From contig CAZLVJ010000003.1 in assembly GCA_964562935.1 (NCBI GenBank), positions 1 through 42,704 on the forward strand: a stretch of 42,704 bases of DNA, in the 5' to 3' direction. The notes below the pieces were generated by a model. It was given only the letters and a program-made list of their open reading frames with translations. It was not told where the DNA came from and searched no databases. The stretch is from an uncultured Nitrososphaerota archaeon. GTDB taxonomy: Archaea > Thermoproteota > Methanomethylicia > Nezhaarchaeales > WYZ-LMO8. Position 1 is the first letter of the stretch. Each line of letters begins with the position of its first letter. The translations under genes were made by a program, and so were the position numbers. Of this stretch, positions 1 through 42,704 are shown piece by piece.

Positions 1-1222
1 CGCGTATTACTACATGACCCTCCCTGCGCCAGCCCCTCCAGCCCCAGTCCCAGCCCCAATAACACCTGCGCCAGCCCCTCCAGCTCCAGCGCCAACAAAA
101 GAGTACATCTTGGTGGGAGCCTCAATTCCCTTGAGCGGTGGCTTGGCGTATCAGGGTGAGGAGGAGAAAGCGGGCCTAGAGATGGCTATAGAGGACATCA
201 ATGCAAAGGGAGGGGTCTATGTAGCGGCCCTAGGCAGGAAGTTGCCAATAAAGCTTATCTACTATGATGGTGGAACGGACCCGGCGAAGTCTAAGAGTAA
301 CGCGGAGAGATTGATCTCGATAGACAGGGTAGACTTCTTAGTCGGAGACTTCGGAACCCCGCAAGTCTTTGCCGTGGCAACCGTCGCGGAGCAATACCGC
401 GTCCCGTACATCCCCATTGGGACGGGAAGCATCATTTATGAGCGACTGAGATACAACTGGACCTTCATACCATTCCACACCGAGTGGACCGTTCTCGGGC
501 CCATCTTTAAATTGCTTTCCGAGCTTCCACCGGATGTGAGGCTCACCAAAATAGCGATATGGCAGGAGGACACAGTGCTTGGTGCGGACAACGCCGCGGC
601 CGTGATGTATTGGGTCGAGAGGTACAAGCCGCTGTTCACTATAGTCTTCCACGAAAAGTACACTCCAAAGCAACCCGACTATTCGTCATTAATCTTGAAG
701 ACTAAAGAGGTGGGGGCTGAGGTGGTCTTCGCCGTCCCCACGACGACGGACGCAGTTACGCTCATCAAGCAGAGTAGGGAGCTAGGCTTCTTCCCGAAAC
801 TCTTCGCCTTCCAGCGAGCGGCAGAACCCGCAGACTTCTGGAAGTTACTGGGCGAAGACGCGCAAGGGATCATAGCTGGTGTACCGGGACACCCCAAGTT
901 ACCGTTCAAGAAGACCCAAGAGGTCGTTGAGAAATACAGGTCGAAATATGGAAAGGAGCCTGGGCTCGTAGTTTGCCCAGCATACGCCATAATCGAAATC
1001 TTGGCCGCCGCTATAGAGAAAGCTGGCACGTTGGATAGGGATGTAGTCAGGGAAGTGCTGTGCGCACTCGAATTAGACACTGTCATTGGACGCGTGAAAT
1101 TTAAGGGGCCTGGCCACGCCGATGTCGAGGTCATCGCATTCCAATGGCAGGACGGCAAGCAAGAGATCGTCTACCCTGAGAAATACGCAACGGCAAAACT
1201 CATATTTCGACCAACGCCATGA
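1..1222 (+). CDS. Branched-chain amino acid-type ABC transporter substrate-binding protein (LivJ/K family), 5'-truncated by window edge
   Basis: Frame is open from base 2 (AYYY-MTLPAP, like GVAYYYVTLPGP in the paralog at 20972); Pro-rich linker then VGASIPLSG...AIEDINAKGG periplasmic-binding fold motifs; followed by LivH/M/G/F genes. Confidence 0.9.
   Translation, partial: AYYYMTLPAPAPPAPVPAPITPAPAPPAPAPTKEYILVGASIPLSGGLAYQGEEEKAGLEMAIEDINAKGGVYVAALGRKLPIKLIYYDGGTDPAKSKSNAERLISIDRVDFLVGDFGTPQVFAVATVAEQYRVPYIPIGTGSIIYERLRYNWTFIPFHTEWTVLGPIFKLLSELPPDVRLTKIAIWQEDTVLGADNAAAVMYWVERYKPLFTIVFHEKYTPKQPDYSSLILKTKEVGAEVVFAVPTTTDAVTLIKQSRELGFFPKLFAFQRAAEPADFWKLLGEDAQGIIAGVPGHPKLPFKKTQEVVEKYRSKYGKEPGLVVCPAYAIIEILAAAIEKAGTLDRDVVREVLCALELDTVIGRVKFKGPGHADVEVIAFQWQDGKQEIVYPEKYATAKLIFRPTP
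23..84 (+). repeat. 20-nt direct repeat (cctgcgccagcccctccagc at 23-42 and 65-84) encoding Pro/Ala linker
   Basis: Exact duplicate 42 nt apart; encodes PAPAPPA twice. Confidence 0.85.
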
Positions 1223-1237
1223 TACTAGGGTGAGATC

Positions 1238-2188
1238 TTGAAGAAAACCTCTCTCCTCATTTTTTTAATAACCTCGTTATTGGTGTCGTCATTCGCCTTG
1301 GCCTACATAGCTTTCGGGGAACGTGCAGGTGTATTGCTAGCTACTATCGCTAACGGGGTGCTTTTGGGGGGCTTTTACGGGCTCACGGCCATGGGGCTTT
1401 CCCTCGTTTTCGGAATCACTAAGATAATAAACGTATGTCATGGAGAGTTCGTTGTGTTAGGGGCCTATGTGAGTTACTGGCTTGCCATATCCTACTGTGT
1501 AAATCCTATAACGCTAATTGCGAGCTTCCCAATTCTCTTTGTCGTCGGCCTCGTTATCGGAAAGACCTTAATGAATCGCGCAATTAAGATGGGTATTGAT
1601 CAACCCTTGCTTGTGGCCTTTGGGTTAAGTCTTTGTCTACGTAACTTAATGAGGTACCTTTGGACCGCAACTCCAAGAGGGATAAGTATACCCATGGGCG
1701 GACTTCCGTTATCTGGCGGCACGTATATATCCTATTTAAGCCTGATGATTTTTTGCGTTTCGGTCGTCGGATTACTTTCGTTACACTTGTTCCTAAAAAA
1801 CACGTTCGTCGGCAAGGCAATACGAGCTGCAGGTCAGCACCAGGAATCAGCCAAGTTAATGGGAATTAACGTTGATAACATAAATGCGCTAGCCTACGCG
1901 CTAGGCTTGCTCCTCGCAGCAGTCGCAGGGTCATTGGTTAGTCTGAGATTTAGCTTTGACCCGGAAAGTGGCTCCATGTTCTTGGGTAGAGCTTTATGTG
2001 CTGTGGTTTTGGGAGGAGTAGGTCATATCCTTGGAGCACTTGCAGGGGGGATGATCTTAGGGGTTGTCGAGTCGATCGGCGCCTTCTTTTTGGGCGACGT
2101 CATGAGAGACGCTATCGTCTTTTTGATCTTCTTGGCCATATTATTGGTAAAGCCAACGGGCCTCTTTGCGAAATACCGAGCCTTTTAG
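1238..2188 (+). CDS. livH: Branched-chain amino acid ABC permease (LivH-like)
   Basis: GLSLVFGITKIINVCHGEF and GKAIRA...A.LMGINV motifs; hydrophobic. Confidence 0.9.
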   Translation: MKKTSLLIFLITSLLVSSFALAYIAFGERAGVLLATIANGVLLGGFYGLTAMGLSLVFGITKIINVCHGEFVVLGAYVSYWLAISYCVNPITLIASFPILFVVGLVIGKTLMNRAIKMGIDQPLLVAFGLSLCLRNLMRYLWTATPRGISIPMGGLPLSGGTYISYLSLMIFCVSVVGLLSLHLFLKNTFVGKAIRAAGQHQESAKLMGINVDNINALAYALGLLLAAVAGSLVSLRFSFDPESGSMFLGRALCAVVLGGVGHILGALAGGMILGVVESIGAFFLGDVMRDAIVFLIFLAILLVKPTGLFAKYRAF

Positions 2189-2202
2189 GCAGGGGCGGGA
2201 GA

Positions 2203-3156
2203 ATGTCTAAAGTTGGGGCTTACTGGAAGTACCTCCTCTTGACGATATCGATTGCTTTATTAGCGTCGATCCCCCTCCTTATTAAAAGCGCCTACCTCAT
2301 CCACTTCTTCTCACTGCTCTTCCTGTTCTTGGCCTTAGCGAGTGCCTGGAATATTTTGGGAGGGTACGCAGGTCAAGTATGTCTAGGGACGGGCGCCTTC
2401 TTCGGCATCGGAGCCTACGGCATGATGTTGTCCGTGAAAGCAGGTCTACCCCTCTATGTTGGTATTGTCATGGGCGGCATCGCGGCAGCTTGCCTTGCCC
2501 TATTAATAATTCCGCTATTTAGGCTAAGAGGGGTTTACTTTGCGATAGGAACCCTATTCCTCCCAGAGATAATAAAAACCTTCGTCCTGTATTTCAGCGA
2601 CGTGACGGGAGGGGCCATGGGGATCTATCTGCCCTTTATACGCGATCCGTCGTTTGCGTTGGCGTACCTCCTGGCGATTTCTGTGTGTACGATTCTAGCG
2701 GCCCACTTTTTAGCCAATTCTAGATACGGACTTGCTATGAGGGCGATTCGCGACGATCAAGATGCGGGCGAGATGTACGGTATTAATGCTACGAAATTAA
2801 AGACTATGTGTCTCCTCACGTATGCCCTCCTCTGCGGTTTGGCGGGGAGCGGCTATGTGCTTTACATGGGCTTCTTGGATCCACATACAGTCTTCCACTT
2901 GTCGTGGAGCATAGCACCGGTCTTCATGTGCATAATCGGAGGTCAAGGCACGATATGGGGTCCGGTCGCGGGCTCAATAGTTTACATCACCTTGAGCGAG
3001 CAACTCACGTTTGTCATAGGAGAGCTACACTTGTTCGTCTTTGGTAGCATATTGATTGTCGTCGTCTTGCTCGCGCCATACGGCATCGTCGGTGCGTTAA
3101 AGAAGCTAAGTTTAAAACTGCAGAAAATGGCATCTCAAGCCATCCTTCTCAGGTAG
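2203..3156 (+). CDS. livM: Branched-chain amino acid ABC permease (LivM-like)
   Basis: AWNILGGYAGQV, RLRGVYFAIGTL, GLAMRAIRDD motifs; ATG at 2203 preferred over ORF-track start 1996, which overlaps livH. Confidence 0.9.
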   Translation: MSKVGAYWKYLLLTISIALLASIPLLIKSAYLIHFFSLLFLFLALASAWNILGGYAGQVCLGTGAFFGIGAYGMMLSVKAGLPLYVGIVMGGIAAACLALLIIPLFRLRGVYFAIGTLFLPEIIKTFVLYFSDVTGGAMGIYLPFIRDPSFALAYLLAISVCTILAAHFLANSRYGLAMRAIRDDQDAGEMYGINATKLKTMCLLTYALLCGLAGSGYVLYMGFLDPHTVFHLSWSIAPVFMCIIGGQGTIWGPVAGSIVYITLSEQLTFVIGELHLFVFGSILIVVVLLAPYGIVGALKKLSLKLQKMASQAILLR

Positions 3157-3788
3157 CCATGGTGATGCGTTACGCGCGATACACCTCATTTGGACCCTCA
3201 TCTTTATGCGCGCTGCACCACAAGGGGTAGTCATTCGTTGAGGACCTTTTGATAGAGCTTGAAAGGTTGATTTCGCCAAGCACTCATGCTACTGATTCTA
3301 TGGCGATGAATTTATTCAAGCCTTAGGAGAGGCATCACGATTAACGGAACCTAGGGTTGTTGAGACTTAACATCGCAGTACAACTACTTTCCAGCCCCGC
3401 TTATCCGCTTAACTAATGAGATATCGAAAAAGCTACGCTTACTCTGCTTTAGCATTAGCGCTATGCCACTTAGCGCTCTAAGTTTCGATTTTTGTTATCG
3501 TCGCCCTGGCACTAGCATCAGCGCCTCGTTCTTGCACGTACATGGCATAAGGGCCTAAAGTTGTAGCAACGTCCAGACCTTGAGTCAGACATCAGCAAGC
3601 TAACCCCTAAAGCCAGCCATCGAGGTTAATTTTTAACAAAATTGAAGGCCCCAAGCCAGGTTGAGCACCCTCCAAAACATCAAGCCATGCCACTAGGCGT
3701 AAAAAGCGACGAAGGTGGGCACGACCTCGCTTTCGCCATTACATCCCCCTTAAAACTTATATGCAAGGCTTGGCAAAGAGAGAGAAGC

Positions 3789-4514
3789 ATGCTTTTGTGC
3801 AAGGGGATAACTAAAAGCTTTGGTGGCTTGGTCGCATTAAGGAACGTGAGCCTGGAGATCAAAGAGGGAGAGATAGTAGGCCTGATAGGCCCCAACGGAT
3901 CTGGCAAGACAACGCTGTTCAATGTGATCTGCGGTATATATCGACCTGATAAGGGGGCCGTCTACTTTAAGGGGAGGGACATCACCGGTCGTAAGCCTTA
4001 CGAAATTTGCAAGCTCGGAATCGGGAGAACCTTTCAGCTAGTTAAGCCTTTTAGAACCATGACCGTACTAGAGAACGTCATGACCGCAACTCTCTTTGGC
4101 AGGTCTAAGTTCATTACTATGACCGAAGCTCGAAAGCAAGCATTAAAATTGCTGGACTTCGTCGGTCTTTCCGACATGAAGAATAGGGTGGCCGGAGAAC
4201 TTGGTATCGCCTCTCTGAGATTGCTCGAAATTGCGAGGGCCTTGGCCACGGAGCCGGAGCTCTTACTGTTGGACGAGGTAATGGCCGGCTTAAATCCTGT
4301 CGAGGTCTCAAGAGTGGGAGCCCTCGTAGAGAAGGTTAGGCGAGACCTCGGCATCACAATTTTCTGGGTCGAACACGTTATGAGAGCAATAATGAAGCAT
4401 GCAGATCGAGTCATAGTCCTAGATCGAGGCGAGAAGATAGCTGAGGGGACTCCTAAAGAGATAGCGCAGGACGAAAAGGTCATTAAGGCCTATCTTGGTG
4501 AGCCCTATGCTTGA
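3789..4514 (+). CDS. livG: ABC ATP-binding protein (LivG-like)
   Basis: Walker A GPNGSGKTT, GIGRTFQ, LLLLDEVMAGL; ATG at 3789 with TATA-like ttaaaacttata at about 3750-3762. Confidence 0.92.
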   Translation: MLLCKGITKSFGGLVALRNVSLEIKEGEIVGLIGPNGSGKTTLFNVICGIYRPDKGAVYFKGRDITGRKPYEICKLGIGRTFQLVKPFRTMTVLENVMTATLFGRSKFITMTEARKQALKLLDFVGLSDMKNRVAGELGIASLRLLEIARALATEPELLLLDEVMAGLNPVEVSRVGALVEKVRRDLGITIFWVEHVMRAIMKHADRVIVLDRGEKIAEGTPKEIAQDEKVIKAYLGEPYA

Positions 4515-5211
4515 AGTGAAAGGCATCGATGTTTACTACGGACCTCTACAAGTGCTCTTCGGCGTATCTCTCTCTGTCAAGGAAAAGGAGATAGTGACCG
4601 TTATCGGGCCAAACGGTGCTGGAAAGACTACCTTGCTCAGAACGATATCCGGGCTACTGCACCCAAAGTCTGGGAGCATACGCTTCTTAGGCGAGAAGAT
4701 AAGCTCTCTGTCCGCCGAGGCCGTGGTCAGAAAGGGGGTAGCACACGTCCCAGAGGGGAGAGGGCTGTTTCCATACATGACCGTCCTCGAGAACCTTCAA
4801 CTAGGCGCCTATACAAAGGAAGCGAGGGGCAAGATGAAGGAGAGTTTAGAGGAGGTCTTCCAGCTCTTTCCGATATTAAAAGAGAGAAAGGATCAGCTCG
4901 CCCACACATTGAGCGGCGGTGAGCAGCAAATGCTAGCCATAGGCAGGGCCTTGATGTCGAGACCTAAGCTCCTAATGTTGGATGAACCCTCTCAAGGCCT
5001 AGCGCCGAGGCTCGTCAAGACGGTGATGCGGACGTTGGAGGAGCTCCGAGCTCGCGGCATGACAATACTTTTAGTCGAACAAAACGTTTACCACGCCCTC
5101 AACTTGGCTGATAGAGGGTTCGTCCTTGAAAACGGGCGAGTGGTCCTTGAGGGGACAGCTCAAGAACTCCTAGGCAATAGCCACGTGAGGAGCGCTTATT
5201 TGGGATTGTAG
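4507..5211 (+). CDS. livF: ABC ATP-binding protein (LivF-like)
   Basis: GPNGAGKTT, VPEGR, LSGGEQQMLAIGRALM, LDEPS. Confidence 0.93.
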   Translation: MLEVKGIDVYYGPLQVLFGVSLSVKEKEIVTVIGPNGAGKTTLLRTISGLLHPKSGSIRFLGEKISSLSAEAVVRKGVAHVPEGRGLFPYMTVLENLQLGAYTKEARGKMKESLEEVFQLFPILKERKDQLAHTLSGGEQQMLAIGRALMSRPKLLMLDEPSQGLAPRLVKTVMRTLEELRARGMTILLVEQNVYHALNLADRGFVLENGRVVLEGTAQELLGNSHVRSAYLGL

Positions 5212-5268
5212 TTTAAGGAATGTTTTAAGGAAATAACCTCTGAAGGAGGGAAGGGTGAAGCTCACTCC

Positions 5269-7398
5269 ATGGACGTCGATGATGAGGGTAAGGAGTCCAC
5301 CGCCTACACGTTCTGCGATGCCTGTAATCAAGTTCCATATTGCGGGATAGAGTGTTGCTTGAGGGGCGGTCGAATAGTTAGGGTGGAGAGCTGGAGAGGC
5401 TTTCCGCACGGACCTCTATGCTCTAAGGGCTTTGCGACTCTGCAGAGGCAGTACCACCCGCAGAGGCTCGGATATCCGCTAAAGAGGACTAAGCCCAAGG
5501 GCTCGCCGGATCCCGGCTGGGTTAGGATAAGTTGGGAAGAGGCGTACGACGTAATCGTCTCAAAGATGAGAGAGGTCAGGGATAAACACGGGCCTGAGGC
5601 CGTGCTGTTCTACTGCGGAGACCCAAAGGAGATGAGGCCCGCCGTCTCGCGCCTCGCGACGGTTTTCGGTTCCCCGAACTTCGGGACGGCGAGTTCGACG
5701 TGCTATAGGGCTGCGGCCCTCGCGTCCCAGCTACTGTTTGGCCTCATAGCCCTCGGCAACCCGCCGACTAAGGATACCAAGACCGTACTTATATGGGCCA
5801 CTAACCCCGCTTGGTCAAGTCCCTACGTCATGCGAAGGCTCTTCTCAGCCAAAGAGAGAGGTGCCAAGTTCATCGTAGTGGACACCCGCAGGACCCCGGT
5901 AGCGGACAAGCTGGCCGACATCCACCTCCAGCCCCGCCCCGGAACGGATGCCGCACTGGCTCTGGGGATGATCAATGTAATAATCGCGAATGACCTTCAT
6001 GATAGAGAGTTCGTTGAGAATTGGACTTACGGGTTCAAAGCCCTTAAGGAGTACGTAAAGGTGTTCACGCCGGAGAAGGTGGAGGAGATAACGCGGGTTC
6101 CAGCCAGTAAAGTGGTGGACGCCGCTACGCTTTTTGCCACCAACAAGCCGGGCAACTTAATGGCCGGGGTTTCAGCGCTGACACACTCGACCAATGCCGT
6201 GCAAACAGTCAGGTCCATCCTGACGCTGATAGCAATAACCGGAAATTTCGACGTTCCGGGCGGAGTTGCGGTGCCTACTCACCCCCTACCGTTTAGGTCC
6301 CATAGCATGGGCGATCCCGACTTCATCATGGAAGATGAGAAGATAAAGATGAAGCACAAGAGGGTCGATAAGGACTACTTCCCCGTATGGGTCGAGCTCG
6401 TTCACGAGCAGATACAGGTGAACCTCCTTCCAGAGTACGTGAGAGAGGGGAGGATTAAGATGGCGATCCTCTTCGGCGCTAACGTGACTGTGTGGCCTCA
6501 ATTCCAAGAATATCAAGAGGCCTTAAAGAACATGGAGTTCGTCGTGGCCGTCGACTACTTCCTCAGGCCTTGGACTCACGACTACGTCGACATGGTCTTG
6601 CCAGCAGCAACTAACTACGAGAGGTTCGAGCCTTTTGTCTGGTTCGGGAGGAGGATCTACGCCAGAAGACCCGTAGTAAAGCCATATATGGAGGCGAAGA
6701 GCGATTGGCAGATAGTCTTTGACCTAGCAGTCCGACTGGGCTATTCGAAGGAGTTTTGGAACGGCGATACTAAAGAGGGCCTCGACTACATTCTTCGAAA
6801 GGTTGGTGTCAGCCTAAACGAAATATCCATCCCAGAGGGCAAGGAGGTACCGCCGCCGGGTCCAGAAGAGTATAGGAAGTATGAGAAGGGGTTGTTGCGA
6901 AAGGATGGGAGGCCCGGCTTTCCGACTCCAACTGGCAAGGTCGAGATATGGTCCACCATATTAGAAAAGCACGGCTATGATCCCCTCCCGGTCTTCAAAG
7001 AGCCGTTTGAATCGCCTGTGAGCAGACCGGACCTGGCTCGTAAGTACCCCCTCATCTTAATCACGGGCTCTAGGGTCCCCATGTACGCGCACAGTAAGTG
7101 GAGGGAGCTCTCGTGGCTTAGGGACCTCATGCCTCATCCGATAGTCAACATAAATCCGAAAGACGCCGAGGAGAGGGGTATTAAGGAGGGAGACCTCGTC
7201 GTTGTTGAGACGAGCCACGGGAGGATAAAGGTGCAAGCCCACTTAACCTACATAGTCCCTCCAGGAGTCGTCGACGTCTTTCACGGCTGGGCTGTGGTCC
7301 CAGAAGCCCACGTCAATGCGATCCTGCCGAGGGTGTTCGACCCCATCTCTGGCTTCCCCGAATACATGGCCCTCTGTCAAGTGTATAAAGTGAGGTAA
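5269..7398 (+). CDS. Mo/W-bis-PGD (DMSO reductase superfamily) oxidoreductase catalytic subunit, cytoplasmic
   Basis: N-terminal CDAC..C..C [4Fe-4S] motif with LCSKG, RISWEEA, PRPGTDAALAL, DMVLPAA, C-terminal molybdopterin dinucleotide-binding domain; SSTC putative Cys metal ligand; no Tat signal. Confidence 0.9.
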   Translation: MDVDDEGKESTAYTFCDACNQVPYCGIECCLRGGRIVRVESWRGFPHGPLCSKGFATLQRQYHPQRLGYPLKRTKPKGSPDPGWVRISWEEAYDVIVSKMREVRDKHGPEAVLFYCGDPKEMRPAVSRLATVFGSPNFGTASSTCYRAAALASQLLFGLIALGNPPTKDTKTVLIWATNPAWSSPYVMRRLFSAKERGAKFIVVDTRRTPVADKLADIHLQPRPGTDAALALGMINVIIANDLHDREFVENWTYGFKALKEYVKVFTPEKVEEITRVPASKVVDAATLFATNKPGNLMAGVSALTHSTNAVQTVRSILTLIAITGNFDVPGGVAVPTHPLPFRSHSMGDPDFIMEDEKIKMKHKRVDKDYFPVWVELVHEQIQVNLLPEYVREGRIKMAILFGANVTVWPQFQEYQEALKNMEFVVAVDYFLRPWTHDYVDMVLPAATNYERFEPFVWFGRRIYARRPVVKPYMEAKSDWQIVFDLAVRLGYSKEFWNGDTKEGLDYILRKVGVSLNEISIPEGKEVPPPGPEEYRKYEKGLLRKDGRPGFPTPTGKVEIWSTILEKHGYDPLPVFKEPFESPVSRPDLARKYPLILITGSRVPMYAHSKWRELSWLRDLMPHPIVNINPKDAEERGIKEGDLVVVETSHGRIKVQAHLTYIVPPGVVDVFHGWAVVPEAHVNAILPRVFDPISGFPEYMALCQVYKVR

Positions 7399-7404
7399 AG
7401 GGTC

Positions 7405-7848
7405 ATGGCTAGGTTCGGCTTCGTCATAAACTTAGAGAGGTGCGTTGGATGTCACACGTGCACCTTGGTGTGTAGGATGTGGACCTACGATAAGAAGGAG
7501 GACTGCTGGAATACGGTGCTCGAGTTTAATTCGCATGAGGAAAAGAGGGTCGTATGGATGCCCTACGTCTGCACTCAGATGAGGGAGCCCGCCTGCGGCG
7601 AGACCTCTAACCCGCCTTGCGTTAGAAATTGCCCGTGTAGCGCTAGAATCTATGGAGATTTAGAGGATCCAACGAGTCCTGCTGGAAGACTTGTGGCCGA
7701 GGGCAAGGCCAAGCCCCTCCTCCACGAGACGAGTAGGCCAAGGGCCTACTACTTTGGGAGGATCCCAAAGGACGTGGAGAACCAGTTGCCCAAGCCCTCG
7801 GAAGTGCTACCTAGGAAATACATACCCTTAACACAACTTCCATCTTGA
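7405..7848 (+). CDS. Short 4Fe-4S electron-transfer subunit (DmsB/NrfC-like)
   Basis: RFGFVINLERCVGCHTC..C start and PPCVRNCPCSARIYGDL; adjacent to the Mo enzyme. Confidence 0.8.
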   Translation: MARFGFVINLERCVGCHTCTLVCRMWTYDKKEDCWNTVLEFNSHEEKRVVWMPYVCTQMREPACGETSNPPCVRNCPCSARIYGDLEDPTSPAGRLVAEGKAKPLLHETSRPRAYYFGRIPKDVENQLPKPSEVLPRKYIPLTQLPS

Positions 7849-8174
7849 AGCACGCCATCGGTAGCTTTTAGAGTTGCCCTGAGGGACGTGTCGATTCAAC
7901 ATCTAGGGCGGAGGCCTTATGGTTGCTTATGCACTTATGCGTAAAGCGTCCCCCGCTCCCTCAAGGCATCCCCTAAAGCCCTAAGCAACCTTGCGAGGCC
8001 CTCATTAGTACGACCTTGTTGCTTTAATCGATTGTCGACGCTCAGCCTATAGGTCTGTCGACCCTCCTCATCCCTACCCTCTCGGTCCTAATGTTAGCCG
8101 AGACTACGTGATTGTAAGGCTTCGTCGCTCAAAATTAAGGGAGTTGTTGGTAAAAAAAGAAGTAGTACTGATGG

Positions 8175-8999
8175 TTACTTCTTGAGAGAGATGGGCTCCT
8201 CTCTATTCCACCCTGTGTATAGTCCTTCTCTATCAAGTATCTCTCTGATGATTCTCTGTTCTTCGACCGTCGGAGGGGTCATTATGTCGACTCTCTTTGG
8301 TATCAATAGCTCGAACCCCGTCCTCTCTTGAACCTCCTTGACCGTGACCTTCGGGTTAATCGCGAGGAGCTTCATCCTCTTCGTCTCCTCGTCGAAGCCC
8401 AGCACGGCTAGGTCCGTTATGACCCTGTAGGGCCCTCCGCCTCTGAGCCCAGACTTTTCCCTAGCATCTGGACCGGATATGAATCCCGGGCTGGTTATGA
8501 AGGCAACCCTCTCGGGGAACCTCCTCTTCTCATGAGGCCTCATGATGACTACGAATTTTTTAGCTAGAGATGCTATGTCGTTAGCCCCTCCACTGCCAGT
8601 AAAGTACCTCTTCGGTTTGTCGTAGGTCCCAATCAATGTGCTGTTCACGTTTCCGTACATGTCCACCTCGAGCCCTCCTATGAAGCCGAGGTCCACGAGC
8701 CCCCTCTGTAGCGTCATGCCCATTATGTCGATGTAGTCGGTGAAGCACTTGGAGCCAAACCACTCCCTCGGATCGGCAAGGCCCATCGACGTGTGAATAG
8801 GCTTCGGCTCGACCACTCCCTGCTCCATTAACACCTTAGCGTTTGGAGCGTGAGTATATATCGCTAGAAAAGTGCAGACCTCGGGCAGGCCTATGCCGCA
8901 GATGATGAGGTCGCCGTCATTTATTATGTGCGCCCCCGCAACTGCCATGAGCTCGCCGGACGTGAATTCCTTCGCGTACTCCTTTTCCTTTCCCTGCAT
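8175..8999 (-). CDS. Family I CoA-transferase beta subunit (glutaconate/3-oxoadipate CoA-transferase-like)
   Basis: GIGLP, MEQG (catalytic Glu), EVDMYGNVNST, GSGGANDIAS, VITDLAV motifs; start could extend to 9017. Confidence 0.88.
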   Translation of the reverse strand: MQGKEKEYAKEFTSGELMAVAGAHIINDGDLIICGIGLPEVCTFLAIYTHAPNAKVLMEQGVVEPKPIHTSMGLADPREWFGSKCFTDYIDIMGMTLQRGLVDLGFIGGLEVDMYGNVNSTLIGTYDKPKRYFTGSGGANDIASLAKKFVVIMRPHEKRRFPERVAFITSPGFISGPDAREKSGLRGGGPYRVITDLAVLGFDEETKRMKLLAINPKVTVKEVQERTGFELLIPKRVDIMTPPTVEEQRIIREILDREGLYTGWNREEPISLKK

Positions 9000-9013
9000 C
9001 CGGCAAACCCCCT

Positions 9014-9925
9014 TCAATAACCGAGATAAGGCTCAGCTTTTATTTCATACAGTTTTTTCACTCCAATCCTCTTCAAGTACTCCCAGTGGTCCTCAGTGGA
9101 CAGCACGAACTCCTCTAGGTATTTCTCGACTTCTCCCTTCTCACAATAGCTCAAGTAGAGCTCTATGTGCTCTTTGTCGTAGTCGTAGTACCTGTAGCAC
9201 GAAGTCGGATGGGCGCCGTAGGGGGCGTAGACCACAGCATCTACCCTATACCCTGGAATGACGACTCTCTCAGGGTCTCTCTTCGTTATTTCTACGTCGA
9301 CTATCTCGTCAGCTGTTATGATGACCCTCTTAGCTGCCCTAGCCTTCTCCTTCGTATCGAAGAGCGGGCCGTAAATCACAGCATTTCCCTCTCTGTCAGC
9401 TCGTTGGGCGTGTATGACTGCGACGTCGGGTTGGAGAGCCCTTAGTAAGATGAGGGTCTCGCCAGTAAACGGGCACTTGGACTCCATCAATTGATCTGGG
9501 GCCACTTCCTTAAGCTTCCTCAGTATATCTGAGCCGAGAAGCGACTTTGACGGGATGTAGGGGATCCCTAGAGCTCCGGCTAAGTATTTCAGACAAATGC
9601 AGAGGCCGGAGTACTCCTCTGCGATGACCCTTCCCTCTAATTTGGCTCGATCAATGTTATAGAAGGGTCCGAAACGGTCGCACCTGCCCCCTCCGTAGAT
9701 GATCTTTTTAACGCATCCGGCACCGACGAGGAGGTCTGTATCCATCGATGCTATGCACTGTGAGACTGTTAGGTCTCGCTTTCTTTGCCTAATCAGCTCG
9801 TGCACGAATGCCATTGAGGCTCTAGTGATTGCGAACCCGCTGAGAGCTATGTGGCTCCCATCGCTTATTGTCTTTACGACTTCGGCCATCGTCTTGACTT
9901 TGTCGACCATTCTCGACGACACCAC
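9014..9925 (-). CDS. Family I CoA-transferase alpha subunit (GctA/CatI-like)
   Basis: DLLVGAGCV, AGALGIPY, LLGSD, PDVAVIHAQRAD..GN, GAHPTSC..YYD. Confidence 0.88.
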   Translation of the reverse strand: MVSSRMVDKVKTMAEVVKTISDGSHIALSGFAITRASMAFVHELIRQRKRDLTVSQCIASMDTDLLVGAGCVKKIIYGGGRCDRFGPFYNIDRAKLEGRVIAEEYSGLCICLKYLAGALGIPYIPSKSLLGSDILRKLKEVAPDQLMESKCPFTGETLILLRALQPDVAVIHAQRADREGNAVIYGPLFDTKEKARAAKRVIITADEIVDVEITKRDPERVVIPGYRVDAVVYAPYGAHPTSCYRYYDYDKEHIELYLSYCEKGEVEKYLEEFVLSTEDHWEYLKRIGVKKLYEIKAEPYLGY

Positions 9926-10143
9926 CTAAGCGATCTCTTAAGTTTCTTAGACCGCAGGAGCTATGTGACCTGCACCTTGCATTAGATGGATCCTCGACTA
10001 GATATGTCTTACTCCAGAGCACGCTTTGGACGGCAATTCACAGAGCGACAGAGTCGTGACCATTTATTAAAGAGGACGCCAGCCGGAGAAGCCTCTCTAC
10101 GTAGTTTTCGTGGTAAAGAAGAGTAAAGACAAAAATTTAAAAA

Positions 10144-11412
10144 TTAAATTTCGCATACGGTTATTTCATCTACCGGCCATTTAGATAATACTTCCACTCC
10201 AGTCTCCGTTACATGGAGCATTTCCTCGATCCTCACCGCTTGTCCGTAGGGGTACTCGTAGCTCCTCTCCTCTGTCGGCCACAGGGTCTCTAGGGCTAAT
10301 GTCATCCCCGGCTCTAGCCTATCTGGGAAGTCTAAGGACCAAATCCTAGATATCACTGGCGTCTCGTAGAGGGCGAGACCTATGCCGTGGCCCCACTGCA
10401 TCAGGACTGCTGCATCCTCGTTCGGCCGCTTAGCGAGGCCCATCTCCTCTGCCCTCGGCCACTTCTCGGCTATGTCCTTGGTCGTCGCTCCAGGCTTGAT
10501 AGCTTTAATCGCGCTGTAGAGAAGGTCTAGAGCCTTCTGATACGCGTCCTTTTGGGCTTGCGTGGGCCTTCCGCAACTAAAGGTCCTGTAATAACAGGTC
10601 TTGTAGCCGTTGTACGATATGTTGCAGAGGGCCACGGCTATCAAGTCGCCAGGTCTTATCGCCCTGTCCGAGCACTGGATCGCCATGCCTTGAGACGTGT
10701 GCGGGCCAGAATTTATGTCAGGAGCCGAGGCCCAGTCTGCTCCAGCCATGTAGGCCGTGTAGGTAGCTATTGCTCGAAGCTCCATCTCCGTCGTCCCGGG
10801 TTTTATGGCCTCCTTAATCTTGGAGAATATAGCCTCGGCGATGCTCGCGGCCATCCTTAAGCACTCGACTTCGTCTCTGGTTTTTATCTTTCGGGCCTCC
10901 ATCATGGCTTTCGAACATTGCAGGGAAGTCTCTATATCGACTCTTTTCAACGAATTGATGACAGCAGGGACGTTGCTGTCTATGCCTAAAACTTCACCTG
11001 ACAATCCGTGCTCTTTAAGGCTGGCTTTTATTTGGTTCGCGAACTTTTCTAATTGCCTCTCATACACCCCTTCCGGTGTGCTGATAGCTAGATACGGCAT
11101 TATAGGAATGGCGTATTCCACTTTGCACCACGGGAGGGCCTGCTCCATGTAGTTCTTCCGCATGCCGGCCTCGTAGAGTATTGTTTTACCCTCCCTTGCA
11201 AGGAAGAGGGCGTATCGGTAACCAGAGACTCCGTGCCACATATGAACTCCGTCGCCGCCTCCAACATACCGCACGTTGTCGTTGTGGAGGAGCAACGCTG
11301 CCTCTAGGCCATACTTTTTACAAGCCATCTTGGCCCTTTCAACCCTTTCGCGCCTCATTCTATCCATGTTTATTCGCTCTTCCCAGTCCACAGCAATTTT
11401 GCCGAAGCTCAT
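10144..11412 (-). CDS. M24 (pita-bread fold) Xaa-Pro peptidase/creatinase-like hydrolase
   Basis: ARKIKT.DEVE, GY.TCYYRT, WGHGIGL..YE.P, LALET, VRIEE motifs. Confidence 0.82.
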   Translation of the reverse strand: MSFGKIAVDWEERINMDRMRRERVERAKMACKKYGLEAALLLHNDNVRYVGGGDGVHMWHGVSGYRYALFLAREGKTILYEAGMRKNYMEQALPWCKVEYAIPIMPYLAISTPEGVYERQLEKFANQIKASLKEHGLSGEVLGIDSNVPAVINSLKRVDIETSLQCSKAMMEARKIKTRDEVECLRMAASIAEAIFSKIKEAIKPGTTEMELRAIATYTAYMAGADWASAPDINSGPHTSQGMAIQCSDRAIRPGDLIAVALCNISYNGYKTCYYRTFSCGRPTQAQKDAYQKALDLLYSAIKAIKPGATTKDIAEKWPRAEEMGLAKRPNEDAAVLMQWGHGIGLALYETPVISRIWSLDFPDRLEPGMTLALETLWPTEERSYEYPYGQAVRIEEMLHVTETGVEVLSKWPVDEITVCEI

Positions 11413-11540
11413 TCCATCACCACACCGTAGTAGTGAGTAGTACCTAATGCTGCGTATTTATTGTTTATCGCGCATCTCGCCGTCGCAAGTCTTGACCTGA
11501 CCTACTTGGACTCCATAGTGCTAGGATCGCTTGCGCGCAA

Positions 11541-11551
11541 ACTTTAAAAAT
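11541..11551 (+). promoter_or_regulatory. Putative TATA box for the acyl-CoA ligase/lyase operon
   Basis: actttaaaaat about 35-40 nt upstream of ATG 11584 in a divergent intergenic region. Confidence 0.5.
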
Positions 11552-11583
11552 TGGCATTTTAATGTCTCTGCGGTCAGATCGCT

Positions 11584-12873
11584 ATGGTTAGGCTATTTGA
11601 GTACCAAGGAAAGCTCTTGCTGAAAAATGAGGGGATCTCGGTACCGCTCGGCGACGTCGCAACGACTCCGAAACAAGCTTATGAAATTGCGAGCAAGATA
11701 GGCAAGCCAGTGGTGATAAAGGCGCAAATTTGGGCCACTGGCAGGTTCAAGGCTGGCGGGATAAAGTTTGCAAACAATCCCTCTGAAGCAGAAAAAGTTG
11801 CGGCGGAGCTTCTTGGGAGCGAGATAAAGGGCTTTAGGGTCGAGAAGGTTTTAGTTGAAGAGAAGCTCGATATAGCAGAAGAATACTACGCAGGAGTGAT
11901 AATTGACGACTCGTACAGAGTCAAGGGGCCGGTCGCGATTTTCAGCGTCGCGGGCGGCGTCGACATCGAGGAGATCGCCGCGAAGAGCCCGGAGAAGGTA
12001 GTCACGGCCCAAGTCGACTTCTTTAAAGGCCTCCAGCTTGAAGACGCCAAGAACATGGTTTCGAAGTTCAATCTACCGTCAGAGATCCAACATCAAGTAA
12101 GCGAGGTGATATGCAACCTCTATAAAGTCTTTAGAAAGTACGACGCTCGAGCAGCCGAGATTAATCCGCTCGTCGTAACTAAGGATGGGAAAGTAGTCGC
12201 AGCAGACTGCCGCATTACGGTAGACGACTCTTCCGTTCATCGCCATCCGGAATTAGAAGTGGAAATACCGAGGGAGAGTAGCAGGATACTGACGGAGCTC
12301 GACAAGATCGCGTGGAAGATAGAGGAGAATGATTATCGAGGCGTGGCCTTCTTCATACAGCTCGTTCCGAAGATCGAAGGCGAAGGATGTATAGGCTTCC
12401 ACGGTATGGGCGGAGGGGCATCAATGCTCGCGGCGGACGCCTTGGTCAGGCACGGCTTTAAGCTCGCCAACTATGCGGACAGTAGTGGAAACCCGACGGC
12501 GTCAAAAGTGTACAGGTTAGCAAAGGTGATTCTCTCGCAACCTGGCATAGAGGCTTACTTCGCCGCCGACATAAACATATCGAGCCAGGAGATGTGGCAC
12601 ACGGCCAGAGGGCTTGCACGAGCTTTCAGGGAGGATTTGAAGGATAAACCCGGCTTCCCTGTGGTCATAATCTGGGGAGGGAACAAGGTGAAGGAGGCGA
12701 CGGAGATCCTAAGAGAGATGACGAAGGACCTGCCGATACGCCTCGAGATTTACGCTGAGGACCCTGTCAGCGGCCCTCACTACAACATCTACGACATAGA
12801 GCCCGTGATTAAACGCCTCAAAGAGCTCGTCGAAGAGTACAGGAAGATTAGGAAATCCAAGGGGGTGAGCTAA
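11584..12873 (+). CDS. ADP-forming acyl-CoA synthetase beta subunit (SucC/malate-CoA ligase-like, ATP-grasp)
   Basis: LFEYQGK, VVIKAQ..TGRFKAGG, LVEEKL, GGVDIEE, AEINPL, ANYADSSGNP; divergent from canonical SucC. Confidence 0.85.
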   Translation: MVRLFEYQGKLLLKNEGISVPLGDVATTPKQAYEIASKIGKPVVIKAQIWATGRFKAGGIKFANNPSEAEKVAAELLGSEIKGFRVEKVLVEEKLDIAEEYYAGVIIDDSYRVKGPVAIFSVAGGVDIEEIAAKSPEKVVTAQVDFFKGLQLEDAKNMVSKFNLPSEIQHQVSEVICNLYKVFRKYDARAAEINPLVVTKDGKVVAADCRITVDDSSVHRHPELEVEIPRESSRILTELDKIAWKIEENDYRGVAFFIQLVPKIEGEGCIGFHGMGGGASMLAADALVRHGFKLANYADSSGNPTASKVYRLAKVILSQPGIEAYFAADINISSQEMWHTARGLARAFREDLKDKPGFPVVIIWGGNKVKEATEILREMTKDLPIRLEIYAEDPVSGPHYNIYDIEPVIKRLKELVEEYRKIRKSKGVS

Positions 12874-12874
12874 A

Positions 12875-13168
12875 GTGATAGAGTTTGAAACGAGGACTGG
12901 GAAGGTAGTAATCGACGATTCGAAGTGCGTCAACTGCAAGACCTTTGCTTGCGTCAAGGCCTGTAGCTTATACGGCGCGCACCTCTTTAGGATAAACCTG
13001 AAGGCTAACAAGCCGGAGCCCATATACCCTCCAGAGGACCTGAAGCGAATGTGTACTGAGTGCTTGGCGTGCGAGCAAGAGTGTTTCCTGAGAGGGCTCG
13101 ATGCCGTAAGGATCGAGCTCCCGCTCTACGGCTTGGAAGAGTACCGCAAGAAGGTGGGGTTGTATTAA
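12875..13168 (+). CDS. Small ferredoxin-like 4Fe-4S protein
   Basis: CVNC...CVKAC and CTECLACEQEC motifs; tightly packed in operon. Confidence 0.75.
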   Translation: MIEFETRTGKVVIDDSKCVNCKTFACVKACSLYGAHLFRINLKANKPEPIYPPEDLKRMCTECLACEQECFLRGLDAVRIELPLYGLEEYRKKVGLY

Positions 13169-13194
13169 CACCATCAAGGTCATGGGGTGAGGTT

Positions 13195-14091
13195 ATGGCC
13201 ATACTCCTAGATGAGAACACGAGGGTACTAATTCAAGGGATCACCGGCCGAGAGGGCTCTGCGCGTGCTAGGTTCATGAGCGAGTACGGAACGAAGGTCG
13301 TCGCGGGAGTGTCTCCTGGCCGCGGAGGGACCGAAGTTTGGAGAATACCAGTGTACAACACCGTCGAAGAAGCGGTCAAGGAACGAGGACCGATAGACCT
13401 CAGTGTGACCTTCGTTCCAGGCCCCCTCGTGAAAAGCGCTGTTATTGAGGCCATCAACGCCGGGATAAAAACGATAGTTATGCCCGTCGAGCGAGTCCCG
13501 CTTCATGACATAATAGAGATGATACATCTAGCGAGGCAGAAGGGCGTCAAGATCATAGGCCCAGGCTCGCTGGGGCTCATAAGCCCTGAGAAGGCCGTCG
13601 CTGGATGGATCGGCGGGTCAGAGGAGCAAGCGAGGGTCGTGTTTAAGGCGGGTCCCGTCGGCATCATATCGAGAAGTGGCGGTCAGACCACAACTCTGTG
13701 CTGGGCCATAACGAAAGCGGGTTTGGGCGAGAGCACAGCGATACACGCAGGCTCTGAACCCATCGTCGGCATGAGCCCTGCCGAGCTTCTCCCGCTCTTT
13801 GAAAAGGACGAACAAACAGAGGCCGTCGTCCTCTTCGGCGAAATCGGGACAGTCGCGGAGGAGGAAGCCGCTGAGGTCATTAAGAGAGGAGAGTTCACGA
13901 AGCCTCTCGTCGCCTACATCGCAGGAAGAACGGCCCAGCCAGGAGTTCGATTCTCCCACGCCAGCGCAATCATAGAGCGCGGAAGGGGGTCGGCGGAAAG
14001 TAAGGTGAAGGCATTGAAAGAGGCGGGTGCGATCGTCGTGGATAGGCCTGACGAAATACCACTTATAGTGAAGAAAATCTTGAAGAGGTGA
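13195..14091 (+). CDS. ADP-forming acyl-CoA synthetase alpha subunit (SucD-like)
   Basis: MAILLDENTRVLIQGITG, ISRSGG, GEIG, FSHASAI (phospho-His); ATG 13195 follows GAGG. Confidence 0.88.
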   Translation: MAILLDENTRVLIQGITGREGSARARFMSEYGTKVVAGVSPGRGGTEVWRIPVYNTVEEAVKERGPIDLSVTFVPGPLVKSAVIEAINAGIKTIVMPVERVPLHDIIEMIHLARQKGVKIIGPGSLGLISPEKAVAGWIGGSEEQARVVFKAGPVGIISRSGGQTTTLCWAITKAGLGESTAIHAGSEPIVGMSPAELLPLFEKDEQTEAVVLFGEIGTVAEEEAAEVIKRGEFTKPLVAYIAGRTAQPGVRFSHASAIIERGRGSAESKVKALKEAGAIVVDRPDEIPLIVKKILKR

Positions 14092-15005
14092 GCGCCATGA
14101 GGCTATTGAGGTCTGTGCTCTTCACTCCCGGCAACAACATGAGAATGATACACAAGCTACCAACCCTCACGGCCGACGCAGTCATACTCGACCTAGAAGA
14201 CTCCGTCCCGATGGCTGAAAAGGACACGGCGAGGATCTTCATAAGGGACTCGCTGGACCTCCTAAGCACCGGGGTGTCGGACATCTACGTCAGGGTAAAC
14301 GGGCTAGCGACTGGCCTCACGGTTGAAGACTGCGAGTTTGTCGTGCAAAAAGGGATCACCGGCATAATGATTCCGAAGGTGGAGTCGCGAAATGAGGTGC
14401 TGGAGGTCGAAAAGATTATCGAAGAACTCGAGAGGAAGAGAGGCCTTGAACCCGGTTCTGTCGTCCTTATTCCGACGATCGAGAGCGCTAAAGGAGTCGT
14501 GAACGCTTATGAGATAGCCTCTGCTAGCAAGAGGGTCATAGCCTTAGGCTTCGGAGCCGTCGACTTCACCCGCGACATGGGCGTCTCCCTCTCTAAGGAG
14601 GGGACGGAGCTCTTCTTCGCTCGGTCTTATGTAGCCATCGCTGCGAGGGCCGCTGGGGTCTTAGCCATCGACACAGTCTTCACGGATATAGCCGACAGAG
14701 AAGGCTTAATCAAGGACGCGATGCTAGCTAAGCAACTTGGATTCAAAGGAAAGTTCCTGATACATCCAAGCCAAATAGAGCCGGTAAACCGCATATTCTC
14801 GCCCTCAGAAAAGGAGATAGAGTACGCCAAGAAGGTCGTGCAAGCCTTCAAAGAGGCCGAGGCGAGGGGGCTAGGAGCAGCTTCGCTCGAGGGAAGAATG
14901 ATAGACATAGCCGTCTATAAGCAAGCAGAGGACTTGCTAAAGTTGGCTGAGGCCATAGCCGAAAAGGAGAAGAGAATAAAGATGCGCCAGCAAAGCAGTG
15001 GTTAA
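14088..15005 (+). CDS. CitE/HpcH-family acyl-CoA lyase (citryl-/malyl-/citramalyl-CoA lyase-like)
   Basis: RSVLFTPG, ILDLEDSV, YVRVN, IPKVES, IESAKG, FGAVDF, GF.GK..IHPSQI. Confidence 0.9.
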   Translation: MSAMRLLRSVLFTPGNNMRMIHKLPTLTADAVILDLEDSVPMAEKDTARIFIRDSLDLLSTGVSDIYVRVNGLATGLTVEDCEFVVQKGITGIMIPKVESRNEVLEVEKIIEELERKRGLEPGSVVLIPTIESAKGVVNAYEIASASKRVIALGFGAVDFTRDMGVSLSKEGTELFFARSYVAIAARAAGVLAIDTVFTDIADREGLIKDAMLAKQLGFKGKFLIHPSQIEPVNRIFSPSEKEIEYAKKVVQAFKEAEARGLGAASLEGRMIDIAVYKQAEDLLKLAEAIAEKEKRIKMRQQSSG

Positions 15006-15007
15006 CT

Positions 15008-15898
15008 ATGGTAGATATAAGCGAAGTGATCTCGAAAACCGCTTACGAGCTTCTAAAGAGAGCTGCGACAAAGCTTCCTCAAGACGTCAAGCGGGCTCTG
15101 CAGAGGGCGTACGAAAACGAAAGCTCCCCCATCGGGAAGGCGCAATTAAGAGCTATGCTCGACAACGTTGAGATGGCTGAGAAGTACAACATAAGCATAT
15201 GCCAGGACACAGGGATACCACTATTTTTCGTGAAGTGGGGCCTGAAGTCGGGGCTGACCATCGACATTAGAAGGCCGATAGTAGAGGCCACCAGGAAGGC
15301 CACCCTCGACGTACCCCTGAGGCCCAACGTCATAAACCCGTTGACTAAGGAGAACCCTGGCACTAACGTCGGGTGGGGGATGCCCTACATTTACTACGAC
15401 TTGGATCCCGAAGCCGATTACATAGAGATAACGGCCGTCCCCAAGGGCTTCGGCTCTGAGGCCAAATCGACCCTCGTTTGGATAACGACGAGCGAGCCCA
15501 TACCTGAAGCCATAGTAAGGTGCGTCGTCGACAACACGGTGACGGCCATGGGGGAGCCCTGTCCTCCGACGATCGTCGGCCTGGGAATTGGGGGGACAGC
15601 TGACATCGCCCTGCACCTCGCTAAGAAAGCGATATTCAGAACCCCTCTTGGCTCGCCGCACCTAGATCCCGTCGTGGCGGAGCTTGAGCGAAGGGTGTTG
15701 AAGGCCTTGAACTCCACGGGGCTGGGACCGATGGCTATGGGTGGGGATACCACGTGCCTCGCGGTCCACGCCGAGATATGTGGCACCCACACGGCCGTCG
15801 TCCCGCTAGGAATAACCTACCAGTGTTGGGTCGCAAGGTATTCCACGGCCCGCGTTTACCCAAATGGCGAAGTGATCTATATTACGCATCCCGAGTGA
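15008..15898 (+). CDS. Class I Fe-S fumarate hydratase / L-tartrate dehydratase alpha subunit
   Basis: ICQDTG, PLRPN, PKGFGSE, PCPP..VGLGIGGT, GLGPMAMGG.TT, QCW..R. Confidence 0.9.
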   Translation: MVDISEVISKTAYELLKRAATKLPQDVKRALQRAYENESSPIGKAQLRAMLDNVEMAEKYNISICQDTGIPLFFVKWGLKSGLTIDIRRPIVEATRKATLDVPLRPNVINPLTKENPGTNVGWGMPYIYYDLDPEADYIEITAVPKGFGSEAKSTLVWITTSEPIPEAIVRCVVDNTVTAMGEPCPPTIVGLGIGGTADIALHLAKKAIFRTPLGSPHLDPVVAELERRVLKALNSTGLGPMAMGGDTTCLAVHAEICGTHTAVVPLGITYQCWVARYSTARVYPNGEVIYITHPE

Positions 15899-15919
15899 GC
15901 ACGAACAGGAGGTGATGGC

Positions 15920-16582
15920 ATGGACCAAGAAATCCGCTTGCCGGCGTCCGAAGGAGATGTGAGGAAGCTTAAAGTCGGAGACATCGTGTACGTAAGCGGT
16001 ATCGTTTACACAATGCGCGACATGGGGCACCGCCGAGCCGTCGAAATGATTAAGCGAGGAGAGAAGTTGCCCTTCGACTTAGAGAATGGAGCAATTTGGC
16101 ATTGCGGGCCCATTGCTAAGAGAGTCGACAACACTTGGGAGGTCGTGGCAGCTGGCCCAACGTCGAGTTCGAGATTCACGGAACTTGGTGCAGAGCTCGT
16201 GAGAAGGCAACGCGTGAGGCTCACTATAGGGAAAGGGACCATGGGCAAGAGCATGGTCGATGCATTGAAGGATGTGGGAGGCGTTTACTTGATCGCGACG
16301 GGGGGTTGCGCTGCTCTCTACGCAAAACAAGTCGTGAGGGTGGAGAACGTGTACTGGCTGGACCTAGGCATGCCGGAGGCCACGTGGGCATTGAGGGTGG
16401 ATAGGCTCGGCCCATTGGTTGTGGGAATAGATTCTCACGGGAACTCGCTGGAGCAGATGGTGCTCGAAAAGGTGCGCCAAAACGTGGGCGCCATTTATGC
16501 GAGGGAGAAGGTTGATCCGTCGAGGGGCTACGTCTGGTGGCCGAAGAAAATCCCTGGATCGATCGAATCGTGCAAGATATAG
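15920..16582 (+). CDS. Class I Fe-S fumarate hydratase / tartrate dehydratase beta subunit
   Basis: LKVGD.V..SG..YT.RD..H, HCGP, GPTSS.R, IGKG, LGMPEA, GID.HGNSL. Confidence 0.9.
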   Translation: MDQEIRLPASEGDVRKLKVGDIVYVSGIVYTMRDMGHRRAVEMIKRGEKLPFDLENGAIWHCGPIAKRVDNTWEVVAAGPTSSSRFTELGAELVRRQRVRLTIGKGTMGKSMVDALKDVGGVYLIATGGCAALYAKQVVRVENVYWLDLGMPEATWALRVDRLGPLVVGIDSHGNSLEQMVLEKVRQNVGAIYAREKVDPSRGYVWWPKKIPGSIESCKI

Positions 16583-16618
16583 TGAGCGCTGAAAATGAGT
16601 GAGAAAGAGGTGGACTAG

Positions 16619-17842
16619 ATGGAGCAACCTTGGCTATCAGATAAATGGTGGGTGAGCCCGCTCAACTTCGTTGACGAGGTCCGCTCCCAATTAAAGCTCC
16701 CTAAAAGGGTCCTCATCCACGACATTACCTTAAGAGACGGAGAACAACAAGCCGGAGTGACCTTCAACAAAGAGGACAAGATCGAGATCGCAAAGATGCT
16801 CGACGAGGTCGGGGTCCATAGGATCGAAGCTGGCATGCCAGCAGTTTCAAGCGAGGACAAGGAGGCAGTAAAAGCCATAGCCCGCATGGGGCTAAACGCC
16901 AAGGTGTTCTGCTTTGCGAGGTGCATGAAGCGCGATGTCGATCTGGCGTTGGAGTGCGACGTCGACGGAGTTGAAATGGAGATACCATCAAGCGAGCACC
17001 TCATAAGGTACGGATACGATTGGCCTCTCGAAAAGGCCATAGAGCTGGCCGTAGAAGCCACAAGCTACGCCGCCGAGCACGGGTTGCATGTAGCCTTCTT
17101 CACCATTGACGGTACGAGGGCCAACTTGGACTGGTGGTTCAAATTAGTGGGTAAGGTGGCGAGCGAGGGCCACATGGACTCTCTGGTCTTGGTCGACACA
17201 TTCGGAGTCTGTATGCCTGAGGCCATACGATACTTGACGAGAAAAGCTCGAGAGCAGTTCAGCGCCCCCATCGAGGTTCACTTCCACAACGACTTCGGGC
17301 TAGCTGTCGCGAACACCCTCGCGGCTGTTGCGGAGGGCGCTGAAATAGTCCACACGACCGTCAACGGTATAGGCGAGAGAATGGGGAACGCCGACTTAGC
17401 CGAAACGGCCTTAGCGCTAGAAGTGCTCTACGGCGTGAAGCTTGGCTTGGACTACAGCAAGCTGTACAAGCTGTCGAAGCTCGTCGAGAGGCTATCGGGG
17501 GTTAAGATGCCGTCGCACAAGCCAGTCGTCGGAGATGGAGTGTTCAGGGTCGAGTCGGGGATAATAGTGGGTTGGTGGAGGAACCTTGAAAGGCAAAGCA
17601 GACCACTGGTCATGTTCCCGTACCACTGGAGCTTTGTCGGTCAAAACGGCGTGGAGATAGTGCTCGGCAAGAAGAGCGGGAGGGACTCGATCCTGTACGT
17701 GCTCGAGAAGATGGGGGTCGACCCGACGACAGTGAATGTGGATAAGGTGCTGGAAGAGGTAAAGGTAGAGGCCATCAAGAGGAAGTCCCCCATCTCGAGT
17801 GAGGTCTTCAAACAAATAGTGGAAAAATATAGAATAAAGTGA
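16619..17842 (+). CDS. DRE-TIM metallolyase, homocitrate/citramalate/isopropylmalate synthase-like (no C-terminal regulatory domain)
   Basis: [42 protein letters not shown]. Confidence 0.87.
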
Positions 17843-17871
17843 GCTGGGCGAATGACAAGACCGCTTTGCTA

Positions 17872-17891
17872 GCTTTTTCTCCTTTTTTCTC
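17872..17891 (+). terminator. Oligo-T terminator-like tract after the operon
   Basis: ctttttctccttttttct about 30 nt after the stop at 17842. Confidence 0.45.
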
Positions 17892-18392
17892 AATAAAATT
17901 CTCAATAAACTTGCTTGAAATGCGAGTACGCATTCACCTCGCAAGTCCATGACTGCTAACCCTCCACGTCCTTTTATCCTTAGGAAGCTGATACGAGTAA
18001 TCATTATTACTACCTTTACTATCTTACTACTATTAGCTCGTAGCTTGCCGCCAACCTTAGGCCTCTAACTTTTGATGGAGGTCAGGCAACACAGCCATCA
18101 TTTCATGTTTGACTCTACGAAAGCGCTTAGCCAATGAGGAGACGTGATGGGCGTGAGGCCTTTCGCTTTCCGATCGTGGCCATCGCGCCTTTAGCTCTAA
18201 CGAGGGTCAAGCAGGACTTCAGCTCAAGCTGATCGTGGCCATCTATTGCCTTTAGCCTGAACCCATAGCTCTGGCCGATGGGTGCTTTCGCGTTCTCGAA
18301 CTTCATCAAAGTCTATGAGGCCAACAGCTTCGAGAGCCCGAAGCGAAGCTTATTACGTCACTTACGGCTGGCTCGTGGGGAGAGGCTGAAAG

Positions 18393-18507
18393 TGGTGCGG
18401 GGGGTGGGATTCGAACCCACGAAGGCCTACGCCACGGGATCTCTCATCCGGCCTCCGCGCGAGTGAGATCTTAAGTCCCGCCCCTTTGTCCGCTCGGGAA
18501 CCCCCGC
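18393..18507 (-). tRNA. tRNA-Leu(TAA) with 29-nt intron and encoded CCA
   Basis: Acceptor GCGGGGG/CCCCCGC, anticodon arm CGGGA-CT-TAA-GA-TCCCG after intron removal, long variable arm, GTTCGAATC T-loop, ACCA end; 86 nt mature. Confidence 0.95.
18441..18469 (-). other. tRNA intron at canonical 37/38 position (BHB)
   Basis: Central helix CUUA/UGAG with 3-nt bulges AG|A and AG|A; removal restores the 7-nt anticodon loop. Confidence 0.9.
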
Positions 18508-18532
18508 TCTCAACGCAACTCTTTTGAGGGAG

Positions 18533-18540
18533 CTTAAAAA
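18533..18540 (-). promoter_or_regulatory. TATA box of tRNA-Leu
   Basis: TTTTTAAG on the minus strand about 26-33 nt upstream of the tRNA 5' end. Confidence 0.55.
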
Positions 18541-18585
18541 GCTTGATGTGGAGCGCGATCGCCTTTTATTGCCAGCCACAACACT

Positions 18586-19685
18586 ATGAGTGGGTGCGCT
18601 CTCGTGAAGTTCTTCGAGGCCAGGAGCGTGGAGTGGAGAGACGGGGTCGTGAGGCTCATAGATCAAAACGCCCTGCCCTGGGAGCTGCGTTACGTGGAGT
18701 GCAGGAGCCCCGAAGAGGTCGCGAGGGCCATAAAGGACATGACCGTGAGGGGGGCTCCAGCGATAGGGGTTGCTACTGCCATGGGGATAGCGCTCGCGGC
18801 TTACCACTCAAACGCCAAGAGCTTAGAGGCGCTCCTGAGGGAGGTCGAGGAGGCGGCTCGGGCTCTGTCTAGGGCCAGGCCAACAGCTAGAAACCTCTTC
18901 TGGGCCATCGAGAGGATGATGAGTGCCGTCAAGAGGGCCAAGAGCCTTGAGCAGGCCAAAAGGATTGCCGTGGACGAGGCCATTAAGATGGCGGAAGAGG
19001 ACGTTGAGGTGAACAGGAGGATAGGCGAGATAGGCGCCTCCCTGATAGAGGACGGCGACGCGATACTGACCCACTGCAAACAGCTGGGCTGAGTAGGCCC
19101 AGCTGGCAGATTGCGGGGGCGCTGGCGACTGTAGGGTACGGCACGGCCCTAGGCGTGATTAGGAGCGCGGTTGCCCAGGGGAAGAGGGTAAAGGTCATAG
19201 CGACCGAGACGAGGCCGAGGCTCCAAGGGGCGAAGCTGACGGTGTACGAGCTCAAGAGGGACGGCATAGACGTGACGCTCATAACGGACAACATGGTCGG
19301 CTACGTCATGAGCCAGGGGATGGTGGACAAGGTCGTCGTGGGGGCAGACAGAGTGTTGAGGGACGGGCACGTGGCCAACAAGATAGGGACTCTGACCATA
19401 GCCATAGTGGCCAAGAGGTACTCAGTGCCCTTCTACGTGGCGGCCCCCTCCTCGACGTTCGACTTGAGCTCGAGGGTCGAGGACGTGGTCATAGAGCAGA
19501 GGGATCCGAGAGAGGTTCTGGAGGTTAACGGGAGGCCTATAACGATAGACGTGGAGGTCCTCAACCCGGCTTTCGACGTAACGCCGCCCGACTTGGTAAC
19601 CGCGATAATAACGGAGAAGGGCATAATAAGGCCTCCTTACCACGAGAACATACCCAAGACTGTAGCGAAGGCGACAAACGTTTAA
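18586..19685 (+). CDS. mtnA: Methylthioribose-1-phosphate isomerase (eIF2B-like family), spliced: join(18586..19079,19112..19685), 355 aa
   Basis: IDQ..LP, MTVRGAPAIG, ARPTA.NL, and after removal of the 32-nt insert [44 protein letters not shown]; the two ORF-track fragments are in different frames; true start may be GTG 18604. Confidence 0.9.
19080..19111 (+). other. Putative BHB-type mRNA intron (32 nt) in mtnA
   Basis: CUGC(19074-77)/GCAG(19106-09) 4-bp helix, bulges AA|A and AU|U, 9-bp intron stem CAGCUGGGC/GCCCAGCUG; splicing gives AA+U = Asn of HCNAG. Confidence 0.85.
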
Positions 19686-19802
19686 CTGGACCCTGCAAAC
19701 TATAGCGTGGGCGATGAAAGGTCAGAGTTAAGATGAACGGTGATTAAAAGGCATTAGGTTGAGCCCCAAGAGATAAAAATGTGAGTGCTCAAGTAGAGAG
19801 GG

Positions 19803-19880
19803 GCGGCCGTCGTCTAGCCTGGACTAGGACACCAGCCTTCCACGCTGGCGACCCGGGTTCAAATCCCGGCGGCCGCACCA
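19803..19880 (+). tRNA. tRNA-Gly(TCC) with encoded CCA
   Basis: GCGGCCG/CGGCCGC acceptor, CCAGC-CT-TCC-AC-GCTGG anticodon arm, GTTCAAATC T-loop, ACCA; AT-rich gataaaaat about 25 nt upstream. Confidence 0.95.
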
Positions 19881-20107
19881 GAACACATCAACTGATGAGG
19901 GTTTCGTCGGCGACTCTCCTTTGCTTCACGGCACATGTCGCCGCCGTGAAACATGGAGCGCACACATCCTTGATTATTGACGGCCCTCTGAGCGCTAGAT
20001 TGCAAACAAGCCTTAGGCCTCTACGGGTCAACGATCTTGACTATTCAAGGCTTTGAATTCCGCGATTTGTCAGTCTAAGGAGTATCTGGGCAGATCCTCC
20101 CTTAGAC

Positions 20108-20210
20108 ATTACTTGGCCTAAGGGAGGATATGGGACAAGCAAGACCATGTTCTTGATACAGTTCCTGTACAGGGGGCCATGGAGAGAAGGACGTCTACGC
20201 GGACTTCACA
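20108..20210 (+). pseudogene. Relic of KaiC/RAD55-like RecA-family ATPase
   Basis: Translates ITWPKGGYGTSKTMFLIQFLYRG then, after a frameshift, HGEKDVYADF; resembles G.PGTGKT...QFLY.G...GE.GVYV; no intact ORF. Confidence 0.5.
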
Positions 20211-20574
20211 GCCGATGAGGTAAACAGCTTGCCGAGGGTCTGCATTAGGCGCTACCGGAGCTCAGGCCGGAGCCATACGTCGCAGAGCTCGAGAGAGCGG
20301 CTAGTCTAATAGAGGGTCCTCGTCGAAGAAGCGACCTCAACGCCTCTTGTGCAACTCCTTACACCTACTTGACCTCATACATTGCTTGGCCTATGACCTC
20401 ATGCGTAGACCCATAAATGGAGCGGCAAGCCCTCACAGGTCTGAAATAATCAACCTAATAAAGATTAAGCAACAGGCAGATCACGTAAAAGGCTACGTGA
20501 ATGACTAGATGAGCGTGTGGTGAAGCAAAAGGATCATAGCTACAACAATCATAGCAAGTTCTGGAAGTGCTATC

Positions 20575-20750
20575 TACCAAAAGCCATCATCATAACTCCC
20601 TAGAGGCCTCTTTTCGTCGCCAACATCTTCGTAGAGGATTTGTGGGGTTATGCGTGTCTAAACCGGCCTATTTGATGACGTTATTGTTCATGGCAGTGAT
20701 GTATGCGATACCCATGAAGCCCATTTAGAGATAGCCGAACGCTAAGAACA
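20575..20750 (-). pseudogene. Possible relic of an OFA-like MFS transporter
   Basis: Stop-interrupted fragments MFLAFGYL*MGFMGIAYITAM..VIK* and KRGL*GVMMMAFG resemble the MFS TM4-TM5 region. Confidence 0.35.
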
Positions 20751-20880
20751 TCTGAGAAGGCCTAGGCACTCTGGTACTTCACTTACTGCGATTAGACGAA
20801 CCCTAAAGAGTCTAAGTAAACCCTAGAGCCAAAACTCAGTAAAGGCTCTAAGATATTATGGATAGACATCGGATATCTTA

Positions 20881-20922
20881 ACCACAAGTAAGCTCAGCAC
20901 CACAAGTCTTATAAGCTCAGCA
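20881..20922 (+). repeat. Imperfect tandem duplication over the promoter of the second Liv cluster
   Basis: accacaagt-aagctcagc then accacaagt-cttat-aagctcagc; the second copy carries TATA-like cttataag. Confidence 0.6.
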
Positions 20923-20971
20923 TTCTCTATACGCAATCTGGGCTTTCTACTGATTTGAGAGGGACTCTTTT

Positions 20972-22216
20972 ATGTCGAAGAAAGCCTTCCCTAAGATGAG
21001 GGTCGCAGTAATCTCCATAATCATAATTGTCGCCATTATTGCTGGGGTAGCTTACTATTACGTCACACTTCCTGGACCAGCACCGACGCCTCCATTGCCA
21101 CCGATAAAAATAGGCCTAGTAGGAGAGCTCACTGGACCTTGGGCTTATAGTGGCACAGGGCAGCTTGAGGGGATAAGATTTGCTGTGGAGAAAATAAATA
21201 GAGAGGGAGGAGTGCTGGGCCGCAATATCGAGGTCATAGTCACTGACTCGAAAAGCGATCCCAGCGAGGCCGTCACTCTCTTTAGAAGGTTAGTGGAAGT
21301 TGACAAGGTCTCAGCAGCAATAGGTGGGCTCTCGAGCAGTGTTGCCATTGCTCTTAGCCCAGAGGCAGATAAAGCCGGGGTCCCAATAATAATGAGCTGG
21401 GCTGCATCAGAAAAAGTACATAGAAAGGACTCCCGCTATGTGTTTAGAGGCCCAGTCCCACTCGTGCCCTGTGCAATGCAAAGTGTAACTGAGTACATTA
21501 AGAGCCAAGGATATAAGCGCGTAGGCATGCTCGTTGCTGACTATGCTTTTGGTCGATCCGTCGAGGCCTGGCTGAAAAGCTATCTTGAGGCCCTTCCAGG
21601 CGTTCAAGTAGCTGTTGAAGTTGCACCCGTTGGGGAGACCGACTTCACCTCGTACATTCGAAAACTCCAAGCCTTTAACCCAGAAGTTTTGGTTAACGCG
21701 CATCCTCCTAGAGGCGCCTCTGCGATTAAACAGATGATAGAAATGGGAATGAAACCAGAGGTCCTTATCGCATATTGTCCTGACTGGACCGAGCTTTGGG
21801 AAGCACTACGAGATGACGTTTTCCAAATAAAATTGATACACATCTGGGGCTCCTTCGACCCGAGCAACCCTGACTACATAAGGGTCGCAGAGGAATTCAG
21901 AGAGAAGATGGGCAAGTTCATGGATATATCTCAAGTGGTAGGTTACATCCAGATCAATCTCCTTGCTGAGGCCATCAAACTAGCAAATTCCGCAGAGCCT
22001 GAAAAGATAAGAGATGCCTTAAGTCAGATAAGCTATAAGTCCTTCTTGGCCTTCCCCCTAAGTTACATGCCTTGGGGTGAGCTTAGAGAGCCGCGCACAG
22101 TAATGACCGTCTTCAAACCAGGGCCGCCACCAGGCAGAGTAAACCCAGGAGCCGAATGGCACCCCGAGGCAATCTACATATCCCCACCATTAAAGCCCTA
22201 CGTCCCGGAGGAGTAG
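20972..22216 (+). CDS. Liv-family ABC substrate-binding protein with N-terminal membrane anchor
   Basis: Hydrophobic N-terminus, Pro linker, IKIGLVGELTG, INREGGVLGR, DYAFG. Confidence 0.9.
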   Translation: MSKKAFPKMRVAVISIIIIVAIIAGVAYYYVTLPGPAPTPPLPPIKIGLVGELTGPWAYSGTGQLEGIRFAVEKINREGGVLGRNIEVIVTDSKSDPSEAVTLFRRLVEVDKVSAAIGGLSSSVAIALSPEADKAGVPIIMSWAASEKVHRKDSRYVFRGPVPLVPCAMQSVTEYIKSQGYKRVGMLVADYAFGRSVEAWLKSYLEALPGVQVAVEVAPVGETDFTSYIRKLQAFNPEVLVNAHPPRGASAIKQMIEMGMKPEVLIAYCPDWTELWEALRDDVFQIKLIHIWGSFDPSNPDYIRVAEEFREKMGKFMDISQVVGYIQINLLAEAIKLANSAEPEKIRDALSQISYKSFLAFPLSYMPWGELREPRTVMTVFKPGPPPGRVNPGAEWHPEAIYISPPLKPYVPEE

Positions 22217-22244
22217 CGCAACATTTTTGCAGAGGACAAGGTCG

Positions 22245-22979
22245 ATGTCCCTCTTACTAAGAGGGGAGTCCATCACTAAGAAGTTCGGCGGCCTTTTAGT
22301 TCTCAATGGCGTAAGTTTTGAGGTTAATAAAGGCGAGATCGTAGGTCTCATAGGTCCCAATGGAGCTGGCAAAACTACTCTCTTTAACATAATTTCGGGG
22401 GTCTTTCCACCTACTAGTGGTAAAATAATCTTCGAGGGAAAGGACATAACAGGCCTTAAATCGCACCAAATTTGTAAGCTAGGGATTGCGAGGACCTTTC
22501 AGCTTGTTAGGCCATTTAGTAACATGAGCGTTCTTGAGAACGTTTTAAGCGGTGCTTTATTTGGGAGAGACGGAACCGTTGACTTAGAGAAGGCTAGAGA
22601 AAGAGCCTTATCTGTGTTAGATTTCGTGGGCCTTAGAAAGATGGATGTTTTGGCAAAGAACTTGACCTTGCACGAGAAAAAGTTATTGGAAATTGCAAGA
22701 GCTCTAGCTACCAATCCCAAGGTCTTGTTGATTGATGAAGTCATGGCCGGGCTTAACGCTATAGAAATACAGGATACCATGAAGCTAATCAGGAGGATAA
22801 GAGACGAGCTAGGAGTAACGATAATTTGGATCGAGCACGTAATGAGGGCTGTGATGGGCTTGGCCGAACGGGTGATAGTTCTCGCTTATGGTAGGGTAAT
22901 AGCTGATGGCAAGCCAGAGGAGGTTGCCAACAACCCAGCCGTTATAGATGCTTACCTAGGAGGGGAGTTCATTGAGTGA
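22245..22979 (+). CDS. livG: ABC ATP-binding protein (LivG-like)
   Basis: GPNGAGKTT, GIARTFQ, IDEVMAGL. Confidence 0.92.
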   Translation: MSLLLRGESITKKFGGLLVLNGVSFEVNKGEIVGLIGPNGAGKTTLFNIISGVFPPTSGKIIFEGKDITGLKSHQICKLGIARTFQLVRPFSNMSVLENVLSGALFGRDGTVDLEKARERALSVLDFVGLRKMDVLAKNLTLHEKKLLEIARALATNPKVLLIDEVMAGLNAIEIQDTMKLIRRIRDELGVTIIWIEHVMRAVMGLAERVIVLAYGRVIADGKPEEVANNPAVIDAYLGGEFIE

Positions 22980-23688
22980 TGAAGTGTTGTCTGTTAAGAA
23001 CGTCTACGTCTCCTACGGGGATTTTCTCGTCCTCAAGGACATCAGTCTAGAGGTAAAGGAAGGAGAGATAGTCTTGATCTTGGGTGCCAACGGCGCCGGA
23101 AAAACAACACTCTTGAAAACGATTGCAGGCCTTTTACGGCCAATTAAAGGAGAAATACGTTTTCTCGGCAAGCGTATAGACGGCCTTCACCCTTACGAGA
23201 TAGTGAAAATGGGTATAGGTTATGTGCCAGCCGAAAGAGACCTCTTCCCCTTAATGAGCGTTATGGAAAACCTCGAGATGGGAGCCTATATAGCTAGAGC
23301 GAGGAAGCAAAAAGAAGAACGACTTCGATTTGTTTTCGAGCTCTTCCCGGTTTTAAAAGAGCGAAAAGATCAATTAGCTAGCACGCTTAGCGGCGGTGAG
23401 CAACAGATGTTAGCCATAGCACGAGCATTGATGACCTCGCCCAAACTCCTCATGCTCGATGAACCCTCTTTTGGGCTCGCCCCTAAGCTACTACCTAAAC
23501 TTTTCAAAACAATAAAGCAGATCAATCTTGAGGGCACCGCCGTTTTGATCGTTGAGCAAAACGTTCGCCAGACACTAAGTATAGCCGATAGAGTGTATGT
23601 CTTGGAAAATGGGAGCATAATCCTTGAAGGTCCTAGTGACAGGATTCGAAATGACCCGTTAGTAAGAAAAGCCTACTTAGGAATTTAG
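22972..23688 (+). CDS. livF: ABC ATP-binding protein (LivF-like)
   Basis: GANGAGKTT, LSGGEQQMLAIARAL, LDEPS. Confidence 0.92.
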   Translation: MSDEVLSVKNVYVSYGDFLVLKDISLEVKEGEIVLILGANGAGKTTLLKTIAGLLRPIKGEIRFLGKRIDGLHPYEIVKMGIGYVPAERDLFPLMSVMENLEMGAYIARARKQKEERLRFVFELFPVLKERKDQLASTLSGGEQQMLAIARALMTSPKLLMLDEPSFGLAPKLLPKLFKTIKQINLEGTAVLIVEQNVRQTLSIADRVYVLENGSIILEGPSDRIRNDPLVRKAYLGI

Positions 23689-23699
23689 GGGGTTTATTC

Positions 23700-24563
23700 T
23701 TGCTAGTAATAGAGTTACTACTTGATGGAATATCCTTCGGATTAATGCTCTCACTGCTGGGAGTGGGAATCACACTAATATTCGGGCTTGGGGAAATTTT
23801 GAACTTAGCACATGGAGAGTTCGTCGTGATTTGCACCATTTTGGCGCTAATTTTCATGAGCGGGGGAATGGACGTTTTCTTGAGCATAGTACTGAGCCTG
23901 GTAATCACTGGGTTAATAGGCGTAGCCTTTGAGAGGCTTTTGTTATTTCCAGTTTATCGCGAAAGAGGTGAGGTGCGAATACTTATGGGAATATTCATGA
24001 CGTACGGGCTATCTTTGGCCATACACAGCTATTTGGTGAACACTTTCCCTAAGGTGCACTTTTCAGTGAGGTTACCCTATAGGGAACTAATAATAGGCGG
24101 GCTGTCCGTAAGGCCCTCTACTCTTCTGGCGGCGATCATCGCAACTTCTGCGCTGATATTGCTCGGCCTCTTCCTCAAGAGAACGTATGTAGGCAAGGCC
24201 GTCAGGACTGTCGCTCAGAATGAAGTAGGAGCGCAACTTTGTGGTGTAAACCCTGCAAACCTTCGAACATTGATATTTGCGCTTGGCACAGCTATGGCGG
24301 GCCTCGCTGGAATTCTCTACGGCCTAATTGCCACGGTAACCGCTACTCTCGGTCTTGATTTTACCACCTTCGCCATAATAGTTGCAATAGCTGGTGGGGT
24401 GAGGAGCGTCTACGGCGCTATAGTAAGCGGCATCATCTTGGGTATAGTGCATGCATTCAGTAGCTTCTTTTTTGGAGCATCACTTTCACTTGTAATCTTT
24501 CTTATCGCCGTGATTCTCATAGTCCTAGCGCGGCCTGAGGGGGTCCTCGGTGAGAAAAGTTAA
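23700..24563 (+). CDS. livH: ABC permease (LivH-like)
   Basis: GITLIFG...ILNLAHGEF, GKAVR.VAQN, RPEG.LG. Confidence 0.9.
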   Translation: MLVIELLLDGISFGLMLSLLGVGITLIFGLGEILNLAHGEFVVICTILALIFMSGGMDVFLSIVLSLVITGLIGVAFERLLLFPVYRERGEVRILMGIFMTYGLSLAIHSYLVNTFPKVHFSVRLPYRELIIGGLSVRPSTLLAAIIATSALILLGLFLKRTYVGKAVRTVAQNEVGAQLCGVNPANLRTLIFALGTAMAGLAGILYGLIATVTATLGLDFTTFAIIVAIAGGVRSVYGAIVSGIILGIVHAFSSFFFGASLSLVIFLIAVILIVLARPEGVLGEKS

Positions 24564-25512
24564 CGTCATTCAAAATTTCATAATCTTCACGGCGTACATC
24601 ATTTTACCCCTACTACTAAACAACCCTTATCAGCTAAGAGTACTAAATTTGTTAGTGATCTTCACTTTGTTCACGATTTCTTCGAACATCATTTTTGGGC
24701 ATACAAGACAGCTGTTCCTATGTCATGGTGCACTTATAGGCGTAGGTGCATATACGTCTGCTCTTTTGCCTAAGAGTCTTGCCATCCCTCCTTGGGTCGT
24801 GATCCCATTAGGTGCCCTGTTTTCCGCGTGCATCGGCTCCTCTATTAGCGCTATTTCATCTATAAGAAGGTTAAGCATCGTGCTCATGGCTGTTCTCACC
24901 CTATCCCTTCAGATAATTTTTGGAGAGGTGATTGTTGGTTTTCGTGAAATAACGGGTGGGGATGAGGGTCTTGTGCTTCGACACGACATAATCCAAGTAC
25001 CAAGCGCTATAAATAGAGAAATACTATATTATTACCTGTTCGTCCTTCTCTTGCTCGTATCGATAATAATCTACAACAGAATAGTTAATTCGCATATAGG
25101 AGTAGCTTTCAAATGTATCGTAGAAGACGAAATCGCTGCGTCTTCGGTCGGGGTTAATGTTGTTAAGTATAAGATCCTCTCGGCTTTTATCGGATCCTTT
25201 TTACTTGGGCTAACAGGAGGTGTGTACGCCTATTACAACCTTTACATAAGTCCTTCGCTATTTAACCTAGACCTTTACATCCTTGTCATGTTAGTCTTCG
25301 GCGGAATGGGAACGTTAGCAGGACCTTTGCTGGGAGCTGGCGTCTTTACGTTGGTTTTTGAACTTCTACGGCCTATGGGCCCGATGACTACGTTGATATT
25401 TGGCGTCCTCCTCATCATTTTGTTCTTATACTTTAGGGAGGGGCTAGTAGCATGGCTAAGGAGGTTGCCGACATTACATCGTAGCATAAGTGGAAGGACG
25501 TTAGCAAAGTGA
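24550..25512 (+). CDS. livM: ABC permease (LivM-like)
   Basis: NIIFGHT.QL, TGGDEG, EDEIAA..GVN, GGMGTL.GP. Confidence 0.88.
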   Translation: MRKVNVIQNFIIFTAYIILPLLLNNPYQLRVLNLLVIFTLFTISSNIIFGHTRQLFLCHGALIGVGAYTSALLPKSLAIPPWVVIPLGALFSACIGSSISAISSIRRLSIVLMAVLTLSLQIIFGEVIVGFREITGGDEGLVLRHDIIQVPSAINREILYYYLFVLLLLVSIIIYNRIVNSHIGVAFKCIVEDEIAASSVGVNVVKYKILSAFIGSFLLGLTGGVYAYYNLYISPSLFNLDLYILVMLVFGGMGTLAGPLLGAGVFTLVFELLRPMGPMTTLIFGVLLIILFLYFREGLVAWLRRLPTLHRSISGRTLAK

Positions 25513-25575
25513 AGGGATTTGCTTAAGCCCCCCTTGCAGTAGTTGAGGAGGATAACGTGACAGGGTAGGGGTCTA

Positions 25576-25605
25576 GGTTTCATAGGGGTTTATGTGGTTT
25601 TATAT
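25576..25605 (+). repeat. Three 10-bp-phased direct repeats at the IS607 right end
   Basis: ggtttcatag / gggtttatgt / ggttttatat; IS607 ends carry directly repeated TnpA-binding motifs. Confidence 0.6.
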
Positions 25606-25714
25606 GAACCCCTCTGCCCTTGGCCTCACCACCCTCAGCACCCCATTTCATCGAGGTGCATATCACGGGGTTCCGCCCGCTCAGGGTGACCCCGGCCCAT
25701 AGCTCGTCCTTCAT

Positions 25715-26885
25715 CTATGTGTCCGGATCATTGCCGTGGGGGAGCCCCCGCATCTTAGCGTGCTTGAGGTACACGTTTATCGACGCGAGCTTCTGCCTAT
25801 CTAGCTCGAGCCCGCACTTCTCACACTTGAACACCCTGCCCACTCGGGTCTTCGCGACTAACCCGCATCGCGGGCAGGTTCGAGAAGTTTTTAGGTGAGA
25901 CTTTAACCACAAGTGCTTTCTCAGAAAGCTTTCTCTGTATGAGCTTCCAAGGGGTTCTAGCGTTTCTCTTCCTCCTGCTCTTCGGTGCTCTCTTTTTGCT
26001 TATCAAGTCCTCCTTCTCCAAGTCTTCAAGGATGTGCACGCTGTTTGGGAATAGTGCGACCAATCCCTCGGCGAGCTTGTTGATGAAGTCCCTTTCCCTA
26101 TCGCGCTCCCTCTTAACATACTTCTCATATACTTCCCTCTTGTTCTCGCTTTGAGCAACCGCTTTCTTCTCGTAGACAATCTTCATGCTCTGGAGCAGTC
26201 TCAGGTCTACTTTTATGAACCCTAGTTGCGGGGAGAAGCCGTCCAGCGACAGCTCGTTGGAGTCCCACGCTATAACGTCTCTCACTTCAACAACTCTAGT
26301 CGATTTAAACGGAATAAGTATCCTGTCATCCTTTAATACGACCTCTCCAACTCTCCAGCCCTCAACTCTCCTACTGAACCACCTGCCAGTCCACGAGACC
26401 TCTAGGTGCTCCCCCGGTCTAATCGTGATTCTAATAGTTTTCTTTACGTAGTCTACACTCATTAATGTTATCTTGCACCTAGTGAACCTCTTCTTAACCT
26501 TAGGCTTGACCTTTCTCGCCCTTCCCTTGAGGTACCTCTTCCTCCAGGACTCCATAATGGAGTACGCAGTTCTAATCACAGCATCGACCCAGTGTTTAGC
26601 ATAGGGACAATCCTTTAGTAGCTCGTCACGCAACTGCTTCTTGAACGACTTGCTCTTAGGTAGCTCAAGGGCCTTGACCTTGTAGGATGTAGTAACCTTT
26701 AGCTTCCCGCCCCTCCTCTCCACTCTTGGAAACACGTACTTCCACTCGATGTTCTCCCAGATGACGTCTATTGCTCTCTGTAGTGTTTTCAGATACCACG
26801 AAACCAGCTCTCTAACCCTAGAGTCGCTTATCGGTATGGAGTACATCTTAACTTGTTCAAGGGTCTTCAACGAGCTTCCTTGCAC
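25715..26885 (-). pseudogene. tnpB: TnpB (RNA-guided nuclease family), frameshifted near 25890
   Basis: RuvC-I AWDSN and RuvC-II LEDL in ORF 25821-26885; TSRTCPRCG...FKCEKCG..DRQKLASIN zinc finger/RuvC-III in a different frame (25715-25912). Confidence 0.85.
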
Positions 26886-27285
26886 TCTCGACGACCTCCT
26901 TGTACTTGTGGCTCCTCATACCGTAGAGCTTCTCGGCGAAGTGAGAGATTATCGTTATTAAATCCTCTACGAGTTCTTCTCTTGGGTCTTTGTCCTCGCG
27001 GTTTAAGACGACTACTTCTACTCCAAACGCACACAGTAGCTCTCTCAGTGTTTCAAATCCAAACCTCGTCAGTCTATCAGGGTATGCTACGACTACTTTT
27101 GATATCCTCTTTTCGACTGCTAGCTTTAGTACCTTCTTGAACCCCCTCCTATCTTCGTTTAAGCCGCTACCGATATCTGTTATCACTTCGTAGTCTGCGA
27201 TATCGTTGCTCTTAGCCCACTCCTCCAGCGTTTTGACCTGTCTCTCTAGGTCATCTCTCTGAGTACTCGATGAGCCTCTGGCGTC
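26857..27285 (-). pseudogene. tnpA: IS607 TnpA serine recombinase, N-terminally truncated
   Basis: DARGSSSTQRDDLERQ (degenerate YARVSS), DIGSGLN..R.GF, DRLTRFGF, EELVEDL..II..F..KLYG.RS; in-frame stops just upstream, no MerR-type HTH. Confidence 0.85.
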
Positions 27286-27327
27286 GAGCCTCTATCATGC
27301 GCATGGATGACCTCTCAAGCCTTAAAT

Positions 27328-28557
27328 TCACGAACCCTTAACGGTTTTCACCTTTGTCATCGCTATTAACGCTGTTGCGATGGCCCCTGCAGTTATGCCA
27401 ATCGTGTAAGACGTTTTATAGCTGCCGTACATGTCGGCTAACAGGCCGCCAATGTAAGGTGCTAAAATGGAGCCCGGTCCTGAGAAAAACCCTAAGAGCG
27501 CGGTCGCCTGCCCCGCTACCCTCCAGTCGAATAAGTCTTTAACGAAGACGGCGTACAAGGGCCACTTCGCACCGAAATCTACTCCTATCAAAACCGTGAA
27601 GAATATCAGGCCCAAGATAGAACCAGAGAACAAAAAGCCTAGTAGGGACGCAACCAATATAGCGTTGCATGCCACGAGAAGCGGCTTCCTGCCAATCCTA
27701 TCGGAGAGGGCCGGGAGGGCCAAAGCTCCTACGAGGCCTACGAAGCTCATCAATCCATATAACAAAGTGGAGACGTCTATGCCCATCATAAGCTCCCTGC
27801 TCAAGTATGCCTTATAGAACGTTGCGTGGATCATTGTAGCGAAGGCCGATAACGCATAGGACGCGCCAACGAGCCAGGTGCGTCGGTCTCTGAAGACGGC
27901 GCCTATGCTACCGTGGGCCTCCCTCCCCTCGTAGTTGCGATCGCCAGCTCTAGGCTCGCGCCCCGTGCTTACGAGGAGTACTGAGAGGAGGGCTATCGCG
28001 CCCAACGATAGCCAAACCCCCCTCCAGCCGAACAAAGGGACCACATGTGGAATCGCTAATGCCATGAGGAATGGACAGAGCTTCGTCCCGGTCTCCATGA
28101 AGCCCACGATAAGTCCCCTCTTCCTGGGATACAGCTTTTGCGACCAGATGATCACGGGGGACCACCCAGCCGATGCTCCTATGCCGGCGATGACCGAGGA
28201 CAAGACCCCGTCGACGATCGAAGACGTCATGCCCACAAAAATAGAACCCACCCCCAACAAAGGAAACATCATCAAAATGGTCCTCTTCGCGCCTCTTCTA
28301 TCTATTAGAGGGCCCGTTACGAATGACGTAAGCGTATAGGCTAGGAGGAAGCATGAGAACATGGTGCCGACGTCTTGGTTTGAGAAATTCAGGCCGCTCA
28401 TCATCTCCGGCATCAATAAGCCGTATGCATATCTAACGCCGAAGTTTATTGTGATGACGACGTAGCACGTCGCTAGAGTTAGCAACGACCTTTTGTCAAG
28501 GGTTCTGTGCGTAGCAGCAAGCTCGACCTCGGACAACCCGAGAAACCCCTTGCTCAT
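27328..28557 (-). CDS. Major facilitator superfamily transporter
   Basis: About 12 hydrophobic segments, G.LIDRRG.K and LSDRIGRK motif A, P.KRG. Confidence 0.9.
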   Translation of the reverse strand: MSKGFLGLSEVELAATHRTLDKRSLLTLATCYVVITINFGVRYAYGLLMPEMMSGLNFSNQDVGTMFSCFLLAYTLTSFVTGPLIDRRGAKRTILMMFPLLGVGSIFVGMTSSIVDGVLSSVIAGIGASAGWSPVIIWSQKLYPRKRGLIVGFMETGTKLCPFLMALAIPHVVPLFGWRGVWLSLGAIALLSVLLVSTGREPRAGDRNYEGREAHGSIGAVFRDRRTWLVGASYALSAFATMIHATFYKAYLSRELMMGIDVSTLLYGLMSFVGLVGALALPALSDRIGRKPLLVACNAILVASLLGFLFSGSILGLIFFTVLIGVDFGAKWPLYAVFVKDLFDWRVAGQATALLGFFSGPGSILAPYIGGLLADMYGSYKTSYTIGITAGAIATALIAMTKVKTVKGS

Positions 28558-28813
28558 ACAATTCGTCCTCGTGGCTTCCTTAAAACGATAACGCGAGCCT
28601 CATGGCGTCTCGGCTTTCAGGCCACTTTATGGCGCTTACGAACGGCCTCGTATACCATGTTGGCCTCTCACTACTCCACGCAAAATATGAAATGTGGGTC
28701 ACGTTGCGATGAATCCTTCGAAGCCCAAGCTTCGTATGAGTCAGGCCTTGGGTAATTATTTGACCTCTTTGTTAGGCTCTATTGACATAATGGTTAATCG
28801 GCTTTAAATTGGT

Positions 28814-29773
28814 TTAGGCCCATGCCGGCCTGACCTCTGTTCGCATAAACGTCACCATGCTTAGCGTTAGGACTATGATGAAAGCAGCCATTAATGCCGA
28901 GAATGACGGCCAGGCTAGGGCTATGCTCAAGTCCAAGCTAAGAGGTTGCGGAGTTGGGAGGTCTTCCGCGTAATAGTAAAATATGCTGACGGTCCTGATC
29001 TCTGGGTTTAGTAGAACGCTCGCGGCCTCGGCGTATAGCGTCAACGGACTTATCCTCGAGAGGGCCTCTTTAATCTCAAGGTATTGTACGTACGCGGCGA
29101 GTGGCGGGCTTGGGAAGTAATACCTTAGCCCGGCAACCTCTATCGCTATGATGTCTACAATCCAGTAGACGAAGATCGCGAAGAAGATCCATAGAGAGAC
29201 GCAGGCCAATGCTGAGGTCGTCGTCCTTCTGAAGATTATTGAGAATAGAAGCCCTATTCCGAACCAGAGCCCGACGTACAAGAAGGATGCGAGGATGAAG
29301 TATATTATTCTGAAGGCTCCCTCAATGCTAGGTCCAAAACCAGCGATAAGCATTATGAAGCCCACGACCAAGCTGGTGGCGCATGATATCAATAGCAAAA
29401 TTATCAGAAGGCCTGCTATGATCTTCCCGGTGATTATGTTGTCCCTACGTATTGGGTTTGAAAGCATCTTCAACATTGAGCCACTCGCGACCTCTCTATT
29501 AATGGAGTCAAAGCTTAGGGCTATGCCGATTATAGGGCCGAAGAGGCCTATGAAGTATGTGAAGGACGGTAGCGGGGACTCGGCAGTGCCCGATAGCAGT
29601 CTTAAGAACGCTATTGCTTGCTCGACCTCCTTAATCCTCGCCTGGGCGACGGACTGGACGCCGAAGTACGCTGTCGCTAATCCAGATAAGAGGATGAGCG
29701 CGAATATCAAGGGGAATCTCTTGCTACCTAAGTGCTCCACCACCTCTTTTCTCACTATGGATTTAACCCCCAC
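28814..29773 (-). CDS. ABC-2 type exporter permease
   Basis: FDSINREVASGSM..LSNPI.R..II.GK motif; multi-TM. Confidence 0.88.
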   Translation of the reverse strand: MGVKSIVRKEVVEHLGSKRFPLIFALILLSGLATAYFGVQSVAQARIKEVEQAIAFLRLLSGTAESPLPSFTYFIGLFGPIIGIALSFDSINREVASGSMLKMLSNPIRRDNIITGKIIAGLLIILLLISCATSLVVGFIMLIAGFGPSIEGAFRIIYFILASFLYVGLWFGIGLLFSIIFRRTTTSALACVSLWIFFAIFVYWIVDIIAIEVAGLRYYFPSPPLAAYVQYLEIKEALSRISPLTLYAEAASVLLNPEIRTVSIFYYYAEDLPTPQPLSLDLSIALAWPSFSALMAAFIIVLTLSMVTFMRTEVRPAWA

Positions 29774-30700
29774 TCACGCCCCCTCCTCGACGTACCTCGC
29801 GTAAACTCTTTCTAAGCTCGGTGTAAACTTCATCCCGATGATTTTCCTCAAATTCCCTGACATAACTCCTAACACTTCCTCTCTAACATCCTCGCTCGCT
29901 ATTATTATGACCTTGTTCCCGTGCTGCTCAACGCTCTTAACATCGCGGATTTCGCGGATCTTAGATATGAGGCCTTCATCTATCTCTGCTAATTCCAGCT
30001 CGATTACGTTCTCCCCTTTAGTTAAGGAGCTCACGCTCCCCATCCTCACTATCTCTCCTCTGCTCATTATTGCTATCCTGTCGCTGTACTTTTCGACGTG
30101 GTGTAAGAGGTGAGACGACATGAGGACGGTTATTCCCTCATCCCTTGTCAGCATTTTAAGCAAGGAAAGTATTTCCTCTGAGCCCGCAGGATCGACGCCC
30201 GCCGTCGGCTCATCTAGGATCAAGACCTTAGGATCTTTTACCAAGGCATCTGCTATCGCCAATCGTTGCTTCATCCCCCTGGAGAACTTGCTCACCTTCT
30301 CACCGGCCCACCTCGAAAGCCCGACCTTCTCGAGAAGTTCTTCTATTTTCTTCTCCCTAACACCCTTCGGTATGCCGTTTAGGTCTGCCGTAAAGGTCAG
30401 ATTCTCCCTCGCCGTCAGATCGTCGTACAGGCCGGGGACCTCTGGAACGAACCCGACCCTCTTCCTAACTTCGACGGGGTGGGTTATCACGTTATAGCCG
30501 CAAACCCAAGCAGTCCCAGACGTAGGACGGGTTAGACCGAGGAGCATGAGAAACGTCGTCGTCTTGCCAGCGCCATTCGGGCCTAGTAAGCAGAAGAACT
30601 CGCCCTCATATACCTTCAGGTTTAAGTCTTTGACTGCGACAAAATCTCCATATTTTTTAATGAGGTTGACGGCCTTTATTACTACATTTCTCTCGCTCAT
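29774..30700 (-). CDS. ABC-2 type exporter ATP-binding protein
   Basis: GPNGAGKTT, FSRGMKQRL, LDEPTAGVDP, SSHLL. Confidence 0.92.
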   Translation of the reverse strand: MSERNVVIKAVNLIKKYGDFVAVKDLNLKVYEGEFFCLLGPNGAGKTTTFLMLLGLTRPTSGTAWVCGYNVITHPVEVRKRVGFVPEVPGLYDDLTARENLTFTADLNGIPKGVREKKIEELLEKVGLSRWAGEKVSKFSRGMKQRLAIADALVKDPKVLILDEPTAGVDPAGSEEILSLLKMLTRDEGITVLMSSHLLHHVEKYSDRIAIMSRGEIVRMGSVSSLTKGENVIELELAEIDEGLISKIREIRDVKSVEQHGNKVIIIASEDVREEVLGVMSGNLRKIIGMKFTPSLERVYARYVEEGA

Positions 30701-31878
30701 AGCCTACCATATCTCCGGAACACGAACATTAGCACGAAGATCGCGCCCACTATCACTGCCACGCCCACTATCCCCCAATACGTAGCCTTCGTTACCGTGA
30801 TCCTTAACGTGATCTCATGAGAGGCCTCTATACTCCAAGCGCGTACGTTAACGGAATAGTCGCCTGCAATCGCTCCGGGAGGGGGCTCCAAGTAGAGGAC
30901 GGCAGTGACCTTCTCCCCCGCTGGTAGCCCGGTTATTTTATTTGGAACGATGCTGGCCTCCCAGCCCCTCGGAGCGTAGGAATAGAGGCTTATGTCTCGT
31001 AGCGGCAGAGTCCCAGCGTTCTCGACGATGAGGGGGATCTCTATAGTCTTTCCCGCTTCAACGTTGTAGCTCAAGAGGTCCTCCTCGGTTTTAAGGGTTA
31101 TCTTCGCAGTTCCAGTGACAACGGCCTTGAATTCGAGCTTTTCGCGTACGCCCTCAGAGGGCTCTGATACGACAATGCTCACTAGATAAGTGCCTGGCTT
31201 GACGTTTTCAGGACACCAAACGTCTAGGGTTAACCCCCAATACGTGGAGCGAGCTCTAACAGTGACGCCGGAGATTACCCTCGTCTCATAAGGTGAGGGC
31301 TTGAACCCTAGGTTGTACCAGCCCTCTGGTATCTCTGCTGACAGCCCGAACGTCAAGTCTCTATAGTAGTTGTTTTTGATGTTGAGCCTAAATGAAAATA
31401 CGGAGCCGGGCGAGCCCGTGACCTCTGCGGAGGTCGTCGTAAGCTCTATACCCGCGCTTGGCTTAATTATCTCGATCTCTATCTTCAGGACATTTGACCT
31501 TACTTGTCCGCTTAGCGCGGTGACGATGATATCGTAGCTCCCTGCGGCGGCGTTTGGGTCCGGCTCGATGATCAAGGTCAAGTTCATTGACTCGCGACCC
31601 CTTAAAAAGACCTTCGAGACTCCGTAGTCTCCGTAGAGGAGATAGCAACTCCAATCGCTTGGGTGAGAGACCTCAAACGAGACCTCTCTCGCCTCTTCCA
31701 ATAGATTTGTGACGATTAGAGGGACCGAGAACTTCTTCGGCTCGGATCTGATGCCCAAAACAGGGCTGTAAATTGCTAAGGCGCTGGATTCGTGCGCTAG
31801 GGACACGCTGTTGGCCATTAAGGCAAAGGCCAACAATATCGCGAATAGTCCAGTTGTTGCTCTAACTATGCCCCTCAT
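30697..31878 (-). CDS. Secreted, C-terminally anchored Ig-like/NEW3-repeat protein (COG1470-like)
   Basis: Signal peptide, three beta-rich repeats (P.GW, V.N.G, A.AG.Y), C-terminal TM + RRYGR; upstream of ABC-2 genes. Confidence 0.75.
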   Translation of the reverse strand: MRGIVRATTGLFAILLAFALMANSVSLAHESSALAIYSPVLGIRSEPKKFSVPLIVTNLLEEAREVSFEVSHPSDWSCYLLYGDYGVSKVFLRGRESMNLTLIIEPDPNAAAGSYDIIVTALSGQVRSNVLKIEIEIIKPSAGIELTTTSAEVTGSPGSVFSFRLNIKNNYYRDLTFGLSAEIPEGWYNLGFKPSPYETRVISGVTVRARSTYWGLTLDVWCPENVKPGTYLVSIVVSEPSEGVREKLEFKAVVTGTAKITLKTEEDLLSYNVEAGKTIEIPLIVENAGTLPLRDISLYSYAPRGWEASIVPNKITGLPAGEKVTAVLYLEPPPGAIAGDYSVNVRAWSIEASHEITLRITVTKATYWGIVGVAVIVGAIFVLMFVFRRYGRL

Positions 31879-32482
31879 AACGCTTCATTATCTTACGAGA
31901 CCTCTTTCAAATAAACTTTGCTCTCATCAAAGATGTGTGAAGGGGGCGTATTCATGGCAGTTCTTTAAATTCTTTGACCTCTTTGTCGTAACGAAAAGAA
32001 GCATGAATGGGTAATGGCCTGAAGCTTTTATAGCCATTTGGATAAAGTTTCAAGCGCTGGTCAAAGCCTTAGGAGATCGGGCATGGCTTTACAACGCGTA
32101 GCTAGCCTGAAAGTCGAGCTTGATGGCCTTAGCACAACTTGTCTAAACATTAGAGAACTGAAAAGAGAAGGCGACTTTCATTAATTTAATAAACCCAAGC
32201 TTAGTAACAGCAGGCGGCCAAAACTAGCCCCAAGTAACCATTAAGGTTACGATCCTCTAAGAAGCCTCCTCCGATTAAAACCTCTTTAATAAGTACCTTT
32301 GTCGTAACTTGCCTATTGTACCCATTTAAAATGAGGCCCCGAAGCTCTTACGCTCGACACCCTATGCTGGAGGATTGCCTTCGAGCCTTCCTAACGTTTT
32401 AATAACCTATGTAGTCACAATCCCTCCATCGGTTGCCGCCGAAACGATGTAACTTCATGAGAGAAGGCCTTTTATGACGACT

Positions 32483-32743
32483 CTAAGTTACGTCGACGCG
32501 TGAAACGTCGTACGTTCTCATCAATTGCCTCTCTTTTAGCTTGGCCCACACGTCTAAGGCTGTTCTGTAAAGCTCCTTGGCCTTCCTCTCAGCCAAGCTT
32601 AAATCCTCTACTTCTGCTCCTTCGATCACGAGCTTTAGCACCTCTCTTAGAGTACTCGTAGCAGAGTCTAAGACGTCCAGTTCGAGGGTTGTACTAACCT
32701 TCCCACTCCTTGGCGCCTCATCCCCTGAGGACCTCTTTGTCAT
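32483..32743 (-). CDS. Small hypothetical helical protein
   Basis: 86-aa ORF with AGGTG RBS-like site and TATA-like tttataag upstream. Confidence 0.5.
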   Translation of the reverse strand: MTKRSSGDEAPRSGKVSTTLELDVLDSATSTLREVLKLVIEGAEVEDLSLAERKAKELYRTALDVWAKLKERQLMRTYDVSRVDVT

Positions 32744-33091
32744 ACACCTTCGCCTATGACTAGAGGCGGTCTCTTATAAACAATAGTAATACCTCACGTA
32801 GAGATCTCAACCGCAAAGCCTTCCTTGTTGGAAGGCGATAACTATAGAGTGCTTTGAAACCTCTTTAACGGTAGGCCCGATGACGAGCGCTTGGCCGTCA
32901 GGAGTACGGTAGTGAAGAAGTCGTCAGTGGCTGAGGCCTGACGCCTCCTTATCAAACGTCGAGGCTTAAATGGTGATCACTAACACGTGCTGGGCCTAAT
33001 GCTAAGCTTTGAATCGTCGAGAGGCCCTTAGTTACCTCGAGACAGTCCTGTCGCATCAATAAGCTTTAAAGTCCTCTTCGACCAAACTCCT

Positions 33092-33901
33092 TTGGGGATT
33101 GACGTGGAGGCCCTCATCGACGAAGTGGCCGAGGTCTTAGTTAAGTCGAGGTACGCGATAGCGCTTACGGGGGCAGGGGTCTCGACAGAGTCCGGGATAC
33201 CCGATTTCAGAGGGCCCTCGGGCATATGGACCAAAGACCCGGAGGCCGAGAGAAGGGCCTACGAGGCTTACGCTCTCTTCTTGAGGGATCCGAAGGCCTT
33301 TTGGGAGGACTACTTGTCGCGCCCCTCGATCTTGGGGCCCCTCGAAAAGGCCCAGCCCAATCCCTCACACTACGCTCTAGCCGAGCTTGAGGAAATGGGT
33401 ATATTGAAGTGCATAATCACTCAAAACGTGGACGGGCTGCACGAGAAAGCTGGTAGTGAGAACGTAATAGAGTTCCACGGCAACGCCTTTAAGATAAGGT
33501 GTGTTGACTGTGGCGCGAGGTATCCCAAGAGCGACTTCGACCTAGTGTCGATGAAGGAGAGGGGGCAACTACCGCCCCTCTGTAGGAGGTGCGGAGGCGT
33601 GTTGAAGCCGGACGTCGTGTACTTCACCGAGCCCATCCCCCGGGACGTCATAGCTAGGAGCCTAGAGGAGGTCAGGAAGTGCGACGTGATGCTCGTCTGC
33701 GGCACGTCTCTCGTGGTCTACCCGGCCGCCGAGCTCCCCCGACTCGCGAAGAGGAAGGTACCTCCAGCGACGGTGATCGAGGTCAACCTCGAGCCCACTT
33801 CGGCCACCTTCGATGGGACCTCGGACTACTTCTTGCAGGGGAAGACCGGAGAGATACTGCCCAAGATAGTTGAGGCAGTAAAAAAGAAGTTGGCGAAGTG
33901 A
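33092..33901 (+). CDS. cobB: NAD-dependent protein deacylase (Sir2/CobB)
   Basis: TGAGVSTESGIPDFRG, ITQNVDGLH, HG, CxxC..CxxC, KPDVV.F.E, GTSL.VYPAA. Confidence 0.95.
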   Translation: MGIDVEALIDEVAEVLVKSRYAIALTGAGVSTESGIPDFRGPSGIWTKDPEAERRAYEAYALFLRDPKAFWEDYLSRPSILGPLEKAQPNPSHYALAELEEMGILKCIITQNVDGLHEKAGSENVIEFHGNAFKIRCVDCGARYPKSDFDLVSMKERGQLPPLCRRCGGVLKPDVVYFTEPIPRDVIARSLEEVRKCDVMLVCGTSLVVYPAAELPRLAKRKVPPATVIEVNLEPTSATFDGTSDYFLQGKTGEILPKIVEAVKKKLAK

Positions 33902-33986
33902 GCTTGGGACTCAGACTCTTAAACCAGGAGGCCGTAGGGGTTTTGAAGGCTCGGTCCTTGAGGGCCATCGATAAGAGGTCGAGTCC

Positions 33987-34274
33987 ATGCCCATAACTCC
34001 TCACAACATACTAAACCACGAGCTAATAGGCTTAAGAGCCAAGGTCGTCAAGAGCAAGCACCCAGGCTACGTAGGGATGGAGGGGCTAGTGGTTTACGAG
34101 ACCATGAAGACCGTTAAGGTGATGAACGATAAGGGCGAGATAAAGACCCTTCCTAAGGATTGTTGTACTTTTAGATTTAAACTTCCTTCAGGTATCATAG
34201 TTGAAGTCGACGGTCCTTACCTTGTCGGGAGGCCGGAGGATAGGGTGAAGAGAGTGACTAAGAAGCGCTGGTAA
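33987..34274 (+). CDS. rnp1: Ribonuclease P protein subunit Rpp29/Pop4
   Basis: NIL.HELIGL, G.VV.ET, GRPEDR; typical position before uS17. Confidence 0.92.
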   Translation: MPITPHNILNHELIGLRAKVVKSKHPGYVGMEGLVVYETMKTVKVMNDKGEIKTLPKDCCTFRFKLPSGIIVEVDGPYLVGRPEDRVKRVTKKRW

Positions 34275-34349
34275 GGCCTCTAAAGCCTTTGAGCAAAAGT
34301 TTTTAAACGGCCCTCAAAACCCTCTCTAGCTCAGCGGTGATCAAATATC

Positions 34350-34694
34350 ATGAGCAAGGCAGTGAAGACGAGGAACGTAGGCATACCGGGGATTAAACCT
34401 CCCGAAAGGACGTGCGAGGACCCTTGCTGTCCTTATCACGGCTCCCTCTCCGTTAGGGGCAAGATCCTAGAGGGTATGGTGGTCAGCATGAAGATGAAGG
34501 CTACGGCCACGATACTTCATGAATACATCATCTACGTAAAGAAGTACGAGAGATACGAGAGGAGGAGGCGCAAAATTCACGCGCACCTGCCTCCGTGCCT
34601 CGACGTTAAGGTCGGCGACAAGGTCGTAATAGGGGAGTGCAGGCCTCTAGCCAAGACCGTCAGCTTCGTGGTCTTGGGTAAGCCCATCTCCTGA
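34350..34694 (+). CDS. rps17p: Ribosomal protein uS17
   Basis: C.DP.CPYHG.L.VRG, KYERYE, ECRPLAKT. Confidence 0.96.
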   Translation: MSKAVKTRNVGIPGIKPPERTCEDPCCPYHGSLSVRGKILEGMVVSMKMKATATILHEYIIYVKKYERYERRRRKIHAHLPPCLDVKVGDKVVIGECRPLAKTVSFVVLGKPIS

Positions 34695-34778
34695 ACCTTT
34701 AGGGCAATAGGGGTCAAAAGAGTAAGTTTTTATACCCCGCAAGGCTTTTTGAGTCCACAACATTAACTGGGGACCTCG

Positions 34779-35207
34779 ATGGCCAAGCGGGGGCCAAAAG
34801 TAGCCGCTGGGATAACGTATAGGCCAAAGATTAGTCTAGCGGTCTTTCCAGGCTCTAGAATAAAGTGCGCAGACAATAGCGGAGCTCAAGAAGCGGCTAT
34901 GATAGGCGTCGTGGGGGGCAAGACTAGACATAGGAGGCTTCCAGGGGCTAGCGTAGGGGACATGATAATAGTATCGGTAAGGAAGGGGACCCCCGAGCTC
35001 AGGAAGCAGATAATGAGGGCCATCGTGGTGAGGCAGAAGAAGCCTTTTAGGAGGCCCAGCGGCCAGTGGGTCCAATTCGAAGACAACGCAGTGGTCATAG
35101 TGACTGAAGATGGCACTCCGAAGGGGACGGAGATCAGGGGGCCCATCGCTCGCGAAGCGGCTGAGAGGTGGCCGAGGCTAGCGGCCTTAGCGACCCTAAT
35201 AGTGTGA
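34779..35207 (+). CDS. rpl14p: Ribosomal protein uL14
   Basis: CADNSGA, VGD...SV.KG, FEDNAVV, GPIAREA. Confidence 0.97.
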
Positions 35208-35217
35208 GGTGGTCTGA

Positions 35218-35598
35218 GTGCACCTAAAGACGAAACAGCCAAGGAAACAGAGGCGCTTCTTGTACCAAGCGCCCAATCACGTCAGGCATAAGCTTATGTC
35301 GGCCCATTTGTCTGAGGAGCTCAGGAAACAGTACCCCTTCAGGTCGTTGCCCATAAGGACTGGCGACGTCGTCACAGTCATGAGGGGTGACCACAAAGGC
35401 CATACGGGAAAGGTCATAAGGCTGGACCACGAGAAGTACAGAATTTACATCGAAGGATTGGTTAGGAAGAAAGCCGACGGCTCAGAGGTACCAATCCCGA
35501 TTCACCCCTCAAAGGTCCAGATAATAAAGTTAAACCTCGACGACGAGTGGAGGAAGAAGATCGTCGAGAGGAAGATGACGGCTAAGGTAGCTACGTGA
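35218..35598 (+). CDS. rpl24p: Ribosomal protein uL24
   Basis: QPRKQR, LS.ELR..Y, GD.V.VMRGD, IHPSKV. Confidence 0.96.
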
Positions 35599-35613
35599 CT
35601 CGGGTGAGCTCGC

Positions 35614-36357
35614 ATGACGAAGAAGTCCGCATCAAAGGGCTTGAAGCGCTACGCCATGCCAGCTTGGTGGCCCATCTCGGTGAAGGAGCATGTGTGGGCA
35701 CCAAGGCCATCACCTGGCCCTCACTCTCTTGAGAAGTCAATGCCCCTCCTCATAGTGTTGAGGGACGTACTCAAGCTGGCCGAAACGGCAAGAGAGGTCA
35801 AGTACATCCTTAAGTCTGGAGCGGTCAAGGTCGACGGCATCGTAAGGAAGGACTACAGATTTCCCGTGGGCCTTATGGACGTGATAGAGATAGAGAAGGA
35901 GAACTTAACCTTCAGATTACTTCCCAAACCCGGTAGGGTGTTAGACTTTGTCCCCATTCCTGAGCACGAAAAGTACTTCAAGCTTTGCAGGATAGAGAAT
36001 AAGACCACGGTTAGAGGAGGCCACATACAGCTAAACCTCCATGATGGGAGCAACGTTTTGATCAGGGTGTCGAACCCTCGAAGCCCCGTCGAGGACGTCT
36101 ACAAGACCTTCGACGTCGTTAAGATATCGCTTCCCGATCGCAAGATCATAGAGCACTACCCCTTTGAGCCAGGGAACTTGGCATTGGTCATAGGCGGGAA
36201 GAAGGTCGGTAAGGTAGGCAAGATAGTCGAAGTTAGAGGAGGGCCCATGAGAAGGCATAAGACCGTGACTCTCGAGCAAGGAAGCGAGAGGTTCGACGTG
36301 GGGTACTTGACCGTGTTCGTGATAGGGAGGGACGCTCCAGCAATAACGCTAAGGTGA
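35614..36357 (+). CDS. rps4e: Ribosomal protein eS4
   Basis: LKR..MP..W, PSPGPH, VDG.VRKD..FPVGLMDVI, QLNLHDG. Confidence 0.96.
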   Translation: MTKKSASKGLKRYAMPAWWPISVKEHVWAPRPSPGPHSLEKSMPLLIVLRDVLKLAETAREVKYILKSGAVKVDGIVRKDYRFPVGLMDVIEIEKENLTFRLLPKPGRVLDFVPIPEHEKYFKLCRIENKTTVRGGHIQLNLHDGSNVLIRVSNPRSPVEDVYKTFDVVKISLPDRKIIEHYPFEPGNLALVIGGKKVGKVGKIVEVRGGPMRRHKTVTLEQGSERFDVGYLTVFVIGRDAPAITLR

Positions 36358-36364
36358 GGAAATT

Positions 36365-36883
36365 ATGAGTGAGGTAGCGCAAAACCCTATGAGGAGGCTC
36401 AGGATAGCCAAAGTGGTCGTAAACATGGCCGTGGGGACCTCGGGCGAGAGGTTGGCCAAGGCGGCTCAAGTTCTTGAACAACTCACTGGTCAGAAGCCCA
36501 GCTTCAGAAAGGCCAAGAAGACGATCAAGGAGTTCGGGATAAAGAGGGGGGAGAACATAGCCTGCGTCGTCACATTGACGAAGGACAAAGCCGTGGAGTT
36601 TCTGAAGAGGGTCCTCGCGGCGGTGGACTTCAAGATCAAGGAGACCTCATTCGACGAACTCGGCAATTTTTCGTTCGGGATAAAGGAACACATATCACTG
36701 CCGGGGGTTAAGTATGACCCCATGCTAGGGATATTTGGATTCGACGTCTGCGTGACTATTGAGAGGCCCGGTTATCGCGTGGCGAGGAGGAGGAAGAGGT
36801 CGAGGGTTGGTAAGAGCCATAGAGTTACGAGGGAGGAGAGCATGAAGTTCGTCGAGGAGTTCCTCGGAGTCAAGATAGTGTAA
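36365..36883 (+). CDS. rpl5p: Ribosomal protein uL5
   Basis: NPMR...KVVVN..VG.SG, GNFSFGI.EHI..PG..YDP. Confidence 0.97.
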
Positions 36884-36900
36884 AGCCGCGGGTGGGTCGA

Positions 36901-37065
36901 TTGGGCAAGTACAGGCCGCCTAAAGAAAGGAAATTTGGCAAGGGGAGCAGACGATGCAGGATTTGCGGTACCCACGAGGCTCTTATTCGCAAGTACGGGC
37001 TCATGATCTGCAGGCGATGCTTTAGAGAGGTGGCGCCCAAGCTGGGTTTCAAGAAGTACATGTAG
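36901..37065 (+). CDS. rps14p: Ribosomal protein uS14 (54 aa, TTG start; not in ORF track)
   Basis: [54 protein letters not shown]. Confidence 0.95.
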
Positions 37066-37076
37066 AGGTGGGGTAC

Positions 37077-37469
37077 GTGGTAATGAACGACACGCTCGCC
37101 AACGCCTTGACGACGATAAAGAACTGCGAGATGAGAGCTAAGGGAGAGGCGCTCATAATGCCAGCCTCAAAGTTGATAGCCAATGTGTTGAGGATCTTAC
37201 TCAAGCACGGCTACATAGGCAACTTCGAGTACATAGACGACGGCAGGTTCGGAAAGATAAGGGTTCAACTATTGGGCAGGATAAATGACTGTGGCGTCAT
37301 AAAGCCCAGATTTCCCGTTAAGAAGGATGAGTTCGAGAAGTGGGAAAAGAGGTATCTGCCATCCCCCGACGTGGGGTTACTCATAATCTCAACTCCTAAG
37401 GGGATTATGACCCATAGAGAGGCTAAAGAGCTCGGCATGGGAGGGATCCTACTAGCTTATGTCTATTGA
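37077..37469 (+). CDS. rps8p: Ribosomal protein uS8
   Basis: [35 protein letters not shown]. Confidence 0.97.
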
Positions 37470-37487
37470 CAGTACGAGGTGTTGGAG

Positions 37488-38048
37488 ATGAAGGTACTCT
37501 ACGAGCCTTACGTCGTTGAAAGGATAAGCATACCGCCAGGCGTGGATGTGAAGGTCGAAGAGCCAGCCAAGATAATGGTTAAAGGCCCTAAAGGGACGTT
37601 AACGAAGGACTTTTCCCACGCCAAGGTCTACATTAAGAGGGATGACTCTAACATATTGGTCGAATCCTACATAAAGGGCAGGAGAGGGAAGAGCGTTTGT
37701 GGAACCATAGCATCTCACGTCAGGAACATGATCAAGGGCGTCACGGAGGGCTTCGTATACAAGCTCAAAATAGTCTACTCCCACTTCCCCATGAACGTTA
37801 AGGTAGAGGGGGACAAGGTCGTAATAGAGAACTTCATGGGTGAGAAGTCCAAGAGAGTGGCCAAGATAGTTGGCAACGTGAAGGTCCAGGTTAAGGGGGA
37901 CGACGTGATAGTAGAGGGCATAGACGTAGAGCAGGTCGCTCAGACTGCTGCTAACATCGAGCAGGCGACTAAGATAAAGGGCTACGACTCCCGAATCTTC
38001 ATGGACGGAATATACATATATGAGCGCAAAGGCAAGAGCGTAGTGTAG
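37488..38048 (+). CDS. rpl6p: Ribosomal protein uL6
   Basis: KGPKG, NMIKGVT.GF, YSHFP, NFMGEK, D.RIF.DGIY. Confidence 0.96.
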   Translation: MKVLYEPYVVERISIPPGVDVKVEEPAKIMVKGPKGTLTKDFSHAKVYIKRDDSNILVESYIKGRRGKSVCGTIASHVRNMIKGVTEGFVYKLKIVYSHFPMNVKVEGDKVVIENFMGEKSKRVAKIVGNVKVQVKGDDVIVEGIDVEQVAQTAANIEQATKIKGYDSRIFMDGIYIYERKGKSVV

Positions 38049-38093
38049 CTGATTCTATTATAGTGAAAGTTTTTAAGTCGACCATGTGTTGAA

Positions 38094-38513
38094 GTGGTAT
38101 GCTCGGGGGCTATCGCTTTGGATAGCGCGACGAAAAGGCTCTTAAGGCTTAGGTTGAAGATGAACAGAATGAGAGTGAAGTTTAGGAGGCTAAACACCTT
38201 AAAGCTCAAGAGGGTCGATGAAGAGAGCTGGAGGAGGCCCAGGGGGATAGATAACAAGATAAAGTGGTCTAGAAAGGGGTATCCCCCTCTCGTCAGGATA
38301 GGTTATCGCAATCCCAAGGCCGTTAGGGGATTACATCCCTCCGGCTTGATCGAAGTTCTTGTTCGTAGGCCTCAAGACTTGGAGGGCTTAGATCCTAGGA
38401 AGCATTGCGTTAGAATAGCTCGCACCGTCGGGAGAAAGAAGAGGCTTCAAATAATTGAGAAGGCTAAGAGCATGGGCCTTAGGATCCTCAACGCTGTTGG
38501 TGTTGAGGCATGA
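38094..38513 (+). CDS. rpl32e: Ribosomal protein eL32
   Basis: WRRPRGIDNK, IGYR.P..VRGLHPSG; start uncertain (TTG 38118 possible). Confidence 0.95.
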   Translation: MVCSGAIALDSATKRLLRLRLKMNRMRVKFRRLNTLKLKRVDEESWRRPRGIDNKIKWSRKGYPPLVRIGYRNPKAVRGLHPSGLIEVLVRRPQDLEGLDPRKHCVRIARTVGRKKRLQIIEKAKSMGLRILNAVGVEA

Positions 38514-38956
38514 ACTTGGGCATTGTTAAGAGGCTAGCGGCCGAGGTCCTAGGGGTAGGGGAGAGCAGGGTCTACATAGATCCCTCTAGGATCGACGAAG
38601 CCGCTTCTGCGATAACGAAGGAGGACGTCAGGAAACTGATTGAGAAAGGCGTAATATCAGCTAAGCCAATCAAAGGGACTAGTAGGGCGAGGGCTAGGCT
38701 TAGACATCTTAAGAAGCGCAAGGGCTTGAGGAGGGGCGAGGGCTCTCGCAAGGGCTCTATAGCTGACTTGGAGAGGAGGTTGTGGATCGCAAGGGTGAGG
38801 GCGCTTCGAAAGTACCTCAAGATGTTGAGGGACAGGAGGTTGATCGATAAGAAGACGTATAGGATGTTGTATAGGCTGGTCAAGGGAGGAGCGTTCCAAA
38901 GCAGGACCCATCTGAAAGAGTACGTAAAGCAACAAGGCCTCTTAAGGAGGGTCTGA
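38510..38956 (+). CDS. rpl19e: Ribosomal protein eL19
   Basis: KRLAA..LGVG..RV.IDP, AIT..DVR.LI, G.GSRKG, Y...KGG.F. Confidence 0.96.
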   Translation: MNLGIVKRLAAEVLGVGESRVYIDPSRIDEAASAITKEDVRKLIEKGVISAKPIKGTSRARARLRHLKKRKGLRRGEGSRKGSIADLERRLWIARVRALRKYLKMLRDRRLIDKKTYRMLYRLVKGGAFQSRTHLKEYVKQQGLLRRV

Positions 38957-38957
38957 C

Positions 38958-39569
38958 TTGGTTAAGAGAAAGGTCATAAGGCGGGTGCCCTTTAAGAGGA
39001 GGAGGAAGGGTCTAACGGACTACAGGATGAGAATGAAGACGCTCCTCTCTGGCAAGCCGTTGCTGGTGGTTAGAAAGACCAATACCCAAGTTATCGTTCA
39101 AGTGGTAAAGCCTGAGATTAAGGGTGACAGAGTTTTAGCCCAGGCTACGGGTAGAGAGCTGAGGACGAAATTTGGCTGGCCGGCTTCGGGCAAAAGCACC
39201 TCCGCGGCATATTTGGCCGGCTACCTTGCTGGGCTTAGGGCCCTGAAAGCTGGTGTGAAGGAGGCAATTTTATACATAGGCTTGCACAGAGCAGTGAGGG
39301 GCTCTAGGGTCTTCGCTGCCCTTAAGGGAGCGCTTGACGCTGGGCTCAGGATTCCTCACAGCCCTGAAGTGCTTCCCTCAGAGGAGCGAGTCAAGGGCCT
39401 CCACATAGTCGACTATGCGAGAATGCTCAAGGAAACAGATCCAGAGGCCTTCGAGAGGCAGTTCTCCGCTTACCTGAAAACTGGCTTCGACCCGGAAAAG
39501 ATAGTGGATGCCTTCGAAGAAGTGAAGAAGAGGATAGAACAAGCAGTACGACTACAAGTAGCGGAATAG
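38958..39569 (+). CDS. rpl18p: Ribosomal protein uL18
   Basis: RRRKGLTDY..R, LVVRKTN, AAYLAG, GSRVFAALKGA.DAGL.IPH. Confidence 0.96.
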   Translation: MVKRKVIRRVPFKRRRKGLTDYRMRMKTLLSGKPLLVVRKTNTQVIVQVVKPEIKGDRVLAQATGRELRTKFGWPASGKSTSAAYLAGYLAGLRALKAGVKEAILYIGLHRAVRGSRVFAALKGALDAGLRIPHSPEVLPSEERVKGLHIVDYARMLKETDPEAFERQFSAYLKTGFDPEKIVDAFEEVKKRIEQAVRLQVAE

Positions 39570-39658
39570 CGAGAAGCATTCCATAGTTTTAAAGGAAAGC
39601 TTAAAATAATCCCCTCAACGTGTAGGTTTCACTATCTAGCATAAATATGAATTAGAGG

Positions 39659-40321
39659 ATGATGGAAATGTCCTCGCTTGACGCTTGGGTACCGGCGACG
39701 TATGTAGGGAGATTGGTGAAGGAGGGCAAGATAACAAGCATAGACGAGATCTTCGCCAACAACTTGACGATAAAGGAGCCGGAAATAGTCGATGCGCTAC
39801 TACCCGACTTAAAGCACGAAGTAATCGACGTGAAGATAGTTCAGAAGCAGACGGACATCGCCTAGCGAAGCGCTAGGCGACCGTAAGCTGGCGAGATCTC
39901 GAGGTTCAAAGTAGTGGTGGCTGTAGGCAACGAAGCGGGCTACGTCGGGTTGGGCTTCGCCAAGGCCAAGCAGATGAGGGAGGCCATAGACAAGGCGATA
40001 GTGGAGGCCAAGCTCAACATAATCCCTGTCAGGCTCGGTTGTGGGAGCTGGGAGTGCAGGTGCGGCAGGCCGCACAGCGTGCCGATAAGGACTTGGGGCA
40101 AGGCGGGGAGCGTGGAGATGACCCTAATACCAGCGCCTCGAGGAACGGGCTTAGTGGCTGGCGACACGGCCAAGATAGTGCTCAGGCTCGCCGGGGTCAA
40201 GGACGTCTGGACCCTCACCAAGGGCGAGACTAGGACCAAAGAGAACATGGCGAAGGCGGCCCTCGAAGCACTTAGGAATACGCTGGCCTTCAAGTCGGTG
40301 AAGGACTGGGCGAGAGCATGA
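39659..40321 (+). CDS. rps5p: Ribosomal protein uS5, spliced: join(39659..39856,39887..40321), 210 aa
   Basis: [26 protein letters not shown]|[33 protein letters not shown]; 30-nt insert carries in-frame TAG and TAA. Confidence 0.93.
39857..39886 (+). other. Putative BHB-type mRNA intron (30 nt) in uS5
   Basis: Exon helix CAG/CUG, central helix ACGG(39851-54)/CCGU(39881-84), bulges AC|A and AA|G, 10-bp intron stem UCGCCUAGCG/CGCUAGGCGA. Confidence 0.92.
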
Positions 40322-40791
40322 CGAAGAAGCTCTACGCGGTGATAAGGCTCAGGGGCCGCGTTGGAGTACCGCCCGACATAAAGCTAACGTTGCGCTCGCT
40401 GAGGCTCACGAGGAGAAACCACTGCACGATAGTCGAGGCAACCCCCTCCATTGAAGGGATGTTGAAGAAGGCCTCAGGTTACGTAACGTATGGAGAGATA
40501 AACGAAGAAGCTTTGGCCGCTCTGCTGGAGAAGAGAGGCCGACTGAGAGGCGACGAGCGCCTGACGCTGGACCACGTTAAGAGGCTGGGCTTTGAAAGCT
40601 TCAGGGACTTGGCCAAGGCGATACTCGAGGGCAAGATGAGCTTGCGTAGTATACCCGGCTTAAAGCCCGTCTTCAGGCTACACCCGCCCTCTGGAGGATT
40701 TAAAGGGACCATAAAGAAACCAATTGAACAAGGAGGAGAGCTTGGCTACAGGGGCCCGCAGATAAGTGAGCTATTAATGAGAATGATTTAG
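40318..40791 (+). CDS. rpl30p: Ribosomal protein uL30
   Basis: AVIRLRG, TL..LRL...[24 protein letters not shown]. Confidence 0.96.
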
Positions 40792-40796
40792 CCAGG

Positions 40797-41351
40797 CTAG
40801 TCCAGTAAAGACTCAAGGATCCTCCTGCGCTCAGAGAGGGGAATCCTTAAGCGCTTTAGGGCCTCTTGCACTAAGCTCAATAGTTTGCACTTGGCATTGA
40901 GGAGGGCCCTCTCCTTTGCTCTGACCTCTTGAAGCTCTTTGTCTATCATTTGGATTACGCTCTTTACCTCAGATAGAGCCTCATAAAGCCTCTCGCTTAG
41001 CACTTCCCTCTCAACAAGCTCCAAGACCTCTCTTAGGTTGTCGGGGACCTCGTCAGCGAAATCGTGAAATTCTATTTCGCTGTAGCCCCTGAACAGGTTG
41101 ATCGATAGGGATATGGGCCTAACGAGCTCGTAGTACTTCCTTGAGGGGCCCAGGGAACCCACTTTAACTTCGTAGGCCCTTATCAGCCCTGCTCGCATCA
41201 AGACGTTGATGTGTTTTAGTATAGCTTGCTGGCTAACGTTGAGCTCTCTCGACAACTGGAGCAAGTACTTCGGCTCCTTGGCTAAGAGCTCCAAGATCTT
41301 CCTACGCGTCTCGTTCCCAAGTACCTCTAGCAAATCCATGCGCCGAGCCAT
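40797..41351 (-). CDS. ArsR-like wHTH + coiled-coil regulator, heat-shock repressor (HSR1/Phr-like)
   Basis: LGNETRRKILELL...P.Y...LSREL.VSQQAI.KH...L...GLI, RKYY; divergent from hsp20-cdc48. Confidence 0.8.
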   Translation of the reverse strand: MARRMDLLEVLGNETRRKILELLAKEPKYLLQLSRELNVSQQAILKHINVLMRAGLIRAYEVKVGSLGPSRKYYELVRPISLSINLFRGYSEIEFHDFADEVPDNLREVLELVEREVLSERLYEALSEVKSVIQMIDKELQEVRAKERALLNAKCKLLSLVQEALKRLRIPLSERRRILESLLD

Positions 41352-41406
41352 GACGTCCCACCTCAGTAGTTGCAGTTGGACACTATTAAAGAATAGGCGA
41401 GAAAGA

Positions 41407-41446
41407 TTTAAATATTTCTAACCTTAGGTTACTAACTCAAGGTGAG
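41407..41446 (+). promoter_or_regulatory. hsp20 promoter: TATA (tttaaata 41407-14) followed by two CTAAC-N5-GTTAG-like operators
   Basis: CTAAC-cttag-GTTAC (41418-32) and CTAAC-tcaag-GTGAG (41432-46). Confidence 0.7.
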
Positions 41447-41450
41447 AAAA

Positions 41451-41984
41451 ATGTGGAGGCCTAGAAGGTTTTCGAGGATCTTTGACGAGATCGAGAGAGC
41501 CTTTGAGGAGATAGACGAAATGATAGACAGGATGTTCAGGACCTTCGTCAGAACGCCCAGAGAGGCCGCCGAGGTCGCCGTCGAAGGGCCCTACTTCTAC
41601 GGCTTCAGCATAACCATAGGGCCAGATGGCAGACCAATAATACAGGAGTTCGGCAACGTCAGGCCGTCTCGCTGGGGCATTGAGAGAAGCGACGTCAGGA
41701 GGCCCTACGTAGAGACCCACGTAGATTCGAAGGCCGGAGTACTCAAGGTGGTGGCAGAGTTGCCAGGCGTGGACAAGGAGTCCATCAAGGTGAACGCCAC
41801 TGAGGACGTGGTGACCATAAGGGCTGAGCAGGGGGACAGGAAGTACTACGCTGACGTAAAGTTGCCAGCAAAGGTCGACCCGACGACTGCCAAGGCCAGT
41901 TACAGAAACGGCGTTTTAGAGGTTACGCTAAAGCTCAAAGAGAGGGTTGAAGAGGGGAAGGGCTACGAGGTCAAAGTAGAGTAG
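41451..41984 (+). CDS. hsp20: Small heat shock protein Hsp20
   Basis: GPYFYGFSITIGPDG.P.I.EFGN, VAELPGV.K, A.YRNGVLEV. Confidence 0.95.
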   Translation: MWRPRRFSRIFDEIERAFEEIDEMIDRMFRTFVRTPREAAEVAVEGPYFYGFSITIGPDGRPIIQEFGNVRPSRWGIERSDVRRPYVETHVDSKAGVLKVVAELPGVDKESIKVNATEDVVTIRAEQGDRKYYADVKLPAKVDPTTAKASYRNGVLEVTLKLKERVEEGKGYEVKVE

Positions 41985-41987
41985 CCC

Positions 41988-42003
41988 CTTCTTTTACTTC
42001 TTT
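41988..42003 (+). terminator. Pyrimidine/oligo-T tract after hsp20
   Basis: tttcttttacttcttt immediately after the stop. Confidence 0.45.
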
Positions 42004-42024
42004 ACCCCTGCGAGGTTATGATTC

Positions 42025-42704
42025 ATGACGAATAAGGCTTCTGCCTCTATTACTTTGAGGGTTGCGGAGGCTAGGGCTAGAGATGTGGGCAGGGGCATAG
42101 CTAGGATAGACCCTGCGGTTATGTCTCAGCTCGGCATAAGCACAGGCGACGTCATAGAGATAATAGGCAAGAGGAAGACCGTGGCGATATGCTGGCCAGG
42201 TTATCCCGAGGACTACGGCAAAGGGATCATAAGGGTGGACGGCTACATAAGACGAAACGCTGGCGTCGGCATAGACGATAAGGTCACGATAAAGCTCGCG
42301 ACCGTCAAGAATGCCGAGAAAGTCGTGCTGGCCCCCACGGAGCCCCTCAGGCTAGTAGGTGCCGAGGACTACATAAGGCAACTGCTTGAGGGAAGGGCGG
42401 TTACCAAGGGAGACTACGTGCCTGTGGGCATCATGGGGAGGACTATAGACTTCATAGTAACGTCGATTCACCCACCTGTCGATGCAGTGATAGTGGGGCC
42501 CGAGACCCAAATGGTGCTGAGCGAGAAGGTCGAGAAGACCCCTCGAGAGATACCCAGGGTAACCTATGAGGACATTGGAGGCCTCAAAGAGGCTATCCAG
42601 AAGATCAGGGAGATGGTCGAGTTACCTCTGAAACATCCAGAGCTCTTTGAGAGATTGGGCATCGAGCCCCCGAAGGGAGTGCTCCTCTACGGTCCTCCTG
42701 GCTG
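42025..42704 (+). CDS. cdc48: Cdc48/VAT AAA+ ATPase, 3'-truncated by window edge (not in ORF track)
   Basis: [29 protein letters not shown]..., [40 protein letters not shown]. Confidence 0.95.

Follow-up and report, generated by a model that had tools for sequence, protein, structure and literature searches.

How a gene for methylthioribose-1-phosphate isomerase that is broken in the DNA could still specify a complete enzyme is the question raised by this locus of an uncultured, heat-loving archaeon. In the window, by which we mean the whole stretch of 42,704 nucleotides that was analysed, mtnA occupies two open reading frames on the forward strand, which we refer to as exon 1 (18586-19079) and exon 2 (19112-19685). 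Exon 1 ends with a His codon, a Cys codon and then AA, the first two bases of a split Asn codon, while the first base of exon 2 is the third base of that codon and its stop codon lies at 19683-19685. The frame break is thus at 19079/19112, with a 32-nt insert (19080-19111) within the Asn codon. Without splicing, the open reading frame 18586-19092 (+) terminates as A-I-L-T-H-C-K-Q-L-G-stop with TGA at 19090-19092, and the second frame is open from 19113 up to the stop at 19683-19685. The initial annotation had described mtnA as two open reading frames in different frames with a 32-nt insert, a 9-bp stem and an in-frame TGA, and all of these were recovered at the same positions. Judging from comparative sequence evidence, we consider it probable (about 0.8) that 19080-19111 is a real archaeal endonuclease-type (BHB) mRNA intron in a new host gene, mtnA.

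Both halves were assigned by profile search to the MtnA family (methylthioribose-1-phosphate isomerase; NCBIfam NF004326, TIGR00512; Pfam PF01008), and the solved structures matched from this family are 1t5o, 1t9k, 6a34 and 2yrf. Scored separately, the two halves reach full-length coverage of the NF004326 profile (358 positions), with exon 1 at positions 9-165 (E = 2.8e-48; also Pfam PF01008) and exon 2 at positions 167-354, where its score of 272.1 bits lies just above the cut-off of 271. The end of the N half and the start of the C half fall at 165/167, 155/157, 158/160, 174/176 and 126/128 in five NCBIfam MtnA models; a single profile position is absent between the halves, and hence only the residue of the split Asn codon is missing. 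The motif T-H-C-N-A-G appears only once the insert is removed, and the same motif is present in 21 uninterrupted relatives. We take the Cys of T-[HY]-C-N-A-G to be the active-site, catalytic Cys, as it is in the MtnA of Bacillus subtilis; nothing relevant to this role turned up in the literature searched.

The elements expected of a phase 2 intron of the relaxed BHB (HBh') type can be delineated around the insert on the forward strand. The 5' strand of the central helix H, CUGC (19074-19077), is exonic, consists of the last base of the His codon and the Cys codon, and pairs with the 3' strand GCAG (19106-19109). The latter is intronic and is conserved although it has no coding constraint, and its variants GUAG and GCGG still pair with CUGC or CUGU. 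A 5' bulge AAA (19078-19080; predicted cut 19079/19080), flanked by helix H and the 9-bp stem, is invariant in all sequences, and a 3' bulge or loop AUU (19110-19112; predicted cut 19111/19112) has U or C as its third base throughout. The intron hairpin h' (19081-19105) has a stem of nine Watson-Crick pairs (seven G-C and two A-U) between 19081-19089 and 19097-19105, with a tenth U.G pair possible, and its 7-nt loop (19090-19096) holds the in-frame TGA. The outer exon-exon helix, whose 5' strand (19070-19072) pairs with 19117-19119, is weak and offset, being composed of three offset C-G pairs with one base unpaired on the 5' side and four extra on the 3' side. The strict hBHBh' form was not found at this locus, as the 3' site lacks a proper outer helix; hence the motif is assigned to the relaxed form (HBh' or bulge-helix-loop), although folding models give greater stability to a rival pairing between the exons.

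In BHB motifs, cleavage follows the second base of each bulge, a rule that agrees with the tRNA 37/38 geometry. Four registers are available for a 32-nt deletion in this codon, giving ATT, ATT, AAT and AAA (Ile, Ile, Asn and Lys), and Asn results from AA/T only. The 4-bp CUGC/GCAG helix followed by AAA and AUU, the imperfect exon-exon helix that makes the motif relaxed, and the restoration of Asn and THCNAG by the AA/U register alone out of four had all been put forward in the initial annotation; the first two were found as claimed, the outer helix having only its three offset pairs, and a renewed reading of the registers gave the same four residues.

The insert seems to be confined to one family. 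Among 41 related genomes mtnA was found in 39. The window's own family comprises 10 genomes in four genera, nine of which hold mtnA while the tenth (75% complete) gave no match. In all nine the best mtnA match is an open frame of 188-225 aa, against 339-408 aa in 30 genomes of other families. Compared across orthologs, as had been suggested at the outset, the insert is present at the same codon in 9/9 family loci (32, 31, 30, 27, 27, 30, 30, 31 and 29 nt; Cys-to-Ala codon spacing of 30-35 nt by local tblastn with both halves), the family genomes being related and hence not independent samples. It is absent from 21/21 fetched loci of other families of the class, where the gap is 3 nt and T-[HY]-C-N-A-G is intact; junction sequences were inspected for the nine family loci and for 8 of these 21. 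More distant archaeal and bacterial loci are likewise without the insert (78/78, from a set of one genome per species with 80 loci, two of them without one half, with identities of up to 72% and no member of the family).

When metagenome contigs were scanned with a sequence pattern, 19 loci were recovered, of which nine are mtnA with inserts of 27-31 nt, five being identical to genome sequences and four being new variants. Since the pattern fixed the outer stem and the central helix, the four new variants are informative for the inner stem only. The other 10 pattern matches were unrelated chance matches and were dropped.

The reading frame is restored in the same way throughout the family. Cuts at AA/A together with AU/U, AU/C, AG/U or AA/U yield AAY, that is Asn, with T-H-C-N-A-G in frame, and this junction rule holds in 9/9 genomes and in the four metagenome variants. 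The insert lengths cover all three classes modulo 3, hence no single frameshift or bypass rule fits, and an in-frame stop codon occurs 5-6 codons into the insert in 9/9 genomes, in or adjoining the loop. These observations bear on the possibility that the mRNA retains the insert and that ribosomes pass over it, through a programmed frameshift or a translational bypass of the phage T4 gene 60 type. Bypass elements have a stable hairpin and a stop codon close to the take-off region, which the mtnA insert resembles, and UGC occurs both at 19075-19077, before the insert, and at 19112-19114. In phage T4 gene 60 the ribosome bypasses a coding gap of 50 nt, which like the mtnA insert is short, contains a hairpin and has a stop codon near its start. 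Unlike what we propose for mtnA, however, this gap is crossed by the ribosome itself and depends on a match between the take-off and landing codons, a requirement that does not fit mtnA, where landing on the second UGC would lead to the wrong frame with loss of the Asn. Lengths of 27, 29, 30, 31 and 32 nt would moreover demand different frame changes from genome to genome, the conserved in-frame stop also speaks against skipping, and no role is given to the conserved complementarity between the exonic CUGY and the 3' end of the intron. We regard skipping by the ribosome as very improbable.

Both mtnA halves are under strong purifying selection. Over 36 genome pairs, pN ranges from 0.006 to 0.22 in the N half and from 0 to 0.23 in the C half, while between genera pS reaches 0.6-0.87 and is thus near saturation. 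In the pairs where dS is unsaturated, dN/dS ranges from 0.06 to 0.19 in the N half and from 0 to 0.20 in the C half. The C-half values of L009 are inflated by a one-residue indel left unaligned. Neither half contains a stop codon in any of the nine genomes, so that purifying selection is found where relaxed selection had been named in advance as the sign of pseudogenisation. Within the intron itself, 16 of the 32 positions are invariant among 12 distinct sequences.

One reading of the source genome alone, with its two open reading frames in different frames and a premature TGA, would be a frameshifted pseudogene in which the insert is a decaying insertion. Gene calls give the same impression of two fragments: the initial annotation expected pipelines to call a frameshifted pseudogene, and public gene callers do annotate two separate proteins, one of 162-168 aa for the N half and one of 171-187 aa for the C half, some of which carry the name methylthioribose-1-phosphate isomerase. 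A pseudogene is nevertheless extremely improbable, because the insert is kept in 9/9 genomes of four genera despite saturated synonymous sites, its structure is maintained, and dN/dS is about 0.2 or less in both stop-free halves. Furthermore, inserts of the same type are found in essential genes of the same genomes, and the family yielded no further copy of mtnA: neither the source genome (1.14 Mb, 123 contigs, 69% complete) nor its near-complete relatives gave a second uninterrupted mtnA, the second matches being paralogues with 33-50% identity.

The conservation of both halves and their separate calling in public data could also be expected if they were separate polypeptides that form a split enzyme without RNA repair, and certain small archaeal genomes do contain split genes. 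Such an arrangement appears quite improbable to us. The break lies inside the most conserved motif and would delete an invariant Asn, the first in-frame start codon of the C half (GTG, 19155) is located 14 codons into conserved sequence, and the public gene calls of the C half vary in length over the range given above. A split enzyme would also leave the conserved RNA structure and the constant AAY cut rule unexplained. Against the intron reading it can be held that, among 5.8 billion predicted proteins, none of full length (at least 334 aa) exceeds 75% identity to the C half; hence no gene call from a spliced transcript was found, although RNA assemblies of such organisms may be few.

Counted over the 12 distinct sequences, 97.4% of the cells in the proposed structure are paired (48/48 cells for the central helix, 99.1% for the hairpin and 88.9% for the outer helix), and pairing falls to 25-47% in a control where the partners are slid by 1-3 columns. 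Covariation is modest, with one hairpin pair changing from G-C to A-U on both sides. The central helix, whose 5' strand is held fixed by the His and Cys codons, varies by one-sided wobbles only (CUGU, GUAG and GCGG) and has no double compensatory change. The middle pair of the outer helix is C-G, G-U, A-U or U-G in 8/12 sequences and unpaired in 4/12.

A different fold was obtained from RNAalifold, which for the nine genomic sequences pairs the exonic CUGCA with UGCGG of the 3' exon and not the BHB helix. In this alternative conformer an exon-exon helix holds the intron hairpin in an asymmetric internal loop. ViennaRNA gives it -28.6 kcal/mol at 37 C against -23.6 for the BHB conformer, -13.1 against -9.7 at 70 C and -6.1 against -3.7 at 85 C, and its helix is paired in 96.7% of cells compared with 100% for the BHB central helix. 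The comparative counts do not separate the two conformers. The insert might accordingly be removed from the RNA through a structure or an enzyme other than BHB and EndA, for instance with the alternative conformer as the substrate, which is the one preferred by the energy models and by RNAalifold and is compatible with nearly the whole alignment. However, the His-Cys and Ala-Gly codons by themselves impose the alternative pairing (CUGYA with UGCNG), which hence is present in any mtnA without evidence of selection, whereas the intronic GYRG is free to vary and stays complementary. In addition, the equivalent central helix of the sibling intron in uS5 has changed on both strands in a compensatory manner, and we know of no enzyme for the shape of the alternative conformer. 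Removal by another route is unlikely in our judgement, and the complementarity maintained by the unconstrained intronic strand suggests that the BHB conformer is the one recognised.

The motif by itself is neither rare nor enriched in the source genome. A genome-wide scan for this geometry, with a stem of 8 bp or more, no more than one G.U and a span of up to 80 nt, produced 81 matches, compared with 70, 82 and 60 in three triplet-shuffled genomes, and the folding energy of 19050-19140 is modestly unusual (z = -2.26; 7/200 shuffles as stable). What is beyond chance is the placement of the insert, with one profile position missing, together with its conservation across genomes. The hairpin of the mtnA insert occurs once in the source genome, indicating that it is not a dispersed repeat. 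Two further BHB-like matches in the window, 3702-3739 (+) and 27985-28014 (-), lie inside uninterrupted open reading frames and were not taken as introns. A looser scan with an ORF-restoration filter produced 205 candidates, nearly all of them artefacts (adjacent genes and open non-coding frames), and three survived inspection. One rejected candidate, C5:17013-17040, appears from its flanking sequence to lie where a gene resembling that of RNase HII begins, with a D-E-A-G-R-G motif that we take to be RNase HII-like.

Excision of an intron of the proposed type would require suitable enzymes, and candidates for these are encoded in the source genome. There are two EndA paralogues, on contigs C5 and C11 and each with N- and C-terminal domains, which we compared with PDB entries 3p1z and 3ajv, presumably the Aeropyrum pernix EndA heterotetramer. 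Paralogue 1 aligns with chain 3p1z_B nearly without gaps (E about 1e-51, residues 13-186); its two gaps, of 1 and 2 residues, are outside the basic loop G-K-F-I-G-V-S-K-P-K, and it retains the catalytic His, the residue mutated in 3ajv_B. Paralogue 2 has weaker matches to EndA chains, among them the partner chain 3p1z_A. The source genome thus holds a putative two-subunit EndA of the crenarchaeal type with the specific loop. The typing of the EndA subunits proposed earlier hence gives two paralogues, one of them close to the crenarchaeal catalytic subunit. RtcB is also present (PF01139, 606.6 bits) as an open frame of 505 aa on contig C19. Relaxed motifs are cut by heteromeric crenarchaeal endonucleases according to PMC6379350, in agreement with the initial annotation, and the same paper describes the cutting by (alpha-beta)2 and epsilon2 EndA of non-canonical tRNA introns whose BHB motifs are relaxed (hBH, HBh' and BHL).

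We infer that the intron is excised by the splicing endonuclease and the exons are joined by RtcB. In the pre-mRNA, the exonic CUGC and the intronic GCAG would form the 4-bp central helix, placing the 5' splice site AA/A in a 3-nt bulge between this helix and the 9-bp hairpin. The 3' splice site AU/U would lie in a larger loop (relaxed HBh' or bulge-helix-loop), because the exon-exon helix is weak. Both sites would then be cut by the two-subunit splicing endonuclease, and ligation of the exons by RtcB would give an mRNA for a full-length MtnA of about 355 aa; ribosomes on unspliced mRNA would terminate early, at the TGA of the hairpin loop. The ortholog, selection and EndA comparisons are all in line with the earlier suggestion that mtnA is probably a functional spliced gene.

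Similar inserts are found in other coding genes. For instance, uS5 (rps5) carries an in-frame insert of 30 nt holding TAG at window 39857-39886, detected by the geometry scan and with a 10-bp stem, while aIF2-gamma carries an insert of 33 nt on contig C1 (78668-78700, reverse strand), also with a 10-bp stem and immediately after the P-G-H-E motif. Removal of these two inserts restores conserved proteins. The uS5 insert is presumably the earlier mRNA intron implied by the initial annotation, which counted that of mtnA as the second. The uS5 insert (22-34 nt) is present in 14/14 genomes of two families and in 0/11 others, and the aIF2-gamma insert (31-35 nt) in 10/10 family genomes and 0/15 others. 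In the uS5 hairpin many changes are compensated, and the central helix changes from ACGG/CCGU to ACAG/CUGU on both sides. An in-frame stop codon is located inside the insert at 9/9 loci for mtnA, 14/14 for uS5 and 6/10 for aIF2-gamma. As for the sites, the mtnA intron adjoins the presumed active-site Cys, the aIF2-gamma intron adjoins the P-G-H motif, and the uS5 intron lies in a strongly conserved stretch. Since uS5 and aIF2-gamma are essential and are interrupted family-wide, repair at the RNA level is needed, which in turn supports the intron reading of mtnA.

In four of four relatives checked at the profile level, the cbf5 match is broken near profile positions 66-76 (two pieces in three of them, a single match with an internal stop in one); cbf5 was not found in the source genome, which is 69% complete. 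It is possible, although we find it doubtful, that this family underwent an expansion of endonuclease-spliced introns into at least four coding genes, namely cbf5, uS5, aIF2-gamma and mtnA. Such an expansion, if true, would imply either that introns were actively gained by mRNAs, for instance when the endonuclease and ligase ran in reverse and the product was then copied into DNA, or that translation and methionine salvage are tied to the tRNA-splicing machinery as a means of regulation.

Introns in archaeal protein-coding sequences are extremely rare. A pre-mRNA intron in cbf5 of Crenarchaeota was reportedly described by Watanabe in 2002 and Yoshinari in 2006. According to PMC7714728 (2020), the cbf5 intron is the only BHB intron reported in archaeal mRNA before that of Haloferax volcanii HVO_1309, which lies in the 5' UTR. 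The cbf5 intron is short, often has a relaxed motif and splits the codon of the catalytic Asp, as stated by Yokobori 2009 (PMC2738675); that a cbf5 intron adjoins a catalytic residue had also been noted by the initial annotation. The mtnA intron resembles that of cbf5 in its length of tens of nt, its location in a coding gene, its splitting of a codon at or adjoining a catalytic residue, its often relaxed motif and its occurrence in hosts with a hetero-oligomeric endonuclease (predicted here), and some cbf5 inserts, like those of mtnA, keep the frame while others do not (PMC2738675). Unlike cbf5, which encodes an RNA-modification enzyme, mtnA encodes a metabolic enzyme, and the range of its intron is much narrower (one family, 9/9 genomes). 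HVO_1309 is comparable in that an mRNA serves as the substrate of an archaeal splicing endonuclease, as predicted for mtnA, but its intron is in an untranslated region of a euryarchaeon and does not interrupt the reading frame (PMC7714728).

The mtnA intron matches the geometry of tRNA 37/38 introns in the order of the exon H strand, the 3-nt bulge, the hairpin, the intron H strand and the second site adjoining the exon helix, and the same enzymes would be expected for it as for tRNA introns with relaxed BHB motifs. Unlike tRNA introns, however, the mtnA substrate has no tRNA body and is an mRNA that ribosomes may load during transcription. HAC1/XBP1 mRNAs are cleaved at small stem-loops by a protein endonuclease, and ligation of their exons leads to a different reading frame. 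This unconventional eukaryotic splicing by IRE1 and RtcB is spliceosome-independent, like the process proposed for mtnA (PMC13149111). It differs from mtnA in having another endonuclease and recognition motif and in serving a regulated stress response, and the similarity is hence one of analogy and not of homology.

No report of introns in mtnA, uS5 or aIF2-gamma was found in the full-text literature outside subscription journals, nor by look-ups in PMC12397907, PMC13149111 and PMC12817955. The BHB type of mRNA intron is thus already known, and what is new is the host gene mtnA and the presence of several such introns in one lineage. A second, third and fourth host gene in one lineage would make a small class out of a single curiosity, and this class could serve the study of intron gain, of the siting in active-site codons and of splicing in relation to coupled transcription and translation. 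Because annotation pipelines fragment these genes, metabolic reconstructions and completeness estimates of this lineage mistakenly treat mtnA, one ribosomal protein gene and one initiation factor gene as absent.

The closest named relatives of the MtnA protein are from uncultured Thermoprotei, Desulfurococcaceae, Pyrodictiaceae and Ignisphaera. In the neighbourhood of the gene, a tRNA gene that itself bears an intron sits 80 nt upstream of mtnA.

The uS5 gene (rps5) carries a 30-nt insert at window positions 39857-39886 on the plus strand, flanked by ORFs 39659-39865 and 39914-40321, which breaks the protein between K-Q-T-D and A-G-E. The insert keeps the reading frame, contains a TAG together with a 10-bp hairpin, and lies in a full BHB motif with an outer helix of 3 bp. 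Inserts of 22-34 nt were found at this site in all 14 genomes of two families and in none of the 11 others, and the central helix shows covariation on both strands.

An insert of similar build is found in aIF2-gamma, encoded elsewhere in the same genome (33 nt; contig C1:78668-78700, minus strand, corresponding to 1369-1401 of the extracted locus L172). It is in frame, includes a TAA as well as a hairpin of 10 bp, and is immediately preceded by the P-G-H-E motif. Inserts of 31-35 nt are shared by 10 of 10 genomes of the window's own family, as against 0 of 15 others. For cbf5, the profile match is interrupted near positions 66-76 in all four relatives checked (G003, G005, G009 and G013; loci L165-L171), a break that, judged from the profile match, fits the published cbf5 intron. 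The gene was looked for in the genome of the window itself, which is 69% complete, and was not found there.

In-frame stop codons lie in or adjoin the hairpin loop in all nine mtnA inserts (window 19090-19092; L002-L009 in the relatives) and likewise in the uS5 inserts (14/14; L134-L147), while only six of the ten aIF2-gamma inserts have one. Such stops may restrict translation of the unspliced mRNA.

The 3' end of the mtnA intron (GCAG-AU) is similar to the start of exon 2 (U-GCGG; window 19106-19116), and because of this resemblance the exonic CUGC has two alternative partners. The likeness could be a remnant of the origin of the intron, or could serve as a conformer switch.

Upstream of mtnA by 80 nt, on the opposite strand, is a tRNA gene with an intron-like insert (window 18396-18507, minus strand; 41.8 bits in a local scan). 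To judge by its sequence, this is a tRNA-Leu gene whose anticodon is UAA and whose CCA end is encoded; the insert, of about 31 nt, is located 3' of the anticodon loop. The gene was detected neither by ARAGORN nor by an Rfam scan of the whole window at the gathering threshold.

Two further BHB-like hairpins in the window lie inside unbroken ORFs: one with an 8-bp stem at 27985-28014 (minus strand; ORF 27328-28557, minus) and one with a 7-bp stem at 3702-3739 (plus strand; ORF 3642-4514, plus). Both have probably arisen by chance.
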